In this document: positions 1 through 64,000 of the stretch, piece by piece
Layout: each line of letters starts with the position of its first letter
How positions within the stretch are numbered: the first letter of the stretch is position 1
Source of the DNA: Mytilus trossulus
Taxonomy: Eukaryota
NCBI RefSeq assembly: GCF_036588685.1
Contig: NC_086381.1
Coordinates: 81,034,001-81,098,000 of the forward strand
Length of the DNA: 64,000 nt
Reading direction: 5' to 3'
Made by a program: the position numbers and the translations under genes
Notes under the pieces: model-generated
The model's database searches: none
Told to the model about the DNA's origin: nothing
Seen by the model: the letters and a program-made list of their open reading frames with translations, nothing else

Positions 1-59
1 AACACTGAAACACAAGAATAAACGTCAATATACAAAGACACTGACTATTTTATAAAATC

Positions 60-149
60 TGCCATATTCCTGACTTGGTAAAGGACATTTCAGCCCAAAC
101 AAAATGGTTGGTAAACCTGGTTTCATGGCTCGCAAAAACTTATATGGCA
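60..149 (-). repeat. Fragment of interspersed repeat family D with a partly deleted twister-like motif
   Basis: Minus strand reads ...CCTTTACCAAGTCAGG..., closed by TGCCATAT/ATATGGCA; similar to 36985-37080. Confidence 0.55.
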
Positions 150-270
150 ATTTTAAGAAATATACCGCAAAAATGAAAACACGTTTAGTATTTTTATCAA
201 ATATCATAAGCAAAACATATAGGTTGCACTTTGTAAAGATAACTATTTCATAAGCCAGGCTGATTGATGG

Positions 271-361
271 ATGACTGGTCGAATTGATGAAAGACGGACG
301 AATCAACGGATGGATGGATGGATTGACGGCTGGACGGACGGTAGACAGACGGAGGAATTGA
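271..361. repeat. Degenerate (GGAY)n tetranucleotide microsatellite next to the gap
   Basis: ggatggatggatggattgacggctggacggacgg. Confidence 0.8.
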
Positions 362-512
362 NNNNNNNNNNNNNNNNNNNNNNNNNNNNNNNNNNNNNNN
401 NNNNNNNNNNNNNNNNNNNNNNNNNNNNNNNNNNNNNNNNNNNNNNNNNNNNNNNNNNNNNNNNNNNNNNNNNNNNNNNNNNNNNNNNNNNNNNNNNNNN
501 NNNNNNNNNNNN
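362..512. other. Assembly gap (151 N)
   Basis: Run of N. Confidence 1.
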
Positions 513-1460
513 AATTTATTAAACAAATTTAAAAAAAAAAGCGTACGTAGAATATACAGAATTAGCTAAACATACTAATGACTGAAGCGTTAAGGTCGGT
601 TTAATTTTCTCTAAAATATTTGATGAACCTTTGAAGTATGTTACTTCAAAAAACCGATATGAATGCCGTTCGTATTGTTTATTTCTGGATATATTTATTA
701 TGTATCGGGCTTATTTTCAAATATTTCTGTGTGGTCAACATGCATCTGCATCATGCTTAACAACAGTAAAAAAATCGGTTATATGGCATATGTAGAAAAT
801 CCAGAATTGATATTTACTCGTATGACGACCATTGTAATTTCAAACTTCTTAACTTTTAAGTGCCGTTTAATTGGATGATGACTTGAAACTGTATTTTATA
901 AGCATTTCCTTTGAGCTCAATTCATGACAATATTTGTTTCATTTAAATGGAGACACACACACAAAATCGTCTGTGTAAAGGCTATGTTTTGAAATAATTT
1001 GATATAATCAAACTATGTTAAAATGTTTTAACAATACCAGTCATTATATTTTCTTTTGAATATATTGCAATATGACTTTGTTTAGTTCGCATTATCTTTT
1101 TGGGTTTAACACAAATAAAAGATTAAAATGAGATATCCTGTGAACTTCATCTTAGCAGGACGATTTTCCTCTCAGTGGTGTACAATATTTGAATACACTG
1201 ACGATCTTTTTCAATACGATATATATTTTTCTTTGTTACAATTTTCTTTAAACACGCACATTTATAAAGTACTATACAAACAAGTAAATACAATCGGATA
1301 ATTTATTGAACAAGATAATAAAAGTGTATACAATTACTTCAGTTTTATCAAAAGAGATATATTTAAAGTCCCTAACAGTTTGAAAAGCATATGGTGAACA
1401 AATTGTCCATAAATAATTCTTTAGAATGACAACAATCACAGTTTCAAACATGTAATTAAA

Positions 1461-1549
1461 ATAGGGTGTAAAAGCGTTGACCGAAGATCATTTTGTATTC
1501 GGCGCTTCATTCTTAAAATGCTCGCACGGTCAACGCTTGTACAACCCTA
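1461..1549. repeat. Inverted repeat/hairpin, probably a transposon subterminal structure
   Basis: tagggtgtaaaagcgttgaccg ... cggtcaacgcttgtacaacccta. Confidence 0.6.
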
Positions 1550-1861
1550 CGACGTTCCAAAAAAGCATTCAATACTAATATTTACATTTTGTTTAGCTTG
1601 GTTCATGAAAACACGATTTTTATCAAATTTTTATATAATTTACTTGTGCACTTAAATGTGGGACCTCGTGTCATCAAGAATGATAAATTATATTGTGTGA
1701 TGACGTAGATTAAGAAATAATGCTATATTGCAGTTAGCCAAACATAATAGCGTATTACAATGAATGACATATCTCATGTAATTATTTGCCAGAAATAAAT
1801 CTTAAAAGTGTATTCATAATATATGTAATCAAAATGTTTGTTGTTGACCAACTTGTATAAT

Positions 1862-2163
1862 TAGTTATCAAAGTTACCAGGATTATAATTTAGTACGCCA
1901 GATAAAATTCAAAGTTTTATAAACAGGAAATTTATAAAAATGACAAAAAAATTGATATTCATGTCAACACCGAAGTGCTAACCACCAGCAGTGGCATCGA
2001 CCCAGTGGTGTAAATAGTCCTCACAGGTACCAGGATTATAATTTAGTACGCCAGACGCGCGTTTCGTCTATATCAGACTCATCAGTGACGCTCATATCAA
2101 AATATTTATAAAGCCAAACAAGAACGAAGTTGAAAAGCATTGAGGATCCAAAACTCCAAAAAG
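1862..2163 (-). mobile_element. Hammerhead-bearing retrozyme/PLE-derived repeat, partial tandem
   Basis: taccaggattataatttagtacgccaga occurs twice (about 1875-1902 and 2028-2055); related copies at 16.7, 37.2, 40.0, 50.5, 57.4 and 63.1 kb. Confidence 0.75.
2048..2091 (-). ncRNA. Minimal type I hammerhead ribozyme, intact core
   Basis: RNA GCGUCA CUGAUGA GUCU-gauau-AGAC GAAA CGCGCG UC^UGGCGU; stem I GCGUCA/UGGCGU; palindromic stem III. Confidence 0.85.
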
Positions 2164-5100
2164 TATAAGTGTCTTGTAAAAAAAACGTAAATTTTGGATA
2201 GTTTGAAACCTTTTGTCTATATATAGGATATATTGTTATTGTTTCATTGATGCGATAAAGACTTACATTGTTCAACACCATTATTGACATGTAGTTTTGT
2301 TGTATAACCTTAAAAAATACACTGCGAACACAACATGACGACTTAACACAGAACTACACGTATGGTGTCTTCGTGTCAAAATATTATTAATTAGTTGCTG
2401 ATAAAGCAGTAGTATTGTGTATATTAACATAAACCAGTAACATACTATATTACAAAATAGAGCAAATGCAACAGGTCAAATTAAAACAAAACTAATAACT
2501 AAAATAGATTTCAATGCAGTTTTAGTCTTTTAGAAACTGCTTTACTGTGTGTGAATTTTAAAAACATAGTTAAATTTATTGTTTAAACTGAAATAACAAT
2601 AATAGTGTTTTTTTCCAACTCCACTACAGATAAATGCTTAGCATTTTTGATTCGATAGGAATAATAACCACGAAATACAGAAGAAAAAACTTCAATCACA
2701 CACAAGATCAGTATGAACATATGTAATTAAAAACACGATCTTTCAATCCATTTAACACATGTGTTTTACTATTTCATTTTGAGTTTTTCAGTCCCTTGCG
2801 GTTAAAGTTTTTCTGAACAGAACTAAATAAATGAATAAATGGCCTATGTACATATCATGAATGATGTTTATATAATCACGTTTTTTTTAAAGACATACTT
2901 TAGAATGCATATTTTCTGTATAAAATTCGACAAATATCTTTAGTTCAGAAATGTGAAGATATTAAACTTCCAAAATGCCTCAGAATATACAATATGAACT
3001 AATTGAATAATACAATAGATTATATAATAATACATACATGATGCAAATGGTACGCAGTGAGGTAATAAACATATGAAAAACAAGATTTTTACTCCCATTT
3101 TTATCATACTAATTCAAATTATAAGACCCAAAAACCTCAATCAACCGGCTTTTATATCATTTAAATAGGGTTTCTAGTAACATGATATCATAATTGATTG
3201 CTATTCAATGTAAGATATCGTACTAAAGAAAATTTTAAAAACCAGTTTTAGGCTTCACAATTGATTATTATCTCATTACTTCTCGTTCAGTCGGAACGCT
3301 ATATCAAATTATATAATTATAGACAGGGAAACTGGTAGTTGAACCCGTTCTGTATTTCAATTTCATTTGTTTTGTTTGTCAATTTCTCTTATCGTGTAAC
3401 TAATCAATGTATTGATTGCCTGTTTTCATTTAATGTAAAAAAGAAACAATATGTCTTCATATATACTAATTTGTCAATAGTTTCGGACATGTCAGAAACA
3501 AACCCACAATATATTGGATAGTTGAATATACTTATAAACTTCACAAAAGTATCATCAGTTCAGTAGTCACAACTACGGTGCTGGCATGATGTATAACAGG
3601 ATTTTTCAAAAATTATTTATTGCATGTTATATTATTAAATTGTAACAGCAAACTATTTTTTAAACTACCGCAAGCAACTTGGTCCTATTTTCATGTCCTT
3701 TTTGGGTCAGATAGTTTTTAAATGATTTTGTGAAAAGACTTCGTTGACTTTCAAACACTTGGCTTTGGGAGATCCTGATTAAGTCAATATAAAGAGGATC
3801 TTCAGTTGCATGTCCTTGGTAATGTATTGGTTTTTTTTGTAGCTGTTTTCGGTCACTGTAATATATTTGGGGTCAGTAATATACATGACACACGAGCCAT
3901 ATAACGCTAGGATATATATAATATGATTTAAAATGTGTAAGCTAGAGTTGACGCCGACTTGACATTTGTTTTTACATCAAAAAGTTTCCAGAGTTTTTAA
4001 AAAGTTTCCTACAGACTTATGTTTAAAGGAGCGCTAGCTACGAGATATATAAAAAAAGAATAAAATATCATGTGTTACGTTCAATCAATTATGAAAGTGA
4101 AATAGTGAAATAATAATTCGCCTTTAGCAGCCATTATGATCGTCCATTTTTTATTGACATAAAAAGATATATGATTCTTTGGCGAAACATATTTGCAAAT
4201 GTGTTAATTTTAACTGATGTTTATTATATAATATTTGTTCTTATGTAGTACTGTTTACCACTGTCCCATAGTAGGGGAGAGTTAACGCCTTCAAATTTGT
4301 CGGTATGTACATATCCTAAGCTAGTACCCTGGAACCATGTGGTAGCCGATTATTGCTGCATATCACATCTGTCATATAGGATCTTTTCTTTATGTATTGT
4401 AACTCTAACTATTGGGTTTATCATTGTTGCAGGCCGTAAATTGACATATAGTTATTAATTGCCTTGTAATATTTCATCAGGTGGAGAGTATTTGTGTTGG
4501 CAATCATTCCACATCTACCTAATTTTATAATACTCGGATTCTTTTACAGGATCTGCTTACCCTTCTGGAGCAACCTAACTTTCTTACCATTACTAAATAT
4601 ATCAAGAACAGTTTTAAACAAAAGATTATCTACATACAGATAGATTTAACTACGAATGATACATAGTCATTAGGTGGGTATTTTTCTTTAGTATTTGAAT
4701 TCAAAAACAGATTAAGACTTGATTTGTTTGTTTTTGATTTTTTTGATTTGTATTATATATTGCACTTCCAACGATATTTATGCAGCGACATCATATATAA
4801 CAATACTACCACTTTTTACCTCACTGATACGGTGATCGTAAAAAGACGGAAATATGTATTATATCAAAATTAAAAACCTTTCTATTTCGACCAACATAAG
4901 TTCATTGTATCTAAGGGGTATTGTCATTATATATTAAGGCTAAAAACTGTATTTGATAATTAATTCTTTAGAAGTCAAGTATTGACGTTTGCAATACTGT
5001 TTTTTTTAATGAAAAAGGACTTAGAAATAAAACAATATTTTGTTCCGTGTCAAGGTTATAACTAGAAATAGTTTTGATAGAAACAAACTTTGTTAACTAT

Positions 5101-5346
5101 GCTTAAACAATATACGTGATTATTTTTTCTTACGAATACACTTCAAAAGGACTATGTTCGGTTTGTGTTATCTTTTTGTTTTATTTTAAATCAGAAGGCT
5201 GAAAAGAGATATCATGTGAAGTTTTTTGTTGATATGAAGTTGGGTTTTTTCTGTAACTATTCTTCAAAAATTTAAAACACTTTTGATACTAATCAGCGTA
5301 TTTTGCAACACGTCATATTTTATTTTTTCACACTGTCGTCGTTTAA

Positions 5347-5738
5347 GGATGTTCGCTACTATGTTTAAAAATAACAAGCTATTTAAAAGACTGTTATAAA
5401 TTCAAAGAATATGAATAAGTAAACTAAAAAAGCAAAAAAAAAATGGAGGGTCCCTGTGCTTGTTTTTCGAGATAAAAGCCGTTGAAAATTTGGCGGGAAA
5501 TAATTCTCTCTAGATTTTTCTTTCACTTAACATTGGCACCTTTTTTGTTTAAAAAACTATGAAAAAATATCAAGGATTTAATAAGATTTTGAACTATGGC
5601 TTTTTAAATAATATGTAATAAAAATATGAAAAGAAAAGTAGGGGTAAGTGGGCAATTTTTTTTAATGTTAATACATTGATAAAATCAGAGGATTCCGAAA
5701 ATCTGGCAACAATTCAAAAAGTAGAGGAGCAAACATCC
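5347..5738. mobile_element. Non-autonomous DNA transposon with TTAA TSD (Kolobok/piggyBac-like MITE)
   Basis: TTAA|GGATGTTCGCT ... AGCAAACATCC|TTAA; the homologous unit near 10815 lacks it. Confidence 0.75.
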
Positions 5739-5942
5739 TTAACAGGGATCTACAGGAGTACTATTTTGACATTATTATAGTAGCACCACATTCCCCATTA
5801 TCTATGCCATCAAAATAAAAAAAAATATACTTGTAGCACGTTGAGTAAAATAGTTATGTACATTCAAAATAAAACTTTTCAAACGTCTTACCTCGCTTGG
5901 ATACTTATGGTAATCACTTGATTGATGTGGCATTATTATAGA

Positions 5943-6080
5943 CTAGAAAATGGAACGAGGTATATGTCAAAAAGACAGCAACCCGAGCAAAGATGAACAG
6001 TCCAAGGTCACCAATATGCCTTCATTTCAGCGAAAAACTACGCCATCAGATGCGGTACTCATCTTGCCCCTAAACAATAA
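5943..6080 (-). mobile_element. Degenerate 3'-end fragment of the Naiad-type element
   Basis: Reverse complement resembles about 36625-36765. Confidence 0.55.
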
Positions 6081-6539
6081 AGTACATCAATTCAGCGATT
6101 CGGGAAACTTAAACACGATACACGTCAATGTCGAATAAACACACATATATTTGAATGCTTCTACAAACGACAGTTTTAAAACATGATATTTTCCATATTT
6201 TGAAAATAAATCCCAAAACGGTCCGGTGTTTAAAGTTTTTTTCATTCAAATGTCTTGTATATAATAGAGCTATCACTAAATGTACTTTCACGTGAATGAT
6301 AACTTGTCACAATTGATTCAGATATTTTCAATACGGTCACATTATAGATATGCAAATAAATGCAAAATTTTAATCTGTTGACAGTCTAATTAAGAAAGCA
6401 TTAATTTAGTATGTGGTTACCAGACATGAATCACATACATCGTCATTTGTGAAGATTTTGTTCAACAGCGACCAACCAACTCTTAGTTTAATGATTTTCT
6501 TGTTAGCAGCAAAGTTTGGCAGCAAATGTCGAATCTGGA

Positions 6540-6700
6540 TTCACAACCGGAAGATATTATTACCTCAATATACAGGCGCTGCTTGAATATAACTACATAG
6601 ACATGGAAAGTTCACATAAGGAAGGAAGACCAAATAATCTGTTTTGTCTTAACGTGCTTTTCTTACCCAACCCTCATGGTCAACTTTTAGTGATAAGTCC
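6540..6700 (-). pseudogene. Relic of Penelope-like RT (thumb region)
   Basis: Minus strand DKTDY..VNFPCLCSYIQAAPVY matches DKRDDFSFPIVNFPFL..NIP..PAY; similar to 8575-8660. Confidence 0.55.
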
Positions 6701-7990
6701 AGATATGAGGAATACCTTAACGGTGCTCAGTGATTTTATTTTTGTTTATAACCTAGATCTGTTGGCAATGCATTATATGTTTCTTATTTACAGTCACAAT
6801 CTGTCTTATTTTGGGTAAACGTTTGGTTTTATTGCTCGGATATTTTATGTGGTGTATATGGAATAAGATTGATACTTAATAAATTACGTATAACAGGATT
6901 TGTCTATTAGTTGGTTTCATATTGGTACGTTGTCATTGGTACGTTATGTGCCAATCTCAGGCTAAGTATTTTTCAAACCTTAGTTTACAGTCTGTGTTGT
7001 TATCATGTGCATGAATATACATCTGTCACGAGATAAAGGGGAGTTGAATCTTACAAACGCCAAGTTCTATAATAGTATAACTGAAATCAGGAGCCTATTC
7101 ATTTTTTCATATTTGATATGTCATTAGTTATTCCGTTCAGGTTTTTCGTGTGTTTTGTCTGCACTAGGTTCGTCCACGCTATTGCTTTTAAAGCTGGAAA
7201 TACGAAATGGTTTTTGCTCCGGATCCTATTTAGGGTTTATCTATTTCAGATCTATACGGTTAGTATTTGTTGATGGAATCCCCATATGTTTGACTCATTT
7301 AGATAGTTGTTTTAATCCGATCATATAATATTACATTGATTAATGTGTCTTGGTATCATTACAAGTCCTCCTGTGGAAAGATACCTTGTAATATATGGCA
7401 TTTACAACATTGCTAAGTGTGTCATCAGGCTTCATAGTCTCATTTCATCAACATGTACTCGTTTTGAATATGCGTTTAATTGCAACTGAACGTTAAAAGC
7501 AAATTTATTCTTCCATTCACCAAAAATAATGGCTTATTTTAAATGAGTTACAGAAAAGAAAAAAAACCACCAACTACATGACAAAGCAACAATTGGAAAA
7601 GTTAACTTGACCCAAGATAGGTTACCACCATTAAACCGAGGATGTGAGCTGAACAGACTTAACTTTGAAACTTTTTCTACTTAAAATAAAAAAAAAACAG
7701 AAAGTATCAGCTATGGTTAAAGGAAATACAAGTGTAAGAGAAACCGATGAAATATTGATATTACTGACCAACACATTCTAAAACATTTACTTGCATGGAT
7801 TTAAACATTTTGTCGAAAATAATAATACAAAAAATCTGATAACGTATTTTTGCTTACAGGTACCTAAGATATAGGACAGTTTCAAAAGAGAAACAAAAGA
7901 TACAAGAATCTCATGTTAAATCATAGATCGAAAATAAACTGACAACACAATCGCTTAAAAGCAAAGACAAATAATAGTACACAACAAAAT

Positions 7991-8215
7991 AAAATCACAA
8001 AAATACTGAACTTAGAGGAAAATCAATTCGGAAAGTCCATAATCACATGGCAAAACCAAATAACAAAACGCAAGACAAGAACTGTCATATTCCTGACTTG
8101 GTACAGGCATTTTCAAATGTAGAAAATGGTGGATTAAACCTGGTTTTTTAGCGCTAACCCTCTCACTTTGATAACAGACTCATCAAATTCCACTATATTT
8201 ACAAGATATAACATA
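7991..8215 (-). repeat. Interspersed repeat family B with twister-like motif (8081-8178)
   Basis: Matches copies at 15.5, 31.4, 39.3 and 63.6 kb; core GCCTGTACCAAGTCAGG. Confidence 0.75.
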
Positions 8216-8224
8216 GAAGGTAAA

Positions 8225-9150
8225 AACAAAAACGAAACAACACGAACCCCACCAATCACTGGGGTGATCTCAGGGGCTCCGGAAGAGTAAGTAGATCCTG
8301 CTCCACATGTTGCAACCGTCTTGTTGATCATGTCATCACAAACCCGGTAAGTAGTCTTTTTTTGGTAGGTCACATTCGTGAAAAGGGAACGGGATTATAG
8401 AAACGACAAATGGAATATATCCGATTTCATCTGTGAAACGGATATTTCATTAAAGAGAGACAAAAAATACCAAAGGGACAGTCAAACTCATAGATCGAAA
8501 CTAAACTGACAACTCCACGGCTAAAACAGGGGGAAAAGACACGGGAATATTGTATCTATTGGGAGATATATACTATGTATGCAGGTGCTGCTGGAATCTT
8601 GCCACATAGAAATGGAAAGTTCATAATGGAAAGCTGAAATCCTCTATTTTGTCTTAAAAAAATATTTTCAATCTTCCCTATAATTGTCAATTTTAAGATG
8701 TAAGTCAAGACTTATAACATACTTTATTGTATCTGTTGTATCCGTTATCTCTAGTTCAATGCGATAGATGTGTTCAACAAAGTCACCAAACTTTGAATTA
8801 TTTAGTGAGAGAACACCATTTCGATAGCGCGAAATAGAGTTTAAGGATATTGCTAACTTCTTTTTTTTCTTCCTTAGAAGTTCCTTTATGACGTCAGCCT
8901 CAAATGAATTAAGGAACAAATTGCCAAAAAGAAGGGCACAATTGATTCCCATGGGAATAACTATAGTTTGTTTAAAACAAGTCCTTCAAACGTTACAAAT
9001 ATGTTACGAAATCAAGGATCTTGATAATGTCTGGTTTAGGGATTGTTTTTGGTTGAATCAGAGTGATTATAAACAAAGTAAGATTAATCGCCCCCGTGGA
9101 CAAGATACTTGTCTCTACGTTGGTCAATATTTTGTATACTATTAAAACAA
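8225..9150 (-). mobile_element. Degenerate Penelope-like (Naiad-type, family 2) RT fragment with 3' UTR
   Basis: IPMGINCALLFGNLFL..SRYRNGVLSLNN..LEITDTTDT..LDLHL correspond to decayed RT motifs GIPMGTNCAP/FRYIDDVL/YLDL. Confidence 0.8.
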
Positions 9151-9427
9151 AGCAGAACCATTTTTTCTTAAGTAAGAGAAAACAAACTAAACCCGAGGAA
9201 ACACGTAAACTATAACAGGAAAACAAAGGAACAACAGGAGCACTAGTCCTGAAGTGCAACAAAAAACTAAGAAAAGTAAATATAAACAGCGTTACTTATT
9301 TAATATTTGATCCTTATTTTCCGGTTTTATCATATAGAAAATTGAATTTAATTGGAAAATATCGAAGAAAGAACAAAACACCTTAATACTATTATTGAAT
9401 ATCATAAGATTAGTATGGCTAATTTAT

Positions 9428-9890
9428 AGAGGGTTACTGCTCACAAGGAAGCTATTAAACCAAGAGTTCCAAATGGTGAAGTTGAAATCATCCCTTCGTA
9501 AATTTTACGGACGCCATCACGAGTTGGTTGACCGTTATGGAATAACCGTTTCACAAATGATATCGGATATGTTCCTAACGTCGTAACTACAATCCTCTTC
9601 CCTTTCATGAATTTGACCTACCGAATTAGACTATTTACCGGATTTGTAATCACATAAGCAACACGACGGGTGCCGCATGTGGAGCAGGATCTGCTTACCA
9701 TTCCGGAGCACCTGAGATCACCCCTAGTTTTTGGTGGGGTTCGTGTTGTTTATTCTTTAGTTTTCTATGTTGTGTCATGTGTACTATTGTTTTTCTGTTT
9801 GTCTTTTTCATTTTTAGCCATGGCGTTGTCAGTTTGTTTTAGATTTACGAGTTTGACTGTCCCTTTGGTGTCTTTCGTCCCTCTTTTATA
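9428..9890 (+). mobile_element. 3' end of family-2 Penelope-like element (RT C-terminus plus 3' UTR)
   Basis: RGLLLTRKLLNQEFQMVKLKSSLRKFYGRHHELVDRY aligns with the C-terminal ORF 35744-36130; UTR is an inverted copy of about 8225-8530. Confidence 0.8.
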
Positions 9891-12800
9891 AACACATCAT
9901 TAACTTCTTCCCAAAGATGTGTTGTTACTTGAATGCTATAATTGCAAGAGAGAAAAATACCACGGACATGTAAATACTTAGCACAAAGTATTTTAAGGAG
10001 CTATATGACCAACAGAGATTTTAACTGAATTGCAGGATCAATTAAAGGTGATATCTACCTGGAGTTCTTAGGGCCTCACTTTCTTAAAATGGCTCAATTC
10101 ATCAAGACAAATCTCCGAAAACGAAATAGGAACATGCTTTTAGAGTTAACGCAGGATATTAGGTTATCTTTGAATGGGTCTTTGTTGTAATGTTGCGGAC
10201 AGCTAGACTTTCTCCGCATATGTTGTAGAACTTATTGTAGTATTTGAATTCAAAATAGATTTAGATGTGGTTTGTATTGAATTTTATGTTTTTCGTAAAC
10301 TATCTTGTATTTTGTACAATTTTGGTTTGGCTATTATGCAATTACATCATTCTTTAAAAAAATGAAAATCCTTTTTTTTAATAAAAAAACTGGATTTTGC
10401 TATGGTATTTTTTGTTAAAGTTCGTTTAAGATATCTATTTAGAATTGAATCTGCATTAAATGATTATGTCAAGGAAGCTCAATTTATGACTGATGAAATA
10501 CTGTTCTCATATAAAACAGACACAGAACAAAGCAATGTTGTTCTGTGTGTCTCAAAATTGTCCTGATACAATCAAACTATGTAAAAAATGTTTTAAAAAC
10601 AATAATGATAATCTTTCATGTTGTATTCATGTCACTTTGCATTATCTATTTGTTTTATTTCAAATTAAAAGCTGAAAAAAGATATCTTGTGACCTTCTTG
10701 TAACAGGAAGTTTTCTTTCTCTCATTGATATAAAATATTTAATTCCACTAACGATACTTATAAACGTATTTTGTAACACGACATATTCTCTGCTTTGTTG
10801 CATTAATTTTGTATTTAAACATAGACTGTAAAGTGTACTGTAGACACTCTGGTATAAAAGGTAATTTAGTGTTTATTTTGGAAGAATTGAAAACGTTTTA
10901 AAATACGTAAGAGAAATACCAAATTTAGATGTATGACATCAATGTGTAATGTGGTATACTACTGTTTGTGTAGTCTGGGATGTATTGTATGTGCAATGCT
11001 TATAAATTCATAGAGTCGTGATAGGGGTATTACAGAGGTTCTTGAAAGGCAGTCATTTCATTTATTATATTAGTGACGTTTTTATCGTAGTTTCTTTTTA
11101 TGTGTTACAAGATTTTTGCAAAAGGTTTTCGAATGTGAAGACATAACATTATGACATTGATTACAGCTAAATGCCTTAATGATTAAAGTAAAAACGACAA
11201 CAATTTTAGTATTACTGATCCATAAACTGGTTAATTCATGACATCAGATTTGGCACAAAAAATGAAATATTGTCAAAAGGTGATCGTTTCCCATTGAAAA
11301 CTAATTTATGAAAGCATATCTAGAGTTCTTGTAAAATACGTAGTCTCAGCTATATTTGATAAAAACATTATTTTTACGTGTGTATGAATTGTGGATATAA
11401 ATAGAAAAAAATATGTATATATCAGACCATGTACCTTCAAAAGGCAATGATTGTTTTGAAACGTATTGACATTGTTAAAAAAAAATGTTATCTCTATAAA
11501 ATGAAGGCGATTTTCAAACCCGAAAATGAACGGACAACGCCATGGCCAAAAAGAGAATAAAACAAACAAACAACTGTTCACAAAACAAATCACAACGTAG
11601 AAAACCAACGACTAAGCAACACGAACATCCTTCACCCTGAAAAATTACGGACGATTTCATTTGCCTCGGAATGGTGAGTAGATCCTGCTTCCCGTCTTAT
11701 GAATATAATAGGATGACAAATTCAAATTTAAATTGATCTGCTTAATCGTTTGAGGAGAATATTGAATAACTAATTGACTTTTTATTTACGAGATCAACAT
11801 TTTATCATGCAAAACTACCTGATAGTTTTTATATACAATATTATTATAATTGGCATGCACTACTTTTCATACCTTATGTCCTAAGGCCATGTGCAGATAA
11901 AAACCTTTATTCTTTTAACTATTGCATGTTCGTTCTCTGTAAACCAGTAAACAGAAAATAACCTTAGGCTAGCTTAAATTTGTCATGAACATTTTCGAAT
12001 GTAGCAACTATTTCAAATGGAAAACTCATCGAATTTGTCCTCATTTGTTTAATTCATGATTGTTTTGAAGATATTCTTATAATCAGAAAACATTTGATTG
12101 TCTAAGTAAGTGCACTACACATTCAACTCAAATATGATCACCATAACACTTTTGAAGCAGTATCATTTTTCATGATATTTCATATTTAACAGAAGGGGAT
12201 GGAGAGTGAGACAGACAATAAGGACCCAACCGAACACTAAACATACTTCATTTATTCTACTTGTGTGTAAGAAATTCAATTTATTAACTTATTAGTTACG
12301 AAATTTCGAAATAATTAACAAATGGAGCCTCCATGTACTTCATGCATTGGTCCCCTTTATTGGATGTTGATGGCTACGACCATTTGAAGAAGGGGTTTGG
12401 TTTATAATTATATCCATTGAATGCTGAGTACATATGGATGTCCTCATTTACAGACAATTGTACCAAAAACAAATACTTGACATGTTTAGAAATAATTTGA
12501 TTGTTAGCCCTTGTGTACCCATAAATAGAAGTTCACAAAGAGAAAAACAAACTTCCTGTTAACAAGATGTTCAAAAGATATCTATCTGTTTTCCATCTTT
12601 TGTTGGAAATAAAGATGACAGGATGAGATTAAAAAAAAACAAAAAAACAAAGGATTGCATGCATTTCACAGTTATCGTTATTATTTTTTTTAGATAAAGA
12701 GGATTGTAATTTCGAAGGAAAATACTGACTGCTTTTCTACGCACGTTGTTTAGAACCTATATGTATCATTTCTAAAGGTGTAGCTACAATGTGACCACAC

Positions 12801-13109
12801 ACACACACACAAAGGAGAATATTATGATGTATGCATACTCAGAAGTTTTTGACCATTAATTGGGAGAGTCAAACTGTCAACAAAGACCCATCTGCACACT
12901 AGCACATATAAGTTATTAATTCTACTTATGTGTGGGATTTATTTATTAATACATTTTGAAATATTTAACAAAGGGAGCTTCCCAGAATCTCATGCATTGT
13001 CCCCTTTCAGTAGATTTCTATGAACTCTACCATTACTGAACATACATTTATTGTCGCATTCCGCATCCGGTGCAGAAACATGGGTACCATTTATTAATTC
13101 ATTTATTTT

Positions 13110-13352
13110 TTTGTGTTTTAACGCCACTCTTAAACACCGCATTTAGGCTATTTCGTGGCGGTCAGTTTTTAAAAGTTGAGGAACCCGGAGTGCCCGGAGA
13201 AAACCACCGTCCTTCGATAGCAAATTTAAAACTGACAATTCAGGTTAATTAAGATTGGAGTCCAGTGCTCCCGCACGAGCGGGTATCTAACTAACAACCT
13301 CAGTGTTGACTGGTTAGTGATTATAGTAGTAACTACTTAGACCACTCGGTCC
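13110..13352 (-). mobile_element. tRNA-derived SINE with V domain (BivaV-like)
   Basis: Minus strand starts GACCGAGTGGTCTAAG (A-box-like), then a degenerate B box and the V-domain-like GGTTTTCTCCGGGCACTCCGGGTTCCTC. Confidence 0.7.
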
Positions 13353-15449
13353 CGTTTATATTACTGTCATAATTATCCTTTGGTAGTACAGCTTCTGTAT
13401 GTTCAAGTATTTACAGAATCTTGCTGTTTTTTTACAAATTGCAAAATAACAAAAATACCGAACTCCCAGGAAAATTAAAAAAAGGAATATCCTTTGGCGT
13501 ATGGCAAAGTCAAAAGCTCGAATACATCAAATGAATGTAAAACAACTGTCATATTAAAATTGGGTTTTGTCATATAGTTTTTCAAGTATTCAAGTATTTA
13601 CATACTGTCATAGAAATAATAATTGTCACTTTATCAATGCGCAGAATCAGTATACGATTAGGTAATTGTTTGCGTTTGAAATTCGGGAGTAATCCAGTAA
13701 TATGAGGTATGAAAAGGAATAAATTATTCACATACCTTTATTACGACTATTCCCATTCATTTTATTGATCTTATCCTAATAAAACATAAACAATGAAGGT
13801 AGCACAATACAAAGATTTGTTTACTTCCAATCACTAACCTTTGAAATACTTTCTTATGAATGAATAGAAAATAATAAAAGAGGTATATATAGATAAATAA
13901 AAGATTAATCTTTTAAATGAATGCAATATTTTTATTATGCAATCATTATGTAATCAATTATTATGTAATTAGTGGCAAAATCTGGGTAAGTTCACTTGAA
14001 TGAATTTAGCTCTATCATCTCTTGAACTATACAGAAAATTTTAACAAAATCTTAATCAACACATCATGGGCTTCGAAAGTGTGTCTCAGATTGTCTCTAT
14101 GGTATTCCATTCTCTCATAAATCTCTAATTAGTGTAAACATCCTAACCACATAAAAGAAGATAATGTTTAATTAGGTGTAAAATTTGTTTTATACATTCT
14201 ATCCGAAATCTGAGACATTCTTTTGTAAATAATGGCCATAGGAACAACATATAATAAAATCAACCCTCTAGGGATACCTATGCAGAAGCTAATTTCATTT
14301 GAAAGTGGAAATTTGGTGAAAAATATTTTAAACACAGTTAACATTATAATTGGTTACATAATTGTTGCATAATACTAACATTGCATTAATTTAAAAGAGT
14401 AATCTGTTAGCTATCCAAAACTACCTGTTTTATAAATTTTCAAGCATTATTAAGCAAGTTACAGCGTTTTAAAACTTGGGAGTTTGAGTTATAAAATCTT
14501 TGTATTGTGCTACCTTAAATGTATAGCATTAACTGAGATGTAAAGTGTTAGTCACATTGCTAATGACATTGATTGATAATGCTTTTTAAGCTTATATAAG
14601 AAAAAAACTGCATGAATACGTTCATGATTGCGACATCACTTAAACATATCTTAAACTAACTCTATCGGACGTATCATGAATCTTTATAATAGACTATACA
14701 TTTAATCGTCATGATTCAATTTTGATTATCTTTCGTAGCCTAGATAAATGTATTTTGTATATAAACCCTGTTTCACTGTCACTTCACTGTCGGAATAATG
14801 GAGTAAGCCGCCACATTTACTTGTTGATATTCACACATATTTATTGATAAATCCACAGTTGTCCAAAATAAAACAACGAATGTGTTACTTGTGTTATGTA
14901 TTTGATCATTTATAATTATAATATAGCTGTAGAGTAGCTGCCGTTCATTATGTTCGTTTTTTGGGACCTTTGGTGTGTGGAACAAAAAAAAAACAGATAG
15001 TTGATGTGAATTAAAATAGAACACTCTTTTTCCGCTTTGTAACAAAACTGTGAAACTATTGAAAAAATATAAATTTAATTATCCTCTGCGCAGACTCACA
15101 GATGTACATAATAATGATTGTTACCCTATACCTCCAAGGTGAATCCACGTGTATTGCATCCTACTTGCAAAGGTATACTGATTTGTAAAAATTGCTATGC
15201 AGAACCGGTTAACCCATGTGATGCAAAACAAAGAGTGTTCATTCAATAGAGCTAAAAACAAGTGTGCAAATTCACTATGCAATAAATTTCTGCGATTTTC
15301 TAAACGTGCTGTTAACGCGTTAAGGTAATTTTCAAGGATGAACACGTTAAAGCTGAATGTTTTTTATTGGCATGTGAACACTAACAATTCGGATACTATT
15401 GCATTTTAAAGCAATTTAGAGATAGGTGTATATATTTCATATTGAGACG

Positions 15450-15715
15450 ACTATTTTACCTAGTATGTCTGTTTTGTTCACGCAACGTTGTAAATATAAT
15501 GAGATTTGATGCGACTGTCATACATGTGAGAGGTTTAGCGTTATGAAACCGGAATAAATTCACCATTTTCTAAATTTTAAAATGCCTGTACCAAGTCAGG
15601 AATAAAACAGTTGCTGTCCATTCGTTTGATGTGTTTTATCATTTTATTTTGTCATTCAATTTGGGACTTTGCGTTTTGATTTTTCCTCGCAGTTCAGTAT
15701 TTTTGTGATCTTACA
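15450..15715 (+). repeat. Repeat family B with twister-like motif (15513-15612)
   Basis: GTGAGAGGT...CACCATTTT...AAAATGCCTGTACCAAGTCAGG. Confidence 0.7.
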
Positions 15716-16645
15716 GTTTTTTTCAAATATTGACAAAGATGGAGTTATACGTAGGAACTACGTTGTTTAAGATATTAACTTCTTTCTTGTATTTTCTTTC
15801 TGATCCGTCCCAAGTTAGTGGTTCTATACCTTTACTGAAAACATTTAAATACAAACAACAGAAAAAAATAGCAACTGTTAACATGTTGAAACGTCAAAGG
15901 TACCTTACAATATGTATGTTTTAGAAAAAACGTGCAAAATATAATAAATATACCTTCATGTGCTGCTTTTGGAGTACATTGAGATTCAAATTTCAGAAAT
16001 TTCCTCAATATACGGATTTGTGGACTTATTTTTTCTTTCGATAGAAATACATAACTTTTTTGTTTTAAAAGATAGACACGATCTGTTTTCTTTTTGGTTG
16101 AATTATTTGTAATTCATGTGTTATATAAATATTGCATCCATTTGTACATTTTATTATTACAAATAGCTCAAATTTATCAAAGGTTCATGAATTTAGGAAA
16201 CAAACATCATTTTTTGCTGCATATATATCAAATTTGAAAAAATTCACTATTTACGGTTTCATGAAAATTGGTACACATAATCTTCTCACGTAATCAAACC
16301 AAATATCATTTTAGAAAAGAGGGGTCCATGAACTCGTTTTCAAGTTAAATCAGCCGAAAACTGCATCTTTTCCCGATGTCACCGTTTGACTTCGCGAAAA
16401 TAACAATTTACGTTAGCAACGTCGTTACCTCGCCTGTAACTGTATCGTATGCCCTTAACTAAAAGGAATGCAGTTTTTTGTAAGTTTTATAGTCATAAGA
16501 AATGTAAACAATGTGATATACATTATAATTATCAGGTAATTTAATAATCAATCATGGTGCCTAAAATGTTTAGCTTTTCAATACAATGAGTTTCAAAATA
16601 AAGCGCAGTAATTGATTATAATGATCAGCGTGATTACTGTATTTC

Positions 16646-16817
16646 TAAGGCTTTTTACCTTAGGAATAAATTACCTAAGCTGTATTTGGCAAACATTTTA
16701 GGAACTTTTGGTCCTCATTGATCTTCAACTTCGTACTTTATTTGGCCTTTAAAACATCTTTTGTCACGTCTGGCTTAAATATGAATTTTTAAACTAGTGT
16801 ATATATGATGAGTTTTT
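16646..16817 (+). mobile_element. Retrozyme-family relic with hammerhead core deleted
   Basis: Similar to about 57290-57500; only cgtctggc remains of the ribozyme. Confidence 0.6.
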
Positions 16818-19800
16818 TTTAAGAAACATGTAAACTCTATAAAAAGGTAATGAAATTATGAAAAATAATGACATTAATAAAACATCAGTTATTTGAAACC
16901 ACTGTGATTTGGAAAGAAGCATTTCATAAATAATTTGTAGACCAAGGACTATGGGATACAATTGTCGATCAACTTGTTAATGTTTATATTTATCAAACTA
17001 CATAAATATTTCTAGAAATGTCTTTGCTTCTTACAAAAGTGAGTGATATACATCACATAAAATCAGGAAGCAAACATTTGCAGATGAAAAAAATTAATCT
17101 AAATTCATTCCATCAGGTTTATTCCCTTAGTTATTTAAAGATTTAAAGTAGAACGATGTTGTGATCTTGTATTGTTCAGACTTTTTAAAACGGAAATGCA
17201 GTTTATCTTAAATTACGTTTTTACATAACTTAAACGTGTCTGTAACGATAAGGAAAACTATCATATATTACTGTCAAAATTGAATTTCAATGTAATCATC
17301 ACTATCGTTTGTTAAGGCGAACCAATATATACCATGGTAATCTTTTAACAATTGTAAACTTTGTTTATTCCATCTTCACTTTTTAGAAATATTTCAATTT
17401 AATATTTCAATTGACAGGGAACCCACAGCATTCGATAATGATATAAGGTTACAGTAGTAGTTTACTATGTTGCAATCTCAGAAATAAGTCTGAAAATGTC
17501 ATGGTTGATGATATATTCATTACATCAAAATATATATCTACTGAAAAAGTATGGTATATTATCAATACATTATTGATTTCAAAATTATGAGTTCACTACT
17601 GATATACAATAGTACTTTCATTAACTTGTTTTCCCTTTTTTTATTTTGCAAATACATGTACGTTCAATCAACATCAACGTGTTTAACTGTCATCTATCGT
17701 TGAAATTATATAACTTGCTGGATTTGACACTACTTTTTGCAACTTTGTTACGACTCATATGGACCTAAAATAAAAAAAATAAAACATATATGATTTACAT
17801 TGACTAGATCATTTCTCTTGGATGAGTCAAGCAAAACCAATAAGTTAAAATTTTGATACTTTGCGAAAATTTACCAACAAATAGTAGCAAAATGTAATAA
17901 TATTCAGTGTAACGAATATGTGTGAAGTTCAAATTGTATTTTGTGTATGATAGATTATAGAATTACATGTACGGAGAAATATCTTTACGCATTACGGTAT
18001 ACATATTTAATAGCACATGTAGCATACATATGCCCAATAAATATTCCTCTTCGCAAACAAATACAAAAACATTTTAGTGAATTTTTAAAATTATATTCAT
18101 TTTTTTTTTCTGTTTCAATTCCAATTGTTCATCAATGCATTTTAGAAAATTATTAATTTGTTGTGTTTGGGACGTTGACGAGATTACACACGTGTTTAGG
18201 GGGAATACAAGATTCAGCATCAAACGAGCTGGTATACATAGCTAACACAAAACACTGAACTATATATATATAATCTCTACTTATAATACTCTAATATACT
18301 AGTATCAATGAACTTCATGTTGCAATAATATAATCAACATGTTAAGCTTACCTTTCGTTCTGAATTGATATTTCCGTTTTATGTTTGACATTTGAACTGT
18401 ATTCCACCACTTCATTTCAATATATAAAGGAAAGAAGATGAGATCTATGATATATAGCGCTATATAGGTATACAACATGTACATTGCAATATATGATGTA
18501 CGGTTGCTCTTTATTCAATGACTACAGACATAGAAACATCAGCATTTTTAATTGTATGTTTATCATAACATGATAAGGCAATTAGGTAATATTCATTCAA
18601 ATTATTGATGAATGCGAACTAGCGATACGTTAAAGTTTACTTATAGGAACATTTGTTACATTAACCGATTTAAACAGATGGTACATATGTTATGACTGCA
18701 CGAATAAGTTGTCATAAAAAGTAATGTGTATCTTGTAAATAGCTGACGATACTGCAGATATCACTAATCTTTCTATGAAATCCTACCGTCTTAAAATCTA
18801 ATTTAAGTGACTGTTATAAAAAGAGGAATTCAAACGGCAACAGACTAGACTACTGCAGAATATTTCATTTTCTAGTGTGTGCGTTTTTGTGGATTAGTAA
18901 AACATTAATTTACAAGGAATTTTGTAGTTTTAAAATCCCCAAAAATATGCAACAGTACGAAGCCATCAGGTTTTTGAATAAAAATACCGTATACCATTCA
19001 AGGTATAGTTCTCGTTATACGATTCCTCATCCTAGTTTCTAAACTATATTTTAATTTTGTGTTCATAGGCTACATATGGTCGAAACAATAGCATAGGTAC
19101 AGCATTGGATTGACTACAAACCAAACGCAAGATAAATCAGTTTAGTATTTCCGGAAGACGTGACTTTTGTAGAGTATAAAAATTAAATTGTGTTGACCGG
19201 TGTAAAATCATATAATTTGATCACAAAAAGAGGTAGGCATGTTGATAAAAATCCCACAAAATCATGACTACTGAAGAACTTATCATTATACATTTACCTG
19301 TGTTCAGTTTACTTCCATGATATATGGCCATGTTATGTTGCTGAATATATGATCTTTACATTTAACCTTCACGTCAATCAGGTACTGACGGTGCTGCATC
19401 AAACTCAGATGAGATGTATTAAAATGAAAAATGAATAATAAAAGTATTAATGTACTCCTAGATTTTTTGTTTTCATTTCGTTGCGTGTTTCTTGGCTTAG
19501 AAAAAGGTCCAATTTTTAAAGTAGATAAAACAAAAAACATTTTGTCGAACAACAAGATTTGGTGAATTAATATGATTTAATGAACATAATCATTAAAATA
19601 CTATTCAATTAAACAATATTAACGAGTTCTCTCAGTTAAATATGAAATAACATGCATGAATTTGAAAACTTTAAGGACAAAGTTTAATATTTCTTAGAAT
19701 GATATCATATCAAAACATGGGGAGAAATTAAGTAACTCTAGATTGTGTCTTATAATTTCATTAATAGCAATTTCAGTCGTAGAAAAGGTTACTTGCTAAT

Positions 19801-20891
19801 TAAAATTGATATTCAAATTTGTATTGCAAACAATAATGAGAGATAAAGGACGTTAGTCAACGAAATTTTTAAAAACAAGTTAATAAATGAAATAGATTGA
19901 AGAAATAACTGAGTATTTATTTAACAACAAAACATATCAATATGAATACATTTTATCAGTGAAGACATTTCCAAACTTAAAGAAAACAAATTGTATTGTA
20001 ACTTTTAAAGTAATAACATTGAATAAGCAATGGACATGGAAAGCATAGAAGCTACGTTAGGATGAAACTACACAAAAAAGCCATGTACATTTGGTTAGTC
20101 GACACACACTAAGACATATATATATATACTAAACAAAAAGCTAAATATATGAAAAATTAGGAAGCAACTAGCAAATCAAAATAAACAATATAATCATATG
20201 TAGGAAAATAATAAATCATAAGATGTCTTCAAAATGATGACAAAATATGTAATATATCAAATATTGTATGATTGACTTCAATTTTCGTGTACAAGTGTTT
20301 TAGTTTCGGCCTTAACAACTGAGTGTAAACGTATTCCTTTTTTTAAACTACTGTCATTGTTAAATATTATGCTGAATAAGTTTTTGTTACGTTATTGGCA
20401 TATAATCAAAACATCCTTTACCACAAAATACATCCATACATTACAACACATGTTTAAAGAAATCACATACAGTATCAGAATAAATTGTTTGTGTTAATAA
20501 GTATTCGAAAAAAAAGGAAATACATTTTGTACTTCAATTCAATTATACAAAAACATCGAAATTAATCTTAATTGTATTCAAGTAACAACACAAAAGACGT
20601 TATTTAATTAACATGCTAATATAGATTTATTTTTTAATGTTTGATTGCCTTATACATTCGTTATCAAGTGTAAGTCATCAGATGGTACTCTTGAAATTAC
20701 TGACAAACTTTTTTACTGCATGTATATGTATACTAACTTTCAGTTAATTCACATTGTATGACGTCAATCTCTATCGCTTATATTCTTGTTAAAATGTTTG
20801 GGAACTTGTGAGATAATTCATAAATCCAAAACTGCTTAATAGTGTTGTATCACAATAACGTGCGATACAATAATCATAATATGATACATAC

Positions 20892-21152
20892 CTGACTGAT
20901 TGAACACAAATATACTGTCAATCCTACTGGTATCGGTATACAGAAATGTCGGCTTCGATCCAGGTGTTTTTGTTACCATGAACAACTGTGTATGATCAGC
21001 ATAAAAAATATAGTTGCTTAAGACACTAATAGCCAGTTTGTTGCCACTATTGTTTGTCGAACGGATTGTTGTAACATCAGAGCCATCGTATGAAGCTGAT
21101 TTTAGGTCACCATTGTTATTTACAATCCAAAACAGTCTGTTTTCATCAGAGT
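20892..21152 (-). CDS. YWTD gene exon D
   Basis: attatag|ACTCTGATGAA...CAGTCAG|gtatgt; DSDENRLFWIVNNNGDLKSASYDGSDV...NYIFYADHTQLFMV...IFVFNQS. Confidence 0.9.
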
Positions 21153-24100
21153 CTATAATATTTGGAAACAAATGCTTGAAAATGTGTATTATCTTTTACA
21201 TTAATTAGATATGAGTGTACCGCAGTTACTTTTTTTTTTAATCTGGTGTTCACTGCCCGAGTGATGAACTCAGATATATCGTGAAGCAATGCACAAGGAC
21301 ATGTTTATAAATTTTATCAATTTTGTTTTCAAAGAAAGAAAAAAAACAGTTGATCAGCCTATACAAGAAATAAACATTGCCGTCATATGTTGTTTTTTTT
21401 CTTTATTCTAACACCAAGACAAAGTATCAACTGAGACTATGCTATTTGGCGGTGGAGACGTACCTCCAAGTTTATTCATAAACGACAAAGCTTCTACCGA
21501 GTTTCTGTTTTTAACAGATTATTCTTTTTCGTTAACAGCCGAAGTGCCAATGCTTTCGTTGAAAGAGGCTTACACGTCCATTGTTGGAACTTTTTTTATA
21601 TCTAACATATCATACAGGTACATATACAGTCGACTGTCATATCTTAAGCAACACTACAACAAAGTTAACTTATAACAACGTACCTATGTCCATACAATAC
21701 ACTTCTGATGATACAAAGTTAACGATCGTCTCTTTTTTAAATAAATCAAATCTAGACTTTGATATTCCTATAGTCCTCTCAACTATATACATCCATCTGA
21801 AAGTAAAATCATATTTTTGTCAACACAATAGATTTCATTTGCAGGTTTGTTTGTTTGTTTGTTTGTGTACACATGTGTAGTTACTTCCTTTAACGCACAA
21901 TTATAAGATAGGCGGACAATGCTTCATAAGGATTATGACAAATGACCGCTTTATTAAGCGCAACAATAGTAGACCGTTGTTCAAAAGTAAAAAATCTTAA
22001 AAAAAACAAACTAAAACATAGGGAAGCACATCAGTTATTAGAGGAAAACAATGGAACAACAGAAACATTGAACTGTATCATATAAACGGACTTTAAATCA
22101 AACATTGTTTTACTAAACTGAAAAAAGGTAGGTTGAGTGTAGTAGTTCGACTGAAATTTAAAAAATAAGATAATATACTTGGTTCGTCGTATATTTTGAT
22201 TTGAAGAAAAAAACCTACTGACATCAAATTTGGATGTTCCAAAGCGTCATTTGCAAAAGAAGCGTGATTTTTTAACCTTAAAAAAATCATATTATTTAAC
22301 CTGCATTCTTGCTTCGAGGAGCTAGCTTTAACATCCGAAACAAAAAAAATTGAGGCATATTTCATATTGAATGCTACTGCCAAATAGACATGATAGATGC
22401 CACATCACAATGACTATTGATTTCAAGGAATGTTTGTCTCATCAATATGATCAAAAACTCTGGTAATAATATTGCAATGATGATTCCACAGTTACTTACA
22501 CATACTTTTTAACGCATCTTAGAATAAAAAGATATTTTTGTTGGAAACCAAAGCAAGGAATCTGCAGGACAGTTTTACGATATTTTTTGAAAAGCTTCAA
22601 TCTCGTAATAAATGACATAATCTCATTTTTTTTACTTATCATTATACAATGTAATAGATTGTTCAAGTCAAACATGTATAGCAAGCTAAGATGTGCATGG
22701 TGTATCACTTCTATGGGACATACTAATACAGGTTTAACATCTAGCAGCTAATTCAAGATAATTGTGAGATATGAGTTCATGGAACGTTATAAGGCCCCTT
22801 TATACATAATTTAATTAATTTTCTTTAAATCAAGGGAGTAGGTCTGGTAAGGGCCGATTTTAGGCCTCAAACTTAGGTTAATCTGTTGAAAGATTTGGGA
22901 CATTTTTTAAGTACTTTGGTCGATTCAATTAGTTTATTGGAAAGATCTAAACTGGTTCAGCCTTCAAAGTCAAGCATACATATGAAAGTTGTACAAAATA
23001 TGCAATAATATGCCACTTTTCAGATGTTTTTTCTCAAACATGAAAGTGGCCGTATTCGTGTTCATTCCCAAAGTTTATATATGTTATGTATTACCACCAA
23101 ACACAACTTACATTTAAATATTAGAAATGAACACAAATGCGGTCACTTCCATTTCGGACGGTAACCGTCTAAACATTAACCAAAATGCTTAGATTTCAGT
23201 AATTTAGCATGACTTCATGATGTGCATTTAATTGGCAAACACAGCCCATATGTATGTAACGGAAGTATTCTACTTTCTAATATGAAGCAATAAAGTTTAA
23301 AATTTAACAATTTTGTAAAATTTTTATATTTTGGGGCCAAATAGGGATCTTACTGAGCAGTATCTTGCAGGTATTTTGACGCCTTTTAAGTGGACGGGAT
23401 TTGAATGTTAGGCCCATCCCAAGGGAATATTTTTTTCCTGAATCTTACCAAATTATTTCTAATGTAAAACGAAACAAATACATGCAAACTATTATTACCA
23501 GTGAAAGTTGCAATTATTTAAACAAAAAGGGTATGTTTTTGAATATTTTTGCGGTGGTTCGTTAACTATATCATGTCTCGTGAGGTTAAAAGCATCACTA
23601 CAATGTAATTTTGTAATGGTGTTTTCATGAAAAAAAAATAATTGTTACTGAAAATTAAATACGACTGTTTTTGTTTTTTTATTTTTTGTTAATGAGTACG
23701 ACTGAAAAAATGTGGTTCGGTTAATAAACATGAACACAACGCACTAGTTGAGTTTAAAAGAACAAATACATATTTATTGATGTTTGTAACTATAGATATT
23801 TCAGTCTTGTAGAATGTGTTCAATATGTAATTGAGATAGCTGTAAAGTATTAGAAAAATCCAAGTTAATTCGAAAAAATAAAAACAAATAAATAGATAAA
23901 GGTGACTATCTGAATTTAGCCCGTACTTAACATTCAAGCTTTTTCTACCTTTTATTTAAATCTATAAATTTGACAGCAATACCCCAAACTACAAAATTAA
24001 TTGGCATTCTGTAATATTAATATATCGTTAAGATTTTTCATATCTTTTGAATAGTTTTACGGTGTTTTGTTAATTATGTGATAGCTTTTGTTGAAAGACC

Positions 24101-27100
24101 CGGCCTCAAACTCATAAGACTTGCGTTAGATATAAATTCCAGTATATTGAATTATCTAACGCAAGTCTTCCATGTTGCTGTCGCTACGTTTATTCAATCT
24201 CGAAAGTGGTGTGGTCTTTTACTTCATTTGTATTTAAAAGGAGTAGGTTCAGTAAGACCCCTTTTTGGCCCTAAAATATAGCAGTTTTACAAAATTGTGA
24301 AAATGTAATCTTTTAGCTATTTATTGGAAAGTGGAATGCTTCTGCGACACAAATCTGGGCTGTTTTTTTACAATACAATGCACATATATCAGGTACTAAC
24401 ATCATTAAGTCATGATAAATTACTAAAATCTTCATAATTTTAGCATTTTCGTTAAATTTTAGACGGTTTCCGTCTTAAATGAAAGTGGCCGCATTCGTGT
24501 TCATTTCTAATATTGAAATGTAAGTTGTATTTGATGATAATACATAACATATATAAAGGTTGAGGATGAACACGGATGCTGCCACTTTCATTTTTGACAT
24601 AAACCATCTGAAAAGTGACGTTTTTTTTGCATATTTGAAAGATTTTTCATTTTTAAGCGTGATTCGGAGTGTTTTTTATGACTTAATCAGTTAAATCTTT
24701 CAAATAAATTAATTGAATCATTTGAAATTGACACTTACGTGTTTAAAAAGTTCCAAAATATTTCGTTAGATGAACCTGAAATTTGGGGCCAAAATCGGCC
24801 CTTACCGGACCTACCCCTTTACTTAATCATTTAATCGTAAACGTTGCCATTTTTTTGCTTTTCGTAATCTTTCTTAGTCAAACCTGTTTTATTTAATAGA
24901 TAGAGTAGCTAGAAGAGCATAATTATGTCTTATTTTATGAAAAGATCTGCCATTAATATATGAGTCAATGACAGTTTTCAAAAGAAAATTAAAACTTTAT
25001 TATCTAAATGGTTCGATGTCATAAGACCAAATATACCGATTTAGCCATTCAAACATCATACCCATATGCTTAAAATAACATAATGACATTGATTTCTGGA
25101 GTAAAACCTGATTGATAAAACAGTTGTTAATTTGTGTTAACAAAATTTATTCATCATGTGTCAATTCCTAGAAACATTAAACTAAATACCTGTTTGCAAG
25201 ATCAAGTCGTATCACAAAAGGATCACTAAGACTTGATAACACAGTGAAATTGCTTCCGTCAAGATTACACCTTGAGAGTGTGTGTGAGAAATAATCAACC
25301 CAGTATATATGGTCATTGGTTGGATCAACAGCTATTCCTGATGGAAATGATAATGACTGGATAACTGTATGCAATTTAATGTTCTTTGAGGGATATGCAA
25401 ATCTATATAAATCAAAAAATGTTATTCAAACTAAAAACATTTATTAACTGATCTTTTATACTAAAAACTCTCTAATTCATTTCAAACAAAACAGTTTACT
25501 GAATCTGTTAACTTATGATAGGGATCTATTGTGAATAAAATACAATGATGAATTGATGTGTTTTCTAAACAAATAACTTGAGATTGTGCCACTAATTTGA
25601 ACGAGTGTTTAAACATATATATTTATCAACATATCAATGTAGGCTGCACATCATAGACGAGAATGTTTCAAGTACTAGTAAAATTGATATATTATAATTA
25701 GGGATATCAACGAGTACTCGAGTTTACGAGTATTGCTCGGTAGTACCGATTATCGATTACCAAAATGATACTCGACTAATTGGTTTCCTGTTAGATTTTT
25801 GTTGCTTACTTAAGTTTAAACCAAACTTTATTTTTATTGAGAGCACCTCCCGGGAAATTATATATTATACAAAATTTTAAAAAAACATTAAATATGATTT
25901 TAATCTTTCCGTTTAACTGTCATTTAAAATTCTTCCATACAGAGGTACGTGTAGGATATATGCATAAGAGCTTTCTTCCACGCTGACACGTGTATCTCAT
26001 CTCAGTCACTCCCCCACCTCTGTATCGTTAGAGCATGTATTTTCATCAGTTGCCTAACAAATTTGAGAAATATCGCTACCTCTCAGAAAAAGATGACAAG
26101 ATAATATTTAAAAAAAAGACAAATTCGGTGCACCTATCAACCCTTAGAGAATAACTGATGGCATCAGAAAGTTCTAATCATCTCCTCTTTGTTAATCATT
26201 AAACGAGTTTTTTACGGATGTTTGAGTAATAAATTTTCTAAAGATACTAATTAGTAACTTGATAAGATTAATCAGTTTACATAGTAACTACATATAGTAA
26301 ATGAAATATCAGTTATGGTATAAAATTTCTTGGACTATTAATTAGTCCTAGATAATAATGTTGAGGGTTTTTTCGATCATAAAACAACAACATACAATAC
26401 ATAAATGGGTTTACGTTTGTGTTCCTATTTAGTAAATTTTACTGAACGAGTACTCGAGTATTGCTCGATAAATTCAACAAGTAATCAATTAGTAAAACTT
26501 CAACGAGTTAACATCCTTAATTATAATGTTCCCTTTGCTTTCCTTTTTTTCTAAAAATCAGCTTTAAACTGATTACAACTTATAATTTTTTAAAGTTGTT
26601 ACATTTCAAGGCAAAGTTTTAAAGAAGATGGTTCAAGAAAATGTTTTATTTTGATCTGCACGAACTTTATACAAAAACGATTACAAAAAAAAATACATGT
26701 TCTTTTTTATAATTTAAATTATCATTGTTATACATTTTTAAGTAGTAGTTTTATATTTATAAGGTTTGACTCATTTCAACAGTTGCACAACCTGTCTTTC
26801 AGTTTTTTGCAATTCTGGGGATACGTCAAACATAAAGAAAAAATGTGTTCTGTATACCATATAATGTTATCAAAGCAAATATAACTTTGTATTGTCCCCT
26901 ACAATACATCTTGCATTGGACATGCATGTAACGGCCTTTTGTTCATTGTTCCTGTCTTGTAAATACTATTACAAGAACATTTCTTCCAAAAATGATTTTA
27001 TATAACAATCTTATTTGTATTAAAAATGTCTTGGACAATTTAGAAAGTCAGTGCAAAGCAACTATTGTAAATGAACTATTCCACTTGAAAATATAATTAT

Positions 27101-30100
27101 ATGGCGGATTTCATCGTAAGTGCTCTTGAATTTGCGACTAACATAAAACTTATATTGGAGATTCAATTGATTGCATGATGTGAGGTACGACTTTAATTAT
27201 CAAATAATTAGATATTTGTACAGGATTTTTTTCTCTCAAAAATTGCAAATTCCAAAAAAAAATGCAATTTAAATATTCTTTAACATACCTTTTAGGAAAC
27301 CCATTGTTTGGCTTCATTTGTACATTGAATAACTTAAGGGACAACAAAGGCAGGATTTTTAGAATCGATTGTTTGGTTTTCAGTTTTTATCTCTCTACTT
27401 TTAGAATTTTTAGTAAAACAAAAAAAAAAAGATTGACATGTTCCCTGCTGACTAGTTTCAAATAATATCAAGATAATTGTTTGTTTTTTTTAAATGAACA
27501 TCAAGCTATTGTGAATTGTGTATAATTCTGTCGAATATCAGTAGTTAATATCAGTATCGGTGAATACAGCCGAAACACTCTTGCAAATAAATTTATATAC
27601 ACTTTTCTTTAAAGCAAAATGCCAACGGTAAACGCTGTTCGGAGAAAACATTTTAGTTATAGATCTCGATTATCTTTTAAGTGGCCATGCGATAACTCGA
27701 TTTAATTCAATAGCACGAAGGTACTAGCAATAACATTTGAATAACACACATTCAATCGTAAATTCAGACAATATTAAATTGAATGTTAAGGCGTGTATTT
27801 GAGTTACTGTGAATACGTAATGACTATGTCGCGTTCAAATCGTATTTCTTAACATGAACAATGTTAACGTTCCATAATAAAAGTGAGTCTGAAAAATTAA
27901 AAACTGTTATTTGAAGTTAATTGACTATCTTATTCAATAAGGATTTAAGTATGTCAAGACAAAGATCTTAAAAAAGATGGTAATGTGACGGTACCCAAAT
28001 TGCACCTATTTTGACAGTTTTTTCACTTACGTTTTTTTATGTTCAATACAAACATTTCCATTTTGTGTTTATTTTGTAGCCGTGTCCTTCTCTGTTATTG
28101 AAACAGTATGTTATAAGTGTCCATTTAAAAGATAAATGAAGAGTAAGCATTGATTAATATCATATTTTGAATAATTGGATATTAATCCATGCTTACTCTT
28201 CATTTTTTTTTTAAATGGACACTTATAACATATTGTATTTGCTAATTTTAAAAAGATGACGTTTTGATGACGTCACATGTCGACGTATTGATACATTTTG
28301 CTTTTTCAGTAAACACTTCATCTGTTGATAAATATTGTGGACTTTTTGTGTATATCTAAGTATTTTACCTATCTTTAAAGACATGCATAGTATCAAATCA
28401 TAAAAATAAAAATAGTTTAGTCTCTTAGTCTAGGAAATCTTGTAATATTAATTTCCGTTGCTATTCTTGCTAAATAGGTTAAATTTGGATACTCGGTGTA
28501 ATTTGGGTACCGTTACGTTATAGGCACTAAAAAAAACATTATGATGTGCAGAGTTAAATACTTATCATGATAAGACGTGTTTCGTTTGCCTTGTAAACAA
28601 CAACGTGAAAAATCGATATATATATATATATATATATGAGTCTGAAAGATTGTGTAACAATACCGATAAATAGATGGAAAACAAAACACTAAAAAGTGTT
28701 GAATATCATTGCACAAAGATGGCCAATCGGGAGAGGTTTTGGATAAAAACACTGGGTGTCCTCCATCCAGATGGAATCAATAGAAAGAAATAATTAAATT
28801 TACAGTCTAGTGTTTATATTATTATATTCAGGATTTTGGATTAAAATCAATCGACCAAAACTTACCTGTATTATTAGTGATCTATGTTTACACCTTATAC
28901 ATTATATCTCATTATTGTTTTGTCACCGAAGAAGGCCATTTGTTGAGCCGAAATATTTGCAATTATTGTATAATTTATATCATCTGTTCAGTTTTTCCAT
29001 CTTTGTGCAATGATATTCAACACTTTTTAGTGTTTTGTTTTCCATCTATTTATCGGTATTGTTACACAATCTTTCAGACTCATATACTTTTTCCTGTTTG
29101 TGTAGTATTGTCAATTTTGATGATCCAATACCTATTAAGTTTACTGGTTGGTAGATTCTTATAGACTATATATATATATATATAAACTTAGCACAGACTC
29201 AAAGATGTGCATATTGGTGGCTGCTACTATTTACGTTACTAGTAAAATCTCATGTATCGTTACATATGTACAAACATAATCTCGATTTCGTTGTTTTCAA
29301 ATTGAAATTAAAAGAAGTTCCCTATTATAATGCAAAAGAAACAGAAATAATGCACCAGAGCTTAAAATATATCTAAAATCAAATAAAGGCAACAGTAGTA
29401 TACCAATGTTCAAAACTCAAAAATCCATGGACAAAAAACAAAATCGGGGTAACAAACTAAAACTGAGGGAAACGCATTAAATATAAGAGGAGAACAACGA
29501 CACAGCATTAAAATGTAACACACACAGAAACGGACTAAGCATTAGACAAAATCCTATGAGAATAACAAATATAACATCAAAACCCAAAACATGAATTTGG
29601 GATAGATAAGTACCTTGACACGTCTTATAGTAATGTGAATTTACACTCAAAATTAATTCTACGAAATTTCACGAAAAATCTAGGCACATTGACGGCATAC
29701 TAATGAAATCTCTTTAAGTGGAACTAGCTGCAAAATACATGAAAACAATTCCTAATTACGACTCGTTATGGTTCAATTAATAATGGAAGTGAAATAGTGA
29801 AATAACAATTCCCTTTTAGAAGCTAGTATGATTCAGTTTTGTTTAATTTAGCCAAGAAACATTGATGTTGAATTCTTCACTTCCAAGTGAACAATTCGAC
29901 CTCATTGAGTTCGTATTCATATACACATATATTTAACCCTTAGAATCAATTTTGCATGACTGGTTATTTAAAGGAATAGAATGTCAACATATCAAGTGAC
30001 ACAGATGTGAATCATTTGATTTACAGATTTGATCCACTCAAAAAAATCCTTCTTATTGAGGTAAAAATGATGATTAACATATATCTTTCATCTCTAATAT

Positions 30101-30426
30101 ATATATAAATTCAGATACTATTGCATATAAATTCAGCTTTGCGGTAGGTGTTACTTCATTATCTATTATATTGCATTATGCGCATCTCGATCTTTATCCT
30201 AGTTCTAAATGAGTTGTCCTATTTACTTCGACAGAGCAAATTACATACCGAACGATATCTTTCTGGACTTGTCTTGAAAAATAGATGAATCTGTGCTTGT
30301 AATCATAGTCCATCGCATACGTATACACACTACTGCTGTGCTCTACAAGTACAGTAGCCTTGCGTGTTCCAATATCAAATTCCATAATTGACGTGACGTT
30401 TGAATACAAAAGTTTGCCTTGATAAG
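20892..30426 (-). CDS. Spliced gene for an LDLR class-B (YWTD) six-bladed beta-propeller protein (LRP-like); 5' and 3' ends not resolved
   Basis: Exons of 178+213+113+261 nt (765 nt, 255 aa) joined by GT-AG introns with consistent phases 1/2/2/1/1 and no stops; motifs MDYDYKHRFIYFS, PSGIAVDPTNDHIYWVD, RCNLDGS, LDLANRWMYIVE, MDIDSDENRLFWI, SASYDGSD, YIFYAD. Confidence 0.85.
21684..21796 (-). CDS. YWTD gene exon C
   Basis: tttcag|ATGGATGTAT...GGACATAG|gtacgt; WMYIVERTIGISKSRFDLFKKETIVNFVSSEVYCMDI. Confidence 0.85.
22833..23357 (-). mobile_element. MITE, older inverted copy of 24239-24820
   Basis: Ends GGGAGTAGGTCTGGTAAGGGCCGATTTT and TTTTGGGGCCAAATAGGGATCTTACTGA; interior is the reverse complement of the 24.2 kb copy. 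Confidence 0.75.
24239..24820 (+). mobile_element. MITE with imperfect TIRs of about 40 bp
   Basis: aggagtaggttcagtaagacccctttttggccctaaaat versus reverse complement of atttggggccaaaatcggcccttaccggacctacccct. Confidence 0.8.
25190..25402 (-). CDS. YWTD gene exon B
   Basis: tatatag|ATTTGCATATCCC...GCAAACAG|gtattt; FAYPSKNIKLHTVIQSLSFPSGIAVDPTNDHIYWVDYFSHTLSRCNLDGS...LDLANR. Confidence 0.9.
25699..26519. mobile_element. Non-autonomous hAT transposon
   Basis: Perfect 8-bp TSD ATTATAAT (25691-98 and 26520-27); termini TAGGGATATCAAC and rc TAAGGATGTTAAC; subterminal CGAGTACTCG palindromes. Confidence 0.85.
27983..28518. mobile_element. TA-flanked MITE with about 24-bp TIR and an internal hairpin
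   Basis: atgtgacggtacccaaattgcacc / ggtgtaatttgggtaccgttacgt. Confidence 0.75.
28633..29086. mobile_element. Element with a perfect 90-bp inverted repeat, in a (TA)n context
   Basis: 28633-28722 is the exact reverse complement of 28997-29086; (TA)n at about 28617-28637 and 29167-29183. Confidence 0.75.
29383..29652 (-). repeat. Repeat family D, uninterrupted terminal part
   Basis: Matches 34219-34290 joined to 36770-36905. Confidence 0.7.
30249..30426 (-). CDS. YWTD gene exon A
   Basis: tttgtttcag|CTTATCAAGGC...GATATCGTTCG|gtatgt; xYQGKLLYSNVTSIMEFDIG...AMDYDYKHRFIYFSRQVQKDIVR. Confidence 0.85.
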
Positions 30427-33400
30427 CTGAAACAAAAAAACTGAAATGATGAGAATTCAATTTGTTTCATTTAACTCAATAATATCCGGCATGTGTATGT
30501 ACTCGGGATCACTTTATGTTATTTAAATAGTAAAAATAACTTCTTTTTTTTTAAACAAGACGACATACTAATATACATGCAATCAAACAGTTTTTTTTTA
30601 TATATAATATGGTCCGTGACCCTCTATTTTTAATTATATTTTGAAAGTATTTTTCAAAGCAATTATGTCACTGAAATGGTAACCTATTACATCTTTCAAT
30701 GTTTCTACAATAAGGGAAGACATTTCCGCTTTATAACCCATATACTATTATTCAATATTTTTAAACGAAATAACAAGGTTCATGACCACCTGATATCATT
30801 TCGTCGATTATAAATAGTTTTATCTTAAGTTGGTAGAATTATTGAACACCCACTCCAAATAAATAGGGATATATGGAAAACTATTGGCATCATTGAAACA
30901 CATTTTTTTCTTATAACCCATATGCTATAATTCAATATTGCTAAACAAAAGAAGCAATACTTAACATATATACACAAATCTAACATAAAAAAGAAGATGT
31001 GGTATGATTTCCAATGAGTCAATTCTCCACAAGAGACCATCTGACATAGAAATTAACAACATTAGGTCACCGTACGGCTTTCAACGGCTATTGTTTGATT
31101 TATTTTTAAAAACTGTGGATTGGGTGGAGAGTTGTCCCATTGGCGCTCATAACACTTCTTTTAATATATGGCATTTGTTTCAGCGGTCATGTCATTCTAT
31201 CAATAGATATAAGAAGATGTGGCATGAATGTCAATGACACAACTCTCTATTTCATGCAAAAAAGTCAATTACGTATGTTCTTATACGGTGAACGTTAAAA
31301 GTAATATCACTAAAATACTTAACTCTAATTCCTAAACGGAAAGTTCTTTATCAAATGGCAAAATCAAAAAATCAAACCCATCAAACGAACGGATAACAAC
31401 TGTCATATTCATGACATGGTACAGTCATTTTCTATTTTAACAAAATGATGTTTGAAACCTGGTTTTAAAGCTAGTTAAACCTTTCACTTATATTACAAAC
31501 AACGATGTGTAACCAAAACAAACAGACAGACCAGGAATGCATGTCAAATATAGGGTTACAGCATTCAACATTGTGTTATTATCGTAATCACCACCAAAAC
31601 ATACATTTACCAATGATGGCAAAATTTCACAATGAAGCGATGGTTTAGTTTCAAAGCCACTTCATAGATTAAAAAAAACATAAAAAAGGCATACAAAGCA
31701 CATCAGCAAATATGAAAGACAAGAGTACAAACATTGTCATAGAACAATGATGGGATGTAAAAGTACAGTACGAAGTCATTGTAACAAAGAAACACCAACA
31801 GGCACATAGACAAGGCATAATGACAAAAATGAAAGAAAATATACAAAAAATATCATATAAAAATATGAAGTCATAACGTATAATGTATTGAAACTGTTTG
31901 CTTTAAAATGGGTTACCTGGTTATCAATAGAGTTTCGATTTTTAAGGGACAATAAGAACATATTTGTATTATAATTCATGCACTGTTTATAAACTGGTAT
32001 GTTTATACTGCGAAACAAAAACATTTAACTATTTGTCATAATTCAACTTAATGTGTAGCCTAGAGTTAACGGTAAAAAGGGTTTGGTAAAATTAAAGTTA
32101 TAACAAACGAAGTAAACTCCTACACGAAAAATCAAATGTATTCATAGAACTAATTTACGAGAAAGATTGAGATTTAAAATTACCCAGAGTTTTTTTTTAT
32201 ATTCCAAATGATTAATACTACTACGCGAGTTAACATTTACATATTATTTGTGAACACCATCTTTCACTGCGGACATCATTTTTCTCAATCTAACGAATAA
32301 TTCTTTTGTCGAATCTCAAATTGTTCATAAAACAACGATTCTATATTTGTGCTGAGATAGCGACCACATTGGGTGAACTGGTACAACTATAATGTTTCAC
32401 TAAAACAGTTAGCATACGTTTGAAGTTCAGGATTAAAGTGGGGGATATGGTTTTCTGTTTTTGTGTTGGTACATATGTGTGTGTATGAGAGTGTGTTAGG
32501 GGGTGTTATACTTCCTTTGTATATTTGTCTTCATGGATTGAGAAATGTAGATAAACATAGACAGCATGTCTGCTTCATTTGAGTTCTAATGTAGTTGTTT
32601 ACACCACATGAAAGCAATACAAATGTTTTTACAAGTAGCAGAAGTAATGCTGTTTGAGATTAGATGATGCACACCACAACTTGAAACAGTGTATTATTGA
32701 CGTCCGAATTAAACATGTGTTATTCAATTGCAAATTATTATAAAACACGGCTTTGAAGGAGAACAGTTTCATGATTACTTGGACGAAGAAACTATATCTG
32801 TAATTTCAGAACAATTTGCCTCATTACACAAAGGAACTTAATGATGATGAGAGTAGATCTGAACGACATTGCACACCCATGATTGTCTTGCACGGTTGGT
32901 ATATTTTGGAGTAACAACATAAAACTTATCAGATAGTAAAATGATATTTTCTGTTGGTATATTTTAATTTTAATCATTTCAGAATAAATCAAGGAAATTA
33001 AAGATATACATAAATGTTGTCATAAACAAATAAAAAATAATAAGATCTAGTATATTTCTAGGATTTTGTAACGATTTTCAAAAGATCCAATATAATAACT
33101 ATGTTTTTGAAAGATGAAATTATGAGTCTGTCAGAGGTAAGTAATCAATGCATTGCATCTTTGGATAAGAACATAGAACAAAGGAATGTTACTCTTGCAT
33201 ACATATATGACACACCAAAAGAAATAATTAATGCACAATTCGTGCTCCACCTTCAATGACGACTATCAATTTTCAATATAACCAACAGTTGTAGGTCTAT
33301 AGGGTAGAGACAGCTAAAGTATGCTAACCTAAAGTGAAATAGATTTGTATGAACATTTATTAAACCTACTCGAAAAAATGCACGAACTACTTGATAATTA

Positions 33401-34296
33401 AAGCTCATAAATAACGTGTTTACACATTGATATAATATGGTTGTTAAACATTATAAAACTCTTAAAGTATAAGACATGATAAACCTCGTATGCTAACATC
33501 AACCTACTCAAATAAATATTTAGTTAAAGCTTTTGAAGTTGACAATGCTTCCATTTGTATCTACTTTTTATATCTCGTATACATCACAAAATCTGGTTAA
33601 GATTTGATTAAATACCAATATTCCATTATCGTCAGGTAAATATGCTACATGATAGTATTTCGAGAAAAAAAGTTTTAATCAGTAAATGTACATTTGTAAG
33701 TATGAGCATGCTAATGCATGTCACCGCTGAAGTTCTGGCGACTGGTGTGGTTATACCAGTGGTTATATAACAGTGGCATTGACCCTGTGGTTGAAAATTG
33801 ACTTATTATAACAACACAGTTGCACAGGATATATTGATAATAAACGTTCTATTCGGTAGCCAGTTTTTATATTTTTTTTAAGAACACAATCAGGTGATGA
33901 TGTGATTATAGAATACGAAAAAAACTGTATGTGAAACAAAATGAATCACCTTTCGTTTTATAATTAAAATAATATCGTTGCACATGCTGTAAACGTTCAT
34001 TCATTAAATGGTAAATACAAGATGCTTTTAATTAGTCGATTTCGTTTATGAATCGAACGAAACACGATATGAGCGCAGCCAAAAGAAACGAAACATGCAA
34101 ACGTTTGATTGAAAAACGAAATAAAAACGGAAACACACATCGGGAATGTTTACAGGTTTAGGAGCCGTATACAAGTGTTAAGTTTAAAGAATAATTAAAA
34201 CAAATATAACGCATAATAAATAAAGGCAACAGTAGTATACCGCTGATCAAAACTCACAAAAACGACACAACATTAAAATGTAACAAACACATTTCC

Positions 34297-36130
34297 CATG
34301 TTATAACAGGAGATCTTAACATCGTTCAAGACCGAGAGTTAAAATCATTCCTCAGTAAAGGACCTAAAGATCGTCCCCCGTCAATTATTAATTGGAATGA
34401 GTGTCGTAATATCATCCACGACTCAATCCATACTTACTGTATGAAATGATAAAACGGGAAAAAGCTGACAAAAAATCTTTGGAATCTTTTTTTAATTCAG
34501 TAATGAAGATAGTTGATATACGTATTCAACATTTTAAAGAACATTTTACTATAAACAATAACCAATATAAATCTATTTCTCGTATTAAACATAAACTAAA
34601 AGAACTAGCCAAGGAATTTGTCTTTGTCCCGGCAGATAAAGCTGCTGATAATATTATTATTGTTTGACGTAAATTTTACATTGAGGTTCTGAAAAAGGAA
34701 ATCACCAATTCACCAACATTCCAACTGACTCCATTTTCAGAAAACGAAATCTGTAACAAATATAAACTTTTAGGCACCGCTTTACAAGCAGAGCCAAATA
34801 CAATGAAAGTCCCAACTATGTATTGGCTTCCGAAGCTACACAAAACCCCTTACAAATATAGATTTATTTCGTCTTCAAGCCATTGTTCAACTACTAAATT
34901 GTCTATTCTTCTTACCAGCACACTTGGTACAATTAAAAACCTGATAATAAATTGTTCAAATAAGGCCTTCGAAAATAGTGGAATAAATTACTTTTGGAGT
35001 GTCAAGAACTCGTTGGAAGTACTTGATAAATTGCATGCTTATATTGGTGATTTTGAATCTGTTCAAAGTTTTGATTTTTCTACCCTGTATACCACATTGC
35101 CTCACATTCTCATAAAGAAAAAATTCACACACCTAATTAAATGGGCATTCAAAAAATCAGAATGTGAATATATATGTTCAAACTCTTTTAGGTCATTTTT
35201 TAGTAGCAATAAACAAAAAAACTATGTTAATTGGACATGCTTTGATACTATATATACCCTTGAATTTTTACTAGATAACATTTTTGTTCGCTTTGGGTAT
35301 TCCGTATATCGTCAGATTATCGGAATTCCAATGGGGACTAACTGTGCACCACTTATTGCGGACCTGTTTTTGTATTGTTATGAGTTACAATTTATGACAA
35401 AAATAAGCAAAGACCCATCGAAACAACATCTGATAAACAAATTTAATAATACATTTAGATATTTGGATGATATTTTGGCTCTCAATAATGACGACTTCAG
35501 TATGTATATTAATGAAATTTATCCTGTTGAACTTACTTTGAATAAAGCTAATACTAACAATGACCACTGCCCTTTTCTCGATCTTGATATCTATATCACT
35601 AATGGAAAGCTGAATACAAAAATTTATGATAAAAGGGATGATTTTTCATTTCCTATCGTTAATTATCCGTTTTTAGATGGTGACGTTCCCTTGTCACCAT
35701 CTTACGGTGTTTATATATCTCAACTTGTACGATTCGCTCGTGTATGTACGAGCGAATCGTACAAGTTGAGATATATGATGATTTTAACGAGAGAAATTTA
35801 TGTATTACTGAAAAATTATTACACCAGGGTTTCCGATATCACAAACTAGTCAAAACATTTACTAAATTTTATCATCGGTATAAAGACATCATTCGTAAAT
35901 ATAGCTCAACATGCAGACTTCTAATACGTTCAGGTATTTTACATCCAATTTTTTATGGTAATATTCTTTATAAAGCACCAAAGTGTCAGTATTCACCTCA
36001 GAAACTTACAAAACCTTTGAATAGACTTATTAAGAAGGGATATAATTACGATACTGTTGTCAAGTCATTAAAGATGGCATATTTTGGCGTTAATATTGAG
36101 TCACTGATAAGGTCTTTGCATCGGAACTAA
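34297..36130 (+). pseudogene. Penelope-like reverse transcriptase ORF (putative selenoprotein), disrupted in this copy
   Basis: Motifs PADKA, YWLPKLHK, FDFSTLYT, YRQIIGIPMGTNCAP, FRYLDD, FLDL, IYDKRDDF; 1-nt frameshift near 34448, in-frame TGA 34665-67, inversion frameshift 35748-76. Confidence 0.9.
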
Positions 36131-36180
36131 ACACATTTATTCTAAAAACAGTTGTTGGTATGACACGGGTTATGTTCTTC

Positions 36181-36247
36181 TCATATATGTTATGATGGTA
36201 TGATACTAAACCCCTAAGGGGAAGGATTGTGCCTGATGTTCATATGA
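36181..36247 (+). promoter_or_regulatory. Type II eukaryotic SECIS element
   Basis: AUGAU (36192-96), helix II GGUAUGAUACU/AGGAUUGUGCC, AAA (36208-10), minihelix CCCC-uaa-GGGG, UGAU (36234-37), helix I UCAUAU/AUAUGA; 51 nt after the RT stop. Confidence 0.85.
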
Positions 36248-36442
36248 TGAAATCATAATCTTTCAGTCAGTTTAATTGAAGTCTGGAGCTGGCATGTCAG
36301 TTAACTGCTAGTAGACTGTTGTTATTTATGTATTATTGTCATTTTGTTTATTTTCTTTGGTTACATCTTCTGACATCAGACTCGGATTTCTCTTGAACTG
36401 AATTTTAATGTGCGTATTGTTATGCGTTTACTTTACTACATT

Positions 36443-36533
36443 GGTTAGAGGTATAGGGGGAGGGTTGAGATCTCACAAACATGTTTAACCCCGCCGCATT
36501 TTTGCGCCTGTCCCAAGTCAGGAGCCTCTGGCC
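36443..36533 (+). ncRNA. Circularly permuted (P5-type) twister-ribozyme-like motif without a normal P1
   Basis: P5 GGUUAGAGG/CCUCUGGCC; P2 GGGG/CCCC; L1 GAGGG and U^AA; P3 CGCA-uuuu-UGCG; P4 CCUG/CAGG; L4 UCCCAAGU. Confidence 0.7.
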
Positions 36534-36769
36534 TTTGTTAGTCTTGTATTATTTTAATTTTAGTTTCTTGTGTACAATTTGGAAATTAGTATGGCGTTCA
36601 TTATCACTGGACTAGTATATATTTGTTTAGGGGCCAGCTGAAGGACGCCTCCGGGTGCGGGAATTTCTCGCTACATTGAAGACCTGTTGGTGACCCTCTG
36701 TTGTTGTTTTTTATTTGGTCGGGTTGTTGTCTCTTTGACACATTCCCCATTTCCATTCTCAATTTTATT

Positions 36770-37420
36770 ACAGATACAGACTAAGCATTAGACAAAATCC
36801 GATGAGAATAACAGATATAACATCAAAACCAAATACATGAATTTGGGATAGAAAAATACCGTGAAACGGTGACACGTCTTATAGTAATGTGATTTCACAC
36901 TCAAATATAAGAGAAAAAAAAACTACACAACGGAAACACAACGTTAAAATGTAACACACACAGAAACGAACTGTAATATAACAATGGCCATATTCCTGAC
37001 TTGGTACAGGACATTTTTAAAGAAAACATGGTAGGTTGAACCTGGTGTTGTGGCATGCCAAACCTCCCGCGTTGATGATAAGTTAAATATAACATTAAAA
37101 TGACAATATAACATTACAGGACTACAATACAAATAAATAGGAGAACATATTAGACAAAAAAACACATAAATAATAGCTAACAAAAGGCACCAGGTTTAAA
37201 ATTCAATACGCAAAAGCGCGCCTCGTCCACACAAGACTTACCAGTGACGCCCAGATATAAAAGTTCGGAAGTCAAAACAGGTACAAAGTTGTACAGCACT
37301 GAAGATCAAAAGTTCAAAAAGGTTGTGCCAAATACGGCTATGTGTTTATGCTTGAGATAAGAACATCCTTATTATTCAGAGGAATTTATGATCTTGCAAA
37401 CATTAAATTTTATCAAATGA
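36770..37420 (-). mobile_element. Family-D composite repeat with twister-like motif (36985-37080) and core-variant hammerhead (37208-37250)
   Basis: Minus strand GCGGGAGGU..UCAACCUACC..CCUGUACCAAGUCAGG; upstream GCGUCACUGGUAAGUCUUGUGUGGACGAGGCGCGCUUUUGCGU. Confidence 0.7.
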
Positions 37421-39099
37421 ATATAAAAGATATACATGATAAAACTGAAGTATTAACTAATTACAGAAAACAAAACCCGGATACATTACATTCACATAGC
37501 AACACCCGATTTAATCAAGGCCTCAACGCAAAAAGTGAGAAAATGTGACGTCCCATATGAAGACAACAGATACAAACTAGTGACGCAGTTTTGCATCGTG
37601 TATTCAGTCAACTGATACATGGCGGGTAAGGCTGTCATGTCCAGGTATAATACTTGATATATATTGCAACAGATGATATTTCACAATTGTTCTTCTGTTT
37701 AATCAAGGTTTTGTATAGTAGGAATGTACATATCCTTAGAAGAATTAGGATACCATCATATATGGCTATTTATAAAAACCTCATTTTGGTGCAATAATTC
37801 ACCATATTAACATTGAATATTATGCATGTAGAATAAGGTATGTCTACAGTACGATTCCTTTTAACCATTTAGCAATTATTAATAAGATTAAGGAATCAAT
37901 GGTTGTAATTATTTAAAAATTGCTTATATATACATACCCACATGTGTATTGTTAATACTTTAGATTTTATAGCTATATGTGTATTTGCAAAAATATTTAT
38001 ATACCAATTTTTTTAATTATTTTACATGCCCAAATTTTAGTATTTTGTTTATATAAAGAGAAATAAAGATTACGCAATATCGTGTATAATTGAAATGATT
38101 TGTAAAACTCAGAATTGTCAAGCAAATTAAGACACAACTTATAATGTTCAGAATATCTCAAGCCATACTAAGAAAACAATAAGAAAAAAAAAGAGACTCA
38201 AGAATCTGTCGAGAAATTTCAAGACAGTATTCAAATGTCAAGAATTTGTGACAACATATTCATACCATACCTAGCATGTCAAGCATTTTTCTAGTAAGTT
38301 GCATACAAATTTAATATAAATGAGAATTTGTCAAGAAAAATTGAGACACAAGTCATAATTTTGGAGAATGTCGAGTAAACATTCATGCAAATCAAGACAA
38401 AAATTTGTCTTTTCAGTTTTTGGAGTTTTATAGTGAACCCAACTTGTACCAAAGTTAGATACACCCCTTGTCAAATGAAAATTCAAAAACTCAAACACAA
38501 AAAAACAAATAGATAACAAATGGCTTATTCCTGACTTGTTGCATTACAATATGGGTCACAGTTAACTCTATTCTTCTGATGCTTCTTATTTCCCCTCTTT
38601 TCACATGTTTCACGTAATATCTCACGTATGTGTCATTCTAAGTTTGTTATATAAGACGTACATCAAATATCGTACTTTAACTGAATATATTGGGGAAACA
38701 AATAATTGAATATGCCTTTATATATCCAATAATATCATACGTCTATACTTATACTGTTAGACCATATCCTTTTTTGTCTACTTATACATGGTGCTTAGTT
38801 TGCCATAGAAAACGTTCACCTAAATACCAACCTGCATACAACAGTCGCCATTAGTACTGCATATTGGTCTTAAAGAGCAAGTTGTGGCATGTTGTACGAA
38901 ACAGACAAATCAATCATATCTAATGAATAACCCAGTTGAATCCCTAGAGTGTAGTTTCAATATATACAAACTGAGCATACGACTATACGATTTAATATTC
39001 AATGTGGAGTTTAAAGTTCAGTACATGAATACTTATATGTTACAAGAAGTATACAATGATGTGATACATATGTGTACATCGATTTCTTTAGTGCAATAA

Positions 39100-39485
39100 C
39101 TATGACGTCAGACATGCCAATCAATGAATGTGTTTGTAGATAGATGTTTTTGTGTTCTGTTAAATTGTCATTTTTTAAATTTTTACACGATGATGACTGC
39201 TGTACCCATATTTTAACTATTTCATTTATTGTGTCTGTTTAGATAACGCATCACTGTAAATACAACGGAATTTGATGAGACTGTCATCGAAGTGAGAGGG
39301 TTAGCGCTATTAAACCAGGTTTAATCCACTATTTTCTACATTTGAAAATGCATGTACCAAGTCAGGAATATGACAGTTCGTGTCCATTCGTTTTTGATGT
39401 GTTTTGTTATTTGATTTTGCCATGTGATTATGGACTTTCCGAATTGATTTTCCTCTTAGTTCAGTATTTTTGTGACTTTACTTTT
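39100..39485 (+). repeat. Repeat family B with twister-like motif (39279-39378)
   Basis: P5 ACUGUCAU/AUGACAGU; palindrome TAGCGCTA; loop UACCAAGU. Confidence 0.75.
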
Positions 39486-42400
39486 TTCTCACACCGTTGA
39501 TCAATTGATCTGACTGTACATTGTTCGTCTTTTATTAACTAAGCATGTAAATTGACTTCAAACACGACATGATATTTAATCTTTAAGAATGAAACCTATT
39601 CATAACCAACATTATTATTTTACACTAACGGAATCGTAACTTTGATCTTCAATTGGTATCAATAAATTATGTATGTCATGTGTCAGTGGCATATTGCAAC
39701 ATTCAATTAACCAGGGTTTTTTTTTTATTTATTTTCCCTATTGTTCTATCCTGAGCAAACCCACATACAATATGTAATCCTTGTTAAACCTCATATACTA
39801 AGACCTATATCTGCACATTCAAATTTCATTGCGTGCATTTATTTATGAATTTTAATCAAAATGGAAGATTTATTATTCAAGTTTAGTTTTGATCTTGATG
39901 TTTCATTACTTGGTTATGCTACAAGTTATAATAAATGTACTTGATAATATTATAAATTAGACATCTTATAAATACAATTTAAAAATTCGAAGTCACCTTT
40001 ACTTACTTTGGAAAATGAATATATTATCAACTTTGAAAAAAAGGCACACAAACGTTTCGTCTAAAAAAAATCGACAAGGACGCTCAACTATTAAAATAAT
40101 TAGATAAAATAAGAACAAACATGAAAGCATTGAGGACAAAACCTTCGAAAACAGATTTATTAAGTTTGCTGATTAAATATAGCTAGCAAGACATAACCAA
40201 ATCATAAAAACATCGACGCATTACCATTTTTTAACATGACATCTTATACAAATGTTCACGTAGACATTACTAACTACAGACGAATATCGACGGATCTTGA
40301 CGACAGAAATAAAAAAAATGAATATCATATCCACTTGTAAATAAATTTCGATCTGAAACAGTCATGTAGGCTTGATAGCTCTTCTAATACACATAATAAG
40401 TAAATGATTTTGCAATAATAATTATTCTTTAAGTCAATCTTTGTACAAATTTACCATGTTCGATACAGTTAAATTGTCCTCGCAGTTCAGTATTTTTGTG
40501 ATTTTACTTTTAAGTACTGTTCAGACGCCGCTTAGCTTGATGAATACTTATTAGGATATATTTAGACTTTGTTCACATTGTTCAGTACTCGATGTTAACT
40601 TGTACAGATCAGCTACATATTTATTTATCTGAAATTCTAATAGTCAGAAGTTTATTGACCACACGCGAATGTTCTAGACATGACTAAAGGTACAGCCCCA
40701 AGATGTCTGTAATGACTTAAAATGACTGAAGTCGGTCATTGTAATACGACTTAGCAATGTATTGTTCTAACTTTTCAGATGATTTGAAGATAAAGTTGAG
40801 ACTAACATTTAGATTTTATTGATCAAATGACCACTATATATATATGCTTGTGTTAGAATGTAGAAACTTCTTTGGTAAGCCTGATCACCAATGTGATTAA
40901 GGGACGATGGCTTTTATAAACTTGCATTATTTGAATCTAAAATATTAAGTTTGTAAAATTATGCATAATGACGACATGCAATGTTTTCGCCAGCAGCAAT
41001 AACAAAAAACATTTTATATATTCGTTTCAAAAGTATAGCTACTTTTCAAAGTTTACCAAATTGATTTCGGTTGGATAATATTTCTATGTGTAGATAGATA
41101 AATACCTAGGATGCAACGTTAGCCACATACAAATACCCAGGATGCAACAATACCTGACGATAAATTCAGTGACAGAAATTAACATCAAATCATCCGTATC
41201 ATCTTCGTTGTATTCAGAAAAAATTGAAATAATTAAGTAAATAAATTTAAATAGCGCCCTCAAATACATACACTACATGTTCGTCAACATTAACTTACAA
41301 AAGCACGTATTGTAAATGCATGTAATATTATGAGTTCAATATCAGGTGAATAATAGATTAATCTAAAATGAAATTGCAAATGCAGTACAGTAAATAACAA
41401 ACTTACATAATGTCAGTAGTATGCAGTGTAGTAACACACTCAGATTAAACAACATTTTGACTCCCATTTTCTTCAATGCCAGAACCGAGTTTAACGTTTA
41501 TCAATTGATGGGAACGTAATTTTTCGGCTTTTATATGAAATAAATAATGTCATTACAAACTTGACATTTTAATAAATTTGTAAGCAATAAAAGTGCCTGT
41601 TACCAAAATAGTCTGAATACCTGCACTAGAAAAATCTTTACTTTGATTTCTAATTGGCATATAAAATTTATTTGTGCATTTGTAAGTGGTATTTACAACC
41701 TGCTTTCAACAAGTTGATTGTAAATAGAAATTTTGCTATGATATTAATAATGACCTTGTTGTGCTTTAAATCATACAGTTATCAGCTTTAACATGGATAT
41801 TTTAAATTTTTCAAGCAAATAAATATGGCACATGTAATACAAGATGGAAGAGGTGTCCGGTTATTTTTCATTCCCACAGTTTATACCTTTTTTTATTTGT
41901 CATCCGGATGTTTGTTTTTTTTTTTTAATATTTTGCTTCTTATTAACTTATCTGTAAATCATGTCCAAAATAGTAAATTTTATTCAAAGGAAAGACCTGT
42001 CTTCTTAACATCCATGTTTTTTTCTTGGAAAGCATAACAGGAACATTTCGGGTAGGATAAATACTAGAAGTAAAGTATGTATCGCAAAAAACATCCGGAA
42101 AAAGCAAAACAGCACAACGGCTTTCAAAGACAGACTCCAAACGATTTTCATTATATTCATCAAATCCTACCTAATTATGTCATACTTATTGTCGGTTACT
42201 ATATGCAACTAGACGAGATCGAAGTTACGATAAGGACATTCATAACTCAGGTCGTGTCCAAACTGACGACGTCTTGAAAAAAAAACGGAAAATCGATGCC
42301 ATCACTGAAAAGTTCGTAAAATGCTCTATAAAAAACAAAAGACTGAGTTAAACGAGTCCAAACCCGAACCACAAGTTTCAGGAAGCTTACACAGTTTTTG

Positions 42401-42854
42401 TTAATATCTATGGAGCCCGTCGTTTAAATCACCAAAATAGCAACCTGGAGGTTATTCTTATTTTATGAAAAAAGGTTGTGATTGTAGTTACAACCATTAA
42501 AGTATATTCACGATAATCTAGGATACTGATATTACATCAAGGTCAACCTTCTAAGAGACATCAGTTTTGGGGTGGCGTTGTATCCAACTTATTTAGCAAC
42601 AGTTATAGTAACAGGGTGAATACCTAGGATTTAAACATTCCATACTTATATGCATAATTTTCCGTTTATGCTTTGCTGATTATTTTCAAGTCCTTGTTTG
42701 TAATCAAACTGTATACGTTTATAAATAAAATTTCCTTATGTACAAATATTCATTGAAAATTACTTCCTTTGCCATAATATTATTTATACCAATATAATAT
42801 TGGTCATTAATCATGATATAATATGGAACGCCATGACTGTGTTCTGATGTTGAT

Positions 42855-43290
42855 TGTTTAATATGTTCGGTGCTTTATGCATTATGTTCAGAAGTATATA
42901 TATATTTATTATGTTCAGTAGTATTTATATTATGTTCAGTAGTTTTCATATTATGTTCAGTAGTTTTGACATCATGTTCAGTAGTTTTGACATTATGTTC
43001 GGTGCTTTCGTTATTATGTTCAGTAGTTTCATTATTATATGCAGTGTTATTTCAATTATGTTCGGTACTTCTGACGTTATATTCAGTGCATTTTTCATTA
43101 TGTTCAGTACTTTCGACATTATGTTCAGTAGATTCAATATAATTTGCAGTACATTATGTATTATCTTCAGTGGTCCCGGTTTCCTTATATTTGGTGGATT
43201 ATTCATTATGTTCAGTAAAAGCATTATTCATTATGTTCAGTAAAAGCATCGGTATTATACTCGGTTCAATGAACTATATGTTCAGTGGTT
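42855..43290. repeat. Minisatellite of about 21 bp (ATTATGTTCAGTAGTTTTGAC-like)
   Basis: Repeated attatgttcagta units; explains three overlapping repetitive ORFs. Confidence 0.85.
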
Positions 43291-44397
43291 GTATCATTAT
43301 GATGATGCGGTAAAAGTCAAAAAATCAATAACAGAATTTGTTGAGAGAAAAAAACGAAAATGGAAGCAGTATTAAACAAATTTGCAATTTTCACAAGGAA
43401 AACATAACTTCTGACTTAATTTTTTAGATGACAAGATTGATTGATTGTTGTTTTTATAAACGTACATTTGCAAATGTTTCAGGCATATTTATGGTGGAGA
43501 GAAGAATTTTCAAACAAAAAATAAGCAATAGCATGCGTTGTCTTTGATACACCATTATCATAGAGAGACGACAAAAAGACAAACAGCAAAATTCAAAATA
43601 TAATAATATTTTCTATAGCGTTTATATTCTTAGCAGACAACCTTTTTTGTTGATTGGTTGAACATATAGCAACAACACCTTTTACAAATATTCTTTTTGA
43701 AGACAAAAAACAGTTAAATATATTTAACAAAACTATCCGTCACAATAATAACTGAGGGCTTGGACTGTTGTTTACGGAAAGGAGGGTCTTTATTTCTTTG
43801 TTCTGTTATTCTTTGGCCATTCTTATCTATTCAATAAAAAATGTGCTTATTCTTTAAATCATGTGTCCCATGTAATCTCGAATCTGATAGAATAAAAATT
43901 GATTACCAGAATTAAATTTTATCATTGATAGGCCAACTGTCCACCAAAATATTTTAAAAAATGCCTATCAATCAATCTTTTGTTTTAGAGAATATATCTC
44001 TAACATTTATAAGTAGTTAATAAACTTGTTTTACGAACTAAAAAAAAATCAAAAACAATGTCATCCGTCCTCGAGCATTCGTCTTCCAGACCTTAGCAAT
44101 AAATTGTTTTTAAAAATTGTAATTGATAGTGGATCTTACAAGTATGAAAGTGAAGACAAATGAATCATGCCGGCCAAAGAGACGGTTTCTGCAATTCCCT
44201 TCAAGCGTCCATAAATTTTGAAATTATAAAGAAACTAAGGTTTCAGCTAGATCAGGCAAAGTTGACCTTCGACTGATTTGGTTATTTTTTAATGTCGTTT
44301 TTGGTCAGACAGCTCTTTAACTGTTTCTGTTCGTTTGTATCCTTGGTTCCGAATATTAGACTTTAAGTGTAAGTGATCAATCGAAAATCCTAATAAA

Positions 44398-44660
44398 GGT
44401 TCCTGGTTCGATTGCAGTTCCGGGATGAAATTTCATTGACACCATTTGCGAGCTTGGTTTTGAAGAAACGATGATAGTCCGTAGGAAGGGGGATGATAAA
44501 CGGCTGACTCGTGTTAAGTAAGAATCATACACCCTTGTAGATTTAAAAAAAAGAGCAGGATAATACCGCTACACAGCACTCGGTTGCGATTTCTATAAGT
44601 ATATTTCTAAAAACTTGTTTCCCAATCCAATATAAATAGATATGTTCAAATTAAACTAAT
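44398..44660 (+). mobile_element. Degenerate tRNA-derived Meta-domain SINE
   Basis: B-box-like GGTTCGATTGC; gtccgtaggaagggggatgataaacggctgactcgtgtt; A-rich aaattaaactaa tail. Confidence 0.55.
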
Positions 44661-46189
44661 TTAGAATAGCTCTTTGATTGTATGAAATTGATGACTAGTT
44701 GAAAAGTTGTTGTTTTCTGGGTTTTTTTCTGCTTTTGCAGAGTTTTGTTTTGTCAATGGTTATTTTGGTCTGAATTCTATCACTAACTGTTTAATCATTG
44801 CTGTTATAATTTCTGATACAATGCAGGAGAAGAATGTTAGGATAACTTTGTCTATAATAGTAGACAAAATGGTACGTCAAGATTTGTCAACTCATGCAAG
44901 ATCGTGATTTTGGAGGAAAATACAGATGCTTACGAATGAAAATAATTTGCATGGCTAACATCAATGAACCAGTTCTGATTAGGACCAGTTCAACATTTCA
45001 TCCCAAATGATATACTTATATTGATAATAATTTGGTATGCAGAAAACGCAGAGATCAGTTATTTGGTTGATCTTTTAATTCTGTTGTTTTTTACTTTTTG
45101 CATTTTTCCCCATTTTTAGCAATCCTTTATTCTGTATTCTTTTTTTTTCCCCGTTTTTCTTTAATTTCATTTTTTTTTTGGGGGGGGGGGGCTGGTCATT
45201 GCTCTCTATTCTTTAAACGTCATCAACAATTTTATATATCTTTGGGTCATTTCAAAAAATTATCTAAAACTCAAACGCTTATTAGCGGGATAGGATGCGT
45301 AATACCTATATAGTATCTACAAGGATTTTGTTGTGGTCTCTTTAAAGAGTCAGTGCATGAGATTAATATGCTACAACCAATCAAAAGGGTTGCCTACTAA
45401 GAATATTAAAGCTATGGAATTTGTTTTTACATTTTGTATTTTGCTCTATAGTCTTTTTGTAATCTCTCTACTTTAATGGTGTTTCAACGACAGCGCACGC
45501 CCCTGCTTATTTCTTCGCAGTGGCAGATCCAGAAATTCTCCTAAGTGTGGGCCAACTGACTGCCAAGAGGGGGGTCGCTCCGTTCATGCTTCAGTGATTC
45601 CCTTTATAATCAACAAAAAAAATTATCAGAAATTGGGGCGGGCAGCCCCCCCCCCCCCCCCCCCAGCAATTCCTTTGTCACGGAAATTATCAGCGTGGGC
45701 GCGTAAACCAAACCAATAGAATACTGCTTCCCTTTCTGCTATTTTGATTCCATCACGTATAAAAGGTGTCCATAAAGAAAAGGTCATTCAATCATACACG
45801 CGTTTGTTGTTTTTTTTTTTCTCAACAAATTCCGTTATTGATTTCCCGACTTTTACTGCATCATCATAATGATACAACCACTGAACATATAGTTCTTTGA
45901 ACCGAGTATAATACCGATGCTTTTACTGAACATAATGAATAATCCACCGAATTTTTAGTACATAAGTACAAAGTTTCCTATCATAATAATCACAAAGTAG
46001 TATACCACCATGTGTTATGCCGATCAGTTCAATACATCAATACTAAAATACAAAATGTTATAAGAGCAATATTCTTTGTGTGATAGAAAACAGGAATACA
46101 AATCGATTTGTTGTAAATATTGTGTTTGTCATGACATAAATTAACTTAGGTTGTATAGCTGAATTGTATTGTTATGGGCTATAAGGAGA

Positions 46190-47118
46190 AATGTTTGTCT
46201 TTAAACCTTTTTTAAAACAAAAAAGCGATTGTTCTTTCCTTTAATGAATTGGTAGGTCATTCCACAATGTAGCTCCAGCTCGGTCAAATCGTCTTACACC
46301 GTACATTTTAGTGCGGACATCTCTTGGTTTCGTTATGAGTCCTTTATTTTCTGACCGAAGTGTTCTATAAGGAGCGTATGGTACAATCAATTCTTTCAAA
46401 TATTTAGGTGCTTAATCGTGTAATGCCTTAAAAACGTAAAGTAAAAGTTTAAAATGTGATCGGTACTGCACGGGGAGCCATTTCAGCTGCATAAGAACAG
46501 ATGTAATTGATTCAGCTTCCTTTCTTCTGATAAGTCTAGCTGCTATGTTTTGAACGCGTTGACCCCAAGGGTGACTGGGGTATAGAAATATGGTCACTTG
46601 GTCTTCTCCCGACCGGCAGTAAAACGCTTGCCGAAGTTGGGCGTCCGTTTGGCTGTTCGGGATGTATCAAGTTCGCAGTCACGTCCGGTCAGAAGGGGGA
46701 CGTTAAATCCGATGCCTCGTGAAAAGAGAGTGCCACGCTCTTTGCACGTTAAGAACCCTTGCAACAACTCTTTGAGGGGTCCGTAGGTGGCCTGTTGCAA
46801 GGCAAAATTTCTGTCCCTATCCAATATACACTCCTTTTCCGGTGGCAGTCCAAATTTCTCCGACCATCATCCCAGATGGCCTCTATTGCATCAACCTACC
46901 TATTGTATTTATTGTGAACTTGTTCTCGTCCTGAATATGCATGAAATATTTGCCACTGGACGTTAAGCAACCAACAATCAATCAATCAATCAATTGAACG
47001 CGTTGTAGTCTTGCATACTGGAAGAGTTTACATTATATAACAAAGCGTTCCCATAGTCTAATCTGGAGGTGACAAGAGAGCAGACTAGTGTCTTACACGC
47101 ATTTTCAGTGATATATCT
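46190..47118 (-). mobile_element. L2/CR1-group LINE ORF2 3' fragment split by a SINE
   Basis: CKTLVCSLVTSRLDYGNALL..RLQRVQNIAARL..LKWLPVQYRSHFKLLLYVFKALHD*APKYL..YAPYRTLRS..LWNDLP..FKKGLKT. Confidence 0.85.
46562..46993 (+). mobile_element. Young Meta-domain SINE (BivaMD/BivaMeta-like) with (CAAT)n tail
   Basis: 12-bp TSD TTGAACGCGTTG (46550-61 and 46994-47005); Meta-like GGGGACGTTAAATCCG..GCACGTTAAGAACCC. Confidence 0.8.
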
Positions 47119-47304
47119 AAATGAACACAAAAACGACACATTATTCAACGTTTGTTACATTCAAACTTGTTTTTTTTTAAATTCAAAGAACTATTACTTA
47201 AATTTAAGGGACCTGTCAGTGATTACAAATCACAGGTAATTTTGAGATTTTAAATATGAGTAGAAAAGAAGCAAAATATGAAAAATTATATAGTTTTTAA
47301 CATA

Positions 47305-47510
47305 TAAAATTGAGAATGGAAATGGGAATGTGTCAAAGAGACCATAACCCGACCATAGACCATAGAACAGACAACAGCAAAAGGTAACGCACAGGTCTTC
47401 AATGCAGCGAGAAATTCCATCACCCGGAGGCGTCTTCAGCTCACTTAAACAAATATGCATACTAGTTCAGTATTAATGAACGCCATACTAAACTAGTACA
47501 CAAGAAACTA
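47305..47510 (-). mobile_element. Naiad 3'-UTR terminal fragment
   Basis: Reverse complement matches about 36560-36769. Confidence 0.75.
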
Positions 47511-48269
47511 GTATACAATATATACTGACAAAACATAACTATATCATTGACCACGTGTCATCCATTTAATCGGTTTTTGGTCTAGTATTTATCACGTATG
47601 TAAGCTACAAGGTTGGACAATTCAAAGAAAACAATGCAGTCCACCAGTCGATATTCGTTCCAGTTGATGATGAATTATAGCGATAGGAGTTAACCAATTT
47701 CGGTATCACATGAATTAGCCAGAAACTGGCATAGTGTATCATTAGTTATGTCTCTCATTCTGAACGCATACGGCTTTATCATCCATACGATATTTGTGTG
47801 CATAATGCATACATCCTTAGTTTACTTGTAATTACAATTTATTTTCCTTTCATTGGGTTCGGTTACGTTATGGTACCTGCATGTTTTATTCTTATAAATT
47901 CTTAAAATTTGTCTTTTTTGTATATGAATTCAGTCAATCTCAACGTTTGGAATTGTGATTGGTATGAGCTTGTTAACAGTTTTTTTTTTTATTGGAATTA
48001 AAATAAAACACATATGAGTTACAATCTCACTTGTATGTTTCTTGCATTACCGATAAACTTATATTGTTAATATTTTGTTTAAAAGTACTAACGTTTATTG
48101 TATAACACATGTAATTGATTTAACACCTAACTTTATATTGATTAATATCTATGAAATCAAAACTATAACGAAAACACAAACCATATGTGCAGAACTCGCA
48201 GTTTATAATGCTTGGGATATTAGGTAGAGTTACGTATATATCTATATGCATTACAGTAGGAAAAAATAG

Positions 48270-48525
48270 CCAAGTCAGGAGCCCCTGGCAACTGATAGTC
48301 TTGTATGTATTTCAATATACTATAATAATATTTTTTGGAGCAAAAAAAGACGTCCATTTTCACTGAACTAGTGCACATTTGTATTCAAGGGCCAGCTGAA
48401 GCTACCTCTGGGGCCGGGATTTTTTGCGTTGCATTGAAGACCCATAGGTGGTCTGCAGCTATAATTTGCTCTGATGTCGGTTTATTTTCTTTATGACATA
48501 TTTCCATTTCCATTCCTAATGTTAT
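48270..48525 (+). mobile_element. Degenerate Naiad 3'-UTR fragment
   Basis: ccaagtcaggagcccctggc..gggccagctgaag..tttccatttccattcc matches about 36513-36765. Confidence 0.7.
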
Positions 48526-49169
48526 TTGTAGAATAAATATGTGCATCATGTTACATTTTGCAATATACGGATATTATATACAAACTAAAATACTAATACT
48601 AATTACCATTTTTTTAAATTTAGTTGAATTCATACATAAAAAGATTTTTTAATTATTTTTTATTCAATTCCGATCATTTTCAAAAGGTATCTCGCTATAT
48701 TTTAAATGCTTGTATTTCGGTACATTTGTATGATTTGACACTATTTGTCGCATTGCTTTTTAATCAGATTTATTTTATTTTATTTTTTACGGGTGTATTT
48801 TTTTTAATGGCATCGTGAATATTCTTTTTTTGGGGTTCTGCTTTTTTTTGAACGCTTTAAGTCTAGATTGTTAATTTGTGTCATTTAATTTTAAAAATGT
48901 ATTTCCTTATTGACCTTTTACATTTATTTTATGGTACGCATTTTTTTTTTTTTTTTTTTTGTATTTATTATTTCAATGTTTGAATCTTGTCAGACAGTGT
49001 ATGTTTCATGATTTTGTCTTTCATTTATTTATAACCATGCTTAAGGTATAGCGATTTAGAGTTATTTTTATTTTTATATAGGACGTTTTATAAATTTGCA
49101 ATACTATAATTATAAGTGTTGCTATTCAGGCATTTTTAACAGTTAGAATACAATTTTATAATAAGAGAG

Positions 49170-49458
49170 GTTATTTGGTCAAGAGTGGAAGTATTCTGCA
49201 GACCCTTGCTCGAGTATGGTATAGACTGAAAAATAGCTTGTGAAATTGTTAAGAATTTTTTAGGCTGGTCGAGTAACAGTTCAGACTATTTTCAATGGCA
49301 AAGATGAAGGTCAAGTAATTATCAGTACAGTCGAGTATGGTTTAGACTTTGATCGAGTAATGTCGAGTAAAATTCAAACCAATTCAGACTGGTCGAGTGA
49401 AATTCAGTACAGTTGAGTACAGATATAGGTCATTTCAGACTTTTAATGGTTTGTAGTG
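49170..49458. repeat. Degenerate GTCGAGTA/TTCAGACT repeat array ending in TGTAGTG (possible CACTA-type terminus)
   Basis: Multiple gtcgagta and ttcagac motifs; no partner end found. Confidence 0.45.
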
Positions 49459-50324
49459 TAAGCTATACACACCTTCAAGTGCTGACTCTTCCCTTTGTTT
49501 TATAGAGATTTTGCTGCTTTATTTCATATATTTCAATTATTTTCCATTTATAGTAAAACAGACTCCAAATGTTTTTACGTCTTTTTGTTCAGATAGATGG
49601 ACAAATTCGGGTCAGAAAAGACCATTTTTATGCATGTTTACATTTAAAAAATTTGTTTCGGATAAAATCGTTTTCCAAAATATTTTAACGAAAATAAACA
49701 ACCTGTCCTGTAAACTTTATCAAACGGGCTGTTTGTACCTAATCGCATGGACTTTCTCATACTGAGAAAACATTTCTTATCTGTATTTAAAGAAAAACCA
49801 ACTACAAATCAAACACGACTGCCAAATACGATAAAATTATAGTATTGATTTGGACTTTGTCGAAAACCTATTATCTAGAATGCTCTACCTCTCTTTTTGA
49901 CGTTATTACCTGTTATTTGTGTTTGTTTTGTTCACACATGGTTGTCACAAAAATGACATTTAATACGACTGTCATACAAGGCAGTGGTTTAGCAAGCTAT
50001 AAAACCACGATTAATCCACCATTTTATACATGAGAATGTGTCGATGTAAATCTTTATTAAAGCTACTATACGCCTAACATTTTTTCAACAAAATGTTCAC
50101 ATGTCTCAAATATGTTATATTACTAATTATGATTACATTGATTGTTGATACAACAAAATCTATGACATAAGACAGATTGTTCATTTTACGTTTTAGTAAC
50201 TGAGAACAGATATGCCTATATACATATCACTATTACAATTGGTAGAAATTAAATTTCAAATTTTACAACTATTATTCAATGTTTACCTTATGTATTGACG
50301 TCATCAGATTAAATGTTCACATAC

Positions 50325-50663
50325 CGAATGATTTCATTGGTATAGTACTTGAAAAATAAATGAATATGTTTTTGTAATCATAGTCCATGGCAGACACATG
50401 AGTACCTACGTGTCTACCCAGTTCAGTCACAATTTGTATTATATTATAGCCGTATTTGGCACAACTTTTTTGGAATTATGGATCCTCAATGCTCTTCAAT
50501 TTTAATCTTGTTTTGATTTATAATAGTTTAACATGAGCGTCACTGGTGAGTCTTATGTGGACGAGACGCGCGTCTTGCGTACTAAATTATAATCCTGGTA
50601 CTTTTGATAACTATTTGTGTATCAATATCAAATTTCATAATTGCCTTGTCGTGCCTTGATAAG
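50325..50663 (-). pseudogene. Disrupted paralog of YWTD exon A
   Basis: Same splice sites (tttcag|CTTATCAAGGC ... ATTCG|gtatgt); AIMKFDIDTQ..AMDYDYKNIFIYFS; 16-nt deletion, 1-nt deletion and 175-bp insertion relative to exon A. Confidence 0.85.
50438..50612 (+). mobile_element. Retrozyme insertion with core-variant hammerhead (50537-50580)
   Basis: Flanking direct repeat ATTTGT (50432-37 and 50613-18); GCGUCACUGGUGAGUCUUAUGUGGACGAGACGCGCGUCUUGCGU. Confidence 0.8.
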
Positions 50664-50789
50664 CTGAAAGAAAAATAATACGATTAGCATCCCAACTATT
50701 TTATAAAAAGAACTACAATATAGTCCATAGTATAAAATCATTACATTAGCTAAGAGTGTTACGTGATATGCAATATCTTTGTGCTATTA

Positions 50790-51185
50790 AAGTATAAAAA
50801 AAGATGTGGTATAATAGCCAATGAGACAAATCTCCACAATAGACCAAAATGACACAGAAATTAACAACTATAGGTCACCGTACGTCCTTCAAAAAATTAG
50901 CAAAGCCCATACAGCATAGTCAGCTATAAGAGGCCCATAAATGACAGTGTAAAACAGTCCAAACGAAACAAACTAACGGCCTTATTTATGTACAGAAAAT
51001 GAACGAAAAAAAATATGAAACACATAAACAAACGGTAACCACTGAATTACAGGCTCTTGACTTGGGACAGGCACATACATACATAATGTTGCGGGGTTAA
51101 ACATGTCAGCGGGATCTCAACCCGATCCCCCTTCCCTAACCTGGGACAGTGGTGTAATAGTACAACATAAGAACAAACCATAAAA
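50790..51185 (-). repeat. Repeat family C with degraded twister-like motif (51038-51153)
   Basis: Minus strand ACCACUG..CAGGUU..UUUAACCCCGC..GCCUGUCCCAAGUCAAGAGCCUG..CAGUGGU; end fragments also near 31.0, 51.45 and 59.0 kb. Confidence 0.7.
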
Positions 51186-52917
51186 ATAAAAAATAAAAAA
51201 TATGACAACCCTGAACAAAGATGTACAAACGACAGACAATATTTATACATGTAAATAATTTACGAGCTAATTTAATAATGGACAATAAAACATTTTTTGA
51301 AAATGATCATATGGATTTTAGCAAACACTTTCTCTTTTCGACATAAATCTTTTTCAGAAGTTTACGATTGCATATGAGGTTTTTTTTCTTTTTCAAATCA
51401 CAAAATATATTTATACAAGATAACACATTTCAATAGATATAGGAAGATGTGATGTGAGTGCCAATGAGACAACTCTCCATCCAAATAACAATTTATAAAA
51501 GTAAACCATTATATGTCAATGTTTAGATTTGAACACTTACGATTCAAATATCAGATGTACGCTCATACATATTATTTCTATTTATATTAGTATCAATAAA
51601 ATATGTGACAGTTGTTATATTGATAAGGGTTATTTTGTTTTGAATACCAAATACCAATTCATTTTGATATATGGAGAACTATAAGAAACAAGTAAAACCG
51701 TGTATAAGTGTCAAAATCTACACGTCATTTTCATTTGCATAGAAGTCTTCATATTTAAATCGCACTTATTTATACATACGACGCATGTTAACTTAGTTTT
51801 TGGAATGATTACCTAGTTATTATTAGCGTTTTCGATCTTTAAAGAACAAACTAGAAAATATATGTTCTTTAATACAAGTACTGTTTATAAGCTGGTATGT
51901 GTATATTGTGACACAACCGCTATAAGTGATAATTAAATTTAATGTACAGCAGACAAACAGAAAGTTAACGGTAAAAAATGCATTCGAAGTTATCCAGAAC
52001 GAGCTTAAAATTTACCGGACTTATTTCGAAGTATACTTTAACAGGTCGAGAACTCTAGATTTCCTGACGTCAGAATATATTTGCATAGTAATTTCCCAAA
52101 CACAAGGCCAATGATGGCCTTGAAAAACTGACCAATCGACTCAATGAACTACAATGCATTGTGGGCTACTATGAGTTTACTATCACTAGAAAACACGAGG
52201 AATTAGTGGAAAATGTGAAAACTAATATAATGTCTGAGATTTTCAAAATAAATGTTTTTGTTCTGCGAATATGTTTATTGAAATATATATAACATAATCT
52301 TCAATTTGCATGTTTCAGATTAAAAATGTATTGTTTACGGGCTTAAACATTCGACTTTCTTTTTCGCCTTGTAAAAGTAGTTGAACATGTTTGTTCCATA
52401 GTTATGTATTGTATCTGTGCACTTATTTCACGTCGTGAAACAGTGAAATTTCAGATTGAGTGACCACTATCCAGAACGTAAATGTTTTGAGCTCTTTAAA
52501 TAAGTATATAATGTCATTTAAAAACACGTCTGCCTCGGAAACAAGAAAACTGGCACAGAAACACGTCTATCTGTAATGGATGTGTAAAACATTTATCAGG
52601 ACATGAACTACAAGTAAGAACATCATAATGTTCAGTATCCTGGTTAAAACAAGTGTTATAAAAGTGGGTAGGAATTGTGCTTGATATGCTAGTGATGAAG
52701 ACATAATCTTTCCATAAGTATACAGCCGATTGCAAGTTAGGTAAACTGCCATCCTTTAAGAAAAGACAAGTCCGAAAATAGCCAATTTACATGTCTGTAA
52801 GTCTAGACTAATTCGTAAGGAGGGTAGTATACCTTACATAATAAAGACTTTACGGTTCAGCTAACAAGCAAGCTAACCAAGGATTCTACCTTTCATTACA
52901 CATTCAATGACATCGGC

Positions 52918-53407
52918 TGTAATTGAGGTCTGGAGCTGGCATGTAAGTTACTGCTAGTAGTCCTTTGTTATTTTATATGTATTATTGTCATTTTGTTTAG
53001 TTTCTTTTGTTACCTATTCTGACTCGGACTTCTCTTTAACTGAGTTATAGTATGCATAATGCTGTGTGTTCGTTTTTACTTCATTGGATAGATGTATAGG
53101 GGGAGTGTTGAGATTTCAAAAACATGTTCAACCTCGATGCATGTTTGCGCCTGTCCCAAGTCAGAAGCTTATGGCCTTTGATAGTCTTGACTGATTGTAA
53201 TCTTAGTTTCTTGTGTATACTTCGGAGTTTAGTATGACGTTTATTAATACTGAACTAGTATATATTTGTGCTAGCTAAAGGACTCCTCCGGGTGCAGAGA
53301 TTCTCGTTGTATTAAAGACCCATTGGTGGTCTTCGGCTGTTGTCTGCTCTATGGTTGGGTTGTTGTCTCTCTCTTGGACTCATTTCCCATTTCAATTCTC
53401 AATTTTG
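52918..53407 (+). mobile_element. Truncated Naiad 3'-UTR copy with degraded twister-like motif (53086-53176) and no SECIS
   Basis: Colinear with about 36272-36769. Confidence 0.8.
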
Positions 53408-54645
53408 TACGGTAAATAGCTTAAACTTAGTTTGTATTGTTTCATCCATTGATAAAGTCCGTTGGTTGCGTAGTTTATTCCAAAATATACCTCAGAGGTA
53501 TTTTTATCGTTCGGCTGCTATCCTATTGACGTATGTGCAATATCTCAAATCATCTACACCCTGTGGATCATATTGGATGCTATATTACCTTTTAAGTTTC
53601 TGAAAACGTGCTTTGTATATAGAAAGAAGAAGATAAGGTATGAGTGCCAAATGAGATCTCTTTCCATCCAAGACGCAATCTACTAAACTAAGTTTGTCTT
53701 ATAGGTAATTGTTGTATCACTGTTGTTTTGTTGCTGTCTGGTGGACAAAAATACATAAAATCTCCGTGTCATCACCAAACATATTTATGGATATATATTT
53801 GGTAATTCAATCACTTGTTTCTTCGCATAGAAACAACTCTTCGTTAATCTGAGCATGAAAAGAATGCTTTATATCACAAACTATAAATGTGGATACAAAA
53901 AATGAAAAACTAAGCAAAATTGTTTATCCCGCATTGCACGAAAACATGTGTTGTATTGCAGTAAATAACACGTGTTCTTGTTTGATTGTAATCACGTAGT
54001 AGTCCGTCATGCATTGCTGTGGATTTGTGGATTGGTCAAAAACCCAGGTAAAAAAAAAATGCGTCACACGTAAATAAACAATTTCATGTGCGAGAACATC
54101 GATATGTTAATTTATGCATTGCCATATAAGGTTGTGATCCCGACCTGTTTAATAGCTGAAAGTAATATAAAACAATTTAAATAATCTTAAAGTAGGAGAG
54201 ACAGATCTTTTTGACATTATCATCGTTGCCAAATTTTGATACACTTTTTATTTAGATTAGAACGTAGTTTTTTCCGTTTGAATGGTTTTACACTAGTAAT
54301 TCTGAGGACCTTTTATAGCTTGATGTTCGTTGTGAGCCAAGGCTCTGTGTTCACCTTACTTTGGCTTATTATGTTTTACCTTTATAAATTGTGACTTGGA
54401 TGGAGTGTCTGAGTTGCACTCATACCACATCTCATATCTACATGAGCAGGAATATAAGATTTTGAAGACGAACGTTTCATGCGTACAAAGGAAAGGAAAC
54501 ATATTTACCCGACGATTGAAATTCCAAACATATCATATCTTCTTATATCTATATACGCATGATATTTTTTTTGTATTTTCCATTACTTCCTGTTACATTT
54601 TTTGTAACTTTATTATTAATAACTTAAGTTGAAACATTTTCATTA

Positions 54646-55614
54646 AGCTGGGGTCACACATTCAAGATTTTTACTGCCGTCCTTGACAGGACCAAGTCTG
54701 ATCAAGATCCTATGAATCGTGGATGGAAATTCAAACTTTAATTAAAATTTGTAAAAAAATAAATTTAATCACGACAACAATCAGATATTGTTCAGGAAGC
54801 GTCGATATTCAACCGTTTCCAAGCGAATTTATCCCGATAATCCCGTTCTAAATCCGCTTCTAATCCGATTTGTATCTTTCGCCAGGTAAAATTGACCGAG
54901 TCTGTCACGACTGCGTCCGAATTCTACAAAATGTAATCCGACAGAGATCAGATAGTGACAAGACAGTGAACCGACGCTGACAGAAGTTATCCGTTCGAAA
55001 ACTGTCGGCATACTCGGGATGATCAGATACTGTCGGAACGTAATTCTATCACGATCCACTCTATCGCATTGCAAACGGCTTTGTCTGGTTTCAGTCGTAT
55101 TGTATTCTGTAATTATCCGGACTCTGATGTGGGTATCATTGACGAATTTAGAATTAATAACGGGACTGTTTCGGAACGGGTTCGGCAAAAACGGTTCGCA
55201 ATCGACAAGATCTGGATGCAATCTGGACTCAATCGGCAGAAAAACAGCAATGAAAAATTTCTCCAGATCATTCCCGTTCCACAGGACACCGTCCCGAATA
55301 CACAGAACATTGTTAGGAATTCGATCCGATACAGCAGAATCAGCACGACATAGGCACGATTGTAATCCGACTAGACAAAATTGGCTGAGTTCCTCCGAAT
55401 GTTACGGGACGCACCTAACTGTCGGGGTGCTTTGCCGAACTATTCGGACCCTTCCCGACCAGTAGGAATGTGTTACGAACTAAAACGACTGCGTTCAGAC
55501 AATAAAAGGACATTCCAGATAATTAAGGATACTAATCCGACTTTTTCACTTTTCGTGTCGTATCGCTGTCTGATCTCAAACGGGAGCAATAATCGGCAAT
55601 GTGTGAACCCCGCA
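54646..55614. mobile_element. PIF/Harbinger-like non-autonomous element
   Basis: TSD TTA (54643-45 and 55615-17); TIR AGCTGGGGTCACACATT / rc TGCGGGGTTCACACATT; GC-richer interior with many ATCCG/TCGGA motifs. Confidence 0.75.
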
Positions 55615-57219
55615 TTACCCACACATGTTTGTTATCATTATTATTTAATCGAAACGATGTCCCCTCAATAGAAAAAAAACTTTTAGGACGCATACAGATG
55701 ATACCGAAAGGATGGCGAAACGTTATCAAAAACTTTCTATATGAGGTCGTATCTCAATCAATTTACACCAAGGTGTCATTAAATGAAATTGGATGCAACT
55801 AATGTATCTTGCCTTTCAATAAGAAATCGTTTAATCGTAGATAGATCTCACTCCTATTTCTTTGAAAACTATCATGATATTGCATTCAAATCAATACAAA
55901 TTGGTGTAAATTAGATGCATTCCTTCGGTCTTACGCCTTTTTAGCTTGTATTGTTGGGGAACGCCAGGTAACTTTCTAAGATGCCTATGACACATATCTC
56001 TTTTCTTAACTTATTGTATCCCTAAGTAATCAATTCGGTGTAAAACTTTTAGTTGGTGTTCTATTACTTAGTATTTAAAGTCAAACTTACGTGACTATGT
56101 ACATACACCCCTTAGACATGTTAGATATGTCAGATTTAGGGGTATAAAAAAGAATCGAAAAAGGCCACAAGAACAAAAAAAGTTGTAATCTCAATTTAAA
56201 GTACATTGGGTTGATTATATAATATACTAATATCTAAATATTACACTGAATTAAAGATTAAATTCAAACGACAAAGGAAAGTGACTGATTCTTTAACATT
56301 TTGGATATTTTTTCTAAAGCTGTTCGTAAACATCGTTATCATAGGCGTTGAAAAAATCGCAAGCAAAGAAATTTCGGACCAACCATACAAATATTTCGGA
56401 TCTAATTTCTATTTCAAAATACAACGGCAGACATTATCTTTTAACCAAGCTCTGTAACGTAATCTTTGAAATCAAATCCTGCAAAATACTTAGTCTTAGC
56501 TCAATTTGATCAATCCATTGTTTATTATATGCATATAGCAAACAGTTTAAATGGACAAGTGCATTATCATGAGAACATATCTTAAAACACTTAAGCTTTT
56601 CTGGATAACAAAAGCTCTGCATCGTTTTTGTTTATTTATTTTTCTGTAACGACAGTCATTTTCATTTTTTTTTATTTTCATGGAAAGATTTTTTTAATTA
56701 ATGTTGAAACAATTTAAAATCGAAAACTCCCGATTTTTTTATCGTTGGTTAATTTCACACTTGTTTTAAAAACATCCCTTTCATGAGATACTTTTTTTTA
56801 AATACGTGTCCACAAATTTAAACCATTTGAACTCAAAGTAGTAGTTATTATTGTCCGCCAAAATGCAATACCACTTCCCGCGTTTAATAAAAAAAAAAAT
56901 CTCCAAACCCCATGATAAATCACATGACCGCCTTAATATAACGTCCCATCCCCGTTTTTGACGTGTCTTCTATCCACTATGAAAAGATTGAAAAAAAGAC
57001 AATTCATGTGTTCCTTAGATATTGACCTTACAAATACCTAATTCTGTATGTTTTTTTCAAAACTAGTGTTTTCTGCTGAAAGGGACCATAAGTCACTTTT
57101 TGTTGTGGTTATATAGCATGGACTCCTGACGTACAATTGAAAATACATGTATACAAGGATAATTGTACCAATGGGAAAAGACTGTTAAGAAATATTTTTA
57201 AAATAAAGTGGACTGTAGT

Positions 57220-57500
57220 TTCGACTTGAGTTATCATTGATATGTTCATGATAATAGCTTGACTGTTAAACAAACTTAGAATTTTTGAAATACTAAGGCT
57301 TTTCTACCTGGGAAATATATTACCTTAGCTGTATTTGGCAAAACATTTGGGAATTTGTTGTTTCAATGCTCTTTAACTTAGTACTTGATTTGGCATTTTA
57401 AACATTTTTTTATTCGAGCGTCACTGATGAGTTTTTTGAAGACACAACGCGAGTCTGGCGTAAATATAAATTTTAAATCCTGGTATCTATGATGAGTTTA
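57220..57500 (+). mobile_element. Retrozyme-family copy; hammerhead 57418-57461 with GAAA changed to ACAA
   Basis: gcgtcactgatgagttttttgaagacacaacgcgagtctggcgt. Confidence 0.7.
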
Positions 57501-57509
57501 TCATTCGAA

Positions 57510-60500
57510 TGAATATACTGACTGCTTTTCTACGAACAATGTTTATAATTCATATTTATTGTTACAAAATGGGTAGCTACCATATGACCACACATATCCA
57601 ATATCGGAAAATATAAAACTGTATACATACTCCAAAACCTTATAATAATGCAACAGAGGGGTCTAACTGTTAATAAAGACCCTCCCTAACACTTTTACTC
57701 AAATACTTAGGGGATTCTACGAATGTGTGGAAATTCAATTTCTTTAAAAACATGAACTATAAGTTAATAAATTTCAAAAGTACTAAGAAAGGGAGCCTCC
57801 GTGAACCTTTTGTATTGATCCTCTTCAATCAATTTTGAGGGCCTCGACCATTATAATAAGTGTTGTAGTTTAAAATAAAGTAAGTGTATTAGTGCAATAT
57901 TTAGGAATGATCCAGTCATATGATGACTGAAAAGTAATTCGTTATCTAGCTTACCTTTACCTATGAATGTTCAACTATGGTTTATTCGTATAACGATAGT
58001 AATTTTGCATGTTTTAATAGTACAAGCTATTTACTGAAACGAAACAAAACAGAGGAACAATATGTATTGATTTAATATCAGAATATTAGTCCGATTACAA
58101 TTTTACAAATGTCTTAATTTGTTTTCCGTGTACTTATATTGTGCATATATAAGAAAACATATCAGACCATATACTTTAGGCAAAACCACAATGATCGTTT
58201 TGCAACGTATTGATATCGTTCAAGACAAATGTCATCTTTATTTGATGAATATAATAGTACAAGTGCAACTTAAATGGATCTGCACGATGTATTTTGCTTA
58301 AGGAGAAAATAGAATAAATAAAGGACTTTGTATTTATGAGCTCAACATTTAATCAAAAATAGCCGAATGTTCTAATGGTACTATATTTCAATTTCAATAA
58401 TGTGTAAACAAAGGGGTCCTTAATGTGTAAAGGCCAAGTGCAGCTTCATGTGTGTTCAAATATTTCTATGTTCTTGCTGTATTTTATAAAGAAAAAAAAA
58501 GTAAAGTTACAATTATACCGAACGTTTAGGTTAATTCAAAAAGGAAAGTTCTTTGTCTAATGGCAAAATCACAAGTTAAACACATCAAATGAATGTAAAA
58601 CCAGTGTCATATTTTAAATTGGTTTTGTAATATAGTGACAAAAAACGGTTGTCACTAAGATGATCATTGTAACAGTATCAATGCGCTAACTCTTTATAAT
58701 AAGAGGTGTAATTTAAAATAAGATAATGTTATGCGTGCAATAATCAAAGAGTCGTCCAATAATCTAATGAATGGAAAGGAATTAGTTATTCACATACCTT
58801 CACGTATGACAATTAATATCCCTTGTTTTATATGAAAACAATAAAAGAGAAACTGTCCTCACTTAAAATAAGATAAACGATAATAACTGAAATGCAAATT
58901 ATATTTCATACTGTCAATGCCATGATAATATATCTTTATAACAAAGAAGATATGGTATGATTGCCAATGAGACAAACTGTAAACAAGAGACCAAAATGAC
59001 ACAGACATTAACAAGTATAGGTCACCGTACGGCCTTCAACAATAAGTTAAGTCCATACCGCATAGACAGCTATAAACGGCACCGATATGACATTGTTAAC
59101 AATTCAATCGAGAAAACCAACGGCCTTATTTGTATTAAAAAAATGAAAGAAAACAAATGTGTAACACATAAACAAACGACAACCACTGAATGGCTAATGA
59201 TTTTCAAAGTCCTGTGTAATATTATAAAAGAAACAGAATGAATACGTTCAGGATTGCGACATCACTTTAAACATTATTTTAACTATTAGTACGTATTGGA
59301 CGTATAATGAATCGGTAATGGCCTTACATTTTTACGTCATCATTTAATTTGGATTATCTCTCGTAGCCTTGACAAACGATACTTTAAATGTAGTGTGTAT
59401 ATTATATAAACCTTCTTTTATTGTCAAATCTATAATTAACAAGTCGAAATGATTAATCCACAATTGTTCAAAATGAAACAACTAATTTGGTCTTTGTGTT
59501 ATGCATTTAATAAGTAATAATTATAGTATAGATGTAATGTAGCTCACATACATTATGAATTAGGCGGGAACTACGTCACTTGAAATACTACATATTTTAT
59601 AGTAAAATTCCCTTCAAAAACTATAACTCTTGAACTTCAGGAAAAAGTAAAATCAGAAAAATACTGAACTCCGAGGAAATTCAATCGGAAAGTCCCTAAA
59701 TACATGGCAAAATCAAATCACAAAACACATCACGCGAATAGACTGACATTCAATAATTTCAGTTACTAGTATGTGATATTTAAAAATGTCTGTACGAAGA
59801 TGCAACACATGTGACATAAGTTTATTGATTTTCCACGTTACCTAAATCCGAACTGAATGCACACAAACAATTGTTCATTACCAATAAAACATTCTTGAAC
59901 TCACTTTAGGAAGGTATCCGGTGATTCAGTAATGTAGGTTTGTCTTGTGGTCTGAAAACTCAAACCCAGTCGATATGTAGCGATTGGGAAAATGACATAG
60001 TTGGTGCATTCCAATCATTGTGTCGAAATAAACCTGTATGATCGATGTTACCTACGAAGAAATATCTTGCTTAATCTGACACATATTTCAATCGTTTACT
60101 TTGTTTGCATTTCTTTTTTCAATTTTATATAAACATTCTTGATATAAATAACATCGTCCCTGCGTTCATTATACATGCGTTTGTTCAAAATGGCGATTTG
60201 TTCTTAGATTCTGTTTTATTTATTTTCAATAGGTTTTCAAAATCATTGTATTTAACGCACATTACCAAAACAAACTCTGTTTAAATTGAGTCTTTAGTTC
60301 TTTTTTACATCAGCTATAGTTTAACCATACAACCTACATTATGTTCTTGTGTAAGTTCATGTTTATGTTCAATTCAACTTAATTATGTAAAAAGAACCTA
60401 TAGGGTGCACTATGTAAATACAGCTGTTTCTGACACCACGCATCTTTTGGTGAGATTTATAATATTCATAGATATGTAAATTTTATAACGTACTGTTTCC

Positions 60501-62480
60501 CATATACGATATCTTGTTTTATCACATAGAGACAACACTTGTGAATGTAACCAGTATAGTAAAACATGGTAGCGCCTAAAGTTTAATTCTTATAAAGTCC
60601 AAAAATTGAGGTAAGGGTAGTATAGAATTTTAGTATATGTTTAGGAACATATAAATGTTGAAAACATGCCGCACAGCCCTATATTTTTACCTTTGAATAA
60701 GATAGTAGTGCATATAAACTTTCCGTTCTAGGATATAATTTTTCACGTATTTCATAGTAAAGGTGTCACAGTTTAAGCCGCAAAAGGAGTTCCTATGAAA
60801 ATTGCATTGTCTTTATTAACAGAATTGCAACCTAAATGGAGACTGGTCATTCAAAACTGGAAAAATATTCTTCGACATAATAAAATTGAATATAAGGAAA
60901 AGACTAGTTTGACTTTCTTCAGAAAGCTAAACCAGCACCCACACACCAGACTTTTTACATGTTTCAGGAAATCCAAATCTTTGGTTAAACTTAGGGGAAA
61001 ATATAAACTACGATAGGTATATCAGCACATCATCAGGAACAGTACAAAGAAGCGTCATTTGATATATAATTCGTATTGAGAAATCCTCGTTTGACTGAAA
61101 AGCTTACCGAAAAGTAGAAAAACGGTCTCACAACTTTATCCTGTTCGTAATTGGGACCTTTCTTGAGGAGAAAAAATAGTTAGGTTTTGTAAATTATAAT
61201 AAGACAAGCATTTTTTTTCTTTGTAACAACACAATGAACATATTGAAAAATTCTAAAAGTATCTACACTTAGCGCTACCTCACAGATGTACGCAATAATG
61301 ACTGGTATAATATACCTCCCATGTAAATCCACATGTATTGCATCCTACTTGCAAAAGATATGCCGATTTTGCAGTTTTAAAAATTGCTATGCAGAACCTG
61401 TATACCTAAGTGATGCAAAGCAAAGAGAGTCCATGCATTAGAGCTCGATAAAATGTACAAAATCCATTTGAAACTAAATTCCGCCACTTTCTAAATGTGC
61501 TCTTGACGCATAAAGGACATAATAAATTATGACGTCATACGAGTGAACTAGTTATAGCTGAATGTTTTTATTGTTACGTGAAAATGGTCAAATTTTGAAT
61601 TATATTGCATTTATATGCAGTTTTGAGGTAGGTGTTGCCTTATTTTCTATTGTTTAAAAAGTTACTGATTTCAGCAAGTCAATATGGCGACTCATTATTT
61701 ACAAAAAAAATACTGTGGATTTGACTGCAGCTTACGAGAAATAAATGTTTAGTGAAATAAGAAATGAAAAATATGGAAGTTGAGAATGAAAAGAAATAAA
61801 TACACATTTTTTATTTAAGAAATAATTCATGCAATCTTTAGCTTTACTGGGACCATTTAGCGAGTTCACAAGCTTTCATCAGATACCAAAACTGCCCAAA
61901 TATTTCACCTATTGACAAAGCTAGAGTTATGCCTAAGAACTATTTTGTTTATAATATGTACTACTTTGTTGTTGTTGTTTTTTCTGACTCGGACAAAAAT
62001 AGTAGTTCAATTCCTTCACTGCAAACATTAAAAGGCAAAAAATGGAAATATAGCAACTTTCAACATGTTTAATACCTGACAATATGTATCTTATAGCATA
62101 AAAGTGCAAAATATAAAGAATGAGTCAATCAGAGAAAAATATTTAAGACATGACATGCCAAAGTAATCTGCGATATAATTGTGATTCAACAACTTATTTA
62201 AGTGGTGTGTCATATGAAATTCAATTGACTATGAAAAAAATAAATTATAATTTACTTGTTTGATTCCTGGTATTATCGTGATCAACTTTTATTTTTCAAA
62301 TTATCAAACTGTATTGATATTTCCAGAAGTTTTTTTTATTCTTAAAAAAGTGAGTGTAAATAAATAAAAAAAACTTAAATAGCAAACACATCTTTCGATA
62401 AAAAAAAATTAAAAATCATCTCATTAAGTAACTTTTTTTTAATTCATAATACAAAGATGTTGCGATCTTGTATCGTTCAG
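57510..62480 (+). repeat. Diverged segmental duplicate of about 11300-17200
   Basis: Homologous blocks 57510~12720, 58130~11380, 58440~13390, 59240~14615, 61150~14960, 62456~17156. Confidence 0.75.
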
Positions 62481-63079
62481 GAAGCACATTGTAAAAGCAA
62501 ATGATTTTATTGAATCAGTTATAATTTTCTTAACCTATCTGTTGTAGAGATGTACGTCCAAATTTTGACATAAAAACTAGGTGCAAGACAGACGGTAATT
62601 GTAAAGAACCAAAATTTAAAGTAAAAAAAGCTGCAGCACCATATGTTTTTTTAGAACTTAACAACACCCAAATGTATGCTACTCTGTGATTCATAGAACA
62701 AATTCCTCCCTAGAGCTAGGGTAAATGAGTGGAGCAAGGGTCTATTGCCGGAACCAGAGATGGTACTTTCTGTTTTGTGATAGTGTTTGTTATTGTTATT
62801 TCTGGTTTAATGTTTTGAACACTGTCTTCTTCAATATCAAAACGATATCTGGCCTCTGTGACAACTTTCCCAGAATCAAGTTATATATCCTAAAGTGAGA
62901 AATCAAAATTTATAGCTTTTTCTTGAAATTATCTGTTAAATCCCGCAAATAAGCTTTACTCTAGCCCCGATATGCGGGTCAGCGGGTCATTGTTGATTTT
63001 CTAAAGACATATTTGTTTTTGTATGGTTGGAGCAGACGATTTCGCCAGTTTTTTTTTATATGTTGCTATGTTGATATGA

Positions 63080-63123
63080 GCGTCACTGATGAGTCTTATG
63101 TAGACGAAACGTGCGTCTGGCGT
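63080..63123 (+). ncRNA. Minimal type I hammerhead ribozyme, catalytic core intact
   Basis: GCGUCA CUGAUGA GUCU-uaugu-AGAC GAAA CGUGCG UC^UGGCGU. Confidence 0.8.
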
Positions 63124-63890
63124 ACTAAATTATAATCCTGGTACGTTTTGTATCTTTTTTTTGTTATTGATAATTTCCGAGAAATCCGAACGGAAAAGTA
63201 CTTCCTGTGGGTTATGACCTTGAGTTTAACCAATCATCTGCTGAGATCACCGGCAACCACCAGTTGATTAATCTTTGTTATACAATGGGTGAAGAAAGGG
63301 ATAAAATTACGAAGAATTAGAGAAAGGATGATATACGATGTCACTGTCAATCTGTAGCATTAATCAAAATCATTAGTAAACAAAGATTTGGTAAAAATAC
63401 TGATGTAAATTTCTCCGACATGAGGATATTGGAACATTATTTCAACAACACTTGTCACGAGTACCAGTTGTATCAAAGGTGTAATGGTCAGTTTGGATTT
63501 GGCGATTTGTATGACACTTTATATATATAACGTAAAAACTAAAATCACAAAATACTTAACTCCGATGAAAATTCAAAACGGAAAGTCCTAAATCAAATGG
63601 AAAAAATCAACAGCACAAACATATCAAATGAATGGATAACAACTGTCGTATTTCTGACTAGATACAGGCATTTTCTTATGTATTATATAAAGTTGTAAAA
63701 ATAAAGGTCTTTCTTATAATGGTGAATGGAATATCACATTAAATCTGGTGGACGTGTGATGATTGTTAATGACGGAGAATATGATTTGTTAAAGAATTGA
63801 AAAAAGCTTTGTTTAAGAACTGTTACACCAATTTTCAAGGTACGGGAATGATTAAAGCATACAAACATGCTTAACCCGAATCATTTTATA

Positions 63891-64000
63891 TACCGCATAG
63901 ATGGTTATTTTCGCGGGTGTAAAATTTCGCGATTTCCATTGAGAAAGGTATACGAAATATTTTGGCGGTTATTATTTTGGCGGATTAAAAATAATTATCA
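63891..64000. mobile_element. Left end of a probable TA-flanked MITE, cut by the window edge
   Basis: ta|taccgcatagatggttattttcgcggg with repeated ttttggcgg subterminal motifs. Confidence 0.4.

What the first reader, a model, noticed from the sequence alone, without database searches (positions are those of the whole stretch)
36443..36533. Permuted twister-like ribozyme in a Naiad retroelement, conserved with covariation across four repeat families
Seen: the Naiad 3' UTR carries the twister core elements in P5-permuted order (GGGG-GAGGG ... UAA-CCCC-GC-P3-CCUG-UCCCAAGU-CAGG). This closely matches the rice twister core as I recall it (UAACACUGCC..CCGGUCCCAAGCCCGG..AGUGGAGGG). The same fold occurs in family B (8081-8178, 15513-15612, 39279-39378), family C (51038-51153) and family D (36985-37080, 60-149), whose flanks differ. 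Compensatory changes: P5 has a different sequence in each family but still pairs; pseudoknot T1 is CCC/GGG versus ACC/GGU (15.5 and 37.0 kb copies; the 8.1 and 39.3 kb copies have an A.G mismatch); T2 is GC/GU versus AC/GU; the first P2 pair is C-G versus U-A. Known: Naiads were described as lacking canonical hammerheads, and P1-less mini-twisters can cleave. Inference: Naiads and their non-autonomous derivatives use a twister variant to process their RNA, with predicted cleavage at U36486^A36487. I cannot confirm that this is unreported.
Basis: partly seen in the sequence, partly recalled or inferred. Interest (0 to 1): 0.92.

Follow-up and report, generated by a model that had tools for sequence, protein, structure and literature searches.

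The report
Twister ribozyme fold in Naiad retroelements
The flagged 90 bases have the fold and key bases of a rearranged "twister" self-cutting RNA. The fold is kept by matching base changes in the tails of many Naiad-type Penelope-like jumping genes, a group described as having no ribozyme. Actual cutting has not been shown.

Summary
Window 36443-36533 (+) folds as a type-P5 twister: P5, P2, GAGGG, UAA, the 2-nt T2 strand, a P3 hairpin and P4 with loop UCCCAAGU. It lies 3' of a decayed Naiad reverse-transcriptase frame and a SECIS element.

- **Rfam:** the window copy scores below threshold (23.1 bits; gathering score 37.6). Distant Naiad relatives reach 36.3 and 35.3 bits.
- **Other copies:** seven more copies lie in the window. 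The module also follows the RT gene in about 30 metagenome contigs whose RT is 37-99% identical.
- **Covariation across 26 lineages:** the catalytic G-A, the A-A after the cut site and the loop U are invariant; the loop AAG is kept in 25 of 26. P2, P4, P5 and both pseudoknots covary: 299 of 312 pair cells are paired, against 224 when partners are shuffled.
- **P1:** it is absent. Two self-complementary words, different in each lineage, stand in its place. This points to pairing between two copies, as in the dimeric hammerheads of other Penelope-like elements.
- **Cleavage:** not shown. One RNA-seq run gave no pile of read ends at U36486^A36487, only an ambiguous step in depth on one strand.

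No paper in the searched library links twister to Penelope-like elements. This scan has already made the same finding many times on other DNA of this genome. My verdict is a new variant of a known ribozyme class. The fold is well supported; catalysis and dimer dependence are inferred.

The parts
34400..36130 (+). Decayed, frame-shifted reverse-transcriptase part of a Naiad-type Penelope-like element. It carries the motifs PADKAADN and YLDD and reaches its stop near 36130.
   Evidence: Three-frame translation. More than 7000 homologues. The 96%-identical relative L052 carries CxC and DKA motifs.
36182..36246 (+). SECIS element in the 3' UTR, as expected for a selenoprotein-coding Naiad.
   Evidence: Rfam SECIS_1 at 33.5 bits, just under the gathering score of 35. 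Similar sub-threshold SECIS hits occur in five related loci.
36443..36452 (+). P5, 5' strand.
   Evidence: Pairs with 36524-33 in the minimum-free-energy fold. The flank duplex is -20.5 kcal/mol, against -6.6 for shuffled flanks.
36456..36459 (+). P2, 5' strand (GGGG).
   Evidence: Pairs with 36489-36492. Covaries across lineages.
36460..36464 (+). GAGGG. The first G is the presumed general base; GGG is the T1 strand.
   Evidence: G-A is invariant in 26 of 26 lineages. T1 covaries.
36466..36475 (+). Palindrome 1 (10 nt), at the position of the P1 3' strand.
   Evidence: An even-length, self-complementary word is present in every lineage, with a different sequence in each. The duplex is -14 kcal/mol and no hairpin forms.
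36477..36486 (+). Palindrome 2 (10 nt), ending at the base just 5' of the predicted cut.
36486..36488 (+). UAA. The predicted scissile bond lies between U36486 and A36487; the A-A pair is the general acid and its neighbour.
   Evidence: A-A is invariant in 26 of 26 lineages; the preceding base varies (U, C, G). Rfam alignment.
36489..36494 (+). P2 3' strand (CCCC), followed by the T2 strand (GC).
36495..36506 (+). P3 hairpin. It is optional: variable in length and absent in three deep lineages.
36507..36522 (+). P4 hairpin with loop UCCCAAGU. CCC is the T1 strand and GU is the T2 strand.
36524..36533 (+). P5, 3' strand.
36238..36769 (+). 3' UTR tail of the element, down to its 3' end. Elsewhere in the genome the same 533 nt are repeated in tandem arrays with a period of 829 nt.
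   Evidence: Read depth drops and loose ends appear at 36767-36770.
53099..53165 (+). Second, decayed copy of the same family.
   Evidence: R2, 45.1 bits.
51056..51131 (-). Family C copy. GAGGG is interrupted by a 2-nt insertion.
   Evidence: R2, 42.7 bits; sequence.
8092..8166 (-). Family B copy.
   Evidence: R2, 56.5 bits.
15526..15600 (+). Family B copy, decayed around UAA.
   Evidence: R2, 40.0 bits. Rfam twister-P1 at 22.9 bits with a poor alignment.
39292..39366 (+). Family B copy.
   Evidence: R2, 50.6 bits.
36995..37068 (-). Family D copy.
   Evidence: R2, 39.9 bits.
69..135 (-). Family D copy that has lost GAGGG.
   Evidence: R2, 20.0 bits, E = 0.03; sequence.

Best explanation
The module is a genuine member of the twister ribozyme fold, type P5 with an optional P3. 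It is carried in the 3' UTR, and hence in the pseudo-LTR, of Naiad-type Penelope-like retroelements.

**Shown:**
- the architecture;
- the invariance of the catalytic and loop bases;
- compensatory evolution of P2, P4, P5 and both pseudoknots;
- a fixed position and orientation 3' of the RT gene.

**Inferred:**
- It cuts its own RNA between the base that ends palindrome 2 and the invariant A-A, here U36486^A36487.
- This gives Naiads the function that hammerheads are proposed to have in other Penelope-like elements: cutting transcripts of tandem copies to unit length, which may then be circularised.
- P1 is replaced by two palindromes that can pair only with the same words of a second copy. 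The active or regulated form is therefore most likely a dimer, formed between two transcripts or between two units of one tandem transcript. Lone copies embedded in host transcripts would then stay largely uncut.
For: - **Rfam.** The window copy aligns to Twister-P5 end to end. The deep relatives L114 and L130 score 36.3 and 35.3 bits (gathering score 37.6), with E = 6e-4 and 1e-3 against all 4227 families.
- **Position and orientation.** 29 of 30 R1 hits in 80 Naiad RT loci are on the RT strand. All but three of the 29 lie downstream of the RT match; the three (L065, L066, L098) lie upstream of it.
- **Invariant bases in 26 lineages.** G-A, A-A and the loop U are invariant; the loop AAG is kept in 25 of 26.
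- **Pairing.** 299 of 312 pair cells are paired, against a shuffled mean of 224 and a maximum of 246 in 2000 shuffles. T2 pair 1 is paired in 26 of 26 with four pair types.
- **T1 and P4 on a plain MAFFT alignment.** 93.8% of cells are paired against 78.6% shuffled. The covariation score is 0.44 against 0.17 (0 of 500 shuffles reach it). Slid registers give 21-51%.
- **P5.** Duplex energy is -16.7 kcal/mol, against -7.0 for shuffled flanks.
- **Palindromes.** They are present in all 26 lineages, with a summed mean of 8.96 bp against 5.75 +/- 1.48 shuffled. They are of even length, so even the central four bases are self-complementary. Neither can form a hairpin, and the duplexes are -14 and -8.2 kcal/mol.
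- **Tandem copies exist.** L066 has modules 4181 nt apart. The genome holds arrays with a period of 829 nt.
- **Literature.** P1 is dispensable, and imperfections in P2 and wobbles in the pseudoknots are tolerated (PMC6154101, PMC11662667). The hammerheads of Penelope-like elements have a palindromic stem III loop and act as dimers (PMC6765202).
Against: - **No cleavage is shown.** In raw RNA reads, depth is continuous across 36486/7 and no pile of read starts or ends was flagged. The flag needs a fifth of local depth, and only 943 of 7621 laid reads are at least 99% identical to the window copy. Partial or context-dependent cutting is therefore not excluded.
- **Rfam thresholds.** The window copy and all relatives stay below the gathering score.
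- **T1 mismatches.** The outer T1 pair is mismatched in 8 of 26 lineages (6 U.U and 2 A.G).
- **A monomer should cut too.** If P1 is truly dispensable, a monomer ought to cleave, so dimer dependence is not required by what is known.
- **Researcher choice.** The register of P2 and T2 in my hand parse was chosen to maximise pairing, so those two counts lean towards the structure.
- **Incomplete distribution.** 11 of 35 RT loci with at least 800 nt of 3' flank, mostly those below 50% identity, show no module.
Confidence: 0.58

Rival explanations
1. A twister-derived but catalytically silent structural RNA. The double-pseudoknot fold and the palindromes would serve as a recognition, packaging or dimer-linkage element for the Naiad RT and its RNA, comparable to a retroviral dimerisation site, and the RNA would not be cut.
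For: - No read ends were flagged at the predicted site, and depth is continuous across it.
- The module is kept in the tail shared by 5'-truncated copies, where RT-recognition elements of retroposons usually lie.
- The palindromes point to RNA-RNA pairing in any case.
- 8 of 26 lineages have a mismatch in T1.
Against: - The bases that are invariant across lineages down to 37% RT identity are exactly the catalytic ones: the G of GA and the A-A after the cut.
- In the window copy the module lies about 245 nt upstream of the element's 3' end, not at the priming site.
- Canonical Penelope-like elements carry a true ribozyme at the equivalent place (PMC6765202).
Confidence: 0.24
2. An ordinary monomeric twister ribozyme. 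The palindromes would have another role, for example at the DNA or cDNA level (template switching or priming that builds tandem copies, or an endonuclease or host-protein site), or they would simply be tolerated filler in a dispensable P1.
For: - P1 is dispensable, and imperfections in it have no effect on cleavage in large assays (PMC11662667, PMC6154101).
- The core of the window copy is complete.
Against: - Filler would not stay perfectly self-complementary while changing sequence in some 19 different versions, with fixed positions right after GAGGN and right before the cut.
- An efficient monomeric ribozyme should leave a clear break in RNA-seq, and none was flagged.
Confidence: 0.14
3. 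A chance resemblance to twister in a conserved repeat segment. The segment would be conserved only because the copies are young or hitch-hike with the element.
For: - The window copy scores 23 bits, which over the whole 64-kb window corresponds to an E-value of about 1 or more.
- Many genomic copies are 96-100% identical.
Against: - Lineages that share only 37-60% RT identity keep the fold through changes on both sides of P2, P4, P5, T1 and T2.
- The independent Rfam model finds L114 and L130 at E of about 1e-3.
- Slid registers lose the pairing.
Confidence: 0.02

Closest known systems
Twister ribozyme, type P5 (Rfam RF02684, clan CL00120; Roth et al. 2014)
   Same: - The order of elements is the same: P2, GAGGG, P1 region, UAA, P2, the 2-nt T2 strand, P3, P4 with a U-NNN-AAG-N loop, all closed by P5.
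- Pseudoknots T1 (3 bp) and T2 (2 bp) are present.
- The catalytic G and A-A are present.
- The Rfam alignment runs end to end.
   Different: - There is no P1 helix in cis; two palindromes stand in its place.
- P5 is long, 9-17 bp.
- Scores are below the gathering threshold.
- Many lineages have a 3-bp P2 with a bulge.
- Activity is untested.
[quoted passage not shown] 2017; reviewed in PMC6765202)
   Same: - The host element class and the place (tail or pseudo-LTR) are the same.
- The element occurs in tandem copies.
- A helix is reduced to a palindrome, so that two copies must pair.
- Cleavage of single copies is slow or absent.
   Different: - The ribozyme class and fold are entirely different.
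- Naiads were reported to lack these hammerheads (PMC8557442).
[quoted passage not shown]
   Same: A twister-class ribozyme recruited by a retrotransposon, with an unusual P1.
   Different: - Those sit at the 5' end of LINE-like elements, cut off upstream co-transcript and promote translation.
- Their P1 is completed by target-site sequence.
- This module is in the 3' UTR of a Penelope-like element and has palindromes in place of P1.
Non-LTR retrozymes of metazoans (PMC7229834; bioRxiv 10.64898/2026.07.22.740005)
   Same: Short tandem repeats derived from Penelope-like elements, each unit carrying a self-cleaving motif. The 829-nt arrays seen here have that layout.
   Different: - Retrozymes carry hammerheads and are shown to give abundant circular RNAs.
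- No circular RNA or cleavage is shown for the arrays here.

Membership tests
Twister ribozyme (Rfam clan CL00120) | Conserved core bases: A-A 3' of the scissile bond (general acid and its neighbour), the G-A of GAGGG (general base), and the P4 loop U...AAG. | tested here: met
   All are present in the window copy. Across 26 lineages, G-A, A-A and the loop U are kept in 26 of 26, and AAG in 25 of 26.
Twister ribozyme (Rfam clan CL00120) | Helices P2 and P4, supported by covariation. | tested here: met
   P2 pairs are paired in 24-26 of 26 lineages, with up to 5 pair types. P4 pairs are paired in 24-26 of 26, with up to 4 types. P4 was also confirmed on the MAFFT alignment.
Twister ribozyme (Rfam clan CL00120) | Pseudoknot T1: three loop bases pair with the last three bases of GAGGG. 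| tested here: met
   70 of 78 cells are paired, against 33 and 51 in slid registers. The pair types are GC/AU, GC/UA and GC/AU/UA/UG. The 8 mismatches are all in the outer pair.
Twister ribozyme (Rfam clan CL00120) | Pseudoknot T2: two bases after P2 pair with the last two loop bases. | tested here: met
   52 of 52 cells are paired, against 10 of 52 when slid. Four pair types occur in pair 1. The register was chosen by me, so the count leans towards the structure.
Twister ribozyme (Rfam clan CL00120) | P1 helix flanking the cleavage site. | tested here: not met
   The two segments are not complementary to each other in any lineage; each is self-complementary instead. P1 is reported to be dispensable for catalysis (PMC6154101, PMC11662667).
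Twister ribozyme (Rfam clan CL00120) | Score at or above the Rfam gathering threshold. | tested here: not met
   The window copy scores 23.1 against 37.6. The best relatives score 36.3 and 35.3. The shortfall comes from the skipped P1 and the inserted P3.
Twister ribozyme (Rfam clan CL00120) | [quoted passage not shown] | tested here: inconclusive
   One RNA-seq run flagged no end pile at 36486/7. There is a 41% step in depth on one strand class just 3' of the site, which I cannot interpret. A biochemical test is not possible with these tools.
Naiad clade of Penelope-like elements (PMC8557442) | RT with the DKA variant of the DKG motif, and a CxC motif between EN and RT. | tested here: met
   PADKAADN is in the window's RT frame. 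MSCNCS and PADKAAN are in the 96%-identical relative L052.
Naiad clade of Penelope-like elements (PMC8557442) | N-terminal GIY-YIG endonuclease. | tested here: inconclusive
   The window copy is 5'-truncated or decayed. Pfam finds nothing in the N-terminal ORF of L052.
Naiad clade of Penelope-like elements (PMC8557442) | No canonical hammerhead; in bivalves, a SECIS element in the 3' UTR. | tested here: met
   There is no hammerhead hit inside 34400-36770 in the permissive Rfam scan, nor in 16 related loci. SECIS_1 scores 33.5 bits at 36182-36246, just under the gathering score.

The most novel reading that the evidence does not exclude
Naiads replaced the hammerhead of other Penelope-like elements with a twister that works only when two copies pair through two palindromes. 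Two unrelated ribozyme classes would then have been shaped independently into dimer-gated cutters by the same tandem-copy life cycle. The roughly 100,000 copies in this genome, and the 829-nt arrays, would be potential sources of unit-length or circular RNAs.
Probability: 0.4. Interest if true: 0.9.

Novelty: new variant of a known kind. Interest (0 to 1): 0.8.

Why it matters
- **An open point about Penelope-like elements.** Canonical Penelope-like elements always carry a hammerhead whose role is still unclear. Naiads, the most abundant clade in many invertebrates, were reported to do without one. That report was used to argue that the ribozyme may be dispensable or parasitic (PMC8557442). 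If Naiads carry a twister at the same place, a self-cleaving RNA becomes a universal feature of endonuclease-bearing Penelope-like elements. The argument then reverses.
- **A new kind of twister.** This would be a natural twister whose P1 is exchanged for intermolecular pairing, the first candidate dimer-dependent twister. It would be a striking parallel to the dimeric hammerheads.
- **Abundance.** At about one hit per 11 kb in a 264-kb sample, it would be among the most abundant ribozyme motifs in any animal genome.
- **Testability.** The idea can be tested directly with a 110-nt transcript.

Tried and rejected
- **Rfam at gathering level on the window:** no hit.
- **Rfam twister-P1 hit on the 15.5 kb copy:** rejected as a correct alignment, because P2 and GAGGG are not matched.
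- **Pfam on the RT ORFs and on the N-terminal ORF of L052:** nothing useful.
- **The look-up of encoding contigs:** Cross-species flanks came from the search for related loci instead.
- **First regex parser:** it lost true modules, and the looser version gave many false ones. I therefore used a curated list.
- **Register problems in alignments:** the MAFFT and CM alignments put UAA/P2/T2 or GAGGN in different registers for different groups. Only T1 and P4 were counted with the count of structure pairs; P2 and T2 were counted on my own parse.
- **A cis P1 between the two flanking segments:** none in any lineage.
- **An alternative hairpin:** GGGUU pairs with AACCC in the minimum-free-energy fold of the window copy. 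Considered as a conserved off-switch and rejected, because several lineages cannot form it (by eye on the table).
- **The 296-nt remainder of the 829-nt array unit:** it is not the 5' end of the element. It is a roughly 148-nt sub-repeat present twice.
- **CHiTA supplementary tables (bivalve twisters):** not held.
- **The Lunse 2017 paper:** not held.

Full report
**What is there.**
Window 36443-36533 (+) reads, in order:
- a 9-10 bp closing helix (P5);
- AUA;
- GGGG (P2);
- GAGGG;
- a 21-nt stretch;
- UAA;
- CCCC (P2);
- GC;
- a 4-bp hairpin (P3);
- a 4-bp hairpin with loop UCCCAAGU (P4);
- the other P5 strand.

This is the order of a type-P5 twister. Rfam's Twister-P5 model aligns to 36456-36522 from its first to its last position. 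It skips the P1 region and treats P3 as an insertion. The score is 23.1 bits against a gathering score of 37.6, with E = 0.0056 for 221 nt. The match is not listed at gathering level or in the whole-window permissive scan. The score of the window copy alone therefore proves nothing. The case rests on comparison with other copies and lineages.

**Context.**
- Upstream lies a decayed, frame-shifted reverse-transcriptase frame (about 34400-36130). It has the Naiad-type DKA motif and YLDD.
- A SECIS element follows at 36182-36246, at 33.5 bits against a gathering score of 35.
- The element ends at 36767-36769. There the homology to other copies stops, and RNA reads run on into unrelated AT-rich sequence.
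- A 96%-identical metagenome relative (L052) has the CxC and DKA motifs that Craig et al. use to recognise Naiads (PMC8557442). Selenoprotein-coding Naiads are described from clams in that paper.
- The N-terminal endonuclease could not be confirmed.

**Copies in this genome.**
- The 161 nt around the module occur in at least 40 scored copies at 96-100% identity. Many are spaced 829 nt apart (some 953) in arrays on two contigs.
- The array unit is the last 533 nt of the element plus a roughly 148-nt sub-repeat present twice.
- In the window plus 200 kb of arbitrarily chosen genome, my model R2 finds 23 modules at E up to 1, about one per 11 kb.
- Families B, C and D are homologous to the Naiad module over its whole length.
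- B copies share a 3' end and differ in their 5' ends, which is the pattern of 5' truncation.
- B-like and D-like modules sit 3' of RT genes in L099 and L101. I therefore read these families as tails of other Naiad lineages.

**Comparison across lineages.**
The search for related loci, run with an alignment of RT homologues, returned 80 contigs encoding RT relatives at 34-99% identity.
- A covariance model built from seven close modules (R1) found 30 matches in them. 29 are on the RT strand and, apart from the three upstream copies in L065, L066 and L098, downstream of the RT.
- The matches include L130, L114 and L128, whose RT is only about 37% identical.
- Of 35 loci with at least 800 nt of 3' flank, 24 have the module. 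All but one of those above 54% identity have it. Most of those below 50% do not (my count).
- The independent Rfam model scores L114 at 36.3 bits and L130 at 35.3 bits, E = 6e-4 and 1e-3 against all families. No hammerhead appears in 16 loci.

**Covariation.**
I parsed 26 distinct modules by hand.
- G-A of GAGGN, the A-A after the presumed cut and the first loop base U are invariant. AAG in the loop is kept in 25 of 26.
- The base before the cut varies (U, C, G; one apparent A in the table was a mis-parse of L098, corrected to C).
- P2 takes forms such as GGGG/CCCC, GGGA/UCCC, GGGC/GCCC, GACA/UGUC and UGCA/UGCA.
- T1 takes CCC/GGG, ACC/GGU, CCU/AGG, UCU/AGA, UCC/GGA, GCC/GGU and CAC/GUG. There are 8 outer-pair mismatches.
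- T2 takes GC/GU, AC/GU, GC/GC and CC/GG, and is never mismatched.
- In total 299 of 312 cells are paired. The shuffled mean is 224 and the maximum in 2000 shuffles is 246. Slid T1 and T2 registers lose the pairing.
- On a plain MAFFT alignment, the count of structure pairs gives 93.8% paired for T1 and P4, against 78.6% shuffled. The covariation score is 0.44 against 0.17 (0 of 500 shuffles), and slid registers give 21-51%.
- P5 differs completely between lineages. Its duplex energy averages -16.7 kcal/mol, against -7.0 for shuffled flanks.

Caveats:
- The lineages are related.
- The P2/T2 register was chosen by me.
- Two structural classes exist: a 4-bp P2, and a 3-bp P2 with one bulged base.

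**The P1 position.**
The stretch after GAGGN and the stretch before the cut are not complementary to each other in any lineage. Instead, each is self-complementary.
- Palindrome 1 is 6-12 nt long and always of even length. It starts one or two bases after GAGGN.
- Palindrome 2 is 6-11 nt long and ends at or next to the base before the cut.
- The words differ in nearly every lineage. Their summed length averages 8.96 bp, against 5.75 +/- 1.48 in shuffles.
- Even the central four bases are self-complementary, so a hairpin loop does not explain them. ViennaRNA predicts no hairpin for either word. It predicts duplexes of -14 and -8.2 kcal/mol, and a dimer of the whole module at -80 kcal/mol against twice -35.8.
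- Identical copies can pair in trans only through palindromes. This is the logic described for the hammerheads of Penelope-like elements, which have a palindromic stem III loop and cleave as dimers (PMC6765202).
- Tandem copies that would put two modules in one transcript exist: L066 has modules 4181 nt apart, and the genome has the 829-nt arrays.

**Does it cut?**
This is not shown. I laid one raw RNA-seq run and three sets of contigs on 36130-37100.
- 7621 reads lay on the stretch. Depth is continuous through the site, and no place was flagged where many molecules begin or end.
- The flag needs a fifth of the local depth.
- Only 943 of the laid reads are at least 99% identical to this copy, and 5513 lie on it only in part.
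- By my rough estimate, cutting in up to about a quarter of the molecules would escape notice, as would cutting restricted to tandem transcripts.
- In one strand class, depth is flat at about 390 up to bin 36460-36492. It then steps to about 550-620 from 36493 on. The other class rises by only 8% over the same boundary. This may be cross-mapping of other families that share P3-P4, so I record it as unexplained.
- Published large-scale assays say that twisters tolerate loss of P1, imperfect P2 and wobbles in the pseudoknots, but not loss of the general acid (PMC11662667). The window copy has a G.U in T2 and no P1, and is otherwise complete.

**Mechanism proposed.**
- Shown: a twister fold under selection in Naiad tails.
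- Inferred: self-cleavage 5' of the invariant A-A.
- Inferred: pairing of two copies through the palindromes gates or assists the active fold.
- Inferred: tandem transcripts are processed to unit length, as proposed for hammerheads in other Penelope-like elements (PMC6765202, PMC7761336).

The main rival is a silent twister-derived RNA used for dimerisation or RT recognition.

**Novelty.**
- Six full-text searches found no paper that links twister to Penelope-like elements or Naiads.
- Craig et al. searched Naiads only for hammerheads and do not mention twister.
- Twisters are known in LINE-like elements, at the 5' end (PMC8501958; PMC7761336).
- The library lacks most subscription journals, so I cannot exclude an earlier report.
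- Within this scan the same finding, including the palindromes, has been made many times on other pieces of this genome. My tests agree with those notes.

- Only one lay of reads was allowed.
- No consensus of the element was built. All tests used natural copies.

Noticed in passing
L001-L023 (G000 C11 around 32.245-32.253 Mb and 36.750-36.756 Mb; C15 around 6.820-6.826 Mb): Tandem arrays with a period of 829 nt (some units 953). Each unit is the last 533 nt of the Naiad tail (equal to window 36238-36767, twister module included) plus a roughly 148-nt sub-repeat present twice. The layout resembles a retrozyme, but with a twister in each unit.
   Followed up: partly
window 2048-2091 (-) and 63080-63123 (+): Type I hammerhead hits just under the Rfam threshold (33.5 and 30.3 bits; gathering score 34). 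They lie inside a repeat family that also matches 50446-50616 and 37172-37341. These are probably hammerhead-bearing retrozyme or Penelope-like repeats in the same genome.
   Followed up: no
L043 about 4700-6150 and 2900-3150 (plus strand; G000 C9 around 60.00 Mb): A satellite of 42-nt units. The unit is built from the P4 hairpin plus the 3' P5 strand of a family-C-like twister module.
   Followed up: no
window 36714-36768: Many RNA reads and contigs share only the last 55 nt or so of the element and diverge upstream of 36714/36716. Read depth peaks there. This terminal tail is therefore shared with other, more abundant element families.
   Followed up: no
window 36460-36525, run X24: In one strand class of the RNA reads, depth steps up by 41% just 3' of the predicted cut. 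The other class rises by 8%. No end pile was flagged. This could be cross-mapping or partial cleavage.
   Followed up: no
L076 3720-3786, L072 4325-4387, L063 2146-2208, L054 1913-1977, L077 2319-2380: Sub-threshold SECIS_1 hits (26.6-31.9 bits), each about 250-360 nt upstream of the twister module. The SECIS-plus-twister layout of the 3' UTR is therefore shared by several Naiad lineages.
   Followed up: partly
window 28113-28226 (-), 24460-24607 (+/-), 35706-35785 (+): Long hairpins that give weak, far sub-threshold hits to plant or insect microRNA families. They are most likely inverted-repeat elements, not microRNA genes.
   Followed up: no
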